Positions 1-64,000 of a stretch of 64,000 bases of DNA are shown one piece after another (position 1 is the first letter of the stretch; each line of letters opens with the position of its first letter). The DNA comes from an uncultured delta proteobacterium. Lineage in GTDB: Bacteria > Desulfobacterota > RBG-13-43-22. The stretch lies in NCBI GenBank assembly GCA_963711835.1, contig CAVQFQ010000005.1, forward strand, positions 192,001 to 256,000, read 5' to 3'. Below the pieces are notes generated by a model. The model was given only the letters and a program-made list of their open reading frames with translations, was not told where the DNA came from and did not search any database. A program made the translations under genes and the position numbers.

Positions 1-319
1 CATCAACATTTATTTGTAGAATCTTCCCTGCTCAGTTGAATACTGATCATCGACCGACCGTTGAAAGTTGACTGACCATGCGAAAACGTTCCGATTTGAA
101 TCCGGCTTCCTCAAGGAGTCTTGTTGCAAGATCCACTGATTCTGCAGCAACAACAAAATCAACATCTTGAGTGACCATGGCTTCAGCCGCCCAATGATTA
201 ACGGCTACGCCGCCGATTGCGCACCATACAAGATCCGCTCGCTCGAGACAATCGACCAAACGCATGACATCGTCTGTGCCACCTGCCGTCTGCCAATCAA
301 AAAATTGTTTTGGTGTCAT
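1..319 (-). CDS. Nucleotidyltransferase-fold protein, frameshifted near nt 80 and probably running off the window start
   Basis: MTPKQFF...AIGGVAVNHW...TQDVDFVV has the GG...DxD motif of minimal nucleotidyltransferases; reading appears to continue in another frame (AWSVNFNGRSMISIQLS). Confidence 0.65.
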
Positions 320-420
320 GTTGTGATCCTTGATTAAATTTTTTTGGACACCCCATCGCCAATACCAATGCACGCCTCAGATTCTGCGTACCTCGCCTGG
401 AGAAATTGGACAGGCTACCC

Positions 421-822
421 TTATTCTCTACTCCAGTTCTCTATCTTCAATCCTTTTATCTTGCCGAAGTGTTTTTCGTTATTCGTTACCAATGTGTAAT
501 TCATGGTCATAGCAGTGGAAGCAATTAATAAATCCATATCATCGATAGGACTGCCTATTTTTTGGATGGTGACTTTGACGGCACTAAACGTTTCCATTAC
601 GGCTTTATCTATTCCGATAATAGGAAACAGCTCCTTAATCCTATAAACAACGGCCAGGTTCTTCTCTACATTTCTTGACTTCTTGGCCCCGTAAAGCAAT
701 TCGCCGTAGGTAATGACCGAAATGGCCTTGGGGATATTCTCGTTCAGCGAAAAGCGATTTTGAACGATGGCATCACCTTTTAAGCTATAAATGATAATAT
801 CGGTATCAATCAAATAGGACAT
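421..822 (-). CDS. vapC: PIN-domain toxin, VapC family
   Basis: YLIDTDIII, TYGELLYGA, DMDLLIASTA, LVTNNEKHF are PIN acidic motifs; overlaps upstream antitoxin. Confidence 0.93.
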   Translation of the reverse strand: MSYLIDTDIIIYSLKGDAIVQNRFSLNENIPKAISVITYGELLYGAKKSRNVEKNLAVVYRIKELFPIIGIDKAVMETFSAVKVTIQKIGSPIDDMDLLIASTAMTMNYTLVTNNEKHFGKIKGLKIENWSRE

Positions 823-1084
823 TTTGCGCCTCGAATCGCTTGCTGTTCCTTCTATTCTTCTTGATGTCCTTAACTATTTCATCAGCAGTCCGGTTGTCAG
901 CCCAGGAACCCGATAAAGAAAGAAACTCCCGAGTGGGGTTGTTCTTAAAACCCACCGGATTCGATAAATATTTTTCTAAAATCGAAATAACCTCCTGACT
1001 TAAAGAACGATTTTCCGATTTAGCCAGATTTTTCAAGGAAGAGTATAATCGATCGTCGATGTCTCGTACCTGCAATATAGCCAT
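806..1084 (-). CDS. FitA/VapB-like ribbon-helix-helix antitoxin
   Basis: MAILQVRDIDDRLYSSLKNLAKSENRSLSQEV RHH signature; GGAGGT SD before ATG at 1084; coupled to PIN gene. Confidence 0.88.
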   Translation of the reverse strand: MAILQVRDIDDRLYSSLKNLAKSENRSLSQEVISILEKYLSNPVGFKNNPTREFLSLSGSWADNRTADEIVKDIKKNRRNSKRFEAQNVLFD

Positions 1085-1103
1085 GATATCACCTCCGGAT
1101 AAC

Positions 1104-1132
1104 AATATGAGCTAATCTTCATGAAATGTCAA
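1104..1132 (-). promoter_or_regulatory. Sigma70-type promoter of the vapBC-like operon
   Basis: Minus strand TTGACA-17 bp-CATATT upstream of the SD. Confidence 0.6.
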
Positions 1133-1175
1133 TCAAAATACATGCAAGAGAGGTCATTTTCTATCGCCTTCATGG

Positions 1176-1469
1176 CTATTCGGTGTGCAAGGCATCAAGA
1201 ACAGCACTGGGATTTCTTGATGCGATGCGCAACAATGCCTTCGCCGGGCCTTCTGGTGTTCTTCGGCCTTGCTCCCAATTTTGCAGAGTTCGAACGCTAA
1301 CTCCTATCATAAGGGCGAAATCATTTTGTGAAACATTGAGTTTGTCTCGCACAGTCTTGATTTCCGGCGGTTTGATTTCATACATACGACTTGGCGCTTT
1401 ACGGCCAGCCTTGATCTCGCCAGCTTCTTTAATGCTGGCAGCCAGCCTTTCAAAATGGTCCTTTCTCAT
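1176..1469 (-). CDS. higA: HigA-like XRE HTH antitoxin (NadS-like)
   Basis: VSQNDFALMIGVSVRTLQNWEQGRRTPEGPAKALL; lies downstream of RelE-type toxin with 4-nt overlap. Confidence 0.9.
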   Translation of the reverse strand: MRKDHFERLAASIKEAGEIKAGRKAPSRMYEIKPPEIKTVRDKLNVSQNDFALMIGVSVRTLQNWEQGRRTPEGPAKALLRIASRNPSAVLDALHTE

Positions 1470-1780
1470 GATAACGACTCCTTGACCATCCCACGGAGCA
1501 GTTTGAGCTGGTCCGTGGTCAGGTCTTCTTGTTTATTTTTTCGGTATGGGAAAAGCATGAAGATGCTATCTGGAGGACTCCAATAGTAAATGACTCGCAG
1601 TGCCCCTCGTTTCCCAGAATCTGGAAGATTCCAGCGGATTTTCCTCAAGCCCCCACCACCTCGGATTAAAATTCCAGCATCCGGCCGCAGCATCAGGGTG
1701 GTCTGGAGCATCCTGTAGCTCTCATCAGGAAGTAGTAGCTGAATCTCCTTCGTGAAGATTGAGGTTTCGATGAAGATCAT
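1466..1780 (-). CDS. higB: HigB-2/RelE-family toxin
   Basis: MIFIETSIFTK...PDAGILIRGGGGLRKIRW...GKRGALRVIYYW...YRKNKQEDLT; toxin-first gene order. Confidence 0.9.
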   Translation of the reverse strand: MIFIETSIFTKEIQLLLPDESYRMLQTTLMLRPDAGILIRGGGGLRKIRWNLPDSGKRGALRVIYYWSPPDSIFMLFPYRKNKQEDLTTDQLKLLRGMVKESLS

Positions 1781-1786
1781 GGTGAC

Positions 1787-1814
1787 ATGATACGCCATTG
1801 GCGTATTTTGTCAA
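1787..1814 (-). promoter_or_regulatory. higBA promoter with palindromic operator, probably leaderless transcript
   Basis: Minus strand TTGACA-16 bp-TATCAT-6 bp-ATG; palindrome TACGCCA-T-TGGCGTA at 1791-1805. Confidence 0.75.
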
Positions 1815-2127
1815 GTTTGGTAGTCCCGATCAAGCTGTTTAATGTTTTTCAATTAGCTTGTATATTACAGGGACGATTTTGAAATTTAAAAAAGATTGGG
1901 AGAGAAAGTCAAGGGAAATGTTTGAAAAGGCTTGCAAAACGGGTAATAATGGGCTCTAATAACAAGAAGGCGTTGGACCAATTTAAGCGAATCCGGATTG
2001 CCTTCCGGACCGTTAAATTGAGCTGCGCATTGATCTCGTAAACCCCCAAACCTCGGCCTGACGGCTATTCCGCTGAAGTTCATCGCCAGCCTGGTCGGGG
2101 GCTCTCGGGAACGACAAAGGAGGAAAA

Positions 2128-2658
2128 ATGCAAGCACGGGGACCGCTGATGATAGAACATCGTCTCATTGAACGGATGCTGGCTCTAATCCGGCGTACGC
2201 TGGGGGAAACAGAAAAAACAGGGGCCATCGATCCCTTTTTCGTCGACACCTCCGTTGACTTCATCCGGATCTACGCCGACCGCACTCACCACGGGAAAGA
2301 GGAAGACATCCTTTTCAAAAAACTCGAAAAGAAAGGCCTCGCTGATGAGGATGGTCGGGTCATGAAAGAACTGATCGCTGAGCACCTCTTCGGGCGGGAA
2401 ACAACCAAAGCCTTGTCGGAAGCCAATAACCGTTATCGGAAGGGTGAGGAAAAGGCCCTTGGAGAGGTGATCGCCTGTCTCCGTACTCTCGCGGATTTCT
2501 ATCCCAGGCATATTGAAAAAGAGGACAAAGTATTCTTCCCTGCTTCCCGGGCCTACTTCTCTGACGAGGAAGACCAGGCCATGCTGGCCGACTTCTGGGA
2601 GTTCGATCGGAAGATGATACACGAGAAGTACCAGTCGGTCGTCCAGGGCTTGGAGTAG
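2128..2658 (+). CDS. Hemerythrin/HHE cation-binding domain protein
   Basis: EHRLIERML, HHGKEEDILF, EH, HIEKEDKVFFP motifs; AGGAGG SD. Confidence 0.9.
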   Translation: MQARGPLMIEHRLIERMLALIRRTLGETEKTGAIDPFFVDTSVDFIRIYADRTHHGKEEDILFKKLEKKGLADEDGRVMKELIAEHLFGRETTKALSEANNRYRKGEEKALGEVIACLRTLADFYPRHIEKEDKVFFPASRAYFSDEEDQAMLADFWEFDRKMIHEKYQSVVQGLE

Positions 2659-2848
2659 GGGTTGAATACGAAAAGGCGTTTTGTGTTCCGTTCGGCGTTC
2701 GGCGAAAAAAGATTTTCATAATTCGTCGTGCCCTCCCGGACATAAGGGTTTAGCGATGATTTGGTATTCTTCTGTAAAATAAGATACCTTTTCACCCTAT
2801 GAGGACTGAAGAAAGTCGCCACCCTTGGGGTACGGATTATTTACAACT

Positions 2849-4572
2849 ATGACCGTCAAGAAATTACAAAAACTGATCAAGGCCGCCCGTGGCGAAATAC
2901 CGGCCGATTTGGTTTTGAAGGGCGGCAGGGTCGTTAATGTCTTTTCCTGTGAGATCATCGAGGCCGATCTGGCCGTCTGCGATGATACCATCGTCGGGCT
3001 GGGTCGTTACGAAGGCAGGGAAATCATCGACTGCCGCCGGCGCGTCCTCTGCCCGGGTTTTATCGAAGGCCACTTCCATATCGAAAGCTCCATGCTGGTC
3101 CCGCACCATTTGGCGCCGGTGCTCCTGCCCCTGGGGACCACCACGCTCATAGCCGATCCTCACGAGATCGCCAATGTCTTCGGCCTGAAGGGCATTCAGT
3201 TCCTGTTGGACGACAGCGCCCGCCTCCCTCTGGAAATTTATCTCCTGGCCCCTTCCTGCGTACCGGCCACCGACCTGGAGACGGCCGGGGCCTCCTTAAG
3301 CGAAGAAGATCTCCGGCCCCTCAAGCGCAATCGCCGTATCCTGGGTCTGGCTGAGGTCATGAACTTCCCCGGGGTGCTTAAAGGCCGGCCGGACGTTATC
3401 AAAAAAATAGAGGCTTTTAAAAAGAAGGTCATAGACGGCCACGCTCCTTTGCTTACGGGAAAGGATTTATGCGCCTATATTGCCGCGGGGATTCGATCCG
3501 ACCATGAAACCACCCGCCTTGATGAGGCCCGTGAAAAACTGTCCCTGGGCATGCGGGTGATGATTCGCGAGGGAAGCCAGGCCAAAAACCTGGCCGATCT
3601 TCGCCGACTGATTACGCCCTGTAATGCCCGCCGCTGCCTGCTGGTATCGGATGACCGGCACCCGGAAGACCTGCAGCAGGAGGGACATCTGAACTTTATA
3701 GTGAAAAAGGCCATAGGCTTGGGAATCGATCCGGTCTCGGCCATCCAGATGGTCACCCTCAACCCGGCCGAGTATTTCGGGCTTCAGCCATCTGGGAGCC
3801 CTGGCCCCCGGCTACCAGGCCGATATCGTCATCCTGAGTTCCCTGTCCGGACTGGCTATTGAAGCGGTTATTAAAAGAGGTCGATTGGTTGCCCGCCGGG
3901 AAAAATTTCTCGCTGAAAACCCGGAACCGCAAAAATGGCCGTTGGGTCGCTCCATGAACCTCAAAGGGTTTACCTGGGAAAGGCTCCGGATTCCTTTGTC
4001 AGGGAAGGCAGGCCCGGGTCATCGGATTGGTTCCCGGCCAGATACTCACCCGACAGGAACAGGTTCCCGTTTCAGGGAAAAAGGGCTTTATTGATCTGGC
4101 CAAGGAGGAGGACGTGATTCAAATTGCCTCCGTCGAACGCCATCGGGCCACCGGGAATATAGGGCTGGGACTGGTCAGGGGATTCGGCCTGCAGCAAGGG
4201 GCCTTGGCCTCTTCCGTAGCCCATGACTCCCACAACATCCTGGTCATCGGCCGGGATCCGAAAGAGATGTTCCTGGCCGTTCAGGCCGTGGTGGAAATGG
4301 GCGGGGGGCAGGCAGCGGTCCTCGGCCATCGGGTTTTGGGGAAATTACCTTTGCCGGTGGCCGGATTGATGTCCGATCAGGGCCTGGACCAGGTGCTCGA
4401 ACAACAGGAGGCCCTGCTTAAGGCGGCTTCCCTGACCGGCTGCACCTTAGCCAATCCCTTCATGGCCCTCTCCTTCCTGGCCTTGCCCGTGATCCCGGAA
4501 CTCAGGATAACCGATAAGGGGCTGGTGGATGTCAACCGCTTTGAATTAGTCCCCTTGTTTTATGATGTCTGA
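2849..4572 (+). CDS. ade: Adenine deaminase (split by two apparent frameshifts near 3790 and 4010)
   Basis: PGFIEGHFHIESSM, ADPHEIANV, GLAEVMNFPGV, IDGHAP, SDHE, SDDRHP, then ERH...GALASSVAHDSHN...LPVAGLMS...FLALPVIPELRITDKGLVDV. Confidence 0.92.
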
Positions 4573-4608
4573 CGGCCATATCATGAATAGCCCTAAAATA
4601 ATTTCAAA

Positions 4609-4636
4609 CTTTGCGCCCTTTGCGTCTTTGCGGTGA
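4609..4636. repeat. Three tandem CTTTGCG units (8-9 nt period)
   Basis: ctttgcgcc-ctttgcgt-ctttgcggtga in the intergenic spacer. Confidence 0.7.
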
Positions 4637-4646
4637 CAGTTTTTTT

Positions 4647-6252
4647 ATGAATCCAAAAATAGATTCTCATCAGGAAGCGATTGTCCAAGCCTTTTTGGAC
4701 CCTGCCTTTCATCCCAACCATCCCCGAAAGATCACCCATCTCCAGACCCATATCTCCCACATCTTTCTGACCGGCGGTCTGGTCTATAAAATCAAAAAAC
4801 CGGTCAACTTCCACTTCCTTGATTTTAGCACCCTGTCCAAACGCCGCTATTTCTGCCATCAAGAGGTTGCGCTTAACCGCCGTCTGACCCGGGATCTTTA
4901 TCTGGGTGTGACGAAAATCACCCTGGACAAGGGGAAGCCGGCCTTGAACGGGAAAGGACCGGTTGTGGAGTACGCCGTCGCCATGCGGGAGATGCCCCAG
5001 GAGCGGATGATGGACCGCCTGTTGAAATCCGGAAAGGTGGAACCCAGAGAGATCAAAGCCCTGGTTCGACGGCTGGTTCCTTTTTACGCCACGGCCCGAA
5101 CCGGTCGGGGAGTGAATGCCTACGGGCTCCCGAAAGGGATTGCCAAAAATACCGAAGAAAACTTTGAACAGATCCGTCTCTATGTCGGGAAATTGCTTTC
5201 CTCCCGGATGTACCGCCGAATTCGGACCTATAGCCGAAGCTTTCTGGAGCGGAACAGGGACTTGTTCCAAAAGCGCATCGAGGAAGGGCGTATCCGGGAC
5301 TGTCACGGCGATCTCCATTCAGGCAACATTTGCCTGACCAAGAAGGTTCAGATCTATGATTGCATCGAGTTCAATCCCCGCTTCCGTTACTCCGATACGG
5401 CCTGCGACCTGGCCTTTCTGGCCATGGACCTGGATTTTCACGGCTATAAAAATCTCTCCGACATCCTGGTAAAAAGCTATGTCCGCCAGTCAGGCGATAA
5501 GCAACTGCCTCGTTTGATGGATTTTTACAAATGCTACCGGGCCTGTGTCCGGGCCAAGGTCCATTCCCTGGCCTCCGTTGAGCCGGAAATTTCCTTTAAA
5601 GAAAAAAAGGATCATATCCGGCTGGCCAAGAATTATTATCAACTGGCTCACCGCTATGCCTTAAACGATAAGCCCCTTCATCTTGTCGTTTTCTTCGGCC
5701 TCATGGGCAGCGGAAAAACCTCTCTGGCCCGGGCCTTGGCCAAAGAAACGGGCTGGCCCCTGTTCAGCTCTGATGAGATCAGGAAAAAACTGGCTGGTTT
5801 GAACCCATCGGCCCGCCGCTGGGAGCCCTTTGGTAAAGGTATTTACTCTGGAGGAATGTCGCAAAAGACCTATTTAAAAATGAGGCAGGAAGCGGAACGG
5901 TTATTAAAAGAAGGGACAGTCGGTCATCTTAGACGCCTCGTACAGCCAGGAATCGGAACGACTTCCCCTTATGGATCTGGCCGGCCGAACCGGGGCCCGG
6001 CTTCATTTTATCAAATGCCGGGCACCAATAGCCGTCATCCGCCAACGTCTCAACCGGCGGAGCCGGGAAAAGGCCGCCGTCTCCGACGGCCGCTGGGAAA
6101 TTTTTGATCAACAGCGTGGCTCTTTTGAACCGATTAGCGGCCCGATCAAGGAACACCTGATCACCATTCAGACCACGCAGTCCCCCGAAACCCTTTCCAG
6201 CCGCCTTTTCAAAAAAATAGATCAACTTACCCATTACCACTCAAAGCAATAA
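4647..6252 (+). CDS. Aminoglycoside-phosphotransferase-like + AAA_33 P-loop protein (Rv2004c-like), frameshift near 5918
   Basis: LQTHISHIFLTG..YKIKKPV.F.FLDFSTL, RDCHGDLHSGNI, DCIEFN..FRY.D, Walker A GLMGSGKT, C-terminal SDGRWEIFDQQ in shifted frame. Confidence 0.88.
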
Positions 6253-6259
6253 TGGGTGA

Positions 6260-6421
6260 AATTTCTGGAATATAACCGAACCAATTCATCCACAATACCT
6301 GGTGAGCATCATGGTAGATGAGGACCAACAGGTGGTCGAATTTGATGAGGGGAATAATAGTTGGAACCTGACTATCGGGACCGGTGAGTACAGGCCTTAT
6401 TTGCCTATTATTTTAAAGTAA
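6260..6421 (+). pseudogene. C-terminal remnant of a surface protein (CARDB-like end plus YLPIILK tail)
   Basis: Manual translation NFWNITEPIHPQYLVSIMVDEDQQVVEFDEGNNSWNLTIGTGEYRPYLPIILK*; in-frame stop just upstream. Confidence 0.55.
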
Positions 6422-6495
6422 CAAGGGAAGTCTGACTGGATCGGATCCATAGGGTCCTAACTCGCATCAGAGATATTTTATCTATCTGCCAATTA

Positions 6496-6762
6496 TTAGG
6501 GCAGACCTTCTTGTTTCAAAAGGTCATGGGTTCCAACCCGACGGAGTTCGAGGACCCGTTCATAAAAACGGAAAGTCAAGCGGTAACTGCGGCTGACTCG
6601 GATTTCGTATTTATCGGTTCCTTTCAGTTTTTTTAGTCGTAATGAAGGATGGGAGGAATTCTTGAGTAAAAGTTCTAATTGCTTGTCAACCCGGGTTTGG
6701 ATTTCCGAAGGCAACCGGCTATAATCCCTTAGGAAGGATTGGAGTCGTCTAATTTTTGCCAT
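6496..6762 (-). CDS. RelE/ParE-superfamily toxin
   Basis: SFLRDYSRLP...HPSLRLKKLKG...EIRVSRSYRLTF...LRRVGTHD. Confidence 0.88.
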   Translation of the reverse strand: MAKIRRLQSFLRDYSRLPSEIQTRVDKQLELLLKNSSHPSLRLKKLKGTDKYEIRVSRSYRLTFRFYERVLELRRVGTHDLLKQEGLP

Positions 6763-7039
6763 GCAGGTCTCTCAATAGATCATCCAGACCGTCAAACTCC
6801 TTGAACCTCCCCTTCTCAAGGTCTCTATCTGCTTCTTTTTCCTTCCCCTGCCATTCTTCCGTCCAGAACCAGGCTTGGTCCCTGGGGATTTTAACCGTTT
6901 TAACGGGGACCAGATGGACTTTTCGGTTTTTAATCTCGAATTCCACTTCATCACCCGGCTTCAGAACCAGGGCCTCCATGATTGATTTGGGAATGGAAAT
7001 CTGTCTTTTACTGCTGATCTTCATAACCTTCTCTCCCAC
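6749..7039 (-). CDS. AbrB/MazE/SpoVT-family antitoxin
   Basis: KISSKRQISIPKSIMEALVLKPGDEVEF and IPRDQAWFWTEEWQ; overlaps toxin. Confidence 0.9.
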   Translation of the reverse strand: MGEKVMKISSKRQISIPKSIMEALVLKPGDEVEFEIKNRKVHLVPVKTVKIPRDQAWFWTEEWQGKEKEADRDLEKGRFKEFDGLDDLLRDLHGKN

Positions 7040-7049
7040 CTTGTTTTAT

Positions 7050-7081
7050 AGTAAAATAACTTTACCATTTTACTTTGTCAA
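7050..7081 (-). promoter_or_regulatory. TA promoter with inverted-repeat operator
   Basis: Minus strand TTGACA-17-TATTTT; AGTAAAAT...ATTTTACT inverted repeat at 7050-7074. Confidence 0.6.
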
Positions 7082-7212
7082 TCGCAAACTATCCGATCCC
7101 TTAATAGCAAGTCTTAAGCGCTTAACCGGGAAAGCCATTGGGCGGCAGGTATCAGGGAGAGGCCTTTGGCTTGTTCTTCGTGCCGGATTGTGATGACGGA
7201 AATCACCGGCTA

Positions 7213-7689
7213 TCACCTTAGGGCGGCCTGGGTTCTATAATGCCGGTAAAAATCCCGGATGAAGCGTTTAATGTCCTTTCTGCCCTTCAAGGAAAAACCC
7301 AGCGTCTCGATTTTATTAATGACCGCCGTGGCCGGTTCTCCCCCCAAAAATCCGTTGGCCAGCATGATCAGACTGAGACCCAAGGCTTCGTCGTCGGTGT
7401 TGATGATGAACGGGCTGTGGCAGCAGCGGGTAACGAATTTTGAAAAATTGACCACATGCCCGTCATCTATGCGGCAGGCTTCCAGGTCGCATTCTTCAAC
7501 CGGGATGTGGGTGTAACGCATCCCGGCCCGGCGGACCTTGCGGGCCAGCTCCTTATCCAGGAGCGCCGCCGGCATAATGTCCAGGACCATCTTGTAGCCT
7601 TGCTTGGAGAGCTGGAGCAGATCCTCAGGCCTGGGTCTGCCCAACAGGATAGCGTCCTTCTCCAACTTGACCTGTTTAAAAAAATACAC
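7213..7689 (-). CDS. PTP/DUF442-like phosphatase-fold protein lacking the catalytic CX5R motif
   Basis: GRPRPEDLLQLSKQGYKMVLDI...AGMRYTHIPV resembles DUF442/DSP proteins; PFIINTDDEALG replaces PVLxHCxxGxR. Confidence 0.6.
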   Translation of the reverse strand: MYFFKQVKLEKDAILLGRPRPEDLLQLSKQGYKMVLDIMPAALLDKELARKVRRAGMRYTHIPVEECDLEACRIDDGHVVNFSKFVTRCCHSPFIINTDDEALGLSLIMLANGFLGGEPATAVINKIETLGFSLKGRKDIKRFIRDFYRHYRTQAALR

Positions 7690-7800
7690 GGTTAGGACCT
7701 CCTCTTCTCCAGGGATTTCTTTGACTTTCCCTAAAAACCATGATAGCCTATACTATAATAGAAAAATTAAAAACGGTTTGCAACCTTAGATGGAGGGAAC

Positions 7801-10515
7801 ATGGCTGCTCCAAGAAAATCTCTTTTCGCCGTCCTGATCAGCGTCTTCATCCTCTTTATTCTCGGTTCCAGTCTTCTGGGGTTTTACACCGAGTGGCTCT
7901 GGTTCAAATCCCTGGGCTATACCTCGATCTTTCTCCGGATTATCAACTATAAATTTCTCCTGGGGCTAAGCATCGGGGCCATCTCCGCCCTTCTGTTCTA
8001 CCTCAACGGCCGTCTGGTATTCCGTTTGGCCCATAACCCTTCTCCGGTAAACCCGTCCGCTTTACCTTTCAATATCCCCGTCTGGCTGGAAGAGCGGCTG
8101 ATACGCTTCCTGAAACCGGCCGCCATTCTTATCGGGATCTTCCTGGGAATGGGAGCCGCCGGGCAATGGGAAAATGGTCAGCTTTTGCTGAATGCCCGTC
8201 CCCTGGGCAGTTTTGATCCGGTTTTTCAGAGGGATCTGTCTTTTTATTTATTTCAATATCCATTCCTGGAATATCTGAGCGGCTGGTTCGGGGGCCTCTG
8301 GTTCATTACCCTGATTTCAGCCCTGGCCATCATCGTCTTCCGCTTCCAGTTTCAGGTCGGCAACCGCGGAATTTCCCTTGCGCCCTGGGTTAAAAAATAC
8401 CTTTTCTTTTATTTCGGGATTCTCTTTCTCTACCTTTCCGTCTATTTCTATTTGTCCCGTTTCGGCCTGCTCTTTACCTCTCGCGGGCTGGTCTTCGGCC
8501 CCGGTTATGTGGATCAGAACTATCTCCTGCCGGCCCTTTTGGCAATGATGGTTATCTCCCTCCTGACCGGGGTCCTTTTCCTGGTCTATGCCTTTAAGCC
8601 GGAGGGGCGCTGGATTTACGGGGTCCTGGCTGTTTTTATCGCTTCCTATGTAATCGGCATTTATCTCCTGCCCGGTTTTGTCCAGCGCTTTGTGGTTACC
8701 CCGAATGAAATTCAAATGGAAACCCCTTACTTAACCCGCTACATTCAGGGAACGCTCAAAGGCTATGGGCTCAACCGGGTGGAAGAGCGGCAGCTTTCGG
8801 CCCAAACCTCCTTAACCCCGGAACTGATAAATGCCAACAGCCTGACGATTAAGAATATCCGCCTCTGGGACCACCACCCCTTGCTGGAAACTTTCAGCCA
8901 GATCCAGGAAATTCGAACCTATTATAAATTCCAGGCCGTAGATAACGACCGCTATTTCATCAACAATGAATACCGCCAGGTTCTCCTTTCCCCTCGGGAG
9001 CTCTCCTATGCCGATTTGCCCAGCAAGGGCTGGATCAATGAACATCTGATTTATACCCATGGCTATGGCCTGACCCTGGGCGTGGTCAATCAGGTGACTC
9101 CTGAAGGACTGCCGGCCCTCCTGATCCAGGATATTCCCCCGGTCTCCAAAACGAATCTCCAGGTAACCCAGCCTGAGATCTATTTCGGCGAGATTGAAAA
9201 CGATTATATCATCGTCAACAGCCGTCAAAAGGAATTCAATTACCCCTCCGGTGATAAAAATGTTTTTTCCAGTTATCAAGGCCAGGGCGGCATACCCCTC
9301 CGAGGCCTCCTTAACCGAGCCCTCTGGTCCATGCGTTTCGGGACCCTGAAATTTCTGCTTTCCTCGGACATTACGCCTCAAAGCCGGATCCTTTTCAACC
9401 GTTCCGTTGTCACCCGGCTCCAGAAACTGGTCCCTTTCCTTCAGGTGGACCGGGACCCTTATATGGTTATCTCCAACGGCAAGCTCTACTGGATCCTGGA
9501 GGCCTACACCCAGTCTTCAACCTACCCCTATTCGCGTCCCATAAAAAAATTAGGCAATTATGTCCGCAATTCCGTGACGGCGGTGATCGATGCCTATGAA
9601 GGTTCGGTTCAAGTGTATATCAAGGATGACCAGGACCCCCTGGTCCAAATCTACGCCCGGATTTTCCCAAATCTCTTTAAACCCTTAACCGCCCTGAGTC
9701 CGGATTTAAAAAGCCACCTGCGTTACCCCCACTATTTGTTTCAAATTCAGGCCAATATCTACGCCACCTACCACATGAATAACCCTCAAACCTTCTACAA
9801 TCGAGAGGATATCTGGGAGATTCCGGCCAACCTACAATCCGCCAAAACGGATATGGAACCGTATTACACCATCATGCGTCTTCCGGGTGAAAAGAAGGAA
9901 GAATTCATCCTGATGATCCCCTTCACTCCCCAGAAAAAGGATAACCTGGCGGCCTGGATGTCGGTTAAGTGCGACTTTCCCGATTTCGGCAAATTCGTGG
10001 TTTACCGCTTTCCCAAACAGCGCTTAGTTTACGGACCGAAACAGATTGGATCGCGCATCAATCAGGAACCGGAAATTTCACGTCAGCTTTCGCTTTGGGA
10101 TCAGCGGGGTTCCCGGGTCAACTTAGGCACGCTTCTGGTCATCCCCATTGAGGAATCTCTTATCTATGTGCAGCCCGTTTATCTCAAAGCCGAGAGCGGG
10201 CAGATCCCGGAACTGAAGCGGGTTATCGTAGCCTATGAAAATCAGATTGCCATGGAAGAGACGCTGGAGAAATCCCTGGCCAGGGTCTTCGGCCAGGAAA
10301 TAAAAAAAGCCCGGGAGGAAAAACCTCCGGGGATTGCGCCATTGCCTGATAAAGCCGGCAAACCCCAGGCCCTCCACCAGCCTCTGGGCGATCAGGCCTG
10401 GGATCAGTATCAAAAGGCCCGGAAGGCCCTAAAAGAAGAAAATTGGACAGCCTATGGACAGGCTCTCAGGGACATGGAGCAGACGTTAAAACAGATCAAG
10501 GAAGGGAAGAAATAA
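7801..10515 (+). CDS. UPF0182 family membrane protein
   Basis: YTEWLWFKSLGY, DPVFQRDLSFY, NIRLWD, WINEHLIYTHGYG, PEIYFGE, NYVRNSV, HLRYP, IYVQPVYLKAE..IPELKRVIV. Confidence 0.95.
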   Translation: MAAPRKSLFAVLISVFILFILGSSLLGFYTEWLWFKSLGYTSIFLRIINYKFLLGLSIGAISALLFYLNGRLVFRLAHNPSPVNPSALPFNIPVWLEERLIRFLKPAAILIGIFLGMGAAGQWENGQLLLNARPLGSFDPVFQRDLSFYLFQYPFLEYLSGWFGGLWFITLISALAIIVFRFQFQVGNRGISLAPWVKKYLFFYFGILFLYLSVYFYLSRFGLLFTSRGLVFGPGYVDQNYLLPALLAMMVISLLTGVLFLVYAFKPEGRWIYGVLAVFIASYVIGIYLLPGFVQRFVVTPNEIQMETPYLTRYIQGTLKGYGLNRVEERQLSAQTSLTPELINANSLTIKNIRLWDHHPLLETFSQIQEIRTYYKFQAVDNDRYFINNEYRQVLLSPRELSYADLPSKGWINEHLIYTHGYGLTLGVVNQVTPEGLPALLIQDIPPVSKTNLQVTQPEIYFGEIENDYIIVNSRQKEFNYPSGDKNVFSSYQGQGGIPLRGLLNRALWSMRFGTLKFLLSSDITPQSRILFNRSVVTRLQKLVPFLQVDRDPYMVISNGKLYWILEAYTQSSTYPYSRPIKKLGNYVRNSVTAVIDAYEGSVQVYIKDDQDPLVQIYARIFPNLFKPLTALSPDLKSHLRYPHYLFQIQANIYATYHMNNPQTFYNREDIWEIPANLQSAKTDMEPYYTIMRLPGEKKEEFILMIPFTPQKKDNLAAWMSVKCDFPDFGKFVVYRFPKQRLVYGPKQIGSRINQEPEISRQLSLWDQRGSRVNLGTLLVIPIEESLIYVQPVYLKAESGQIPELKRVIVAYENQIAMEETLEKSLARVFGQEIKKAREEKPPGIAPLPDKAGKPQALHQPLGDQAWDQYQKARKALKEENWTAYGQALRDMEQTLKQIKEGKK

Positions 10516-10516
10516 A

Positions 10517-10609
10517 AATCATCTCCAAAGCAATTGGAGATGATTCAGGGGTCAAGGGGTCGAGGATTCGAGGGTTCAAGGGAAATGCTTAAGAACTAAA
10601 AAGAGTTGA
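10517..10609 (+). repeat. Hairpin + 8-mer repeats + 5' stub of four-helix-bundle (IVP-like) gene, copy 1
   Basis: AATCATCTCCAA/TTGGAGATGATT hairpin, GATTCGAG/GGTTCAAG-type repeats, ATG CTT AAG AAC TAA AAA GAG TTG (MLKN*KEL); matches 20925-21060. Confidence 0.75.
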
Positions 10610-10620
10610 CCGATAAAACC

Positions 10621-10686
10621 CGTTTAGAATTTTAGTATTTGGATTTTGAATTTGTTTCGGATTTCGATATTCGGATTTCGGGTTTC
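10621..10686. repeat. Degenerate 7-mer tandem repeat (TTCGGAT-like)
   Basis: tttggattttgaatttgtttcggatttcgatattcggatttcgggtttc. Confidence 0.7.
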
Positions 10687-10708
10687 TAAAAAGCATCCAG
10701 CATCAGCA

Positions 10709-11581
10709 TTAGGTGATCAGCAGCTCTTCCGGTTGCTCCTGCATTTTCTCCACCAGCACCCGGCGGATACGGCGGTTATCCGCATCCTGAATGGTCATCT
10801 CGAGATCCTGGAAATAGATCTTCTCCCCTGTTTTGGGGACCCTCCCCAGGAGATGAATAATGAGGCCCCCGACTGATTCGAAATCCTTTTCTTCAATCTC
10901 CAGGTTGAAATAGGTTTCCAATTCTTCGATTTCCAGGCGGGCATCCACTTCCACCCGCCCCTCCCCCAGGGCCTTCAAACGCGGTTCACGGCGATCGTAT
11001 TCGTCTTCAATCTCACCGATAATCTCTTCAATGATGTCCTCCATCGTCACCAGGCCGGCGGTACCGCCGTATTCATCGAGGACCACGGCCATATGGACTT
11101 TTTCGGCTTTTAATTCTTTGAAGAGCTGAACGATCTTCTTGGTTTCGGGTACGAAGGTAGGAGGACGAATGATCTCAGCCGGGATGGGCTGTTCGGGTGG
11201 CAAATTCCAATAGGGCAATAAATCCTTGACATGGAGAAGCCCGACGATGTTGTCCTGATTCTCCCGGTAAATTGGGAGACGGGAGTGTCCGTGTTCCATC
11301 GTCAAATGGATAACGGCCTGAATGGTCACCTCGTCGCTGACCGAGAGCATCTCGGTTCGGGGGACCATGACTTCCCTGACCACCGTATCCTTGAATTCAA
11401 AAATACTGTGGATCATTTCCCCTTGTTCGGGGGTCAGCAGCCCCTGTTCTTCTCCCTGGTCGATAAGTTCCTGGATGTCTTTCTCCAACAGGGACTCCGG
11501 GGTCGGTTCGGACTTCTTCCGGAACAGGGAACGAACCTGGTCAATAAGGCCGGGAGGATGATCTTCTGAGTTTGTACTCAT
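10709..11581 (-). CDS. CorC/HlyC-family CBS-pair + transporter-associated domain protein
   Basis: [61 protein letters not shown]. Confidence 0.93.
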
Positions 11582-11665
11582 AACGTGACGTTTTCATAGC
11601 AGTTTTTTTTGGCTTTGTCAATTTATTTGAATTTGTCCCAATGTTACGTGATTTTTAAGCTATTC

Positions 11666-11899
11666 ATTCTTAAAGGGCTTCAGGGGTCTTGATTTCAAGG
11701 TTGTCCGAAAGGGAATCCATAGCCCCAACCCGGCCCCACTTTCTAAGTTGGTTGGGAGCCGGGCATCACCCAAGACAATAAATCGCTTTGGTGTTGGCCT
11801 GTTTCTAAACCCCATTATAAACTTCCTGCCCGGGATCAGGCTGCCGGCATTTTGGCGGACAATCCTTGAAATCAAGACCCCTGAAACCCTTTTGAGAAT
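11666..11899 (+). repeat. Rod-like palindromic element, copy A
   Basis: Arms 11666-11707 and 11856-11899 are near-perfect inverted repeats; core shared with 22701-22929 and 59175-59387. Confidence 0.88.
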
Positions 11900-12022
11900 C
11901 ACCTAACTTTGGGACAATCCCATTTTTTTGATAAGGGAAGATCGGCTGGAATTGATGTTTTTCCGAAAGCTTGCTATGATGAGAACACATCCGGAAACAA
12001 TCTTTTGCGGAGGTGCTCGGGA

Positions 12023-12412
12023 ATGCTGATCAAAGATAATGCCCAGGCGAACTATTTCATGGCCCTGGATAAAACCCTCCTGTGTGAATTGCTCCATCCG
12101 GAACGGGAACCGGGAAACCTCAAAATGGGCTACAGTCTGGCCCAGGCCGTTCTAAAACCCGGCCGGTCTTCCCTGCCCCACAAACTTAAAACCGCTTCGG
12201 AGGTCTATTATATTCTGGAAGGAGAAGGGCTTCTGGTCATTGGGGAGGAATCCGAAAGGGTCCGGCCCGGACAGGCTATTTATATTCCCCCTGATTCCGT
12301 TCAGTTTCTCCGGAATACCGGGGAGCAGGATCTGAAATTCCTTTGCCTGGTTTTCCCCCCCTGGCGCATTGAAGAAGAAGAATTATGTCAGGGCTGCTCT
12401 GAAGAGCCTTGA
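12023..12412 (+). CDS. Cupin domain protein
   Basis: YSLAQAVLKPGRSSLPHKLKTASEVYYILEGEG...PGQAIYIPP...NTGEQDLKFLC; GGAGGT SD before ATG 12023. Confidence 0.88.
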   Translation: MLIKDNAQANYFMALDKTLLCELLHPEREPGNLKMGYSLAQAVLKPGRSSLPHKLKTASEVYYILEGEGLLVIGEESERVRPGQAIYIPPDSVQFLRNTGEQDLKFLCLVFPPWRIEEEELCQGCSEEP

Positions 12413-12417
12413 AGTCC

Positions 12418-12574
12418 TTAACAGGTTGCTGAAAAAGGCCCATTAGGGTGTTGCCTTCATACCTCGTCATTGCGACGTACCTCTATGTACGCCTCATTCC
12501 TCGAGATTTCGGGCGCCTTGTATCTGGACCTTTTTGAGCAACCTGTAAAAATGAATTTTTCCGCATCCTGTTAA
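12418..12574. mobile_element. MITE with IS5/IS1182-like ends and a duplicated right end
   Basis: Left TTAACAGGTTGCTGAAAAAGGCCCA pairs with TGGACCTTTTTGAGCAACCTGT (ends 12546) and with TTTTTCCGCATCCTGTTAA (ends 12574); internal GCGACGTAC..GTACGCC hairpin; no transposase. Confidence 0.75.
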
Positions 12575-12591
12575 GAAACCAACCAAACATC

Positions 12592-13149
12592 ATGGCCAAA
12601 GTCGTTTCTCTGGAATCCGTAAAAAAACAAAAGGCGGCCCGACGGGGTTTTCGGGAATGGAGACGCCGCTTTCAACAGCTCCCGACGCTGGATGAGCAGA
12701 CCCGCTGGGCCGATCTTCCCGATGCCTTGATCCTTTTTCTGGCCGAGGACAGTCCCGAAAGCCGGCCCATCGTCCACGACCTGCTGACGGGGGTCATGGG
12801 CCTTGGCAGCGGCTACGAATTCGAGTCCCTGCCCTCGGAAAAATTGCTGCCTCTGATGGATGCCTATTTCGTGGTTATCGACCAAGTCCGCTTTGAATGT
12901 ATGCGGCGTTTAGGATGGATTCAGGAAATTCTTCTGCCAGACCAATCGATTACCGAAACCATACGGAATTATGAGCAGGTTTTGCCGGCGGCCTTGCTCC
13001 AAAGTCCCACCCTGACTCCTCTCCATCCTGCCTATTCCGAATATCCGGATAAAACGGAGCTCGAACAGCGGGTTTTACTTAGAAAATACATTCCCGAAGC
13101 CGTAAAAAAATTCGGCGAGAAGATCAAGGAGGCAGGAAATAAACCCTAA
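12592..13149 (+). CDS. Hypothetical protein
   Basis: 185 aa ORF with host-like codon usage; motif DQVRFECMRRLGW; no family recognised. Confidence 0.7.
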   Translation: MAKVVSLESVKKQKAARRGFREWRRRFQQLPTLDEQTRWADLPDALILFLAEDSPESRPIVHDLLTGVMGLGSGYEFESLPSEKLLPLMDAYFVVIDQVRFECMRRLGWIQEILLPDQSITETIRNYEQVLPAALLQSPTLTPLHPAYSEYPDKTELEQRVLLRKYIPEAVKKFGEKIKEAGNKP

Positions 13150-13287
13150 ATAAATGAAACCGGATTTTTCCTTTACTTTTTTTGAGCATCGGAATATATA
13201 AAAAGATTATCGTTAATTTTCTGGCAAATGGTGTTGATCAGGGTTCTTATCCCTTTTCCCCTATTTGTCAGGGAGAAAGGGATTAGA

Positions 13288-15135
13288 ATGAAACTTGAAA
13301 CCCCCAACCGCCTTCTTTTTATTGAACCCCGTTCCCCGGTAGAACATGTGTTCAGCCGGGCCCGCATCCCCCGCTTAGGCACCATCCTTCTGGGAACCCT
13401 GCTCCGCAACCAAGGGCATGAGGTCCGGGTCATCATTGAAGACATTTCGGGAACCCCCGGGGCGGCCGACTTGGACTGGGCCGATACGGTTTGCATATCG
13501 TCCATCACCAGCACCATTCCCAGGGCCTATCAGTTCGGAGATTCGGCCCGTGAAAAAGGAAAACGGGTCGTTTACGGCGGCCCCCATGTGACTTTCCTGC
13601 CGGAGGAAGCCCTGGCCCACGGTGACTTTGTGGTTCGGGGAGAAGGGGAAGAAACCCTTAGCGAACTTTTGAAAACCTGGCAGCAAGAAGAGGACTTGGA
13701 AAAAATTGCCGGCCTGTCATTTAATCGGGAAGGACAGGCCGTACACAACCAACCCCGGCCTCTGATTCAAGATCTGGATTCTCTACCCCATCCTGATTTT
13801 ACCCTGGTTCGGGGCTGGGATCCCCGCCGGGCCGTCATGCCGCTGGCTACGTCCAGGGGATGTCCTTACTCCTGTAAATTTTGCTCCGTCGTTCCCATGT
13901 TCGGCCGCGGTTATCGCACCCGGTCCATTGATCTGGTTTTGGAGGAAGTGGCGGCCCATGCGGGCGTAGTGGATCACATCTTTATTTGTGATGATAATTT
14001 TGCCGCCAACTTAAAAAGGGCCAAGGATCTTCTGCGGCGCATGAAAAATGAGGACCTCCATCCTCAATGGAGCACCCAGGTCCGGGCTGAGTCGGCCTTC
14101 GATCCTGAATTCCTGGAACTTTTAAAAGAAACCAATTGCTGGGGAGTTTATATCGGCTTCGAGAGTTCGAATCCGGAAGTCCTGAAAGCCTATCGAAAAA
14201 ACCAGGATGAAGCCTCCATGAAACGGGCCATTGAGGCCTTTCACGGCTCCGGTATTCACATCCACGGCATGTTTATAATCGGGGCCGACCAGGATACTCC
14301 GGAAACGATCCGGGAAACCGTTCGCTTTTCCCTGGCCAACCGGGTGGACTCGGCCCAATTTATGATGCTCACGCCTCTACCGGGTACGGAAACTTTCCAG
14401 GAAATGGAGAAAGAAAACCGCCTGCTCACCAAGAACTGGGAGCTTTATGACGGATCCCACGTGGTCTTTCGACCGCATTCCATGACCGAAGAGGAATTGC
14501 AGGGGGCCTGTTATCAGGCTTACCTGACTTTCTATTCCTGGGGATCGATTTTAAAACGCCTGGTGCATTTGGATCTCTATTACAGTTACCTTCGCTTCTA
14601 CGGAAGGCGATTGCTTAAAAGGGCCGGTGATCGGATGAATCGCCATCGCCGTTGGCTGGCGGAGAATTTTCGCAATCAGGTCGAGAGACAACTGGGTTCG
14701 TTCTGGGAATTCCGGGGGATCCGCAAGGTGGCTCTCTTCCAGGGCAATGCCACGGAAGTCTATCAGGAGTTCCTGGCCTGCTTTTTAACCCGGCTGGGCG
14801 TGGAAGTGGTTGCTGAAAAAGATCCCTCGGAATTTTTTAAACACCTGCGACAAAAAGCGGAGGTCGCTGTCGTCCCCTGGCTCCGATATGTCCAGGAAAC
14901 GGAAAAACGTCTTTACCCGGCCTTGGAGAACCTGCTGGCCGGTCTGAAGGAAAAACTCCCGGAGGGACTTCCCCCGATCGAATGGGTGATCGACCTCAAA
15001 AAGGAATCGCTCTATCGCTCCTGTGTCCGCTATGGACTTCTTTTCTCAAACAACCTTAAAAAAATTCGCCGGGCCTATCAGGAGGCTTCCCGACTGATTA
15101 CTCCGCCGCCCTGCCCGGAGCCGGTCCGCCGATAG
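13288..15135 (+). CDS. B12-binding radical SAM protein with C-terminal extension
   Basis: VVYGGPHVTFLPEEAL..DFVVRGEGE (B12 domain), TSRGCPYSCKFC (CxxxCxxC), IGFES, LTPLPGT. Confidence 0.92.
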   Translation: MKLETPNRLLFIEPRSPVEHVFSRARIPRLGTILLGTLLRNQGHEVRVIIEDISGTPGAADLDWADTVCISSITSTIPRAYQFGDSAREKGKRVVYGGPHVTFLPEEALAHGDFVVRGEGEETLSELLKTWQQEEDLEKIAGLSFNREGQAVHNQPRPLIQDLDSLPHPDFTLVRGWDPRRAVMPLATSRGCPYSCKFCSVVPMFGRGYRTRSIDLVLEEVAAHAGVVDHIFICDDNFAANLKRAKDLLRRMKNEDLHPQWSTQVRAESAFDPEFLELLKETNCWGVYIGFESSNPEVLKAYRKNQDEASMKRAIEAFHGSGIHIHGMFIIGADQDTPETIRETVRFSLANRVDSAQFMMLTPLPGTETFQEMEKENRLLTKNWELYDGSHVVFRPHSMTEEELQGACYQAYLTFYSWGSILKRLVHLDLYYSYLRFYGRRLLKRAGDRMNRHRRWLAENFRNQVERQLGSFWEFRGIRKVALFQGNATEVYQEFLACFLTRLGVEVVAEKDPSEFFKHLRQKAEVAVVPWLRYVQETEKRLYPALENLLAGLKEKLPEGLPPIEWVIDLKKESLYRSCVRYGLLFSNNLKKIRRAYQEASRLITPPPCPEPVRR

Positions 15136-15141
15136 CTTCCC

Positions 15142-15724
15142 TTGCCCTTACCTTTTCTCTCGTTAAGCCATGGGGAAATCCCCTTTGGTTTTTTCAATAT
15201 CGAAAGCGATCTAGTGCTGCTCAGCCGCGTTTTCTTTTTTGCGGCTGATTTTTGCCGGGCCGTAACCGGCCTTTCCAGCCAATCGACTCAACCGGATGGG
15301 GCCGTCGCCCTAACCGGATATCACCTGAATCCGGGAGATATCGGGGATCTGCACGGGGCTATCCAGGGTGTCCGGTTTACGGGTTTCATCGGAGAAGTTT
15401 ATCGGCTCTTTCCCTTTCCGGAAGATCTCAGGACACTTCAAACAAAACCCGGAGGGATACCGGACCAGAGAGAGAGTCGAAAGGATTGTCCAAGGCTATT
15501 CTCCGAAGAGGTCGATCTTTTTTGGCCTGGACCACGGCGGTCAATCCATTCGGATTGGGGATGTTCGGTTCGACCGAGAGGGATTCGAACGGCTTTTAGG
15601 GTATGTTTGGCTGGGTGGATATCCCCGCTGGCGAAATGGGATTAGACCAGCCTATGTGCAGGCCATGAAGGAAGCAGTTGAGCTGTCCGACAATCCTCTG
15701 CTGAAGGGGATGGTCTTTAAATAA
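15142..15724 (+). CDS. Hypothetical protein, frameshift near 15435
   Basis: LSHGEIPFGFFNIESD...IGDLHGAIQGVRFTGFIGEVYRLFPFP continues as FKQNPEG...YVWLGGYPRW in another frame. Confidence 0.7.
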
Positions 15725-15886
15725 CGGAATAAACCCTCCCTGGTAGCGCTAGGGGCGAAATGAGGTATCCAGCACCCCGTTCGGTTTGACAGAACTAAAA
15801 ACAGGTTTTAAAATAAGGATGGATTTGTATAAAGGATATCGGAAAACCTGTCCGGGGTGAACCACCCCAACCCAGGGAGGATGACT

Positions 15887-16489
15887 ATGGATCAAGAAAA
15901 TAGACCCGTTATTCTCATTATTGATGATGAGGAAATTATCCGCCAGGCCTGTCATAAGGTCTTAAGCCAGGAAGGATTCCAAGTCGAACTGGCCTCGGAT
16001 GGGATCGCCGGCATAAAAAAAGCCAGAGAGATACAACCCGACCTGGCTATCATAGATTTAAAAATGCCCGGCCTGCCCGGTCCGGAAGTTCTGGATGAGC
16101 TGACCAGGATCGATCCGTTTATGGCCAAGGCAGTCATTACCGGCTATGCCACCATCGATACGGCTGTTGACTGCATTCAGAGAGGTGCTTCCTATTTTTT
16201 GATGAAACCTTTTCTCCCCGACGAGCTGAAAACCATTACCAAAAAGGCCCTGGAAAAGAGGGAGAAACTGATCAAACAGGAATTCCAGCGGGATGATAAT
16301 AAAACGGGGCAGGTCCCCATTTCCACCATCATTTTCCAGGAAATGGCCTTCCCTTTAAAAGAGATGGAACAATTCTTCTCCCTACTGGAAACACGAGGCA
16401 TTATCGGCGGGGAGATGGTGGGACCTTTTTTGAGAGCCAAGGATCAACTCGATACCCTTAACAAGGTTATCCGGAAGTGGTTGACCTAA
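15887..16489 (+). CDS. Response-regulator receiver protein with short helical tail
   Basis: ILIIDDE, DLAIIDLKMPG, ITGYATID, KPF; GGAGG SD. Confidence 0.88.
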   Translation: MDQENRPVILIIDDEEIIRQACHKVLSQEGFQVELASDGIAGIKKAREIQPDLAIIDLKMPGLPGPEVLDELTRIDPFMAKAVITGYATIDTAVDCIQRGASYFLMKPFLPDELKTITKKALEKREKLIKQEFQRDDNKTGQVPISTIIFQEMAFPLKEMEQFFSLLETRGIIGGEMVGPFLRAKDQLDTLNKVIRKWLT

Positions 16490-16742
16490 CCTCGAAGTTG
16501 CATAAAAAATGATCAATAGAGGGTTTTTTCTAAATTAAAACGGTGTGTTCTAACGATTTCAGAGTTGGGACCAAAATTCACTCCAGGTGAGGTTTAACAT
16601 CCTAAATGGTTCGATCAATTTTTACCCTTCGGGAAAGTCTGGGAAGCAGTCCCGCCGCGGCGGATTGTCCAGGTCCCGCCCAGGCGGGATTCGCCCTGGA
16701 CGCCTCGGATCTGCAACTTCCGAAACTTTTGCAACATCGAGG
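16490..16742. mobile_element. Putative MITE/IS remnant with imperfect 16-bp terminal inverted repeats
   Basis: CCTCGAAGTTGCATAA at left vs TTTTGCAACATCGAGG at right; internal GC-rich hairpins (CCCGCC-CA-GGCGGG). Confidence 0.55.
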
Positions 16743-16755
16743 ATAACCTAAGCGG

Positions 16756-17502
16756 ATGAAAACCCTATTACTGATTTTTGGGTTAGGGATGTTGGTTATC
16801 TTTTCAGCCGCTGACTGCCATGGCGGAAAGGTAATGTCTTTCAAGGATTCAGGTTCGAACTTCAATACCAGACGCAAGGGGATGGTGGAAACCCAGATAA
16901 AGGCCCGCGGAGTTCTGGATTCACGGGTCCTGTCGGCCATGGGAAAAGTGGAAAGGCACCGCTTTGTCCCTCTGCAGCTCCAAGAACTGGCCTATTCCGA
17001 TCAACCCCTGCCGATTGGTGACGGGCAGACCATCTCCCAGCCCTATATGGTAGCCCTGATGACTGAATTATTGGAACTCAAAGGAGGAGAAAAAGTCCTG
17101 GAAATCGGCACCGGTTCGGGATATCAGGCCGCCGTCCTGGCCGAATTGGTCAAGGAGGTTTATACCATTGAGATTATTGAAGCCCTGGCCCGCCAAGCCG
17201 AAAACCGTCTACAGGAATTAAGGTATAAAAATATCCGGGTCCGATCCGGTGACGGCTATCTGGGATGGCCTGAAGCCGCTCCCTTCGATGCCATCATGGT
17301 CACCGCCGCTCCGGATCATATCCCCCAACCGCTCATCGATCAGTTAAATGAAGGAGGCCGTCTGGTGCTGCCTATCGGTAAATACCCCTACCAGGAATTA
17401 AAAAAAGGGATTAAAAAGGGCGGCCAGGTTGAAATCAAAGAGGTCCTGTCGGTGCTCTTTGTCCCCATGACCGGTGAAGGGGTCAGGCAAAGAAAAAAAT
17501 AA
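16756..17502 (+). CDS. pcm: Protein-L-isoaspartate O-methyltransferase
   Basis: AYSDQPLPIGDGQTISQPYMVA, VLEIGTGSGYQAAVLA, GDGYLGWPEAAPFDAI, FVPMTG. Confidence 0.95.
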   Translation: MKTLLLIFGLGMLVIFSAADCHGGKVMSFKDSGSNFNTRRKGMVETQIKARGVLDSRVLSAMGKVERHRFVPLQLQELAYSDQPLPIGDGQTISQPYMVALMTELLELKGGEKVLEIGTGSGYQAAVLAELVKEVYTIEIIEALARQAENRLQELRYKNIRVRSGDGYLGWPEAAPFDAIMVTAAPDHIPQPLIDQLNEGGRLVLPIGKYPYQELKKGIKKGGQVEIKEVLSVLFVPMTGEGVRQRKK

Positions 17503-17537
17503 CCGGTCCCTTTTTGAGCCCCTTCTTACGCTGACCC

Positions 17538-18634
17538 ATGACCTTCCGCACTCTTCTTTTTATAACCATCGTCCTCCTGATCTATTTTGCTCTCCATCTC
17601 GGTCTTTTCTTCCTGATTCGAAAATTTTTTGGCCTTACCAAGCCCCGAAGTCAAGTCATTCTGGGATTTATCCTCCTTCTGCTGGCGTTCAGTTTTATAT
17701 TTTCTTTTATTTGGACCATTTTTGACAGTCACGGGTTTATCCGGGTCTTCTATTATGGGTCCGCCGTCTGGCTGGGGGTGCTGGTTAATGCCCTGATCCT
17801 CTTCAGCTTGGGACTTGTTTTCTGGAAAGGCGCCCGGACCTTCGGATTAAACCTGGAAGGAAAGATTCTTGGATATTGCTTGATCCTCGTCACCACCCTT
17901 TATTCAGGCTACGGCTTCATCAATGCCGGCAATTTGAGAACCACCACGCTGTCCCTTTCCATTAAAAACCTGCCGGAGGCCTGGCGGGGCAAAAAGATCA
18001 TTCAGATTTCCGATCTGCATTTGGGGATTATCCATGGAGTCGGATTAACGGAAAAGATCGTTTCCCTGATCGAACCGCACCATCCGGATCTGGTCGTCAT
18101 TACCGGAGACCTTTTTGACGGAACCGGGGATGACCTGGAGACCCTCGTCGCCCCCTTTAATCGCCTCCGGTCGCCCATTCTTTTTATTACCGGAAATCAC
18201 GAGACCTACCTGGGGGTGGATAAGGCCCTTAAGGCCATCCGGAAGACCCGGATCAGACTCCTGCTTGATGAACAGATCGAGCTCGATGGCCTCCGGATCA
18301 TCGGCAGTCGCCTTTCCTGAAAGATGGCAGAAAAAAGATCTTGGCCCCCTGCTCAGGGACCTTGACCTTTCCAAACCTAACATCCTCCTGATCCATGCCC
18401 CCACGCAGGTTGAAACGGCCCGAAAGGCCGGGATCGCCCTGCAGCTTTCCGGACATACCCACAACGGCCAGATGCTTCCCCTGAAACTTTTCACCAGCCT
18501 GATTTTTAAAGGCTACGATTATGGTTTGCATCGGCCGGGGATTTTGTATCTATACCAGCAGTGGTGCGGGCACCTGGGGGCCTCCCCTGAGACTGGGAAG
18601 CCGATCGGAAATCGTTGTCTTGACCCTGCAATAA
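17538..18634 (+). CDS. Membrane-anchored metallophosphoesterase (YkuE-like), frameshifted in the 3' part
   Basis: Four N-terminal TM segments, SDLHLG, TGDLFD, GNHE, SGHTHNGQ, GTWGPPLRLGSRSEIV. Confidence 0.88.
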
Positions 18635-18641
18635 AGCAACC

Positions 18642-20924
18642 GTGATCCCTAACCCGACTTACAAGAATCTGGAATCTCTTTTTTTCCCCAAGGCCGTGGC
18701 CGTCATCGGCGCTTCCAACCGCTTCGGCAAGTGGGGGTTCAATCTCTCGGCCACCCTGTTGACCTCCGGCTTTCGCGGTCCGGTTTATTTGATCAACCCC
18801 AAAGAAAAAAGGGTCCTGGGGCGCCGGGCCTTTTCCAATCTGAATGATTTACCCGGTCCGGCAGACTTGGCCGTCCTGGCCGTACCGGCGCTGCAGACCA
18901 TCCCGCTGATCGAAGAATGCGGCCGGATAGGCATTCCCAACGCCCTGGTGGTGGCTTCCAATTTTAAAGAGGTGGGCCGGGAAGGGGCCGAACTGGAACA
19001 ACAACTGGTCCAGGTTGCCCGGGACCACGGCCTTACCCTGGTTGGTCCCAACACCATGGGCATGGTCAGCACTCCGGTGGGCCTGGAAATCCTTTTCATG
19101 CCCTTGGGGGTCAAGGCCGGCCCGGTGGACGTGATCTCTCAATCCGGCAACATCGGTCTTCAGATCATGGAACTGGGGATGAAAGAGGGCCTGGGCTTCT
19201 GCCGCTTTGTAGGTTCAGGCAACGAGGCCCTCCTGGGAGTGGAGGATTATCTGGCCCACTTTGGAAGGGATCAGCACTCCCGGGTGATCGTACTTTATTT
19301 GGAATCGGTCCGCAACGGCGAACGCTTTTTTGAAGTCGCCCGGACCATCACGCCCCACAAACCTATCCTGGCCCTCAAAGCCGGTAAGACCGGCCAGGGG
19401 TCCCAGGCGGCCCGGTCCCACTCCGGTGCCGTGGCCCAATCTCCGAAACTCATTTCCGATCTCTTTAAACAGCTTGGTATTGTTGAAGCCGGCTCCACCG
19501 AAGAACTGATCGACCTGATGAAAACCTTCAGCCTGATCCATCCGCCCCGGGGGGACCGCCTGGCCGTGGTCAGCCTGGGAGGCGGATGGGGAGTGACCAC
19601 TACCGATGCTGCCGCCCTGAAGGGGTTAACCCTTCCCGCCCTCTCCCCGGCCTTGTTGGATCAATTAAATCCCCTATTGCCTCCCTTCTGGAGCCGCCAG
19701 AATCCCCTGGATCTGGCCGGGAGCACCAACCGACAGGCCCATCTCGAGGTGTTAAGGATCCTGACCGAGAGTGAGGAAATAGATGCGGTTGTCGCCCTGG
19801 GGATGCTGGCCGGTCTGAGAAAATCCTTCTCCCAACTAATCCACTGGAAAGGCCTGTTCGCCAAACTGATTCTTAAATCTCTTTTTCTCGGCTTGCTTGG
19901 ATTTCTGAAAAGGCCCCGAAGAAAGAAGACCGATGCCCTGCAAAAAACCGCCGGTCCCTCGAAAAAAGGGGGCTTTCGAATCAGGGATTTTCAGCTTTGG
20001 CGGGACTCCCATTTTATGGACCGGGTTCGAGGGCTTATGAAGACCAGCGGAAAACCCATCCTGTTGGTGACCTTCCTGCCCGGGTTGGCCGTCAGGATGA
20101 CCCGGCGCTTTCATCAACCCATCTTCGGCAATCCGGAACGGGCGGTGGAGGCTATGAGCGGCCTTATGCAGTACGGCCGCTTTTTAAACGATTGGGGCCA
20201 GGGATCGCTTCAACCGGGCTCCCTCGTTTCCCGGAAGGAGACCCTACCTGAATTTTCAGACGACCTTTCTTCTCTGGATGAATTTCAAGGAAAAAAAATT
20301 CTGGCCCACTATGGTATCCCGACGGTCAGGGAGGGAATCGCTGCCCATCGGACCGAAGCCCTCAGGTTGACTGGAGAAATCGGATATCCGGTGGCCCTGA
20401 AAATCCATTCCCCGAATATGCTCCATAAAACCGATCTGGGAGGGGTCATTCTTAACATCAGTCACGAAGAAGGATTAATTCAATCTATCAGTGCCTTGGA
20501 GGCCAAATTTCCTGAATTACATGATCCTACCGGCAGAGCCGGATTCCTGATTCAGGAGATGGTAACTGAAGGGGTAGAGGTTTTGCTGGGCATGACCTCC
20601 GATCCGCAATTCGGACCGCTCCTGGTTTTAGGATTGGGCGGTATTATGGTCGAGGTCCTGAAGGATGTTGTTTTTGCCAAGCCGCCGGTGACCCGACTTC
20701 AGGCCGAACGCCTCTGGACTTCCTTGAAGGGTGCCGCCCTCCTTTCCGGATTCCGTGGACGCCCCCCGGCCGACCTCCAGGCTCTCATTGAAGCGACTAT
20801 TAATTTTTCTTATTTAATTGATGAGTTGCAATATAAATTTAAAGAAATAGATGTGAATCCATTAATGGTTCTAAGCCCAGGGAAAGGGGTCAAAGCCCTT
20901 GATGCCCTATTTATTAAAAAATAA
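18642..20924 (+). CDS. ADP-forming acetate/acyl-CoA ligase (CoA-binding + ATP-grasp fusion)
   Basis: VAVIGAS, GPNTMG, ISQSGN, GNEA, SHSGA (phospho-His), GYPVALKI.SP..HKTDLGGV, DPQFGP, EIDVNPL. Confidence 0.93.
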   Translation: MIPNPTYKNLESLFFPKAVAVIGASNRFGKWGFNLSATLLTSGFRGPVYLINPKEKRVLGRRAFSNLNDLPGPADLAVLAVPALQTIPLIEECGRIGIPNALVVASNFKEVGREGAELEQQLVQVARDHGLTLVGPNTMGMVSTPVGLEILFMPLGVKAGPVDVISQSGNIGLQIMELGMKEGLGFCRFVGSGNEALLGVEDYLAHFGRDQHSRVIVLYLESVRNGERFFEVARTITPHKPILALKAGKTGQGSQAARSHSGAVAQSPKLISDLFKQLGIVEAGSTEELIDLMKTFSLIHPPRGDRLAVVSLGGGWGVTTTDAAALKGLTLPALSPALLDQLNPLLPPFWSRQNPLDLAGSTNRQAHLEVLRILTESEEIDAVVALGMLAGLRKSFSQLIHWKGLFAKLILKSLFLGLLGFLKRPRRKKTDALQKTAGPSKKGGFRIRDFQLWRDSHFMDRVRGLMKTSGKPILLVTFLPGLAVRMTRRFHQPIFGNPERAVEAMSGLMQYGRFLNDWGQGSLQPGSLVSRKETLPEFSDDLSSLDEFQGKKILAHYGIPTVREGIAAHRTEALRLTGEIGYPVALKIHSPNMLHKTDLGGVILNISHEEGLIQSISALEAKFPELHDPTGRAGFLIQEMVTEGVEVLLGMTSDPQFGPLLVLGLGGIMVEVLKDVVFAKPPVTRLQAERLWTSLKGAALLSGFRGRPPADLQALIEATINFSYLIDELQYKFKEIDVNPLMVLSPGKGVKALDALFIKK

Positions 20925-21060
20925 GGATCATTTCCAATGTTAGTTAGAGATGATCCCGGGTGCAAGATTCGAAGGTTCAAGGGTAATGCTCAAAAACTAT
21001 AAAGAGTTGAAGATTTAGGAGAGGATTTATCCGCTATGTTTTTATGTTTAATAAATTACA
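20925..21060 (+). pseudogene. Hairpin + repeats + decayed four-helix-bundle (IVP-like) gene 5' end, copy 2
   Basis: GGATCATTTCCAA/TTAGAGATGATCC hairpin, GATTCGAAGGTTCAAG, ATG at 20986 reads MLKNYKELKI*ERIYPLCFYV**IT. Confidence 0.75.
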
Positions 21061-21105
21061 ATATGATTTAAATATAATATATAGTAATAGTAAAGTATAA
21101 CTTTA

Positions 21106-22653
21106 ATGAAAAAACAGCCTAACTGTCTGGTTCTCTCCCTTATCATTGTATTAGTTTTTTTTAATATAACCTGGGCTGGGGAGGAGTTCCAGCTCCGGAT
21201 TCTTTATCTGAATGACTTCCATGGTTTTGCCGAACCCCAGCAAGCCCTGGGAAAGGAGGGATTGGCGGGCGGCATCGCTTCGCTGGCCGGGGAAGTTAAT
21301 CGCCTGCGCCAGGGCCAACCCACCCTCCTGCTGGCCGCCGGCGACATGATCCAGGGGAATCCCTGGGCCAACCTCTTTCAGGGCGAATCGACGATCGATA
21401 TAATGAATGCCATGGGGTTTACGGCCATGACTTTGGGAAACCATGAGTTTGACTTCGGGCAGGAAGTCCTTCAAAAACGGATCTCCCAAGCCCAATTTCC
21501 AATACTAACAGCCAACCTGAGTCCCTTCCCCGGGCTAAAACCTTATATAATAAAAAATATGGCCGGCTTCAAGATTGCCATTATAGGTCTGGTCACTGAA
21601 GATACCCCGGTGGCCACCCATCCCAAGAATGTTGAAGGGCTTCATTTTACCCCGGCCATCGAAACCACCCGGAAAATCCTCCAGGAATTGGGCGACACCC
21701 CGGATTTGATCCTGGTCCTGTCCCACCTCGGGCTGCCGGCGGATCGACGCCTGGCCCAGATGGTCAAGGGGATCCAGGTCATTGTCGGAGGCCATACCCA
21801 CACCCGGATTGAAAAACCTCTGCAGGTCAACGAGACCCTGATCGTCCAGGCCTGGGAACATGCCAAGGTGCTGGGAGTCCTCGATTTAACCCTGAAGGAT
21901 CGTGCCCTGACCCGGGCTCAGGGGAAGCTGATCCCCATTTCTCCCGACCCGGGAAAGACGACCCTCAGGTGACCGCCCTGGTTGATCACTATCGGAAGCA
22001 AGCCTCCCGAGTCCTGGATGAAGTCATCGGCCGGGCCGAGGTGGACCTGCAGGGAAAGGGATCCCGCCGCCGGGAAACCAATCTGGGAAATTTTTTAGCC
22101 GACATCCTGAGAAAAGAAGGCCAGGCGGATGTGGCCCTGATCAATGGCGGGGGAATTCGAGCCGATATCTCCCAAGGGCCGATTCGGATGAAGGACCTCT
22201 ATTCGGTTCTCCCCTTTCGCAATCACCTGGTGGTCATCAACCTTACCGGTAAAGAGCTCCAGGAAGTTTTAGAATATGGGCTTTCCGACTTAAGCGGGGA
22301 GGGCGGGCAATTCCCTCAGCTTTCGGGAATCCGGGTGACCTATGACCCGGCGGAGCCGGTCGGCCGGAGGGTCAAAACGGTTTGGATCAGGGAGCAACCC
22401 CTGGTCCCGGATACCCGCTATCAATTGGCCACCCTTGATTTTTTGCTGGCCGGCGGTGACGGATATTCCGTTTTTACAAAAATGGTCCGGGAGGATTCCG
22501 CTTATCCGGATTCTCAGAGAGTTGACCTCAAGCGCGGCCGTGTGGTCCTCTTCGATTCCGGAAGGGACCTGCGCGATATCGTCATTCAATCGACTTAGAG
22601 GACAGGAAAAGATCGCCCCGGCTCTGGAAGGTCGTCTACAACCTATAAAATAA
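21106..22653 (+). CDS. Secreted 5'-nucleotidase/UDP-sugar hydrolase family, frameshifts near 21960 and 22590
   Basis: Signal peptide, NDFHG, AGDMIQG, LGNHEFDFG, LSHLG, GGHTHT; C-domain ETNLGNFLAD, NGGGIRA, DFLLAGGDGY. Confidence 0.92.
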
Positions 22654-22700
22654 ATTAGTATCGTTCAAAAGTTGAGGCACTGGTGCATTATGGCCTGACT

Positions 22701-22929
22701 GGGGACCGGGGGTCTCGATTTCAAGGCTTGTCCAAAGGGTGATCCTTCCCGCCAATCCGGCCCAGATTTCTAAGGTTGGTTTAGAGCCGGGCATTCATCC
22801 AACCGAACAAACAGCTTCGGTGTAGGCCTACTTAAGGCATTATCGTCAACCTTCCAGTCCCGCTAAAAGCGGGATTTCAAGGTGAGGAGTTTATGGTGGA
22901 CAACCTTGAAATCGAGACCCCCGGTCCCC
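22701..22929 (+). repeat. Rod-like palindromic element, copy B
   Basis: GGGGACCGGGGGTCTCGATTTCAAGGCTTGTCCA (22701-22734) pairs with 22897-22929 except one bulged base; core homologous to copies A and C. Confidence 0.9.
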
Positions 22930-23003
22930 TTCCATCGGGTATCAGAACTATAATGCCCAAACTTTTGAACGATACCAATAAATTTCCGATTTGGAGGTAA
23001 CCC

Positions 23004-23193
23004 ATGCGCGTCTGGATCAATGAGCAGGCGATAGATCTGATCCCCGGCATGACCGTCCGCCAGGCCCTTTTGCAGGCCGGCCTCTGGCAGGAAATTGAAA
23101 AAGGGGCCATAGTGCTGGATGAAATGGGGAACGAGGTTGGAATGGATGGGGCACTGGAAGACCAGATGCGTTTGGCCATCAAGGTATCCCTGA
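23004..23193 (+). CDS. Small beta-grasp/ThiS-like protein (about 62 aa; stop probably lost to an indel)
   Basis: GGAGGT SD; MRVWINEQAIDLIPGMTVRQALLQAG...VLDEMGNEVGMDGALEDQMRL; the following 40 codons look like intergenic DNA. Confidence 0.55.
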
Positions 23194-23309
23194 GAGGCCT
23201 TACTATAACCGTAAAACCCATAATTTTTTTTGCAGTTGACTTCTTTCCCGCCAGCCCTCAAAATAACCTTCAAAAAGGCAGGATACAATTCCAGAAGGGA
23301 GGAAAGGTT

Positions 23310-23711
23310 ATGAAAAAAGGGATTGTTCTATTTACTTTCATCGCATTTTTGTTCGGTCTGGGCCTTTGTATAAAGGCTGTCAAGGCGGATTCAAAAAAAT
23401 CGCCTCTCAGCGGCATGATGGTGGCTGATAAAAAAGAAAAAAAGGAACTGGAATCAAAGGAAGAGGCCTTGAAAAGTAAGGAAGAACTCCTAAAAAAGTG
23501 GGAAGAGTCTTTGAAGAAGAAGGAAGAGGACCTCAAGGCTTGGGAAGCCCGGTTAAAGAGAAGGGCAGCTCAACGAAGGGCAGCCCCGGGCGGACCCGGT
23601 GCCCCTCAGGGTTTGGCTTCTCCACAAGCACCTGGTGCACCTGGATCTCCCGGCCAGCCGGGTACACCCCCCGGTACCGTTCCCCAAACCGGAACGCCGG
23701 TCAGAAGATAA
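23310..23711 (+). CDS. Exported coiled-coil, Pro/Gly-rich tail protein
   Basis: GGAGG SD, signal peptide MKKGIVLFTFIAFLFGLGLCIKAVKA, KEExLK heptads, (PG) repeats. Confidence 0.7.
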   Translation: MKKGIVLFTFIAFLFGLGLCIKAVKADSKKSPLSGMMVADKKEKKELESKEEALKSKEELLKKWEESLKKKEEDLKAWEARLKRRAAQRRAAPGGPGAPQGLASPQAPGAPGSPGQPGTPPGTVPQTGTPVRR

Positions 23712-23790
23712 CGTCTCTTTTGTAAAAACCTTCAGGCCTCGCTTGCCCGCATAATTGGTAAGACGAGGCCTGTTTTTTTCCGGATGAACC

Positions 23791-24513
23791 TTATTTAGGA
23801 CCAAAGGAAGGTGTGATTTCCGGTTTCGCAGGAGGAGGCGGCACCTTTTTTGGTGCAGCCTTCTTGACTGGTTTTGAGGTAACCTCCGAATCCGGCGGCG
23901 GTTCATTGTGAATGACCATGAGGGTATTGGGTATTTTCAAAATCTCTCCCCCCTTTAAACGGAAGGCCTGGGATCCCGGATTGTAGCGGGCGATCTCCTG
24001 CCAGCGCGAAGCATCCCCTGAATACCATTGACTTATGGTGGCCAGGCTTTCTCCGGCCTTCACCTGGTGGGTCAAAAAATCAAGCAGCGGCAACGGAATG
24101 GAGGACACTTTGTTAAATTCCTCTTCTAAAACCGGGTCGGGCTGGTAATTTCCAGGAGGGCTGATCAAAGTCAGCGACGCTTCAATGTACCCGGTGGAAA
24201 CCGCTTCCAGTGTAAACGGTGTTCCCCGGGCATAACTGGCCTTGGGGCCTTGGCTGTAGCGGACATAATATTTATAGGTTCCAGCCGGCAGGAGGATCGT
24301 CCTTTCACTCTCTTTTATCAGCTCGACCACCCCGCTCTTGGGGCCGACAATTTTTACCAGGGCCTCTTCTCCTGAATTGTTGACCAGGGTCATCATATTT
24401 TTTTGCGCCCCCCGTCCTGAGTCGGGAAGGGAAAAAAGAAAGAAAACCCCCAGGCACAGAACCGGAATTTTTTTCTCAGTAAAAAGGAGGGCTGTTCTCA
24501 TTATTTCGTTCAT
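23791..24513 (-). CDS. Exported LysM-domain protein
   Basis: HQVKAGESLATISQWYSGDASRWQEIARYNPG...LKGGEILKIP; N-terminal hydrophobic signal; Pro/Lys-rich tail. Confidence 0.82.
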   Translation of the reverse strand: MNEIMRTALLFTEKKIPVLCLGVFFLFSLPDSGRGAQKNMMTLVNNSGEEALVKIVGPKSGVVELIKESERTILLPAGTYKYYVRYSQGPKASYARGTPFTLEAVSTGYIEASLTLISPPGNYQPDPVLEEEFNKVSSIPLPLLDFLTHQVKAGESLATISQWYSGDASRWQEIARYNPGSQAFRLKGGEILKIPNTLMVIHNEPPPDSEVTSKPVKKAAPKKVPPPPAKPEITPSFGPK

Positions 24514-24594
24514 CGGAATTTATGCCTCTTGCCTCTGATCAGGATGCTCCGGATTATCTCAAATTCAGGGAAAGAATACAAGAGGGGAATCCTG

Positions 24595-24624
24595 TTGACG
24601 GATTGCGACCGTTGCGTTTAAAAT
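24595..24624 (+). promoter_or_regulatory. Sigma70-type promoter for S1-domain gene
   Basis: TTGACG-18 bp-TAAAAT. Confidence 0.5.
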
Positions 24625-24682
24625 CATAAAGGGTTTTAGATCCGTGCCCGGTTTTATTAATGATCAGGAAGAAGGAAGAAAC

Positions 24683-26338
24683 ATGATAGAGCCTTTAGAC
24701 GAAAATCCCGAATCGACCATCCAAACCTCCTCCGGCAATCCGGCTGAACCCGCTGCGGAAACAGAGGTGAGCTTTGCCGAATTATTCGAGGCCGCTGCCG
24801 CCCGGCCCGGCGACCAACCCCTTCAACCCGGGGATCGGGTGCAGGGAACCGTTGTGTTAATTAATGCAGATACTGTTTTTATCGACTACGGGGCCAAATC
24901 CGAAGGTTGGGCCGAATTGAAGGAATTCCAGGATAAAACAGGGGCCGTTACGGTCAAGGCCGGAGATACCGTAGAGCTGACCTTTATCGAACCGGGTCCA
25001 TCGGGCGCCCATCTGGGGACCTGCCTGCGGCGGACTTCCAGGGATGCCGGCTTCGACCTTTTACGAACCGCCTTTGAATCCGGCGTTTCCGTTGAGGGCA
25101 GGGTCACGGGCACCAACAAGGGAGGTTTTGAGGTGGCCGTCTCGGGTTTCTCGGCTTTTTGCCCCTTTTCCCAGATGGATACCACCTATTGCGATCACCC
25201 GGAGGAATTTATCGGGAGCAGCTCCAAATTCAAAGTCCTCCGGCTGGAAGAGGACCGGAAAACCGTGATTCTCTCCAGGCGGGCGATCCTGCAGGAGGAA
25301 CAGCGCCTCCTGGCCTCCGAGACCCGTGAACACCTGGCCATAGGCGAGGAATTTCTGGGTCGGGTGACGCGCCTGACCTCTTTCGGGGCCTTTGTGGATA
25401 TCGGAGGCTTGGAAGGTTTGGTCCACATCTCCGAGATTTCCCGCTCTCAGGTAAGCGATCCGGCCCAGGTCCTGACCGTCGGTCAGGAGGTCCGGGTTCG
25501 AGTGGTTCTGTTGGATCCGGGAGAAAAGGGCAAGGAACGTATCGGCCTGTCCATGAAGGCTCTTGAACCCGATCCCTGGGATCAGGGACTGGGGTTTTCC
25601 GAGGGCGACATCGTCACTGGAAAAGTCAGGACCCTGGCCACCTTCGGAGCCTTTGTGGAAATTTGCCCCGGGCTGGAAGGTCTGGTTCATGTCTCCGAGA
25701 TCTCACCGAAACGTATCACCCATCCCAAAGAAAAGCTGGTTGAGGGCCAGTCCGTCGAGGTCAAGGTCCTGGAGATCAATCCCGCACAGCGAAGGATATC
25801 GCTTTCGATTCGGGAGGTGCTCGCTTTATCCGAGGCCGGCCGATTGGAAATGGAAACGATTCGAACCGGAGAGGTGATTCGAAGAAGAATGATAAGCAGT
25901 CCTCTGCCGGATCCTTCCCAAGGAGAAACGGAAGAGGTTCAGCCGGATTCCCGTCCCGGCGAACCGCCTCTGCCGCTGGGAATCGGACGCCCGGCCAAAC
26001 CGATGGTCGGCCTGGTCTCTAAAGGGATTATCCGGTCCGTAAAGCCCTATGGTTTCTTTGTCGATTTGCCCGATCTGGGTTCCCACCAAAGCGGGCTGCT
26101 TCACAAGAGCCAGTTTTCAGCCGCTGAAACAGGTTCGCCCGCCAAAGGGCTCAAGGAAGGGGATGAGATCGAAGTCGAAATCATCGGCATCGACGAACAG
26201 GGGAAAATATCCCTTTCCCGAAAATCGATTTTGATGAACCGGGAAAAGGCTGAACTTCATGATTACCGCGATCAGATCAGGGAAAAGGGCACCCTGGGGA
26301 CCATGGCTGATTTATTTAAGAAATTTAACAAGAAATAA
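24683..26338 (+). CDS. Ribosomal protein S1-like multi-S1-domain protein (RpsA paralog)
   Basis: About five S1 repeats: VFIDYGAKSEG, NKGGFEV..AFCPFSQ, FGAFVDIGGLEGLVHISE, FGAFVEICPGLEGLVHVSE, YGFFVDL..GLLHKS; tail GTLGTMADL. Confidence 0.88.
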   Translation: MIEPLDENPESTIQTSSGNPAEPAAETEVSFAELFEAAAARPGDQPLQPGDRVQGTVVLINADTVFIDYGAKSEGWAELKEFQDKTGAVTVKAGDTVELTFIEPGPSGAHLGTCLRRTSRDAGFDLLRTAFESGVSVEGRVTGTNKGGFEVAVSGFSAFCPFSQMDTTYCDHPEEFIGSSSKFKVLRLEEDRKTVILSRRAILQEEQRLLASETREHLAIGEEFLGRVTRLTSFGAFVDIGGLEGLVHISEISRSQVSDPAQVLTVGQEVRVRVVLLDPGEKGKERIGLSMKALEPDPWDQGLGFSEGDIVTGKVRTLATFGAFVEICPGLEGLVHVSEISPKRITHPKEKLVEGQSVEVKVLEINPAQRRISLSIREVLALSEAGRLEMETIRTGEVIRRRMISSPLPDPSQGETEEVQPDSRPGEPPLPLGIGRPAKPMVGLVSKGIIRSVKPYGFFVDLPDLGSHQSGLLHKSQFSAAETGSPAKGLKEGDEIEVEIIGIDEQGKISLSRKSILMNREKAELHDYRDQIREKGTLGTMADLFKKFNKK

Positions 26339-26374
26339 TTTTTTGGTATTCGTACAACAGCCGGAGGGATGAGC

Positions 26375-26675
26375 ATGACTTTAATGGAATTTTCTATGAT
26401 TCCCCTCGATAAAGGGGCCAGCTTTAGTGAATACGTAGCTCGGATTTTAAAGATAGTGGACGAAAGCGGTCTGGATTACCAGTTGAATCCTATGGGAACG
26501 GTGGTGGAAGGGAGAATGGGATGATCTGCTGGCCCTTCTCAGCCGCTGTTTCCAGGAACTGAAAAAAGATTCCCAGCGGATCAGCCTGACCGTTAAATTC
26601 GACTACCGCAAAGGCCCGGGGGGTAGAATCAAATCCAAGGTCAAAAGCGTCCAGGAAAAGGCCGGAGCGTCCTAA
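26375..26675 (+). CDS. MTH1187/YkoF-family thiamine-binding protein, frameshift near 26512
   Basis: Manual translation MTLMEFSMIPLDKGASFSEYVARILKIVDESGLDYQLNPMGTVVEG / EWDDLL...RISLTVKFDYRKG...SKVKSV. Confidence 0.85.
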
Positions 26676-26703
26676 CGATCAAAACTTCTTAAGGAGGGTG
26701 AAA

Positions 26704-27185
26704 ATGCAGGTACTGGTGCTCTATTTTTCCAAGGGCGGCAACACCCGAAAACTGGCGGAATATGTGGCCGAAGGGGTCAATTGCGTTTCAGGGGTAAAAG
26801 CCGTCCTGAAAACCACCCAGGAAGTCACCAAGGAGGACTTCGTCAATTCAGCCGGTATCATTGCCGGATCGCCGGTCTATTTCGGGGTCATGGCCTGGGA
26901 ATTGAAAAAAATCATGGATGACTTTGTGGGGATTCGGAAAAAGATGGAAAACAAGGTCGGGGCGGCCTTTGCCACCTCCGGGGATCCTTCCGGGGGCAAA
27001 GAAACGACGATGATGTCCATCATCCAGGCCCTGCTTATCTACGGCATGGTGATTGTAGGCGATCCTATGTCCGCCACCGGCCATTTTGGGGTAGCCTGTG
27101 TGGTGCTCCGGATGAAAGGACCGCCGATCACGCTCGTAAATTGGGGAAACGGGTAGCCCAACTTTGCCTGAAGCTGGGGTCTTAA
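26704..27185 (+). CDS. WrbA-like flavodoxin/NAD(P)H-dependent oxidoreductase, frameshift near 27102
   Basis: YFSKGGNTRKLA, GSPVYFG, KVGAAFATSGDPSGGKETT; shifted tail APDERTADHARKLGKRVA. Confidence 0.88.
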
Positions 27186-27230
27186 CCAACAAGCTTTATA
27201 AAACACCCCCCTTCCCCCATATAAAATATT

Positions 27231-27680
27231 CTAATCCACCTCTGCCGGGGTTTGGCATTGCCGGCAGCGTTTGGCGCCGCGAAAGAGGGCATACCCGCAC
27301 TGAGGGCATTGATAGCGCTTTTCTTCGGCTTCGACCCAGGCCTCGGTCCCTAACTCCCTCCAGGCTGGGATGGCCCTGAGTATGACTTTTTTCCCTACCG
27401 GTATGGGGAATTGGTCAATGGCCGCACAGGGAAAATCGGCGCACTGGTGGCAGCCCTCATAGCCCCTCTCGCGGGTACAAGATTTGATGCTGCAGACCCG
27501 GCAAAATTCGAAAGGCCGTTCGGACATACAGCCCTCGCAACTGATTTTTTCAGGTGGCAGATTATAGACTCCGGATAACTTTTCTTTGAACTTCTCGTTG
27601 CCGTCCCGCGTAGCCAAGAGGATCCCGCAAACCCCGCAATAAAGCCCGCAGGGGGCCAGCCATTCCTTTTTGATCTCCAT
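27231..27680 (-). CDS. DUF3795-family Cys-rich protein
   Basis: APCGLYCGVC, CEGC, CRVCSIKSC, GCHQCADFPC, CPQCG...CRQC. Confidence 0.85.
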   Translation of the reverse strand: MEIKKEWLAPCGLYCGVCGILLATRDGNEKFKEKLSGVYNLPPEKISCEGCMSERPFEFCRVCSIKSCTRERGYEGCHQCADFPCAAIDQFPIPVGKKVILRAIPAWRELGTEAWVEAEEKRYQCPQCGYALFRGAKRCRQCQTPAEVD

Positions 27681-27790
27681 TTGTCAACCTCCAGGATCTG
27701 AAGATATTTTCATTTTCAAATACAGATATACTATAAAACTGCCGGTCCCGGTCAAAAAAAATAGCGGCTCCCTCGACCTCAAACATATTT

Positions 27791-27819
27791 TTGACAGGCT
27801 TTGGTCCTGATGGTATATC
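27791..27819 (+). promoter_or_regulatory. Sigma70-type promoter for the fadH-like gene
   Basis: TTGACA-17 bp-TATATC with extended TG; AGGAGG SD at 27841. Confidence 0.6.
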
Positions 27820-27851
27820 AATAACATTCATCAATCATTCAGGAGGCAACC

Positions 27852-29867
27852 ATGTCCCAAGGAACACAACTTCGGAAGCTATTTTCACCGATTCACCTCA
27901 ATAAAACCGAAATAGGCAACCGGATCGTCATGCCGGCCATGCATCTGGGCTATACCCCGGATGGCCTTGTTTCCGAGAGGCTGATCGATTTTTACCTTGA
28001 AAGGGCCCAGGGAGGAGTCGGCCTCATTATCATCGGCGGCTGCACCATTGATGAATACGGAGGTATGGCCGGGATGATCGCCATCCATGATGACCGTTTC
28101 ATGGAGGGCCTGGCCAAGTTGGCCCAAGCCGTTCAATCGGAAGGGACTAAACTCTTTGCCCAGCTTTATCAGGCCGGAAGATACGCCTATTCCTTCCTGA
28201 TCGGCGGCAAGACCCCCCTGGCCCCCTCGGCGGTCCGCAGCAAGCTCACCGGCGAAACGCCCAAGGCTATGGACCGGGATGAAATCGCCATGGTCCAGCA
28301 AAGTTTCGTTCAAGCCGCTTTGCGTTCTCAAAAAGCCGGCCTGGACGGAGTGGAAGTTTTGGGGAGCGCCGGCTATTTGATCAGCCAGTTCCTCTCCCCC
28401 ATCACCAACAAACGCCAGGACGAGTACGGCGGGTCCTGGGAAAATCGGCTGCGTTTCGGCCGAGAGGTGGTGGAAAAAATCCGCCTGGCCGTGGGGCCGG
28501 ATTTTCCTGTCATGGTCCGGATTGCCGGCAACGATTTCATGCCCGGCGGCAATACCAACCAGGAAGCCGCCCTTTTCGGCCGGGCCATGGAAGAGGCCAG
28601 GGCCGATGCCCTGAATGTCACCGGCGGCTGGCATGAAACCCGGGTGCCTCAGTTGACCATGATGCTTCCCCAGGGGGCCTTCACCTATCTGGCCCAGGGA
28701 GTAAAAAATGCCGTGGCCATTCCCGTCATAGCCTGCAACCGCATCAACGACCCCCAATTGGCCGATCAGGTCCTGCGCGACGACCAGGCCGATATGATCG
28801 GGATGGCCCGGGCCCTGATCACCGATCCCCAGATGCCCAAGAAAGCCATGGGCGGAAACCTGCAGGGCATTCAGCACTGTATTGCCTGCAATCAAGGCTG
28901 TTTTGATGAAGTCTTTAAACTCCAGCCGGTTACCTGTCTGGTGAATCCCAGGGCCGGCAAAGAAAAAGAATATCCGATTATCCGGGCCGAGAAAAAGAAA
29001 AAGGTCCTGGTCGTCGGCGGCGGTCCGGCCGGCATGATGGCCGCGGTCACCGCGGCCCGCCGGGGACATGCGGTTACCCTTTATGAACGTGAATCCCTTC
29101 TGGGAGGCCAACTGCCTCTGGCCGCCAGCCCTCCCGGCCGGGAAGAGATGGCCACCCTGATTAAGGACCTGGCCTATCAACTGGAGGTGTCAGCCGTTGA
29201 GGTGCACCTGGATCATGAAGTCACCTCAACCTTGGCGGAAGCCCTTGCTCCGGAAGTCATTATTGTTGCCACCGGGGCCCGGCCCCTGATCCCTCCTATC
29301 CCGGGAGTGAACGGGCCTCAGGTCCATACCGCCTGGGAGGTGCTCTCCGGCCAATTGGACGTCGTCAATCCGGTAGTCATCATCGGCGGAGGCGCCGTCG
29401 GCTGTGAAACCGCCCTCCTTCTGGCCCGAATAGGGACCCTTTCACCCCGGCAGTTATATTTCCTCCTTGAAAACCAGGCCGAAACACCGGAAACCCTTAC
29501 GCAGCTCATTCTTCATGGAAATAAGGAGATAACGATTGTAGAAATGATTTCCAAACTGGGTTCGGATATCGGCGCTTCAACCCGCTGGTCAATCCTTCAG
29601 GACATCCACCGCCGGGGGATCCAAACCCTTCTTGGTTCCCGGGTAATTGAAATTACACCCGAAGGGGTGGTCATCCGGAAAGAGGAATCTCTTAAGACTA
29701 TCCCGGCCCGAACGGTGGTTCTGGCCACCGGGTCGGAACCCCTGAGGGACTTGTATGAAGAACTCAAGGCCCTGGGGCCTGAAGTTTATTTAATCGGCGA
29801 TGCCCAGTCTCCTCGCAAGGCCCTGGAAGCGATTCGGGAGGGGCTGGAGGTAGCGCTGAAAATATAG
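27852..29867 (+). CDS. fadH: 2,4-dienoyl-CoA reductase-like NADH:flavin oxidoreductase (old yellow enzyme + FeS + FAD)
   Basis: GYLISQFLSP.TNKRQDEYGGS.ENRLRF, GWHETRVP, CIACNQGC..CLVNP, two GxGxxG motifs. Confidence 0.88.
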   Translation: MSQGTQLRKLFSPIHLNKTEIGNRIVMPAMHLGYTPDGLVSERLIDFYLERAQGGVGLIIIGGCTIDEYGGMAGMIAIHDDRFMEGLAKLAQAVQSEGTKLFAQLYQAGRYAYSFLIGGKTPLAPSAVRSKLTGETPKAMDRDEIAMVQQSFVQAALRSQKAGLDGVEVLGSAGYLISQFLSPITNKRQDEYGGSWENRLRFGREVVEKIRLAVGPDFPVMVRIAGNDFMPGGNTNQEAALFGRAMEEARADALNVTGGWHETRVPQLTMMLPQGAFTYLAQGVKNAVAIPVIACNRINDPQLADQVLRDDQADMIGMARALITDPQMPKKAMGGNLQGIQHCIACNQGCFDEVFKLQPVTCLVNPRAGKEKEYPIIRAEKKKKVLVVGGGPAGMMAAVTAARRGHAVTLYERESLLGGQLPLAASPPGREEMATLIKDLAYQLEVSAVEVHLDHEVTSTLAEALAPEVIIVATGARPLIPPIPGVNGPQVHTAWEVLSGQLDVVNPVVIIGGGAVGCETALLLARIGTLSPRQLYFLLENQAETPETLTQLILHGNKEITIVEMISKLGSDIGASTRWSILQDIHRRGIQTLLGSRVIEITPEGVVIRKEESLKTIPARTVVLATGSEPLRDLYEELKALGPEVYLIGDAQSPRKALEAIREGLEVALKI

Positions 29868-29958
29868 ACCTTTACGGTATCAAAATATTAACGACGTTTC
29901 CCAGGCCGGTGGGGCTGTTTTTTCTGGAGTCATTGGCGAAAGGGTCAGCCGTGGCGGA

Positions 29959-30067
29959 TCTTTTCCGGACTTATCCATGGGGGAAACCGCAGCTCGGCCG
30001 CTGGTGTTTAGCGGGCGAGAATGCGGAGGGGGTAAAGAATCTCCCATGGACAAGTCCGAAGAAAAGA
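29959..30067. repeat. Short relative of the rod-like element (copy D)
   Basis: TCTTTTCCGGACTTATCCATGGGGGA pairs with TCTCCCATGGACAAGTCCGAAGAAAAGA; shares TGGACAA...GAAAAGA arm motif with copy C. Confidence 0.6.
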
Positions 30068-30185
30068 CCAGCCCGAAAGCCACAGACGGAAGAAAAAGCG
30101 GCCTCACCGGGACGTTACAACTACGAGGCAGTTAATAAGTTACCCTCTTTTTTTAATCCCCTGATGAGACAGGAAGGAGACGCAA

Positions 30186-31331
30186 ATGATAACCCCCTGG
30201 TTTAAGGAAGAACACGAAATTTTTCGCAAGACCGTACGAAAATTTATGGAGACCGAGTTCGCTCCCCATGCGGATGACTGGGAGGAAAAGAAGGACTTCC
30301 CCAACTGGGTCTTTAAACGGGCGGGCGAGATGGGCTTTATCGGCCTCACCTACCCTGAGGAGGTAGGCGGTTCGGGGTGCGACACCTTCTATAAGGCCGT
30401 TTTTTGCGAAGAACTGCCGCGATCCGAGTCCGGGAGCGTGAACATGGCCTTGCTGGTGCAGAGCGACATGGCCTCACCCCCCATAAACATACTCGGCACC
30501 CCGGAGCAGAAGGAAGAATACCTGGTTCCCATGATCAAGGGGGACAAGATCGGTGCCCTGGGTGTCACCGAACCCAATGCCGGTTCGGATGTAGCCGCCA
30601 TGAGGACCACGGCCCGAAGGGATGGGGACTACTACCGGATCAATGGGACCAAGCTCTTTATCACCAACGGGGCCCGGGCCGATGTCATCACTTTGGCCGC
30701 CAAGACCGACCCGGACCAGGGCTACCACGGCATCAGCCTCTTTCTGGTGGATACCGCCCTGCCAGGCTTCTCAGTCAGCCGCAGACTCGAAAAAATGGGC
30801 ATGCATGCCTCCGATACCACGGAATTGCGCTTTGACGACGTGCGGGTTCACAAGAGCAAACTCCTGGGCCGGGAAAACCAGGGCTTCTATGAGGTGATGA
30901 TCAATTTCCAGGGGGAACGCCTGGTGGCTGCCCTAACGGCGGCCGCCGGTGCCTCCTATGTCCTCGACAAAACGATCACCTATATCAAAGAACGTGAGGT
31001 TTTCGGGAGACCCCTGAGCAAATTTCAAATCACCCGGCACAAAGTTGTGGATATGATCTGTGAGATTGAGGCTGTTCGACAATACCTCTATTATTGCTGC
31101 TGGCTCTTTGATCAGAACAAAAATCCGGCCCGGGAGGTCTCCATCGCCAAGATCATGGCCACCGAGATGTCCCTAAGGGTGATCAATCAGTGCCTCCAGC
31201 TCCACGGCGGTTACGGCTACATGAAGGAGTTCAAGATTGAGCGGGCCTACCGGGATGCCCGGTTGGGGACCATCGGGGGAGGCGCCACCGAGGTCCTGAA
31301 AGAGGTCATCGGCCGGATGGAAGGCCTCTAA
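30186..31331 (+). CDS. Acyl-CoA dehydrogenase (long-chain/AtuD-like)
   Basis: ALGVTEPNAGSDVA, NGTKLFITNG, KMGMHASDT, FQGERL, REVFG, QLHGGYGY, IGGGATEV. Confidence 0.95.
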   Translation: MITPWFKEEHEIFRKTVRKFMETEFAPHADDWEEKKDFPNWVFKRAGEMGFIGLTYPEEVGGSGCDTFYKAVFCEELPRSESGSVNMALLVQSDMASPPINILGTPEQKEEYLVPMIKGDKIGALGVTEPNAGSDVAAMRTTARRDGDYYRINGTKLFITNGARADVITLAAKTDPDQGYHGISLFLVDTALPGFSVSRRLEKMGMHASDTTELRFDDVRVHKSKLLGRENQGFYEVMINFQGERLVAALTAAAGASYVLDKTITYIKEREVFGRPLSKFQITRHKVVDMICEIEAVRQYLYYCCWLFDQNKNPAREVSIAKIMATEMSLRVINQCLQLHGGYGYMKEFKIERAYRDARLGTIGGGATEVLKEVIGRMEGL

Positions 31332-31827
31332 GGGCGTTTTTTCGTAAGGCCTGCGGCCTGACGAGGATAACCAAAGCGCCATGGAATGACGTTTAAATAA
31401 TTTCTTGACAAAGCCCCCTTTTTTGCTTTAGCTTTATGCTGACCTTTTAACGGGCCGGCCGCCTGGTTCTCCTGTGGGTAGTTGACGTGCCTTACCGGTA
31501 ACAGGTTGTCAGGCGTTTTCTTCAATTTTTCATCTCTTCAACAGGTTCTACCAAGAAGCCCTTTGGAACTACCCCAAAGGTTCAAATCCATCGTCTTACG
31601 AAACCCAGGGGATGCCTTGGGATCGGACGGAGGAATTATTTGCAGCTCACCGATCACGGTCCTGATCAAACTTCCATTTATTATTCCAGCTTTTTTGGCC
31701 TGGGGGTTTCCCCGGCACTCCGACATTCCTTGGGAGGAGGTGAAAAAAAGGACCACGGCATAAAAATTAGCAGCTTCACCGGATAACCCGATCGTCTGAC
31801 GCACTTTATCCAGAAGGAGGTAAAGTA

Positions 31828-33129
31828 ATGAAGCCAAGATTTTTTATTTGCTTTTCATGTTTTCTTGCCCTGGTGGTGATGGCCTTTAGCCCTGTTTCAG
31901 CCAAAGAGATCAAGGTCCTCTCCCAGTTTCCCATGAGCGGCCCGGTGGGCTCCCTGCCCGAATTCGGATGGGGTTATATCGACGGGATGAACTGGGTCAA
32001 CGGCGAAGGGGGCGGGGTCAATGGAAAAAAGATCAAATGGTACCTCGAGGACTTTCGCTACGACCCCACCGTGGAGGTCGCCAATTTCAACAAGTACGCT
32101 GCCGAGCACAGCAAGGATGAATTCATCCTGGCCACCGGCTATATTACCGGCGGCCTGAAGCCGCTGATCGACAAGGTCAACAAGGAACAGAAGATCCCCT
32201 GGATTGAGGGCTCCTATTCCACGGAGATCTTCGGCGACCAGGGCGGGCCATCCAAATACCCCTATTACTACTCCCTGGGCGCCACCTACGGCGATCAGGT
32301 CATGATCCTGATGAAGTGGATCAAGGAAAACTACAAGGGGGAGGGCAAAGCCAAGGTCGGTTTTGTCTACAGCCCTACGGCCTGGGGCAGGGACGGGACC
32401 CCCGAGGGGATCGCCTATGCCAAGAAGATCGGCCTGGAGGTGGTGGCCGAGATCGAGTATCCCTACACGGCCACTGACGCCACCAACGAGTGCATGCAAC
32501 TCCGGAAGGCCAAGGCCCAGTATGTGGTCTACCACGGCTATTCCGGGGCCGCCCGCCATACCGCCATTTTCTTCAAAACGGCCAAGAAGATCCTCAAGGA
32601 CGTTCAGCTCATGGGCACCCATTACACCACCGGAAGGATGCCCATCCTGTCCTGCCAGGAGGCCTATGACGGATACATCGGGGTGGCCACCCGGCCTTTT
32701 CTGGATGCCGTACCCCGGTCCCAGACCCCTATGGACAACCCCATGGTCAAACTCGCCCATCAATTTGCCCAGAAGTACCGGCCTGAGGAATACAAGAGGG
32801 GCGTACAAGAGAAGGATTCCATCAAGGACATGTTCCTTTACACGGAAGGACTCCTTTATGCCCTGTTGATCCAAAAGGTCCTGACCGATGCCGACAAGGC
32901 CGGCAACCTGACCCGGGAGGGGGTCAATAAGGCCCTGGACAACTTGGTCTGGGACTTCAAGGGCATGTTTAGGGGAAAGAAGTTTGCCTACAAGAAGACC
33001 CATACCATACCCATGATGCAAATGTTCAAGGCCAACGTCAAGATGGTCAAGATGGGCGAGGCCATGGTTCCTACAGGCGCTGTGGTCCCTATCAGCGACT
33101 GGATCAATAGCGACGAAGTCAAGTGGTAG
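31828..33129 (+). CDS. ABC transporter substrate-binding protein, LivJ/PBP1 type
   Basis: Signal peptide, PMSGPVG, NGEGGVNGKKI..EDFRYDP; heads a Liv-type operon; AGGAGG SD. Confidence 0.88.
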   Translation: MKPRFFICFSCFLALVVMAFSPVSAKEIKVLSQFPMSGPVGSLPEFGWGYIDGMNWVNGEGGGVNGKKIKWYLEDFRYDPTVEVANFNKYAAEHSKDEFILATGYITGGLKPLIDKVNKEQKIPWIEGSYSTEIFGDQGGPSKYPYYYSLGATYGDQVMILMKWIKENYKGEGKAKVGFVYSPTAWGRDGTPEGIAYAKKIGLEVVAEIEYPYTATDATNECMQLRKAKAQYVVYHGYSGAARHTAIFFKTAKKILKDVQLMGTHYTTGRMPILSCQEAYDGYIGVATRPFLDAVPRSQTPMDNPMVKLAHQFAQKYRPEEYKRGVQEKDSIKDMFLYTEGLLYALLIQKVLTDADKAGNLTREGVNKALDNLVWDFKGMFRGKKFAYKKTHTIPMMQMFKANVKMVKMGEAMVPTGAVVPISDWINSDEVKW

Positions 33130-33148
33130 TCTAAACCAACCCATCTGA

Positions 33149-33199
33149 AAATCACCCGCTTTATCCCTCCTTTGACAAAGGGGGGGTGAGCGGGGATTT
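33149..33199. repeat. REP-like GC-rich hairpin between SBP and permease genes
   Basis: AAATCACCCGCT..TCCCTCCTTTG pairs with CAAAGGGGGGGTGAGCGGGGATTT. Confidence 0.65.
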
Positions 33200-33250
33200 A
33201 TTAAGCCTTTCTTTGATGAAATAGGATAATCCATTTTCCCGGAGGTCTTC

Positions 33251-34135
33251 ATGACCGATATTCTTCAGACATTGGGTTCGGGAGTCCTGGTCGGCCTGGT
33301 CTATGCATTGCTGGGTCTGTGCATTGTCATCATATTTAAAGCCTCTGAGGCCTTTAACTTTGCCATAGGCGAATTTCTGGTCATCGGTTCCTTTCTTTTC
33401 TACATCCTGTTTTTTGATCTCCATATCCCTCTCCTGGTTGCCCTGCCTCTGGGACTGTTGGCCGCCGCCCTGGCCGGGGCCATTATCGAACGTCTGACCA
33501 TCAAGCCCTTGCTGGGACGGTCCCCCATCTCCATGACCATCGTCACTCTGGGGCTCGGGTTTTTCCTGAGGGCTTGCCTACAACTCATCTTCGGGTCCTC
33601 CAGCTATTCCTTTTTTCTGAACCTGCCTGATATTTCCCTGGAGGCCGGGAACCTCCTTTTCCTGTCCGATCCCATCTGGGCCGGGATCCTATCCCTGGCC
33701 ACCTTTGGGCTGGTCATGTTTCTCCTCTTTCGGACCCGCTGGGGACTGGCCATCCGGGCCACCTCTGAAAACCAGGCCAAGGCCATGGCCTTTGGAATCA
33801 ATGCCCGATTTATCCTCTTGATTGTCTGGGCTTTAAGCTCGGCCTGTATAGCCGTGGCCGGGATCATGATCTCAAACTTCGGGGCCCTGTCCACCATGTC
33901 CTCCATCGTCGGCCTGAGGGCCATTCCGGTGGTCCTGATCGGCGGGATGGACAGCATCGGAGGCGCCCTGATCGGCGGTATTATCGTCGGTGTCTGTGAG
34001 TCCCTGGTCGGAACCTATCTGGAACCCCTGGGCCTGATAGGCTTCAAGGATGTGGCGCCCTACATCCTTTTGCTGATTGTGCTGCTGATCCGGCCTTACG
34101 GCCTTTTCGGCACGGTCCGAATCGAGAGAGTCTAA
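33251..34135 (+). CDS. Branched-chain-type ABC permease, LivH-like
   Basis: GLVYALLGL, FNFAIGE, TRWGLAIRATSEN..A.A.GIN, IGGMDSI.GA, RPYGLFG. Confidence 0.92.
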   Translation: MTDILQTLGSGVLVGLVYALLGLCIVIIFKASEAFNFAIGEFLVIGSFLFYILFFDLHIPLLVALPLGLLAAALAGAIIERLTIKPLLGRSPISMTIVTLGLGFFLRACLQLIFGSSSYSFFLNLPDISLEAGNLLFLSDPIWAGILSLATFGLVMFLLFRTRWGLAIRATSENQAKAMAFGINARFILLIVWALSSACIAVAGIMISNFGALSTMSSIVGLRAIPVVLIGGMDSIGGALIGGIIVGVCESLVGTYLEPLGLIGFKDVAPYILLLIVLLIRPYGLFGTVRIERV

Positions 34136-34137
34136 CT

Positions 34138-34924
34138 ATGTTAGCCATTGAAAACCTGAGGGTCGTTTACCACGATGTCATCTCCGTCCTGAACGGGATA
34201 TCGCTCACGGTCCAGGAAGGTGAGATCCTCATCATTATCGGGGCCAACGGGGCCGGCAAGACCACCCTGCTTCGGACTGTGGCCGGGATGATCGATTTCT
34301 ATGACGGCGATATCATCGAAGGGGACATCAAGGTGGGACGGGGCCTCCATTAAGGGGCTGGATGCCACCGACATCATGAAGCGCTATAGACTCACCTACG
34401 TCATGGAGGATCGGCCGGTCTTCTGGTACCTGACCGTTGAAGAAAACCTTGGAGCGGCCTCCTTCTCCAGATGGGATAAACAGGTCAAGACCGATATGGA
34501 GAGGGTCTACGATTATTTCCCTACGCTCGGGGCGCTGCGGCACAAGAAGGCCGGCTACGCCTCGGGCGGTGAGCAGCAGATGCTGGCTATCGGCATGGCC
34601 TTGATGACCAAACCCAAGATCCTCCTCTTAGATGAACCGTCCCTGGGACTGGCCCCCCTTATCACCGAGGAGCTCTTCAGGATCATCAAGCAGCTTAACG
34701 ACTCCGGTATCAGCATTGTACTGGTGGAGCAGAATGCCCACGCCGCCCTCGATATCGGCACCAGGGGCTACGTGATCGAACTGGGCCGCATCGTTCTTGA
34801 GGGAAAGGCCGAAGACCTCATAACCAACAAGGATGTACGCGAATTCTACCTGGGCTCGGGAGAGAAGAAACGAAAGAGCTACCGGGACGCCAAACGATAC
34901 AAGAGGCGAAAGCGATGGCTGTAG
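34138..34924 (+). CDS. ABC ATPase, LivF-like, frameshift near 34332
   Basis: GANGAGKTT, SGGEQQMLAIG, LLLDEPSLGLAP, VEQN, tail YKRRKRWL. Confidence 0.9.
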
Positions 34925-35712
34925 AAACAACGACCGGGCCTGAGATCCTGGTGATCAAGGGCGTGAAGCTTTCATTTGGCGGTTTGCAGATCCTTAACGA
35001 GATTGACCTTTCCGTTCATCGGGGGGAGATCTTCTGCATCATCGGCCCAAACGGCGCCGGTAAGACGAGTCTGCTCAATTGCATCAATGCCCACTACCGG
35101 CCTCAAGCAGGTAAAATCCTTTTTGAAGGAAAGGATATCACCTCCCTGCAACCCCACCAGGTAGCCGGCCTGGGCATAGCCAGGACCTTTCAGAAGGTTG
35201 AGCTCTTTCAGGGTATGACCGTGCTGGACAACATCAAGCTGGGCCGTCACGGCCTGATGAAGTTCTCTCTCCTGGGAAGTTTTTTCAGGCTCCCCCCTAT
35301 AGTCCGCGATGAGATGATCCACCGAAAAGAGATCGAAGAGGAGATCATAGATTTCATGGGCCTGTCGAGTTTCCGTTACTCTCCGGTGGGGATCCTCCCG
35401 CTTGGGGTTCGCAAGCGGGTGGATATGGCCCGCGCCCTGGCCATGAGGCCCAGGATCCTTCTCCTGGATGAGATCATGTCGGGAATGGCGGTTGAGGAAA
35501 AAGAGGATGTCGCCAGCTACATACTGGATGTTCAGCGGGACATGGGGGTGACCATCGTCTGGATAGAACACGATTTGGCTGCTGTCATGGACCTCTCGGA
35601 TCGGGTCTGCGTCCTCAGCTTCGGGACCAAGATCGCCGAAGGGTTGCCGGAAGAGGTCCAGAAAGATCCCCGGGTGATCGAGGCCTATCTCGGAAGGCAG
35701 AAGGAGGCCTAA
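34915..35712 (+). CDS. ABC ATPase, LivG-like
   Basis: GPNGAGKTS, GIARTFQ, LLLDE, IEHD, DPRVIEAYLG. Confidence 0.93.
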   Translation: MAVETTTGPEILVIKGVKLSFGGLQILNEIDLSVHRGEIFCIIGPNGAGKTSLLNCINAHYRPQAGKILFEGKDITSLQPHQVAGLGIARTFQKVELFQGMTVLDNIKLGRHGLMKFSLLGSFFRLPPIVRDEMIHRKEIEEEIIDFMGLSSFRYSPVGILPLGVRKRVDMARALAMRPRILLLDEIMSGMAVEEKEDVASYILDVQRDMGVTIVWIEHDLAAVMDLSDRVCVLSFGTKIAEGLPEEVQKDPRVIEAYLGRQKEA

Positions 35713-37633
35713 TGGAACCTATGCTTGAGCATAACTTGATCGGCCTCATTGTCAAGAACGCGGCCGAGATGCCGGATGAGGTCGCCATCCGGGAGAAGCG
35801 CTTCGGGGTCTGGAGTCCTATAACCTGGGCCCAGTTCCAGGAAAAGGTCCAACGCTTTGCCCTGGGCCTGCTGGCCCTGGGCTTTCGGGCCGGACCAGAC
35901 GCTGGCCATCATCGGCGATAACAAGCCGGAATGGATCATCGCCGAATTCGGTGCCATGGCCGCCGGAGGACTCCCCACCGGAGCTTATCCGGACAGCCTG
36001 CCGGAGGAGATGGAATATCTGATCTCCTATGCTGAGGCCCGATTCCTGGTCTTGAGGGACCAGGAGCAGGCAGACAAGATTATTGCTATCTGGGAAGGGA
36101 TAAGGAATAAGGTGGCCAAGGTGATCGTCTGGGACTCCAGGGGGATGAGCCATTACTATAAGGAGTACCCCTTCCTGATGCGCTTTGAGGAGGTACTGGA
36201 GATCGGCGCCAGGGAGGAGGCCGCTGGCAAGAAGGATTATTTAGAAAAAAGGGCCAAGGAAATAGATCCTTCCAAACCGGCCATTATGCTGACGACCTCC
36301 GGGACCACGGCCAAGCCAAAGCTTTCTATCCTCAGCCACGAAAACCTCATCTTTGCCTCTGAGAGCTACGGCCAGGTGGTCCGAATGAACAAGGGGGATG
36401 AACTCCTCTCGGCCGCACCCCTGTCCTGGATTGGGGAACAGCTTTACAACGTCGCCCGCTTCCTGACGGTCGGGGCCCATTACAACTTCCCGGAAGAGAC
36501 CGAGACCCTCCGAAAGGATCTCCTGGAGCTCCAGCCCTATTATTTCGGTGGCACGCCCATTGTCTGGGAACTGATCATATCCACCATCCAGGCCGCCATG
36601 GACAATGCCGATTTTTTCAAGCGCTATTGCTACGGCCTGGCCATAAAGTCCGCTTTAAAGAAGACTGAGGCCGAGCTGGCCGGTGAACGGCCCGGCGTCT
36701 GGAGCAGGATGATCCACCCCCTGGCCAACTTCTTGGTGATTCGTCCCCTGAAGAACAAGGTCGGGCTGGGACGGGTCAGGATGGCCATTACGGGTGGAGG
36801 CGCCATCTCCCCCGAGGTCTTCAAATACTTCAAGGCCCTGGGGCTTGATCTTCGCCAGGTGTTCGGTCAGTCGGAGTGTGCCGGGATTGCCACCACCCAC
36901 AGGGAAGACGATGTCAGACCGGAGACCGTCGGGGTGGCCATTCCCGGGAGTGGAGGTGAAGCTCTCCGAAGAGGGGGAGATCCTGGTCCGGGGAAAGAAC
37001 ACCCATGTCGGTTACTATAAAAACGATAAGGCCACCCGGGAAGGCTACACGGAGGACGGCTTTCTCCGGACCGGGGATGCCGGGTATTTTGGTGAGGATG
37101 GCCATCTCTATGTCTTTGACCGGGCCAAGGACGTCATGACCCTGGAAGACGGCACCCGGTTTGCTCCCCAGGATATTGAGACCCGCCTGAAATTCAGTCC
37201 TTACATCCATGAGGCCATGGTCTGCGGGGCCGGAAGGCCGTCGGTAACCGCCATTGTCAGTATTGCTCTTGAGAATGTGGGAAACTGGGCCAAAAAGAGA
37301 GGCATGTCCTATACCACTATCCAGGACCTGGCCCAGAGACGGGAGGTCTATGAGCTGATCCGAAACGAGATAGCCAAGATCTGTAAACGCTTTCCTGAAA
37401 ACATAAGGATCAAACGTTTCGCCATACTCCTTAAGGCCCTCCACCCGGATGACGGAGAACTGACCAGGACCAGGAAGGTCAGAAGGGCCTTTGTAAACGA
37501 AAGGTACCAGGCCCTTATCGAAGACCTCTACCGCGCCACAGACAGGCATGACCTGGATATCGAGATACGTTACGAGGACGGTCGCATTTCAACCTTTAAA
37601 GGGATTGTTGCCATAGAGGAGATAGCAGAGTGA
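35712..37633 (+). CDS. Long-chain acyl-CoA synthetase (FACL-like), frameshifts near 35890 and 36947
   Basis: AIREKRFGVW, TTSGTTAKPK, FGQSE, TGDAG, LHPDDGELTRTRKVRR. Confidence 0.88.
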
Positions 37634-38733
37634 GATCCTTGTCCGAGCTCTATAATGACTATTTTTCTTCTTCCGCCGTATTCAGCTACCGGGAAGATGA
37701 GAGGATCTTTCGGACCCGCTTTAAGAGGGCCTGGTTTGTCATTTTCCTCATCCTGGTGGGTTTGATGTCTTTAGGTTCAACCGTGGGTGGTGGTGCCAAT
37801 GAATATCACTACTTTATCATGAATCTGATCCTGATAAACCTCATCTCCGCCCTGGGATTGAATCTCCTGGTAGGCTTTACCGGACTCCTTTCCCTGGGTC
37901 ATGCCGCCTTTATGGGAGTCGGCGCCTACACCTCAGCCCTGCTTATTACCAAATTCGGGATTCCCTTTGGCCTGTCCATTGTCTTCGCCGGCCTGGTGGC
38001 CGCCCTGTTTGGAATCATCGTGGGTACCCCTTCGCTCCGGATCAAGGGCTTCTATCTGATGGTGGCCACCCTGGCCTTCCAGTTTGTGATTGATTATATC
38101 ATCATCCACTGGGACGGGGTCACCAGGGGCATCAGGGGGATCGAGCTCCCGACCCCCTATTTTCTCGGGATTTCTCTTGAGAAAAACCAGGCCTACTTCT
38201 TATTCCTATTTGTCCTGGCCCTTATCCTCATGTGGGGGGCCAAGAACATCACCCGGTCCAAGATCGGTCGGGCCTTTGTGGCCATCCGGGATAATGACGT
38301 CTCGGCCGAGATCATCGGCATATCCATCTTCCGCTACAAGCTCTTAGCCTTTGCCATCGGGTCGTTTTATGCCGGCGTGGCCGGGGCCCTGTTTGCCGGG
38401 CTCCTCCGGACTGCGATTCCGGGCGACTACACCTTCCTCCACTCCATTATTGTCCTGGCCATGGTCCTGGTGGGAGGTCTGGGAAGGCTGGTGGGCACGG
38501 TCTTTGGAGTCATCTTTGTGACCTTTGTGCCGGTCTTTCTCGATCAGGTCGTGAGTATCTGGCTCAGGTCTATGACCCGAACATCACCATTCTTCTTGGG
38601 CCCATGAAAGAGTTGGTCTTCGGCGGCCTGATTATACTATTTATCATTTTTGAGCCGGAAGGGATTGTCGGGGACCTGGATCAAGTTGAGGGACTATTTC
38701 CGGATCTGGCCGCTGCCCTATATCTCGGAATGA
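37630..38733 (+). CDS. Branched-chain-type ABC permease, LivM-like, frameshifted at the 3' end
   Basis: GLNLLVGFTGLLSLGHAAFMGVGAY, LRIKGFYL, SKIGRAFVAIRDN, MVLVGGLG; shifted tail FEPEG...YFRIWPLPY. Confidence 0.9.
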
Positions 38734-38789
38734 GCGTAAAGGACCCATTTGTTAAATTGTCCCAATTTTTCTTATGAGGGGAACCGGTT

Positions 38790-40324
38790 ATGAGCCTTCG
38801 TGACTTCACCGTTTATGATGTTATCTGCAGACAACGCCCAGATCTATCCCAAAAGGATGCCATAGTCTTTAAGGATGATCCGCCTGACCCACAGGCAGTT
38901 CAAGGAAAAGTGTGACCGTCTGGCGACCGGTCTACTGGCCGCAGGCATCCGGAAGGGTGACCGACTGGGAGTGGTCGCCCAGAATTGTGATGAATTCATG
39001 ATTCTTTACGGCGCAGCCTCCAAGATAGGCGCGATTGTGCTCCCGATAAACTGGCGCTTTCAGCAGGACGAGGTGGAATTTGTGCTCAATGATTGCACCC
39101 CAAGGTTGGTCTTTGCCGGCCCTGAATACCGGCCCATGGTGGGGGATATATCCAGCGGCTCACGTCCGTCGAAGGGTGCTATGCCATCGGCGGCGGGGAC
39201 GCGCCCGCCGGCTTCAGGGCTTTTGAGGAGCTCTTTACTCTGGCGGCGGCAACCAAGAGGAATGCGACCTGCCGGCCGAAACCGGATTTGTCATCATCCA
39301 CACGGCGGCGGGTAGCGGGCAGACCCGGGGCGCCCTCCTGAGCCAGTCCAATGTCGTTCATGCCAATCTGCAGCTCATGCTGGGTAACGATGGCTTGGGC
39401 CCGATGACTGCTTTATCTGTATCCTGCCTCTTTTCCACATAGCCGCCCTGTCCATGGCCATGGCCGTGATGCAGGCCGGCGGAAAGAACGTGATTGTGGA
39501 GCGTTTTGATCCGGAACTTATCTTAGATCTTATCCAGAGCGAAAGAGGCACGACCCTGTTCCATTTTGCCCCTATCCTCCAGATGCTTGCCGATAAATAC
39601 GAGGAAAAGGGCCGATCCCATGATCTTTCTTCTCTGCGTAATGTCGGAGGTCTTGACAGCCCTGACAACATCTTTCGATTCAAGGAGTTGGTACCCGAGG
39701 CGAGGTTCTCGACCGGGTATGCGCAGACAGAGGCCCTGCCTGTAACCGGAGGGCTCATGGAGGAAAGACTGGGGAGCGCCGGGAGACCTTCTCCTCTTGA
39801 CGAGGGTGGCCCTTTTCGACGATTACGACCAGGAAGTCCCGGTCGGGACGCCGGGCGAGATATGCGTCCGTTCCCCGGTGGTCTTCCTGGGTTATTGGGG
39901 TCTGGACGAAGAGACGGCCTATACCCTTCGAAACGGCTGGCACCATACCGGCGACATCGGCCGTTTTGATGAAGACGGCTACCTCTGGTACGTAAAGAGA
40001 AAGGCGGAGAAAGAGCTTATAAAGCCCGGGGGCGAGAATGTCTACCCGATAGAGGTGGAAAAGACGATTCTGACCCATGAGGCGGTTGCGGAGGTCAGTG
40101 TCATCGGCGTGCCTGATCAAAAGTGGGGCGAAGCCATAAAGGCCGTCTGCGTGCTTAGGCCCGGGAAGTCCCTGGAGGCCCGGGAACTGATTGATTTTGT
40201 GGCCGGTAAAATTGCCCGCTATAAGAAACCCCAATATGTGGTCTTTGTAGACTCCCTTCCCAAAACAGCCAATGGCGAAATTGACCGGGACCAGGTTAAA
40301 AAAGAGCAGGGAGGAAAGTACTAA
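38790..40324 (+). CDS. AMP-binding acyl-CoA synthetase, broken by several indels
   Basis: GIRKGDR, PINWRF, IIHTAA..GRP, ILPLFHI, YAQTE, GWHHTGDIG, IKPGGENVYP.EVE, LPKTANGEIDR. Confidence 0.85.
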
Positions 40325-40344
40325 CCAAAGATACCTGAAGAAAT

Positions 40345-40370
40345 GGTGTAGGGGGGTCCCCCCCTACACC
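40345..40370 (+). terminator. GC-rich hairpin after the transporter operon
   Basis: GGTGTAGGGGGG-TC-CCCCCCTACACC; only a weak U-tract. Confidence 0.55.
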
Positions 40371-40421
40371 TGATTTTGGGAAATTAGAGATAAATTCTCA
40401 GACTAAAGCGACTAACAACGG

Positions 40422-41543
40422 ATGATCATCGGCGCCCCCAGGGAAATTAAAAATCACGAGTACCGTGTCGGTCTGGTGCCGTCCGGGGTCAGAATCCTGG
40501 TCCAGGCCGGGCATGCGGTTTATGTTCAGGCCGGGGCAGGCCAAGGGGCCGGTATCGAGGATGAAGAATTTATCGGGGCCGGGGCCGTCATCCTGAAAAC
40601 GGCCCCAGAGATTTTCGCCAAAGCCGAGATGATCATTAAGGTCAAGGAACCGCTGCCGGAAGAGGTCCCCTTGCTCAGAGAAGGCCAGATCCTTTTTACC
40701 TATCTCCATCTGGCCCCGGCCCCTGACCTGACCCGGGCCCTATTGGAGCGGAAGGTCATCGGCGTAGCCTACGAAACCATTCAACTCGACGACGGCTCCC
40801 TGCCTTTGCTGACCCCCATGAGCGTGGTGGCCGGCCGCATGGCTGTTCAGGTGGGGGCCCACTATCTGGAAAAAGAATTCGGCGGGCGGGGGGTTCTCTT
40901 AGGCGGGGTCCCCGGGGTGGCCCGCGGCAAAGTCCTTATTCTCGGAGCAGGCACGGTCGGCACCAGCGCCGCCAAGATCGCCATCGGACTGGGGGCCTAT
41001 GTGACTATCCTGGATAACAATGCCCAGCGCCTGATGGTCCTGGATGATATCTTCGGCACCCGCATCAACACCCTCATGTCCAATCACGACAATATCGCCC
41101 ATTCCGTCCGGGATGCCCATCTGGTTGTCGGGGCCGTTCTGATTCCCGGGGCCAAGACCCCCAAACTGGTCACCCGTGAAATGATTAAAACCATGAAAAA
41201 GGGGACGGTCATCATTGATGTTTCCGTGGACCAGGGAGGCTGCTGCGAAACCACCCGGCCCACCACCCACGAAGATCCCATCTACCTGGTGGATGGGGTC
41301 ATTCACTACGGGGTAACCAACATGCCGGCAGCCGTGGCCCGTACTTCGACCTTTGCCCTGACCAACATCACCCTGCCCTATGCCCTGCAATTGGCCAACA
41401 AGGGTTTTCATCAAGCCGTGATCGAGGATCCCGCCCTGGCCAGAGGGGTAAACCTCTATCTCGGGCAAGTCACCTGTGAAAATGTCGCCCGTGACCTTTC
41501 CTACTCTTTGACCCCCCTAAAATCCGTCTGCCACTTCCCGTAG
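40422..41543 (+). CDS. ald: Alanine dehydrogenase
   Basis: [70 protein letters not shown]. Confidence 0.96.
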
Positions 41544-41763
41544 AATTTTTTTCACTGCCTCCGATTAGGTTCAAGCCGGTCAACCATTTCTTCCTGTACT
41601 CTTCAAACCTTCATTTTGAATAAAACGGAAGAGTAACGATAATCAATAGAAAGGAACTTGAAATTTATTGACTTTTTGGCTATTAAGGTGTAGGAAATCT
41701 AAAGAAAGTTAACCAAAGTTTGTTGGCAACCTTTATCAAAGGAGTGTCGATGAAAGAATAATA

Positions 41764-41800
41764 GACCCCATTTCTCAATAGAGAGGTGGGGTTTTTTGTT
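41764..41800 (+). terminator. Intrinsic terminator directly upstream of the sensor kinase
   Basis: GACCCCATTTCTC-AATA-GAGAGGTGGGGTT followed by TTTTGTT. Confidence 0.75.
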
Positions 41801-41828
41801 ATAATCATAGCATCTAATGGGTGACCTT

Positions 41829-43091
41829 ATGAAAGATGATGATAAGACAAGAGAGCAACTCGTACATGAACTATCGGAATTGCGCTCGCAAAATGCCACG
41901 CTGGAAAAATCAATAACCGGAAATAGGTCGGATGAGCTTGCAGTCGAGGAGGCCCGCCGCTACGCCGAGAGCATCATCGACACCGTGCCACGACCCTTAA
42001 TCGCTTTGGATCAAGATTTAAGGGTGGTCTCCGTCAGCCGTTCCTTCTATGAATTCTTTAAGGTAAAATCTGAGGAGACCGTGGGACAGCTTATCTATGA
42101 CCTGGGCAATAAACAGTGGGATATCCCCAAGCTGCGGGAATTGCTGGAAACCATCCTTCCCCAAAAAACAACCTTTGATAACTATGAGGTTGAACACGAT
42201 TTTGCTTCCATTGGCAGGCGCACAATGCTTTTGAATGCCCGGCAGATTCAAAGAGTGTGGGGAAAGGAACGGATCATCCTCCTGGCCGTCGAGGACATCA
42301 CCGAGCGCAGGGAGATAGAAAATGGTCTAAAAAAAGCCCATGAAGAGTTAAAGGAGTTGGCCACCGAGTTAAAACGTACCGCTCAGGTAAAATCTGAATT
42401 CTTGGCCAACATGTCGCATGAACTCAGGACCCCGCTTAACTCCATTAACGGTTTCTCTGAGGTATTATACGACGAGACTTTCGGACCGCTTAATGAAAAG
42501 CAGAAGAAATACGTTAATAATGTTTTAACCAGCGGGAGGCACCTACTCTTACTGATAAATCAGATACTTGATATGGCAAAAGTTGAAGCCGGAAAGATGA
42601 AGCTGGCAATATCCAGCTTACCCATGAAAAGCCTATTAAATGAGATTTCACTGCTGGTAGCGGATATGGTCAGCAAAAAGAAGATTGAAATGTTGCTTGA
42701 AATAGCCGAAGATCTGCCGAATATTGAGGCGGATGATCTCAAGGTAAAAGAGATAATTTACAACCTGCTTTCAAACGCAGTTAAATTTACCCCCGAGGGT
42801 AGTAAAATTGGCATGCGGGCCTCTACGAGGAAAGCTGATTCCGAGATAGAAATAGTGGTCTGGGATACGGGGGTCGGTATCGCACCTGAAAACATGGGGA
42901 AAATATTTGAAGGGTTTTTCCGTGTCGATACTCCATATTCTCGGGTAACTGAGGGGACCGGACTCGGTTTGCCGCTTTCTAAAAAACTGGTTGAGCTGCA
43001 CGGTGGGAAGCTTTCTGTAGAATCAGAGGGGCTAAATAAAGGCACCTCGGTCCGGTTTACTCTGCCTATTATATCCAGGAGGGTGGTGTGA
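41829..43091 (+). CDS. PAS sensor histidine kinase
   Basis: PAS (QWDIPKLRELLE), H-box FLANMSHELRTPLN, NLLSNAVKFT, DTGVGI, GTGLGL. Confidence 0.95.
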   Translation: MKDDDKTREQLVHELSELRSQNATLEKSITGNRSDELAVEEARRYAESIIDTVPRPLIALDQDLRVVSVSRSFYEFFKVKSEETVGQLIYDLGNKQWDIPKLRELLETILPQKTTFDNYEVEHDFASIGRRTMLLNARQIQRVWGKERIILLAVEDITERREIENGLKKAHEELKELATELKRTAQVKSEFLANMSHELRTPLNSINGFSEVLYDETFGPLNEKQKKYVNNVLTSGRHLLLLINQILDMAKVEAGKMKLAISSLPMKSLLNEISLLVADMVSKKKIEMLLEIAEDLPNIEADDLKVKEIIYNLLSNAVKFTPEGSKIGMRASTRKADSEIEIVVWDTGVGIAPENMGKIFEGFFRVDTPYSRVTEGTGLGLPLSKKLVELHGGKLSVESEGLNKGTSVRFTLPIISRRVV

Positions 43092-43092
43092 G

Positions 43093-43467
43093 ATGAGGCA
43101 GAAAGCATTAGTTGTCGATGATAATGGAAACAATCTGATGCTGGAAAAAGACCTTTTGGAGGTCGCTGGCTTTGAAGTATTTGGAGCTGAAAATGCTGCC
43201 GATGGAATTGCCATTGCCAGGAGAGAAAAACCGGATATTATAATTATGGATGTGCGGCTTCCAGATATGCGCGGTACCGAAGCCGCCAAGATATTACGTC
43301 AAGAAAAAGAAACACGCGATATTCCCATTGTTTTTGTGACTGCTTCTGTAATGGCAGAAGGCAGAGAAGAGATAAAAGCCATAACTAACACTGGATTTAT
43401 AGGTAAGCCGATAAATACGCGCACCTTTGCGAAAGAAATTAGTCAATTTATTAAGTCAGTTATCTAA
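43093..43467 (+). CDS. Single-domain response regulator (DivK-like)
   Basis: LVVDDN, IIMDVRLPDMRG, IPIVFVTA, KPIN. Confidence 0.93.
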   Translation: MRQKALVVDDNGNNLMLEKDLLEVAGFEVFGAENAADGIAIARREKPDIIIMDVRLPDMRGTEAAKILRQEKETRDIPIVFVTASVMAEGREEIKAITNTGFIGKPINTRTFAKEISQFIKSVI

Positions 43468-43501
43468 TATATTGAAAAGTAAAATTCAAGAGAGTTAGAG
43501 G

Positions 43502-45764
43502 ATGAAAGACAAACCAGTAATCTTAGTTGTTGATGACGAGCCCCAAAACATTGAACTTCTCGAAGCCTATCTTGTTCCGCAGGGTTATGAAATTGTCAAG
43601 GCGGCAAACGGCGAAGAAGCGCTGGGGAAACTTTCTGGTAATCAAATCGATCTGATTCTGCTGGATGTAATGATGCCCGGCATGGATGGTTTTGAAGTTA
43701 TCCGCAGGGTCAGGCAAGATAATACACATCGACTGCTTCCGATAATCCTGGTTACCGTATTGCAGGAAACGGAAGATCGGGTAAAGGGCATTGAAGCCGG
43801 GTGTGATGATTTTATTTCACATCCTGTTGATAAGATGGAGCTTTTAGCCCGGATCCGGTCCCTGCTAAAGGTCAAGGCCTACAACGACTTGATGAGTAAT
43901 TACCAGAAAGAGCTGGAGTCCGAGGTAACCAGGAGGACTGAGGAATTAAAACATGCCTTGGAGAACCTGCAGCAGGACATTGTCGAACGTAAGCAGATGG
44001 AGGCGGCGCTGCTGAAGTCGGAAGAAAGGTACCGGGTGATTTTCGAGGGGAGCACGCAGGGCATACTTATTACTGATATTGAAACGAGGCGGTTTCTATA
44101 TGCCAACCCATCCATCTGCCAGATGTTTGGATATTCAGATGTAGAGTTACTGCAGTTGAGTATAGCGGACATACATCCAAAGGACTCGCTGGGCCAGTTG
44201 ATCTCGGATTTCAAGTCTCAAACTCAAGGGAAGAAGCCGATATCTTCTGCGATCCCGTGCCTGCGGAAAGACGGCACGGTTTTCTATGCTCACATCACCG
44301 GTGCTAACACCAAAATCAACGGTCGGGAATGTTCTGTGGGCTTCTTTTTGGACATCACCAAGCGCGAGCAGGCGCAGCAGGCGCTGCGGGAGAGCGAGAA
44401 GAAATATCATGATCTATATGATTTTTTGCCAATCCCAGTCTATGAAATGGATTTTGAAGCCAATATTACTTCTGCCAACCGCGCTATTTATGAAACTTTT
44501 CGAGGTACAGAAGAGGATTTAAAGAAGGGTTTTAAGGGATGGCAGCTACTTTCACCAGAAGAGATTGAAAAATCGAGTAAGAACATTGAAAGGCTGTTAA
44601 AGGGGGAGAAAATAGAGGGTACTGAATATACTTTAATGAGGTTAGATGGGTCTGTCTTTCCTGCCATAGTAATCTCAAGTGTCATTTACAGTAATGGCAA
44701 ACCTGTGGGGCTCAGAAGTGCTATCGTAGATATTACGGAGCGCAAGCGGGCGGAGGAGGTCTTGAAGGAAAGTGAAAACAAATATCGCCTGCTGGCCGAT
44801 AATGTCAATGACGTCATTTTCGTTTTGGATATGAATCTGAATTACACCTATGTCAGCCCTTCCGTAAAAATCCTGAGGGGATACGAACCGGAAGAGGTGT
44901 TGAAACAACCACCTTTTGAGACCTTGACTCCCTCCTCCTGGGATCTGGCCATGAGGACCCTATCTGAGATCATGGAGCTGGAAAAATCCGGACGTAGAGA
45001 GATTCCCATATCCCGGACGCTTCAGTTGGAAATGAGGCGAAAAGATGGGACCACCGTGTGGACGGAGGTGAAGTTTTCCTTTATCAGAGATGAAAATCAG
45101 CGACCAGTGGGCATTCTCGGCGTAACCCGTGATATCACCGATCGCAAGCAAGCCTCGATGGAACTCCAGATAAGTTTGGAAAAGCTCAGAAAAGCCATGG
45201 GTGGGATTATTCAAGCCATGGCTCTGACCGTAGAGATCAGAGATCCCTATACCTCCGGCCACCAGCAGCGGGTAGCCGACTTGGCCAGGTCCATTGCCCA
45301 GGAGATGGGGCTTTCCGAAGACCAGGTGGATGGCCTGCGCATGGCCGGTATTGTTCACGACTTGGGAAAAATTGCAGTCCCGGCCGAAATCCTCAGTAAG
45401 CCTACTAAATTAACTAATCTTGAATTTTCTTTAATCAAGACCCATCCGCAGATCAGTTATGACATCCTGAAAGACATCGATTTCCCCTGGCCGATAGCTG
45501 AAATCATTCTTCAGCACCATGAAAGGTTAGACGGCTCCGGTTATCCACAAGGCTTGATGGGAGCGAATATTCTTTTAGAAGCCCGTATCCTGGTTGTGGC
45601 CGATGTGGTTGAGGCCATGGCCTCGCACCGTCCTTACCGGCCAGCCCTGGGAATTGATGCCGCCCTGGAGGAGATCGAGAAAAACAAGGGCGTTCTGTAC
45701 GACCCTGATGGTGGTCGATACCTGCTTGAGGCTATTCCGGGAGAAGGGGTTCAGTCTCAATTGA
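43502..45764 (+). CDS. REC-PAS-PAS-PAS-HD-GYP c-di-GMP phosphodiesterase (frameshift near 45710 in the tail)
   Basis: REC LLDVMMPGMDG, three PAS/PAC units, RDPYTSGHQQRV, HDLGKI, HHERLDGSGYP; natural end VVDTCLRLFREKGFSLN* in shifted frame. Confidence 0.92.
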
Positions 45765-46055
45765 TCGGAGGAATTTCTTCCCGCCTGCCATCAGAATTGA
45801 GTCACGGAATTTGGGGAGTTGCTATCGCATATTTCAAGTGCAAATCGTTGTTTTGTGTGCCTATGGTTTTTAACGACTTGTAGGTGACATTGATAAATTT
45901 GGGGTGGAGAGGCAATTTTCGAGAAAACTTTTGGGCTTCTTCCTGAGGTCCGCACTTTTGAAAAATTCAAAAGAGTGTATAGTGTAACCTGTAATTGATT
46001 ATTGGTAACTGCCAACCTCCAAAATCATCCGTAATGAAGCTCTAATCTTGATAAA

Positions 46056-46367
46056 ATGAATATGGAGACTAAATACCTAAAAATGATCCACGGGATAAAG
46101 AGAGGGGGGCGAAAGGATTGGACAGTCTATATCATCCGCTGCAGGGATGGGTCGCTCTACACTGGGATAGCCAAAGATGTGCGGGCTCGGGTCAAGCAAC
46201 ATAGTGAGGGTCGGGGGGCAACCTACACCCGAACACGCCTGCCCATCAAGCTGTTATATCAGCAAGAAGGCTTGACGCATTCCGAAGCTCTTATCCGAGA
46301 AGCACAGATAAAAGCCCTGCCCCGGTCCAAGAAAGAGGAAATCATCTTTAATACATTTTGTGGCTGA
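46056..46367 (+). CDS. GIY-YIG nuclease, UPF0213/YhbQ-like
   Basis: WTVYIIRCRDGSLYTGIAKD..RVKQH..GATYTR.R.P..ALIREAQIK. Confidence 0.92.
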   Translation: MNMETKYLKMIHGIKRGGRKDWTVYIIRCRDGSLYTGIAKDVRARVKQHSEGRGATYTRTRLPIKLLYQQEGLTHSEALIREAQIKALPRSKKEEIIFNTFCG

Positions 46368-46471
46368 CGGTTCATTCCAGCCGTCGCCGGCCTTCGTCCC
46401 GCTTGGCTGCATGCTCGCGCACCATTTTTCAGAATAGGTTGTTGTCAATAAAATATTCTAAGGAGGAATAT

Positions 46472-46897
46472 ATGTCGCTTACCCGAGAAGAGATGCTGAA
46501 GGCTATGAAAGAATGGAATCTTGCCTGGGACAACCATGATCTCGAAGGCGTTATGAAACTCTTTCATGATGATGTCCTGTTTGAAAACTGGACCGGTGGA
46601 AAGGCCCTGGGCAAGGAAGCGCTTCGGAAGGCCTGGGCGCCGTGGTTTGCGAATCACGGAGGGTTCAGATTTACGGAGGAAGACATTTTTATTGACGAAA
46701 AAGAACAGAAATTACTTTATCGCTGGGAGCTTTCCTGGCCTTCGCTTGAAAAAGGTTATGAGGGAAAACCTGAAAAACGCAGGGGCGTCGATGTGATTCA
46801 TTTTAAAGACGGGAAGATTATAAAGAAGATGACCTATTCAAAAACAACCCTTGAAATAGACGGACAAAGGTTTCCTCTTCACCTTTCAAATAAATGA
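46472..46897 (+). CDS. SnoaL/NTF2-like protein
   Basis: WNLAWDNHDLEGVMKLFHDD, GKEALR, RGVDVIHFKDGKIIKK; AAGGAGG SD. Confidence 0.88.
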   Translation: MSLTREEMLKAMKEWNLAWDNHDLEGVMKLFHDDVLFENWTGGKALGKEALRKAWAPWFANHGGFRFTEEDIFIDEKEQKLLYRWELSWPSLEKGYEGKPEKRRGVDVIHFKDGKIIKKMTYSKTTLEIDGQRFPLHLSNK

Positions 46898-46906
46898 AAA
46901 ATGACT

Positions 46907-46996
46907 GAGGTCGATCCCCTTATCTGACCCCAATGTCTGGGATTGATGCGGATTATCAACATGATCGAAGACCAGGAAGTTTTCAACAAGATACTT
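46907..46996 (+). mobile_element. IS91/ISCR-family transposase C-terminal remnant
   Basis: Manual translation EVDPLI*PQCLGLMRIINMIEDQEVFNKIL matches the EVDPLxCPxC..MRII..IED..VI.KIL tail of IS91-like Y2 transposases. Confidence 0.68.
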
Positions 46997-47026
46997 CTTA
47001 TCAAAACAATATAGGAGGACGGGGGG

Positions 47027-48388
47027 TTGAAGAGCATTCGCATTGGGGCAGGACAAGGTTTCTGGGGGGACACGCCTTTCCCGGCCTTGGACGTGGTGCA
47101 GGCGGGCCAGGTGCGCTATCTCGCTTGCGACGCCTTGGCCGAGTTGACCCTGGCCCTTTTGCAGAAAGGCCGGCAGAAAGAACCCGATAAGGGCTACGTG
47201 GAGGACAGGTTCTTTCGTGTTCTTCTGCAACCGTGTTGGGCCAAGGGCGTTAAGATACTGACCAACGCCGGAGGAATCAACCCTGTCGGGGCGGGGCAGA
47301 TGGTCTTCGATTTGGCCAAGACCATGGGCCTGAGGGGGATGCGGATCGCGGTCATCACCGGAGATGACATCCTGGATATGATCGACGTGCTCAGAGATAA
47401 GGGTGTTGATCTTCGTGATATGGAAACAGGCGGGAACATAGCGACCATCCGGGGCAGAATTCTTTTCGCGAACGCCTATCTCGGGGCCAAGGCCATGGTC
47501 GAAGCGCTCCGGCAGGGAGCGGACGTTGTCATCACCGGGCGGACTTCCGATCCGGCCCAGTTCCTTGCCCCTCTGGCCTACGAGCTCGGCTGGGAATGGG
47601 ATGACTGGGATCGCTTGGCGGCAGGAATATTGGTCGGGCACCTTTTGGAATGTTCAGGGCAGAGCACGGGGGGCAACTTTAGCGGAGACTGGTGGAACAT
47701 ACCGGAAATGGAAAGAATCGGCTACCCGGTGGCCGAGGTATACGAGAACGGTGATGTCGTGCTGACCAAGCCCGACGGAACGGGTGGCCGAGTCGACTTG
47801 GGGACCGTCAAGGAACAGATGCTCTATGAGGTCCACGATCCGTCCGCCTATGTGACGCCCGACGTTGTTGCCGATTTTTGTTCCCCTCGCCTCGAGAAGG
47901 CAGGGCGGGACAGGGTGCGGATCACTGGAATGAGAGGCAAGCCCCGTCCGGAGAATCTGAAGGTATCGATCGGCTACAGCGACGGGTGGATGTGCGATGC
48001 GACCATACGCTACTCATGGCCGCAAGCGATGAGGAAGGCGCGAAAGGCCGAAGAGATCGTTCGGAAGCAATTCGAATGGCTGGGGATGCACTTCGAAGAG
48101 GTTCTGACCGAATACGTAGGATATAACTCGCTCTGCGGACCACTGGCCTTCGGGGACGGCGAGGACCTGAACGAAGTCGGGCTGAGAATCGCGGTGCGCT
48201 CGCGCGACAGATTAGAAGCCGCGAGGATGCCTCGTCTGTTTCCTCCCCTGGCTCTGAACGGACCCCCTACGGCCAGTGGATGGGCCGGCACGCCGCAGCC
48301 CCGAGAGTTGATCGGCCTGTGGTCGGCTCTGGTCCCGAGAGAACAGGTGGAAAGCCAGGTCAAGATCGCGATCAGGGAGGTGAATTGA
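47027..48388 (+). CDS. Acyclic terpene utilization AtuA-family protein, N-terminal domain (DUF1446)
   Basis: IRIGAGQGFWGD, LAELTL, NAGGINP, ANAYLGA, GADVVITGR.SD, GHLLECSGQSTGGN, EQMLYEVHDP..Y.TPDV. Confidence 0.92.
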   Translation: MKSIRIGAGQGFWGDTPFPALDVVQAGQVRYLACDALAELTLALLQKGRQKEPDKGYVEDRFFRVLLQPCWAKGVKILTNAGGINPVGAGQMVFDLAKTMGLRGMRIAVITGDDILDMIDVLRDKGVDLRDMETGGNIATIRGRILFANAYLGAKAMVEALRQGADVVITGRTSDPAQFLAPLAYELGWEWDDWDRLAAGILVGHLLECSGQSTGGNFSGDWWNIPEMERIGYPVAEVYENGDVVLTKPDGTGGRVDLGTVKEQMLYEVHDPSAYVTPDVVADFCSPRLEKAGRDRVRITGMRGKPRPENLKVSIGYSDGWMCDATIRYSWPQAMRKARKAEEIVRKQFEWLGMHFEEVLTEYVGYNSLCGPLAFGDGEDLNEVGLRIAVRSRDRLEAARMPRLFPPLALNGPPTASGWAGTPQPRELIGLWSALVPREQVESQVKIAIREVN

Positions 48389-48390
48389 AC

Positions 48391-48801
48391 GTGCCAAAAA
48401 TCCGCCTTGTGGAGTTGGCCCACGCACGTTCTGGGGACAAAGGGAACACGGTTAACATCGGTCTTTTCCCCTACCAGGAAGGGAATTACGAGCTGTTGAG
48501 AAGCACGGTAACGGCCGAGCGGGTAAAGGAACATTTCAGGGGTCTGGTTGATGGAGAAGTCGTGCGCTACGAGGTGCCGAACCTGCAGGCTTTCAATTTC
48601 GTGCTCAGGAACGCGCTCAACGGAGGGGCCTCTCGCTCTCTTCGTAGCGACAATCTCGGGAAATGTTTCGGCGCTTCTTTGTTGAGGATGGAAATCGAAG
48701 TAAAGGTGATACCCCCGGGCTTACGCCGGTGGGTATCTACGGTTGCTTCTCCTGGAGAATTCCTTCCTGTTTTGGAGTTGGAGGTGTCCCCTCCCCCGTG
48801 A
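48391..48801 (+). CDS. AtuA C-terminal ferredoxin-like domain as stand-alone protein
   Basis: LAHARSGDKGN..NIG, VVRYEVPNLQAFNFV..ALNGG..SLRSDNLGK; homology ends at MEIEV (about 48702) and the ORF tail overlaps mtgA. Confidence 0.88.
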   Translation: MPKIRLVELAHARSGDKGNTVNIGLFPYQEGNYELLRSTVTAERVKEHFRGLVDGEVVRYEVPNLQAFNFVLRNALNGGASRSLRSDNLGKCFGASLLRMEIEVKVIPPGLRRWVSTVASPGEFLPVLELEVSPPP

Positions 48802-49576
48802 TATTTTGTGGGGCTTCCGGTGAACCGGGAGAAACAGACTCAACCGAAATTTCCTCGCTCCGCATGACTTCTTCATAGACCGGAATGAGTAGGCCGCGCC
48901 GGATCATGATGTTTTGTACGATCCGGGACCGGTTTTGAACGGTACGGGAATTTCCCACCGGATTCCATCTTAAGGGATTGGGCAGGACCACGGCCAGGCG
49001 GGCGGCCTCTTCCGCTCCCAGGGCGGCCGCTCCCTTTCCAAAATAATGCCGGGCCGCGGCCTCAGCCCCGAAGATCCCCTCCCCCCATTCCACAACATTA
49101 AGGTAAAGTTCGATGATCCGTTTCTTGGAAAGGGCCTGTTCGATTCTCCAGGTGAGGATGGCTTCTTTGAGTTTTCGAACCGGGTTTTTCGAGGGCGTCA
49201 GAAAGAGGTTTTTGGCCAACTGCTGGCTGATGGTGCTGGCCCCCCATTTAAATTTTTTGGCCTTCAGATCCTTCTCAATGGCCTTCTGGATAGCCTCAAA
49301 ATCAAAACCTTCATGGGACCAGAATTTGTCGTCTTCGGCAATAATGACGGCCTTGACCAGATAAGGTGAGATGCGCGTAAGGGGCACCCAGGTCTGCCGG
49401 ATTCGAACCGCTCGTCCCTCCTCCAGCCATTGCCTCTCCCGGTATTCCATGAAGGCGGTTTTCTTCGGGTTTTCTTTCTTTAAAATGGCGACCTGGGGAA
49501 AGAAGAAAAAGGAGCCCAAATGGAGCAGGAAGCCCAGGAAAAGGACCCCAAGGATAAGGATCAATTTTTTAATCAT
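48737..49576 (-). CDS. mtgA: Monofunctional peptidoglycan transglycosylase
   Basis: IIAEDDKFWSHEGFD, GASTISQQLAKNLFL, RKLKE, SKKRIIELYLNVVEWG, LAVVLPNP. Confidence 0.93.
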   Translation of the reverse strand: MIKKLILILGVLFLGFLLHLGSFFFFPQVAILKKENPKKTAFMEYRERQWLEEGRAVRIRQTWVPLTRISPYLVKAVIIAEDDKFWSHEGFDFEAIQKAIEKDLKAKKFKWGASTISQQLAKNLFLTPSKNPVRKLKEAILTWRIEQALSKKRIIELYLNVVEWGEGIFGAEAAARHYFGKGAAALGAEEAARLAVVLPNPLRWNPVGNSRTVQNRSRIVQNIMIRRGLLIPVYEEVMRSEEISVESVSPGSPEAPQNITGEGTPPTPKQEGILQEKQP

Positions 49577-49845
49577 TTCTTCTTCACCCAAAGGTTAAAA
49601 AGATCCCCCTCCGATGGTCTCATGAGGGGGAATCCTTTTAAAACGTGTAAAAACCTCTTAATAACCATCTACCGGAATGTTTTATTTTGCAAATTATTTT
49701 CAAAAACGGCATCATGAAAGCGGGTGGCTGCCAAGGGATCGGCCAGGATAGCCATTGCTTTTTCTGATCGGTTTTGTCATAATTTATATACTTCATTTTA
49801 GAATTTTCCCTCAAACCATCGGCAGCAAAGGGGCTTCTCAAGGAC

Positions 49846-51933
49846 ATGAAACTAAGGGTCAAAATTTCCATCTTTCTCTCCGTCCTCCTAATTGTCGCCC
49901 TCCTGGTTCAAGCTTACCTCTTCCATCACTTTTTCCAGAGCGCCCTGCTGAGTAATGCCCAATTCTGGCAGGGTAAAATGGCCGAATCCCTGAGCGACAA
50001 GTTAAACAGTCAATTGAAAGAGGCCCAAACGGCCCTGCTGAATATCTCTAATTTTCTGGGAGCCCGATCGCTTCTTTCCAACGATATCAGCGTCGTTGAA
50101 AAAAACCTCAAGTCCGCTTTCACCTCCAGTTCCCTTTTTGATAATGATTTGTTCATCCTCGACAGCCAGGGCCAGGGGACCCTAAGCCATCCTGCTCTAC
50201 CCCATTTCAGGGGAGAAAGTTTTGCATTCCGGGAATACTTCCGACAGACCCAAAGGGACCGCAAGGCAATCATCTCCTCTCCCTATGTCTCCAACCGGAC
50301 CGGGGCGGTTGTTATCACCTTCACCAACCCTTTGCTTTCTCCGGAAGGAAAATTTCTCGGCTTGTTAGGCGGCTCCATGGATATCATGCAGGATAGCCTG
50401 CTGGGGAGACTCAAAGAGATCCGAATCGGAGAGACAGGCAGGATATTGATCTTTGATGCCAACGGTAGGATCATTCTTCAAAGCAATCCCACCGTTTCCT
50501 TTTCAGAAGGCCCTTATTATGTGAGCGACTACATCGGCAAGGACGTTCCCCTGTCTTCCAAGGGCCTGATCCCTTTCCGTTCCAAAGACGGCACACCCTT
50601 TCACCTGGCTTTGAAACGCCTGCCGGCCACGGGCTGGACCCTGGGCATCATCTGGGGCGACAACGAGATGCTGGCCCCATTGAACGTCCTGGAAAAACAG
50701 ATTACCTTTACGCTGTTCATAGGCCTCATCATGGCCCTGCTCCTGGGCGTTTGGGGAACGGAGATCGTGGTTAAACCCCTCCACATCCTTAGCCAGAGTA
50801 TCCGTAATTTCAAAGGGGGCAACTGGGAGGCCCCGCCGGCTTTACTTCAACGACCGGATGAAATTGGAGAGCTGGTCAAGAGCTTCCAGGACATGAGCCG
50901 AAAAGTGGGGGTGATGATTGGTTCTTTGGATTTCCTCCGCTCCTTTTCAGAAGATCTGAACCGCAGCCTCAACTTAGAGGAAGTGCTCGACAAGGCTATA
51001 GACTTAGTGGCCCAGAAGACCGGGGCCGATATGGCTGCCATAACCCTCCTTGATAAGGGCCGAGGCATCGTGGAATATAAAGTCCGTCGAGGCCACACCC
51101 CTGAGTATGTCAAGGCCCATCCCTATTTTCGAGTGGGAGAAGGGGCAACCGGTTCGGTGGTCCAGACCGGTGAGGCGCTGATCCTGCCGGACTATAGTAA
51201 AACCTCCTATGCCACCCCTGAGGCTGTGGAAAAAGGGAATCTCAGGTCCCTGGCTGTTTTTCCCCTAAAAATTCAAGCCCAAACCATTGGGACACTGAAC
51301 ATAGGCTGTACCGACTCCTATGCCTTCCCGGAAGATGAGGTTAATCTCTATCTGAATCTCACCCCTATTATTGCCTCAGCCTTGAATAACGCCCGGGTTC
51401 ATGAGGAGATCCAAACCTTGAATAAAGAATTGGAGGAATTGAGCCGCATAGACGGATTAACCGGTGTTTTCAATCGTCGCTACCTGGAGGAACGGCTGGC
51501 CGGGGAAATCGATCGTTGCGAACGTCTGGGAGGCTATCTGGGGCTTCTTATGATCGACCTGGATAACTTCAAAGGTATAAATGACACCTTCGGCCACGAA
51601 TTCGGGGATGAAATCTTGAGACAGGCCGCCCGGGCACTCCAAGAAAGCTGCCGCAGGATTGATGTGGTCGGAAGATATGGCGGGGATGAGTTCCTGGTCA
51701 TTCTGATTCAGACCGAAGAACCGGTCGCCAAAAAAATCGCTGATAGAATCCGAAGGCGGGCCTTAGAGATTCAACTTCCCGGTTTTCCTGAAAAAATCTA
51801 TGTATCCATCGGGATCGCAGTCGAAAACCAGCACTACCGGGAAATTCTCCGCCAGGCCGACTTTCGGATGTATGCTGAAAAAAAAGCCCATGCCTTAGCG
51901 CGGGCCTCCCAGACACCATCGGATGATTTTTAG
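49846..51933 (+). CDS. Membrane diguanylate cyclase, dCache-HAMP-GAF-GGDEF
   Basis: Two TM segments, FREYF..IISSPYVS (Cache), DEIGELV (HAMP), GEGATG (GAF), DGLTGVFNRR, RRID I-site, RYGGDEF. Confidence 0.93.
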   Translation: MKLRVKISIFLSVLLIVALLVQAYLFHHFFQSALLSNAQFWQGKMAESLSDKLNSQLKEAQTALLNISNFLGARSLLSNDISVVEKNLKSAFTSSSLFDNDLFILDSQGQGTLSHPALPHFRGESFAFREYFRQTQRDRKAIISSPYVSNRTGAVVITFTNPLLSPEGKFLGLLGGSMDIMQDSLLGRLKEIRIGETGRILIFDANGRIILQSNPTVSFSEGPYYVSDYIGKDVPLSSKGLIPFRSKDGTPFHLALKRLPATGWTLGIIWGDNEMLAPLNVLEKQITFTLFIGLIMALLLGVWGTEIVVKPLHILSQSIRNFKGGNWEAPPALLQRPDEIGELVKSFQDMSRKVGVMIGSLDFLRSFSEDLNRSLNLEEVLDKAIDLVAQKTGADMAAITLLDKGRGIVEYKVRRGHTPEYVKAHPYFRVGEGATGSVVQTGEALILPDYSKTSYATPEAVEKGNLRSLAVFPLKIQAQTIGTLNIGCTDSYAFPEDEVNLYLNLTPIIASALNNARVHEEIQTLNKELEELSRIDGLTGVFNRRYLEERLAGEIDRCERLGGYLGLLMIDLDNFKGINDTFGHEFGDEILRQAARALQESCRRIDVVGRYGGDEFLVILIQTEEPVAKKIADRIRRRALEIQLPGFPEKIYVSIGIAVENQHYREILRQADFRMYAEKKAHALARASQTPSDDF

Positions 51934-51959
51934 TTCCTTTAGGGGCCTATCCCCTTTCC

Positions 51960-52979
51960 TTAGAACAGGGCCCGGACAAATTCTTCCGGGTCGAAAGGCT
52001 GCAAGTCCTCTATTTTTTCACCGATTCCGATAAACTCGATCGGGATGTGCAGCTCGTGACAGATCCCCACAATAATCCCGCCTTTGGCCGTCCCATCCAA
52101 TTTGGTTAAAATAATGCCGTTGATTTCCAGGGCTTCATGGAATAATTTGGCCTGCGAAATGGCGTTTTGCCCCATGGTGGCATCCAGCACCAGCAGGGTC
52201 TGATGGGGGGCCTCGGGGATCTCTTTCTGGATCACCCGGCGGATTTTTTTCAACTCTTCCATAAGGTTTACCCGGGTATGAAGACGACCGGCCGTATCGA
52301 TCAGGACCACCTCGCTGCTGCGGGAGCGGGCGGCCTGGATGCCGTCATAGACAACGGCGGAAGGGTCGCGGCCTTCTTTTTGACGGATGATTTCGGCCCC
52401 GGCCCGATTAGCCCAGATCTCGAGCTGCTCTCCGGCGGCGGCCCGGAAGGTATCCCCGGCGACCAGGAGTACCTTTCTCCCGGCTTCCCCGAGGCGTTGG
52501 GCCAATTTCCCGATGGTCGTTGTTTTCCCCACCCCGTTCACCCCGACCACCAGAATCACATAAGGGACCTGAGAAAAATCGGGAATTTTCCCGGGCACAT
52601 CCAGGAAACGAAAAATTTCCGCCTGCAGCGTTTCCTTGAGGCGTTCGGGATCGCTCAATTCCTTGCGTTTGACCTTCTCTTGGACCAATTCGATCAGGGC
52701 CCGGGTGGTTTCGACGCCCAGATCCGAGGTAATCAGGATCTCCTCCAATTCATCCAACAGGTCTTCGTCGATGGTTTTCTTGCCCAGGACCAAACGGTCT
52801 ACCCGGGTTATCAGGGTTTCCCGGGTCTTGGTCAGCCGTTCCTTTAAACGGCTGAAAAAGCCTTGGCCGTTTTCTTTTGACTCCTCCAGGGCCCGGGCTG
52901 CTCTTTCCCCGGTCTCTCTCTCCGGCTGGAGATCAGCTGTCTTTTTATCATCCTCTTTCCGGTGAAACCATTTAAACAT
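51960..52979 (-). CDS. ftsY: SRP receptor GTPase FtsY
   Basis: GVNGVGKTTTIGKLA, DTFRAAA, DTAGRLH, TKLDGTAKGG, IGIGE. Confidence 0.97.
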   Translation of the reverse strand: MFKWFHRKEDDKKTADLQPERETGERAARALEESKENGQGFFSRLKERLTKTRETLITRVDRLVLGKKTIDEDLLDELEEILITSDLGVETTRALIELVQEKVKRKELSDPERLKETLQAEIFRFLDVPGKIPDFSQVPYVILVVGVNGVGKTTTIGKLAQRLGEAGRKVLLVAGDTFRAAAGEQLEIWANRAGAEIIRQKEGRDPSAVVYDGIQAARSRSSEVVLIDTAGRLHTRVNLMEELKKIRRVIQKEIPEAPHQTLLVLDATMGQNAISQAKLFHEALEINGIILTKLDGTAKGGIIVGICHELHIPIEFIGIGEKIEDLQPFDPEEFVRALF

Positions 52980-53119
52980 GGGGTTTTCCTTTCCTATTCC
53001 GGCCCGGCCCCCAGGAACGGGAACCGGGCCGCAGATCTCAAGGTGGGAGCCATTATAAAAGAAATCTCCTTCAGGGGAGAAGAAAAAAGTCCGGTTCCTT
53101 TTTTCGGATAGGGGGGCGG

Positions 53120-56100
53120 CTATTGAATGGTGGCCAGTTGAACCGAAACCAGCTTGGAGATGCCGGGTTGCTCCATGGTGACCCCGAACAGGGTATCGGC
53201 CATTTCCATTACCCGGCGATTATGGGTTATCAGAATAATTTGAGAATCTTTGACGATACCGTGAACCAGACCTTTGAATCGTTCCACATTGGCCTCATCC
53301 AGAAAGGCATCGATTTCATCCAAAAGGCAAAATGGACTGGGCTTAACTAAGTAAATGGAAAAAAGCAGGGCCAAGGCGGTTAAAGCCTTCTCCCCCCCGG
53401 AAAGGAGACTCATATTGGTCAGCCTTTTCCCCGGGGGATGGACTATTATTTCCACTCCCGATTCCAGAGGGTCATCCTCGTCGGTCAGGGAAAGTTTGGC
53501 GCTCCCCCCGGCGAACAGGATCGGAAAAACCTCCTCCATCTTCTCCTGAACGGACTTAAAGGTCCCCAGGAACAGGTCTTTGGAGGTGGAATTGATTTTA
53601 TGGATGGCCCGTTTCAGGGAGTCGATGGACTTCAACAGATCCTCTTCCTGGGATTTATAAAAATCGTGCCGTTCCTTAAAGGCGTTATATTCTTCAATGG
53701 CCGTCAGGTTCACTTCTCCGATCTGTTCCAATTTTTCCTTAAATTCCTGCCGCTTTTGTTTTAACGATTCGGAATCCTCTTCCCTCTGGCCGTGGGTTTC
53801 GACAATATCTGCTATGGATAAACCGGACCGCTCCAGGGCCAGTTCCTTAAGATGGTCGATCTTCAACACCCGCCGGCTGTTTTCGAGATGAAGTTCATTC
53901 TCAACCGCTTCCGCTTCGGCAACTTTTCCCCGGCTCTCCCTCAAGTCCCCTTCCAGTTCTTCTTTCCGGGCTACCGAATCTTCCCATTTCAGGTTGATTT
54001 CCTTTAAATACTCCTCCAGGCGGCTCACTTTTTCCCCCAGCCCCTGGACGACCCCCTGCCCGATTTGCAGGTTTTCTTTCAGGCCGGATTTGATCTCCTC
54101 GGCCCGGGTTATTTTTTCCAGGATCTTGCTTTGTCGGGTCCGTTTTTCCTCCAGAGCCTCCCGGAGCCGCTGCCATTCCTTGCCAATGTGTTCCCCTTTT
54201 TCTTTTAAGGCCGATAAAAAAGTCTGAGATTGGGTGAAGGCCTCCCTTTTCTGCTCCAGGGCCTCTTCCAGCCCTTTCAGGGTTGCTTCAAAACCCTGGA
54301 TCTCTCCTTTGAGCTCGTGAACGGACTGGTTTAACCGTTCTTCTTCCACAGCCAGGGTGCGTTCTTCGGAGGCGTCATCGGCTTCCAGGGAACGCATTTC
54401 ATCCTCCTCGATACCCAATAACTGGTAACGCTTCTCAAGGGGTTTGGCCTGCTCCTGATAGCCGAAGACCTGTTTTTCGAATTCGAAAAGGCGCTTTTCC
54501 ACCCCGGCCTTTTCCTCTTCCAAAGCCTGCCCTTGGAGGGTCAGGTCCTGAAGGACCGTTTCCAACTCGGCCAGTTCTTCCTTTTTAGAGGCTACCTTGC
54601 CTTGCTGCTCCTGAACCTTATTCTCCAGGCGGCGGATAACATTTTTCTGATAGAGGATCCCGCTTTCAAGGCTTCCCAGACTGCCTCCGGCAATGAACCC
54701 CCGCTGGTCGATCACATCCCCCTCCCGGGTAACCAGGGAAAACTCTCCGGGGCAATTCTCCCAAACCTTCAGGGCCTGGGTAAGATCGGCGACCAAAAAA
54801 TAATTTCCCAGGATGGCCTGTAGCCCTTCCTGGATATCTTCTCCGGCGGACACTTTGGATAACAGGGGTTCCAACCCCTTTTCTTCCCCTGGAAAACCCT
54901 GTTTCCCGGGCCGCTGCACCTGGCCCAGGGGAATAAAACCGGCCTTCCCCCGGTTGGTTTCCTTTAAATAGCGGATTCCCTCCAGGGCCTTTTCCGGATT
55001 TTTTATCAGGATGGCCTGCAAGGCTTCCCCTAAGGCCGCCTCCACGGCCAATTCATAGCCGGGCTCGGTCTCGATCCCTTCGGCCAGCACCATAAAAAAT
55101 TCATGGCTTGGTTCCGACCCGGGCGACCATTTTTCCTGAAGCAGGGTCCGGACCCCGGTCTGGTAGCTTTGGTAATTATCCCGGATTTCCTGAAGATTGT
55201 TTATCTGGGCCAGATCCTGTTGAAGGGTCTGTTCCAACAGACGGAGTTCATCCGCCAGCCCTTTTCTTAGTTCTTTCTTTTGGAATTTCTCCTGCTGGAT
55301 CCGGGAGAGGCTCTCTCCTAATTGTTGTAACGACTGCCGGACCTCGGAAGAAGCGGTTTCCGTCTCCCTACCCGAGGTCCGGAGCTGGTTCAGACGATCT
55401 TGAAGCTGAGCCTTTTCTTCCGCCTGGCGGAGGGTCCTCCGGTTACGATCTTCCCGAACCTTGACCAATCCGGAGCGCTGATTCCTGACTTTGGTCAGCT
55501 CGGTTAATTGGGTAACCAGGAGGTCTTTCAGTTTTTCATGGCTTTCGGCAGTGCGGCTGAGTGCTTCCTTGGCTTGGGCAACGGCCTGTTCCTGTTCCCG
55601 ATCTCTTTCCTGTTCTTTCGAAAACCTCTCGGAAAAAGAGGCTACTTCTTCCTCCAGGGATTTTTCCTCTCTGTTCTTCTCGAGGAGCCAATTTTCTATT
55701 TCCCTGGATTCTCTCTGGTGCTCCAGGTCTTCCCGTTCCAGATTACCGATCTCTTTGGCGTAGTTTTGAACCAGGTCTTCCTGCCGCTGCCATTCCGTTT
55801 TCTGCAGATAATACTGTTCCTGCTGCTCCTTAAGCTCCCGCTCCAGATCCAGGAGTTGCGACTGCAGGACCTGGCCATTTTTTTCCAGGGCCTGAACCTG
55901 CGTTTTGGCCTCTTCCACCCGGCCTTCCTGGTCCAAAAGGTGCCGGTCCTTGAGGACCTTTTCCTGTTCCAGTTCCTGATATTCCCGGGCCAGGAGGACC
56001 AATTCCACCTCCTTGGATTGCTTTCGAATCTCCTTAAAGCGTTCGGCCTTCTTGGCCTGGCGGTACAGAGAATTCATCTGCCGCCGCACCTCGGCAATGA

Positions 56101-56689
56101 CGTCCCCGACCCGCAACAGGTTTTGCTGGGTCAGGTCCAGCTTGCGCAGGCTTTCGTTTTTCTTGCTTTTATATTTGGAAATCCCGGCCGCTTCTTCGAT
56201 CCAGTGGCGGCGATCTTCGGGTTTGGAGTCGATAATCGCCCCCACCCGGCCCTGTTCAATGACGGCATAAGCCTTGCTGCCCGCCCCGGTATCCATAAAA
56301 AGATGGGTGATGTCTTTCAATCGGCAGGGTCTTTTATTAATGGCGTATTCGCTTTCCCCGTCGCGAAACAGACGCCGGGTGACCATAACCTCATTAACAC
56401 CGCTGTATTCGGGGGGCATGGAGCCGTTATCGTTATCGAGGACCAGAGAAACCTCGGCCATGCCGAGAGAAGACTTGCCGTTCGACCCGGCGAAGATGAC
56501 ATCCTCCATCCCCTTGCCGCGGAGCTGTTTGGGGCTTTGTTCACCCATGACCCATTTGATGGCATCCACGATATTGCTTTTCCCGCAGCCGTTGGGTCCG
56601 ACCACCCCGCTGATACCCTTGGGAAAAGGGATCACCGTTTTTTCTTGAAAGGATTTAAACCCGTTAAGTTCCAATCGTTTAATCTTCAC
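53120..56689 (-). CDS. smc: Chromosome segregation protein SMC
   Basis: GFKSF, VGPNGCGKSN, long coiled coils with hinge, LSGGEKAL, LDEIDA.LD, ITHN. Confidence 0.97.
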   Translation of the reverse strand: MKIKRLELNGFKSFQEKTVIPFPKGISGVVGPNGCGKSNIVDAIKWVMGEQSPKQLRGKGMEDVIFAGSNGKSSLGMAEVSLVLDNDNGSMPPEYSGVNEVMVTRRLFRDGESEYAINKRPCRLKDITHLFMDTGAGSKAYAVIEQGRVGAIIDSKPEDRRHWIEEAAGISKYKSKKNESLRKLDLTQQNLLRVGDVIAEVRRQMNSLYRQAKKAERFKEIRKQSKEVELVLLAREYQELEQEKVLKDRHLLDQEGRVEEAKTQVQALEKNGQVLQSQLLDLERELKEQQEQYYLQKTEWQRQEDLVQNYAKEIGNLEREDLEHQRESREIENWLLEKNREEKSLEEEVASFSERFSKEQERDREQEQAVAQAKEALSRTAESHEKLKDLLVTQLTELTKVRNQRSGLVKVREDRNRRTLRQAEEKAQLQDRLNQLRTSGRETETASSEVRQSLQQLGESLSRIQQEKFQKKELRKGLADELRLLEQTLQQDLAQINNLQEIRDNYQSYQTGVRTLLQEKWSPGSEPSHEFFMVLAEGIETEPGYELAVEAALGEALQAILIKNPEKALEGIRYLKETNRGKAGFIPLGQVQRPGKQGFPGEEKGLEPLLSKVSAGEDIQEGLQAILGNYFLVADLTQALKVWENCPGEFSLVTREGDVIDQRGFIAGGSLGSLESGILYQKNVIRRLENKVQEQQGKVASKKEELAELETVLQDLTLQGQALEEEKAGVEKRLFEFEKQVFGYQEQAKPLEKRYQLLGIEEDEMRSLEADDASEERTLAVEEERLNQSVHELKGEIQGFEATLKGLEEALEQKREAFTQSQTFLSALKEKGEHIGKEWQRLREALEEKRTRQSKILEKITRAEEIKSGLKENLQIGQGVVQGLGEKVSRLEEYLKEINLKWEDSVARKEELEGDLRESRGKVAEAEAVENELHLENSRRVLKIDHLKELALERSGLSIADIVETHGQREEDSESLKQKRQEFKEKLEQIGEVNLTAIEEYNAFKERHDFYKSQEEDLLKSIDSLKRAIHKINSTSKDLFLGTFKSVQEKMEEVFPILFAGGSAKLSLTDEDDPLESGVEIIVHPPGKRLTNMSLLSGGEKALTALALLFSIYLVKPSPFCLLDEIDAFLDEANVERFKGLVHGIVKDSQIILITHNRRVMEMADTLFGVTMEQPGISKLVSVQLATIQ

Positions 56690-56886
56690 GTTGCGATCTC
56701 TCCTTCCAGAAATGCCTAAGGCTCGATGAGTTCAATAGGCCGTTTGCCTTCCAAGGGGGCAGAGGGGCTTGAGAAACCCGTTCGGGAATCGCCTTCAATC
56801 CGGATTATCTTGGCTGTTATTTTAAACGAGAAAAGGACTTATTGTAAAGAAAAAAATACAACAGGAAGGATTCTTTTTCAAAGACC

Positions 56887-56902
56887 CTACCATATCTTGT
56901 AG
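56887..56902. promoter_or_regulatory. NrdR-box-like palindrome upstream of smc
   Basis: CTACCATATCTTGTAG (reverse CTACAAGATATGGTAG) resembles acaCwAtATaTwGtgt; weak second box 31 bp away. Confidence 0.45.
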
Positions 56903-56956
56903 TCGGACCGCCGCCCTCCAGCCCGCCTAAGGTTGAGTTGGAATCAAACCCTTTGG

Positions 56957-59038
56957 TCAGCCTGAGATGGAAAATTTAGAAAAAACAGCGAACCGGTTAA
57001 AAAGAGAGGTCAGGTAAAAAAGCAGGGCCAGCCGATTATTTTTGACCTGATTATCCGGGGCCATGACCAGGACTTTATCAAAGAAGGCATCAATGGGGGT
57101 CCTGAGCTGGGCCAGCTCCTGGAGATAGGCCAGGAACTTTTGTTCCCGAAATAACTGCTTGAGCCGCTCTTCTTTCTCACGAATCAAGGCCAATAGCTCC
57201 AATTCCTGAGGTTCGATCAGAAGGGCCTTATCCACCAGCCCCAGTTCGGAGGCCGAAATCCCCTTCAAAATATTCAAAGCCCGTTTACAGCCCCTGGTCA
57301 GGGAAGAAAAATCCGGGTGCTGCTGGAATTGGTCTAAGGCCTGGGCTCGGGCCTTCACTTCGCCAAGGTCATCCCAACCGCCGGCCAGGACAGCCTCAAT
57401 GGTCTCCCGGCCGATGCCTTCGGCCTCCAAAAGGTGCCCCAGGCGCAGGTTGAAAAATTCAAAGAGATTCCTTTTAATCTGCTCGGGCGCCTCTCCCGCC
57501 ACATTCGTAAAGGACTCAAGCCCGCGATCGAACACCCGGGACAAGGACAGGGAATAGCCCTTATCCCAGATAACCAGAATCAGGCCCTGGGCCATCCGGC
57601 GCAGGGCATACGGATCGGCCGAGCCGGTTGGGATCTGGCCCAGGCTGAAAAAACCCAGGAGCGAATCGAGACGATCGGCCATTCCCACCAAAGCCCCGGT
57701 GGTGCTTTGGGGCAAAGCCCCGTCATGGGAATAAGGCCGGTAATGGTCCTCGATCCCCTGGGCCACCTCTTCCGGTTCCCCGGCCCGCAAGGCGTATTCC
57801 CGGCCCATTATCCCCTGCAGGGTGGGAAATTCTCCAACCATATGGGTGGTCAGGTCGGCCTTGCATAACCAGGCGGTTCTGGCAACCCCTTCCGTCTTCT
57901 CCGGCGCCAGTTTCCGGGCCAGGAAGGCGGCCAAGGCCACGATCCGTTCCACCTTTTCATAGGACGTTCCCAGGCGGGAGTGAAAGACCACCCCTTTCAA
58001 GAGCGAAATCTTTTTTTCCAAAGGTTCTTTCAGGTCCTCCAGGAAAAAAAACCGGGCGTCCGAAAGGCGGGCTCGAAGGACCTTTTCATGGCCCCGAATA
58101 ACCTGGTCCGAATTTTGGACCTCGGTATTATTGACGGCAATGAAGCGCGGCATCAAGGAACCATCGGTCTTAAACAAAGGGAAATAACGCTGGTGTTCTT
58201 TCATGGAAGTAATCAAAACCTGGGCCGGAAGGGCCAAGAAGGCCTCGTCGAACCGACCTTCTACCGGAGCCGGGTATTCCACTAAATGGGTCACCTCTTG
58301 AACCAGCTCGGGGTCGGGCAAAAGCGTCCCCCCGGCCTTTTTTGAGAGGCTCTCCAATCCCTTCAGGAGCAAGGCCCGGCGCGTTTCCGGATCTGCGATT
58401 ACAAAGGCTTCCTGGAGTTTGGGCAGATAGTCGGCCGCATCCCGAAGAGAAATAGGCCCTCCGGCCATGAAACGATGCCCCCGGGTTTGGTTTCCGCTTT
58501 CAATCTCTCCGATTCGAAAGGGAATCACCTGATCCCCCCAAAGGGCCACCAGCCAATGAATAGGGCGGGCAAAACGAATGGTCCCTTCTCCCCAGCGCAT
58601 AGATTTAGGAAAAGGAAGGTCCAGAATAAGTTGGGGAAGCAGTTCCCTTAAAACCGTTGCAGCGGCCAGGCCCTTGGTTTTATGCCTTAGTCCCAGATAA
58701 ATCCCTTTAGGGGTGTCAATGAGTTCCAATTCTTCGAGGGCCCGTTTTTTGGCCTTGGCAAAGCCATAAGCCACCTGGGTCGGTTGGCCGTCTTCCGAAA
58801 AAGCCCGATTTTGAGGAGGACCGATGATCGTTTCCTCCTGATCGGTCTGGAAGGAAGCCAGATCTGAGACAAAAAGCGTCAGGCGTCTGGGCGTACCCAT
58901 GGTTTTCAATTCACCAAAACTTAGACGCTGCTGCTGAAGTCTTTCCCGGGCCGACTCCTTTAAGGCTTGTAAGGCCCCGGGAATAAAGCGGGCCGGGATT
59001 TCTTCAGTGCCGATTTCCAATAAAAAAGTGTCTTTCAT
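56957..59038 (-). CDS. glyS: Glycine--tRNA ligase beta subunit
   Basis: LLEIGTEEIP, TPRRL, PKSMRWG, FARPIHW, KADL...EFPTLQG.MG, PTGSADPYALRR, FFDKVLVM. Confidence 0.97.
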   Translation of the reverse strand: MKDTFLLEIGTEEIPARFIPGALQALKESARERLQQQRLSFGELKTMGTPRRLTLFVSDLASFQTDQEETIIGPPQNRAFSEDGQPTQVAYGFAKAKKRALEELELIDTPKGIYLGLRHKTKGLAAATVLRELLPQLILDLPFPKSMRWGEGTIRFARPIHWLVALWGDQVIPFRIGEIESGNQTRGHRFMAGGPISLRDAADYLPKLQEAFVIADPETRRALLLKGLESLSKKAGGTLLPDPELVQEVTHLVEYPAPVEGRFDEAFLALPAQVLITSMKEHQRYFPLFKTDGSLMPRFIAVNNTEVQNSDQVIRGHEKVLRARLSDARFFFLEDLKEPLEKKISLLKGVVFHSRLGTSYEKVERIVALAAFLARKLAPEKTEGVARTAWLCKADLTTHMVGEFPTLQGIMGREYALRAGEPEEVAQGIEDHYRPYSHDGALPQSTTGALVGMADRLDSLLGFFSLGQIPTGSADPYALRRMAQGLILVIWDKGYSLSLSRVFDRGLESFTNVAGEAPEQIKRNLFEFFNLRLGHLLEAEGIGRETIEAVLAGGWDDLGEVKARAQALDQFQQHPDFSSLTRGCKRALNILKGISASELGLVDKALLIEPQELELLALIREKEERLKQLFREQKFLAYLQELAQLRTPIDAFFDKVLVMAPDNQVKNNRLALLFYLTSLFNRFAVFSKFSISG

Positions 59039-59174
59039 AACCCTCTCAACGATCCGCTCTCAGCGCCGAACCTTCCGGCGGGTAAGGACCTGAATCTTCT
59101 CTTTCGAACTTTCCCCTGGTACCGTTCAAAAGGATCGGCATCCGATTAGGGTCTCAAAATAATTGTGACCAACA

Positions 59175-59387
59175 GGGACCGAGGGGTCTTCTTTTCTGGG
59201 TTGTCCACCTTCAAGCCCGAAGCTTCTTTGCCGGGCCAAATTCGGGATCTAATTCAAAGACAGGCCTACACTATGCCCGAAACGGACTTAGGTGAATGCC
59301 CTGCACCTAATCCACTTAGCCGACCGGGCCGGGATAGGGCGATGATTTACCCTTTGGACAACCCAGAAAAGAAGACCCCTCGGTCCC
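59175..59387 (-). repeat. Rod-like palindromic element, copy C (opposite orientation to A and B), between glyQ and glyS
   Basis: Perfect 33-bp inverted repeat 59175-59207 / 59355-59387; reverse-complement core aligns with A and B. Confidence 0.9.
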
Positions 59388-59434
59388 ACTAATGCAATCT
59401 TCTCGATTTCATCTTACGACTATGAGACCCTTAC

Positions 59435-60307
59435 TTAAATGGAAAGCAAGGGGAACCCTGATGATTCTCTTTGGGCCAGGTGTTCCTGGGCCACCGATCG
59501 GGCCAATTCGCGTATCCGGGCTATGTAGCCCGTCCTTTCGGTAACACTGATAGCCCCCCGGGCGTCCAGGATATTAAAGACATGGGAACATTTTAAACAG
59601 AAATCATAGGCCGGTCGGGGAAGGTTCAGGGCCGTCAGGCGCCGGCTCTCCTGCTCATAATCCTGAAAGTGTTTTTTTAACAGGCCGACATCGGCCTGGT
59701 CGAAATTATAGGTTGAAAATTCAAACTCGGTCCGGTGATGGATCTCACCATAGGCTATCCGGTCGTTCCATTTTAAATGGTAAACATTATCCACATCCTG
59801 GAGATACATAGCGATCCGTTCCAGGCCATAGGTCAGTTCCACCGGGATGGGAGAAAGATCGATCCCGCCGCATTGCTGAAAATAGGTAAACTGGGTTATT
59901 TCCATCCCGTCCAGCCAGACTTCCCAGCCTAAGCCCCAGGCCCCTAAGGTGGGTGATTCCCAGTCGTCTTCCACGAAGCGGAGGTCATGGTCCAGGGCCT
60001 GGATACCGAAGCTCTCCAGACTTTTCAGGTAGATCTCCTGAACATCCCGGGGGGAGGGTTTAAGGATGACCTGGTACTGGTAATAATGCTGCAAGCGGTT
60101 GGGGTTTTCTCCATAGCGGCCGTCGGTCGGCCGCCGGGAGGGTTCGACATAGGCCGCCCGCCAGGGTTCAGGTCCCAAGACCCTCAGGAAGGTAGCCGGA
60201 TGAAAAGTCCCGGCCCCAACTTCGCAATCATAGGGTTGCAGCAAAAGGCAGCCCTGGTCGGCCCAAAAGGCATTCAGGGCTTCGATTAATTCTTGAAAGG
60301 TCAGCAC
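59435..60307 (-). CDS. glyQ: Glycine--tRNA ligase alpha subunit
   Basis: [59 protein letters not shown]. Confidence 0.98.
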
Positions 60308-60337
60308 TCAACCTCCTCTATTCGGAATTTTTCGTTT

Positions 60338-61096
60338 TTATTCATAGGCTTCCTGAACCTGTTTCAGATAGCGAACCGATTCCAGTTCCTTACCGAGCAC
60401 TTGCCGTGAAAAGTCTTCCAGGATATTTTCAATTTCCGCTTTGACAGCCGGGGTAAAACGGATCCGGAAGACTTTGGAAAGTTCTTTAACCAGGGATTGT
60501 TGAAGGCTTTGAAGCGCCCCCGGGGAAATTCGGGCCCCCTTCCCTTTAAGGCAACCCGGGCAGAGGACCCCTCCCCTTTCCGAAGAAAAAAACGGTTCGG
60601 CGATGGCCTCGATCTTTTTTCGGCAAGCCAGACAAGAACCGAGATGAAGTCCGTATCCGGCCAACTTGAGGAGCCGGAGTTCAACTATGGCTTTTAGCGC
60701 CGGATCCCCGTTCTTTTGATTTAAACGATGTAAGGCTTCGGTGAGTAAGTCAAAGACCTCTCTATTGGGATCCCGGATCGGGAACAACTCCTTGATCATT
60801 TCACAGAAGAATCCGGCCTGTCCCCATTTTCGGAAATCTTTGCCGATGCCCGCAAAGGATTCAATCAATTCCCCTTGATCGAGGCGGACCAGGGAAGCAT
60901 TTTCTTTTTCAAAAAAGAACAACCGGACCCAGGATAAGGGCTCGAGACAATGAATAAATCTCCTTTTGCTCTTCTTAGCCCCTTTGGCTATGCCAACCAG
61001 CCGTCCCAGGTCGGCTGAAAAAAAATTGACGATCAGGTCCGATTCCTGAAAAGGTTTGACCTGTAAAATGATTGCCTCGGTATTTGCAGCCGGCAT
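60338..61096 (-). CDS. recO: DNA repair protein RecO
   Basis: ESDLIV.FFS..GRL..AKGAKKSKRRF..LEP, Zn-finger CLAC...CPGC; directly upstream of glyQ. Confidence 0.93.
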   Translation of the reverse strand: MPAANTEAIILQVKPFQESDLIVNFFSADLGRLVGIAKGAKKSKRRFIHCLEPLSWVRLFFFEKENASLVRLDQGELIESFAGIGKDFRKWGQAGFFCEMIKELFPIRDPNREVFDLLTEALHRLNQKNGDPALKAIVELRLLKLAGYGLHLGSCLACRKKIEAIAEPFFSSERGGVLCPGCLKGKGARISPGALQSLQQSLVKELSKVFRIRFTPAVKAEIENILEDFSRQVLGKELESVRYLKQVQEAYE

Positions 61097-61121
61097 GATT
61101 GTCCCAAATAATCCAAACCCG

Positions 61122-62417
61122 TTATGGATAGAGGCGATAGAGCGTTCTGGGGAAAGGAATGGTCTCCCGGACATGCTTCAGGCCGCAAACCCAGGTCACC
61201 AGGCGTTCCAGCCCCAATCCGAAGCCGCCATGGGGAACGCTCCCATACCGTCTCAGGTCCAGGTACCATTTTAGATCCTCTTCCGACAGCCCGTTTTCCC
61301 GTATCCTTTCCTGCAAGCGGGCTAGATCCGCTTCCCTCTCAGACCCGCCGATAATTTCCCCATATCCTTCGGGCGCCAAGAGGTCCATGTTCAGGACCAG
61401 CCGGGGGTCCTCCGGATCTCTTTTCATATAAAAGGCCTTGGAGGCCGCCGGATAACGATGAATAAAAACCGGTTTTTCGAACCGCAAAGAAATTTGGGTT
61501 TCTTCATCTCCGCCCAGGTCTTCACCGAAGGCCAGGGCCATTCCGCAATCGCTCAATACATCAAGGGCTTCTTGATAGGAGAGGCGTGGGAAAGGCGGCC
61601 TTACTTTTTCCAGGGCGGCTGGGTCCCGCTCCAGGAGTTTGAGTTCTTCGGAGCGGTTTTCCAACACCCGGGTCACCATAAAGGAAACCAACTGCTCCGA
61701 CCAGAAAACCAGTTCTTCCAAATCGGCGAAGGCAATTTCAGGTTCCACCATCCAAAATTCGGTCAGGTGGCGCCGGGTTTTGGACTTTTCCGCCCGGAAG
61801 GCCGGCCCGAAACAATAGACCCGGCTAAAGGCCATGGCCCCGGCTTCCATATAGAGCTGGCCGCTTTGAGAGAGATAGGCCTGGCCCTGATCAAAATAGG
61901 GGGTCGCAAAAAGATTGCTGGTTCCTTCGCAGGCCGCCGGAGTCAGGATGGGGGCATCCAACAGAATAAAATGATGGTTGTCCAAAAAGTCCCGGGCCGC
62001 CCGGACCAGTTCATGACGGATCCACAAGACCGCTTGCTGGCGGGCCGTTCGCAGCCATAGGTGCCGGTTTTCCATCAAAAAAGCGATACCGTGTTCCTTG
62101 GGAGAAATGGGATAATCCTGGGCCGTATTAAAAAGAGTGAGGCTGGAAACCTCCAGTTCCACCCCGCCCGGGGCCCGGGGATCTTCGTGAAGCACCCCGG
62201 TCAGAGAAAAGGAGGTTTCCTGGGTCAGTTGATCATAGGCCTCAAGAACGGCCGGGGCCACCCGGCTTTTTATCAAGAGGGCCTGCAGGATGCCGGTTCC
62301 GTCCCGTAGGACTGCAAAACGGACCTGCCCGCTGGAGCGTTTATGAACCAACCAGCCCCGGATGGTGACTTCCTGCCCCAGAAACTCCCGGCATTGACGG
62401 ATAAAAATTTTAGACAT
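61122..62417 (-). CDS. asnS: Asparagine--tRNA ligase
   Basis: LRDGTG, RHLWLR, CEGTSNLF, YLSQSGQLY.E, FRAEKSKTRRHLTEFWM.EPE, RRYGSVPHGGFGLGLER. Confidence 0.95.
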   Translation of the reverse strand: MSKIFIRQCREFLGQEVTIRGWLVHKRSSGQVRFAVLRDGTGILQALLIKSRVAPAVLEAYDQLTQETSFSLTGVLHEDPRAPGGVELEVSSLTLFNTAQDYPISPKEHGIAFLMENRHLWLRTARQQAVLWIRHELVRAARDFLDNHHFILLDAPILTPAACEGTSNLFATPYFDQGQAYLSQSGQLYMEAGAMAFSRVYCFGPAFRAEKSKTRRHLTEFWMVEPEIAFADLEELVFWSEQLVSFMVTRVLENRSEELKLLERDPAALEKVRPPFPRLSYQEALDVLSDCGMALAFGEDLGGDEETQISLRFEKPVFIHRYPAASKAFYMKRDPEDPRLVLNMDLLAPEGYGEIIGGSEREADLARLQERIRENGLSEEDLKWYLDLRRYGSVPHGGFGLGLERLVTWVCGLKHVRETIPFPRTLYRLYP

Positions 62418-62497
62418 GGTTAAATTGGAAAGTTAGAGATAAATTTTCAGATTGTTAACACATTAGGTGTTTGAAAATTTGTCAAAGCTAATTTTTC

Positions 62498-62660
62498 TTG
62501 GCACGGATTACACGGATAAACACGGTTAAGTTAAGAAAGGGATTGGCAAGGTTGCCAATCCCTTGCCTTCCGGCCCCTGGAGGGCAGTATGATTTTTCCC
62601 CCGCGATCCTTCCGCAGGGGAAAAATAAAGCATCCGTGGCATCCGTGAAATCCGTGCCAA
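62498..62660. repeat. Inverted arrays of CACGGA(T) units enclosing three internal hairpins
   Basis: TTGGCACGGATTACACGGATAAACACGG ... ATCCGTGGCATCCGTGAAATCCGTGCCAA; inner stems AAGGGATTGGCAA/TTGCCAATCCCTT, GCCTTCC/GGAGGGC, ATTTTTCCCC/GGGGAAAAAT. Confidence 0.8.
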
Positions 62661-62709
62661 AAGTTTATAGAAAGCTAAATAAATTCTCAGATTGTAATTT
62701 CCAAAAACT

Positions 62710-63657
62710 CTAAAGCAATATCTGGATATACGACCGCTCCCGCAATTTCAGGATCCATTGGCCGAAACGCTTGTCCACTTCTTCTTGAAAAAGTCTTTCT
62801 TGAATCCGGTCCTTGGCTTCAAGATAGGTCAGCTCCTTTTTCTGTTTATAATCTATCAGTCGTATGATCTGCCAGCCCTGAGGCGACTGGAGGATGGAGC
62901 TGACCTCCCCCGGTTTCAGCTTTATTACGGTCTCACGAAGAGCCGGGTCGATTTCATCCAGGGCAAATATCCCCAGGTCCCCCCCCTGGGAAGCGGAAGG
63001 ATCCTGGGAATAGGATCGGGCCAGGTCCTCAAAGGCCTCCCCTTTTTTAAGCCGGGCCAGGACTTCTTCGGCCTTCAGCCTTTGTTTTGAGGCTTCTTCC
63101 GTGCTGTTTGGATTGACCATTATAAGAATATGGGCCAGGTGGACCCCCTCGGGCTGCTGAAATTTGTCTTTATTGTTCTGATAGGCTTCCTGGATCACAG
63201 TCTCCGAAATGACGATCTTACTTCCGATTTCCCGGCTCACCAGTTTATAGCGCTGGATCTGTTCCCGGATCTTACCGCGAATTTCCTCTTCCGTCAGGCC
63301 TTCCCGCTCCAGGCTGGCCTTAAAGGCCTCGGCCTTCTCCAATCCCTGTTCTTTGCGAAGGCGGTTGATGGTCTGTTCCACCTCTTCTTTTGAGACCTGA
63401 AGCCCGGCCTTTTTTATGGATTGGTCCACCAATTTTTGATCAATAAGGGTGAATAAAACCTCCTTCCGGATCTCGTCTTGCTTTCCCTCGGGAATCTGCG
63501 AAGCCACTGTTTTCATGGCTTTTTCCAGCTCCAAGGAGGTCACAATATCGTTATTGACGATGGCCACGATCCGGTTGGAGGTTTGGGCCTGCAGGCTTCC
63601 CCCGGCCAGGGTTCCCATCAAGGCCAGGAACCAGTACATGATCTGTTTTTTCAGCAT
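62710..63657 (-). CDS. SurA-like periplasmic chaperone/PpiC peptidyl-prolyl isomerase
   Basis: Signal peptide, NRIVAIVNNDIVT, HLAHILI, FEDLARSYSQDPSASQGGDLG, GEVS..SPQGWQII. Confidence 0.9.
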   Translation of the reverse strand: MLKKQIMYWFLALMGTLAGGSLQAQTSNRIVAIVNNDIVTSLELEKAMKTVASQIPEGKQDEIRKEVLFTLIDQKLVDQSIKKAGLQVSKEEVEQTINRLRKEQGLEKAEAFKASLEREGLTEEEIRGKIREQIQRYKLVSREIGSKIVISETVIQEAYQNNKDKFQQPEGVHLAHILIMVNPNSTEEASKQRLKAEEVLARLKKGEAFEDLARSYSQDPSASQGGDLGIFALDEIDPALRETVIKLKPGEVSSILQSPQGWQIIRLIDYKQKKELTYLEAKDRIQERLFQEEVDKRFGQWILKLRERSYIQILL

Positions 63658-63723
63658 ACCTTTGTTCTCCCGGTTTTCCGGATTGGGATTTTTTCTTTTC
63701 TTGTTTCCAGGGGATCTAAAAAA

Positions 63724-63756
63724 GAATGCCCTGACTGCCAGGGCATTCCGAATTTT
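63724..63756. terminator. Probable bidirectional terminator hairpin
   Basis: GAATGCCCTG-ACTGC-CAGGGCATTC flanked by an A-run on the left and a T-run on the right. Confidence 0.6.
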
Positions 63757-63777
63757 TATAGGGAAACGACTTGGCCC

Positions 63778-64000
63778 TCAATCGGCAATCTCATAGCCTG
63801 TTTTTTTCAGTTCGGCGACGACCCGGCTCTTGGTGTCCGGTTGCTCGGCTTTGATCCGGATGTAAACCCGCAATAAGTCCGTCGTCCTCCGGGGCATGGA
63901 AAACACACTGGTTATATTAATCCCCAACCCTTCCAGCAGTGACACGATCTTACCTAAGGTCCCGGCCTGGAGGTCGACATTCTCCAGAGATATGATTTCA
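63778..64000 (-). CDS. 3' end of an ACT-domain protein (AcuB-like CBS-ACT suspected), truncated by window
   Basis: Manual translation ...DLQAGTLGKIVSLLEGLGINITSVFS...VYIRIKAE...VVAELKKTGYEIAD*. Confidence 0.7.
   Translation of the reverse strand, partial: EIISLENVDLQAGTLGKIVSLLEGLGINITSVFSMPRRTTDLLRVYIRIKAEQPDTKSRVVAELKKTGYEIAD

Follow-up and report, generated by a model that had tools for sequence, protein, structure and literature searches.

The window, a stretch of 64,000 nucleotides from the genome of an uncultured member of the Desulfobacterota, contains three copies of a rod-like element, A, B and C, together with a core-less element and an isolated end of a further type (Table 1). The three copies are real and intergenic and lie at the coordinates given in an earlier description made from the letters alone (the sequence-only reading). 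As that description held, the arms of each copy are complementary to themselves and differ from copy to copy, and the same ordered blocks are found inside all three. The boundaries it drew are those of an inner cassette only; the whole elements reach 25-65 bp past each arm, and the start assigned to copy A, position 11666, includes 9 bp of shell. Each rod of about 215 bp is contained within a non-autonomous element of 280-390 bp that bears its own ends. The folding z-scores of A, B and C are -8.0, -10.9 and -8.5, and none of 200 shuffles folded equally well.

Copy C is located between the glycyl-tRNA synthetase alpha and beta genes, and its hairpin would be transcribed as part of that operon. 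Eight open reading frames (ORFs) neighbouring the copies were scanned and belong to housekeeping families or to no family. In agreement with the statement that the window holds no cognate enzyme, the IS110, DDE_Tnp_1 and Y1 matches of the genome all lie outside it. Contigs of other samples neither span nor skip the site of copy B, there is no genome of the same genus for comparison, and no empty site was observed.

Table 1. Features of the element family in the window
Feature	Position	Strand	Remarks
Copy A, left target duplication	11621..11628		7/8 identical to 11922-11929
Copy A, whole element	11629..11921	+	beta shell (terminal inverted repeat, 8-bp duplication), cassette inside
Copy A, inner cassette	11675..11889	+	two ~33-bp arms flanking a ~150-bp imperfectly palindromic core
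Copy B, left target duplication	22649..22656		8/8 identical to 22977-22984
Copy B, whole element	22657..22976	+	alpha shell; ends match the intact ISH6-family insertion sequence L428
Copy B, inner cassette	22701..22929	+	229 bp
Mini-hairpin insert	22858..22874		in the core of B and of other 176-nt alpha cores
Core-less delta element	40321..40415	+	asymmetric ends, residual 26-bp palindrome; absent from the sequence-only reading
Copy C, whole element	59149..59430		gamma shell (short terminal inverted repeat, degenerate TTAA site)
Copy C, inner cassette	59175..59387	-	minority orientation relative to the shell (3/17 gamma copies)
Isolated, degenerate delta end	62422..62452	-	

Copies in the genome and types of shell

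A profile built from the three window copies detected 148 merged nhmmer loci at E < 0.05 (best E 4e-64) in the 3.9-Mb genome, which is 89% complete. This search had been proposed in the sequence-only reading, and its outcome, far above chance, establishes a family across the genome. The copy counts are slightly high, as contig C27 seemingly duplicates part of contig C17: the copies at G000:C17:356218 and C27:8481, and those at C17:360818 and C27:3853, are identical and have near-identical flanks. The best 122 loci were used to class the shells; 117 were anchored and classed, 31 as alpha, 45 as beta, 17 as gamma, 21 as delta and 3 as other.

Alpha and beta shells have terminal inverted repeats and 8-bp target duplications. 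Among copies in which both ends could be read, the duplication is exact in 9 of 23 for alpha and 17 of 37 for beta. In gamma, TTAA is present on both sides in 8 of 11 copies, either as a duplicated target or as part of the ends. Delta shells have two unlike ends with a common three-base core, CTA, and no target duplication was found in 12 copies. With their terminal inverted repeats, lack of coding capacity and many dispersed copies, alpha, beta and gamma have the properties of MITEs. The premise that the covarying arms are the ends bound by a transposase does not hold: as is usual for MITEs, the ends that stay constant are found outside the arms. In an independently made count of paired ends, 104 copies were long and 29 short. 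In the short copies the core has been removed, with junctions at differing micro-homologies close to the hairpin base, and these copies are read as products of palindrome deletion; for delta, the order may be the reverse.

In relatives the same core is surrounded by at least two further types of shell, and about seven types hold the cassette in this genome and the relatives taken together. Most of the 80 relatives' loci listed have a core of 160-167 nt between the anchors. A clearly shell-less cassette was found neither among these 80 nor among the 117 classed copies; a few have one decayed end. An exact scan for the core pattern yielded at least 80 loci in at least 11 assemblies, including that of Deltaproteobacteria bacterium RBG_13_43_22. 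According to BLAST, the element is present in 6 of 20 genomes of the host family, a family of uncultured Desulfobacterota, and in none of 20 genomes of other families; BLAST undercounts the spread within the family, as cores are also present in G014 and G020, and the range beyond the family is based on BLAST and the pattern scan. In a genome of another family (locus L150 of G054), a gamma-like pair of ends encloses an unrelated interior of about 60 bp; gamma shells therefore occur without the cassette outside the host family.

Matching of the arms, inversion and exchange of the core

In the four shells, arm changes confined to a single copy are mirrored in both arms 25 times, a number that may be inflated by 5 of 104 rows anchored off-register, and one-sided 37 times; copies 5, 22, 29, 32, 47, 52 and 113 are clean examples of mirroring. 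The core occurs in both orientations in every shell, the numbers of majority and inverted copies with callable orientation being 25 and 3 for alpha, 33 and 11 for beta, 14 and 3 for gamma, and 12 and 9 for delta. Among the 11 inverted beta copies, an asymmetric marker base followed the core in 8 and remained at its place in the shell in 2, and in 1 both sides had become alike, which indicates that the crossover point is not fixed. Template switching corrects imperfect inverted repeats in proteobacteria and homologous recombination homogenises long ones, according to a passage of PMC5941160; arm homogenisation together with spacer inversion is stated in part of PMC8604942. Template switching or recombination leaves paired arm changes and an inverted spacer as its signature, and accounts for the covariation of the arms better than RNA structure does. 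It is therefore likely that the arms are kept matched by one of these processes acting between inverted repeats and not by selection on a folded RNA. In relatives, a palindromic insert of about 45 bp lies within cassette cores or arms (L094, L101, L139, L149; long-arm loci L124, L133, L096, L091); L101 has it in both arms, which is what homogenisation of the arms would predict.

The cassette could also be taken for an inverton, in which a site-specific recombinase turns the segment over and thereby switches the genes beside it; the two orientations found in all four shells point that way, as do inverted flanks and an opposite-strand joint at the ends of the arms in other samples. Such a switch is scarcely credible in view of the variable position of the crossover, the arm sequences that differ between shells and the distribution of more than 100 copies over all gene contexts (70 co-directional, 25 divergent, 17 convergent, 3 inside genes and 2 at edges).

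A tree of 152 cores requires 21 changes of shell label, compared with a minimum of 6 and a mean of 82.9 after shuffling. Seven alpha shells carry cores of the beta clade, gamma and delta cores are interleaved, and delta cores are the most spread. The tree is made of cores of 158-168 nt only, with relatives' labels assigned by motif (4 unassigned), and it is rooted at the midpoint, so that it does not give the order of events. By these comparisons, the cassette has changed shells repeatedly. The median identity to the nearest core is 0.957, with 6 of 79 at 0.99 or above, some of them assembly duplicates; judged by their divergence, the copies are moderately old. At G000:C17:14270-14440 a beta element is inserted in the T-run of a delta arm, and nesting of this kind is a possible route for the exchange of shells.

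The interior of the cassette

A multicopy structured RNA, as considered in the sequence-only reading, would have its pairing under selection. The strong folding favours this, as do 21 of the 36 pairs in a consensus fold of 28 diverse copies, which carry changes on both sides. All 21 are in the arms, however, and no compensatory change was found in the 6 interior pairs of that fold. In 66 cores less than 90% identical, thinned from the 152, the 40 best APC-corrected column pairs of a mutual-information analysis trace no helix, and variants in two interior stems break pairs and do not restore them. The cores invert freely and have no strand preference (37 sense and 33 antisense between co-directional genes, by crude gene calls), and Rfam at gathering scores gave no match in the window. 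Pieces of the element are found in contigs of two RNA-library runs of one study, which is evidence of presence and is not counted as transcription. An RNA maintained by selection on its pairing is thus very improbable; the rods form a layered MITE family and not a new RNA.

The covariation described for an apical stem is weak and equivocal. Its score of 0.156 exceeds that of 497 of 500 shuffles, but a slide of two columns still gives 0.141, and the stem is not a conserved covarying helix. In the 28 diverse copies 67% of the cells pair, and two of the seven pairs are broken in 19 and 22 of the 28 rows. At most 13 of 66 cores make six of the seven pairs, whatever register is tried; the register of B, as read from the alignment, differs from that of A and C.

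Within this genome, single-copy changes are less frequent in columns that are conserved among relatives than in the others (45 of 3780 and 58 of 2898 sites, or 0.012 and 0.020 per site; Fisher p = 0.009), and the contrast has the same direction in three of four core groups. This points to some constraint or bias on the core; selection, repair or base-composition bias could account for the lower rate. The arms and two interior stems have one common dyad axis, and both strands of the cassette fold about equally. One reverse frame of the core contains fewer stops (0.027 versus 0.039-0.058). A decayed gene is disfavoured by single-base indels that shift the frame between blocks and by a flat codon periodicity, and neither a parent ORF in the genome nor a Pfam match was found.

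Parents of the alpha, beta and gamma shells

An intact element of 1.63 kb (L428) carries an ISH6 transposase gene (483 bits, cut-off 240) between alpha-type ends that have 0 and 2 mismatches to the alpha motif in 17 positions; the partial element L431 is similar. ISH6 matches at E 1e-40 occur in 6 of 251 genomes of the phylum, and no ISH6 gene was found in this 89%-complete genome. The ISH6 family (p-MULT 2, Mutator-like DDE; NCBIfam NF041731) and its MITEs resemble the alpha shell in their AT-rich 8-bp duplications and in the ends, which in alpha and L428 are nearly identical. The family covers the alpha shell only, however, and the interior studied here is a foreign cassette common to unrelated shells. 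ISH6 makes 8-bp repeats, according to an entry in the supplement of PMC3942029, and the 8-bp duplication of beta fits ISH6; the beta end pair is absent from 8 ISH6 loci and from supplement file 3 of that paper. No parent of beta or gamma was found in any locus set searched, nor a parent of any shell in the genome at its 89% completeness.

Other transposases were tried as parents and rejected. DDE_Tnp_1 and IS1182 (30 of 167 and all 27 of 27 matching loci fetched), IS1595 (19 loci) and UPF0236 gave no match to beta or gamma. IS6 is present in none of 21 genomes, and 17 IS256 loci have only 12 bases in common with alpha, so that the idea of an IS256/IS6 parent was dropped. An IS5/IS1182 gene adjoining a gamma end had inserted into that end. 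The gamma shell has no match in plasmids. In viral contigs the alpha end was hit 16 times, never as a pair, and these hits were taken as chance; the long end pairs in L092 and L094 belong to separate neighbouring elements. One alpha copy contains a transposase gene (L024:307-2470; G000:C10, about 53696-55860), which lies in a 2.2-kb element with 15-bp terminal inverted repeats and with HTH and DDE_Tnp_1 ORFs in separate frames, the latter without an NCBIfam family. The element is inserted in the mini-hairpin of the alpha core and, having its own ends, is a secondary insertion and not the alpha parent.

Hairpin MITEs of bacteria include Correia/NEMIS, ERIC, RUP and bcr1, as listed in a section of PMC3733652. 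Like these, the present elements are non-coding, 100-400 bp long, dispersed, mostly intergenic, strongly folded and accompanied by shorter deletion forms. They differ in having two layers, with constant outer ends of several types around an invertible and exchangeable rod.

The delta parent

The parent of the delta shell was reached through a one-end scan of five relatives. It is a 1.85-kb element (L328) with both delta ends around a single ORF of 539 aa, whose product has 6,375 homologues among 7,999 candidates scored (5,945 clusters at 50% identity). No Pfam, NCBIfam or PDB match to the protein was found by sequence, and its Atlas clusters are hypothetical only. In delta-type metagenome loci (80 of 578 confirmed) the left end is present in 68 of 80 and the right end in 60 of the 67 with enough sequence; in L388 a right end is joined to a left end through one CTA. 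Neither core nor arm of the cassette was detected in 80 autonomous delta-type loci, apart from one marginal match (E 0.22). Distant relatives of the protein occur in five copies in G020 (26% identity; L334-L344) and in three in G016 (21%; L336, L340 and L342), with different flanks. Fixed ends, unrelated flanks and several copies per genome make the delta parent an insertion sequence; no copy of it was found in the present genome. The G016 group has different ends, which suggests subfamilies with other cores. In many delta-type parents (L353-L424) the left region is longer, about 440 bp, and seems to contain a conserved small ORF on the opposite strand.

A first model of the protein (pLDDT 64) gave the winged helix only and was replaced by a second, built from 63 sequences (pLDDT 86.7, pTM 0.74). 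Here the C-terminal winged helix (Z 11.2, rmsd 3.3, 100 aligned) is accompanied by an N-terminal part that resembles TBP (Z 9.1, rmsd 3.5, 176 aligned). The top Foldseek hit, an aromatase/cyclase (E 6.6e-4), was set aside for its poor superposition (rmsd 19). The match of the N-terminal part to Rep_trans 4CIJ is weak (prob 0.97, E 3.6e-3, TM 0.36, rank 3), and 4CIJ was outside the top 50 of two further structure searches, whose lists, for the protein modelled as a whole, were filled by the winged helix. Conserved residues are D20 (35/36), E253 (47/51), Y328 (59/63) and E338 (57/61); together with K330 and R336 they are conserved in 92-97% of the rows covering them. Their order, as distinct from a superposition, suggests equivalence to D46, D142, Y191 and E214 of RepDE.

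Rep_trans enzymes have a TBP fold, a catalytic tyrosine and three acidic residues, to which archaeal Rep-Arvir adds a MarR-like winged helix, as described in part of PMC13107129. The prediction for the delta protein follows this Rep-Arvir layout: a TBP-like catalytic domain, the conserved tyrosine with three acidic residues that are likewise conserved, and a MarR-like winged helix at the C terminus (Rep_trans representatives are RepSTK1, 4CIJ, and RepDE, 4CWE). Unlike these proteins, it is the only product of a chromosomal element with fixed ends, which occurs in several copies and has non-autonomous derivatives. Its motif is YxK, in contrast to the YxxK that appears in that part of PMC13107129, and it has no Rep_trans match by sequence in Pfam or PDB. 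On the basis of the model, the 539-aa protein would serve transposition as a tyrosine transesterase; its element, the delta parent, is probably an insertion sequence of the rolling-circle kind whose candidate enzyme is non-HUH.

Asymmetric ends, no target duplication and a short shared core are also found in the rolling-circle elements IS91/ISCR and in IS110 elements; the enzyme of IS91 is of the HUH type and that of IS110 of the DEDD type. The delta parent is like both in these features and in the right-end/left-end junction of L388, but its protein matches the library model of neither. As to IS110 bridge-RNA elements, the two IS110 loci of the genome have no ends or core in common with the element.

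The cassette as a mobile or functional unit

The recurrence of the cassette in unrelated shells would suit a unit that is itself able to insert, namely a non-autonomous partner of Y1 (TIRYT/RAYT-type HUH) enzymes that is read as a folded single strand and enters other small elements. The genome contains 12 Y1_Tnp matches (L025-L034; G000:C12, C17, C8, C5, C15, C10, C18, C19). The seven examined are genes of the TIRYT type (about 290-340 aa), enclosed by distinct G-run inverted repeats, and one of them is frameshifted. TIRYT ends of the family such as GGGGTCAGGTCT, followed by a T-run and TTGACA, resemble the arm (G-run, GTCTT, T-run, TTGTCC), and one end of L026 has 11 bases in common with a frequent start of the delta arm. 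The arm does not, however, fit the consensus GGGGWSAS given for TIRYT in parts of PMC3733652 and 10.1101/279083. Of about 210 Y1 matches in the family, 49 loci from relatives were searched with the arm and core profiles and none was hit; nor was a clearly shell-less cassette found among the 117 own and 80 listed loci. As Y1 genes are present in 21 of 21 family genomes, their co-occurrence with the cassette is uninformative. We consider a Y1 partnership unlikely. What the cassette has in common with TIRtrons/TIRYT and REPIN-RAYT systems is the G-run inverted repeats, in a host with many TIRYT genes; it differs in that its arms lack GGGGWSAS and were not found at the 49 Y1 loci searched, and the target duplications of the element come from other systems.

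The broader suggestion of mobilisation as a folded single strand is upheld, in altered form, insofar as the delta shell derives from an element with a predicted tyrosine enzyme of the rolling-circle type and the arms resemble TIRYT ends; it does not apply to A, B and C, which are not in delta shells, nor is it supported by any shell-less cassette.

The cassette might instead be a functional single-stranded DNA device that aids any shell, the rod priming the second strand or holding the ends together, and that arose in a delta shell. Single-strand origins are rod-like hairpins. The near-fixed core length and the conserved blocks in 152 cores would be consistent with such a function, as would the common dyad axis, the similar folding of both strands and the excess of long over short forms (104 versus 29). 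In the tree, moreover, delta cores are scattered most widely, and a single-stranded mode of action is predicted for the delta parent. A device of this kind is nevertheless quite unlikely. Core and arm are missing from the 80 autonomous delta-type loci (one marginal match aside), core-less shells exist, DDE shells should not need a cassette, interior variants break pairs rather than mend them, and the tree, rooted at the midpoint, does not reveal which shell came first.

Proposed course of events

We regard it as probable that the rod is a shared passenger cassette of about 215 bp in gene-less transposon shells of at least four types, in which the shells likely do the jumping and complementarity of the arms is likely maintained at the DNA level, through template switching or recombination, and not by selection on RNA. 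Alpha, and probably beta and gamma, would be moved by DDE transposases supplied in trans. Delta would be moved by the 539-aa protein, the tyrosine of which would nick at the CTA core, with one strand being transferred in a rolling-circle-like route. The arms would pair during replication, and a template switch would copy one arm onto the other and sometimes flip the core. Recombination across common arms would carry cores between shells, and slippage at the base of the hairpin would delete the core. The observations underlying this scheme are the shell ends, the target duplications, both orientations of the core, the core-less derivatives, and the match of the alpha ends to those of an ISH6 element and of the delta ends to those of the 1.85-kb element. 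The sequence-only reading was right in seeing non-autonomous mobile DNA, for which no named family was found, served by an enzyme located elsewhere.

Several findings argue against a mere passenger. Neutrality leaves unexplained why about seven types of shell keep the cassette, with near-constant length and fixed blocks. Conserved columns carry fewer single-copy changes (p = 0.009), and the apical stem scores above 497 of 500 shuffles. The parents of beta and gamma, a parent of any shell within the genome, and an empty site were not encountered. For the rolling-circle interpretation of delta, the weak Rep_trans match (E 3.6e-3, not the top hit) is a counterargument.

A further-reaching idea is advanced tentatively, and we are slightly more doubtful than confident about it. 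The delta shell may reveal an undescribed class of insertion sequence, with thousands of members and non-autonomous elements of its own, that combines a tyrosine enzyme of Rep_trans/Rep-Arvir fold and a winged helix with asymmetric ends sharing CTA and no target duplication. It would transpose by a non-HUH rolling-circle route, and the cassette would be a portable single-strand module born there and passed to DDE-type shells. The literature searched, which took in few subscription journals, contains no description of the delta-parent element or of the cassette.

Significance

The family is a clean example from nature of a trap for RNA discovery: a long stem covaries in a perfect-looking way, and homogenisation of the arms at the DNA level is the best explanation. 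One cassette exchanged among several types of transposon is an unusual layered design, and why unrelated shells keep it is unexplained. The delta parent gives a candidate function to more than 6,000 hypothetical proteins. If confirmed, it would bring the Rep_trans fold into the chemistries of transposition and would constitute a compact, duplication-free integration system with defined ends.
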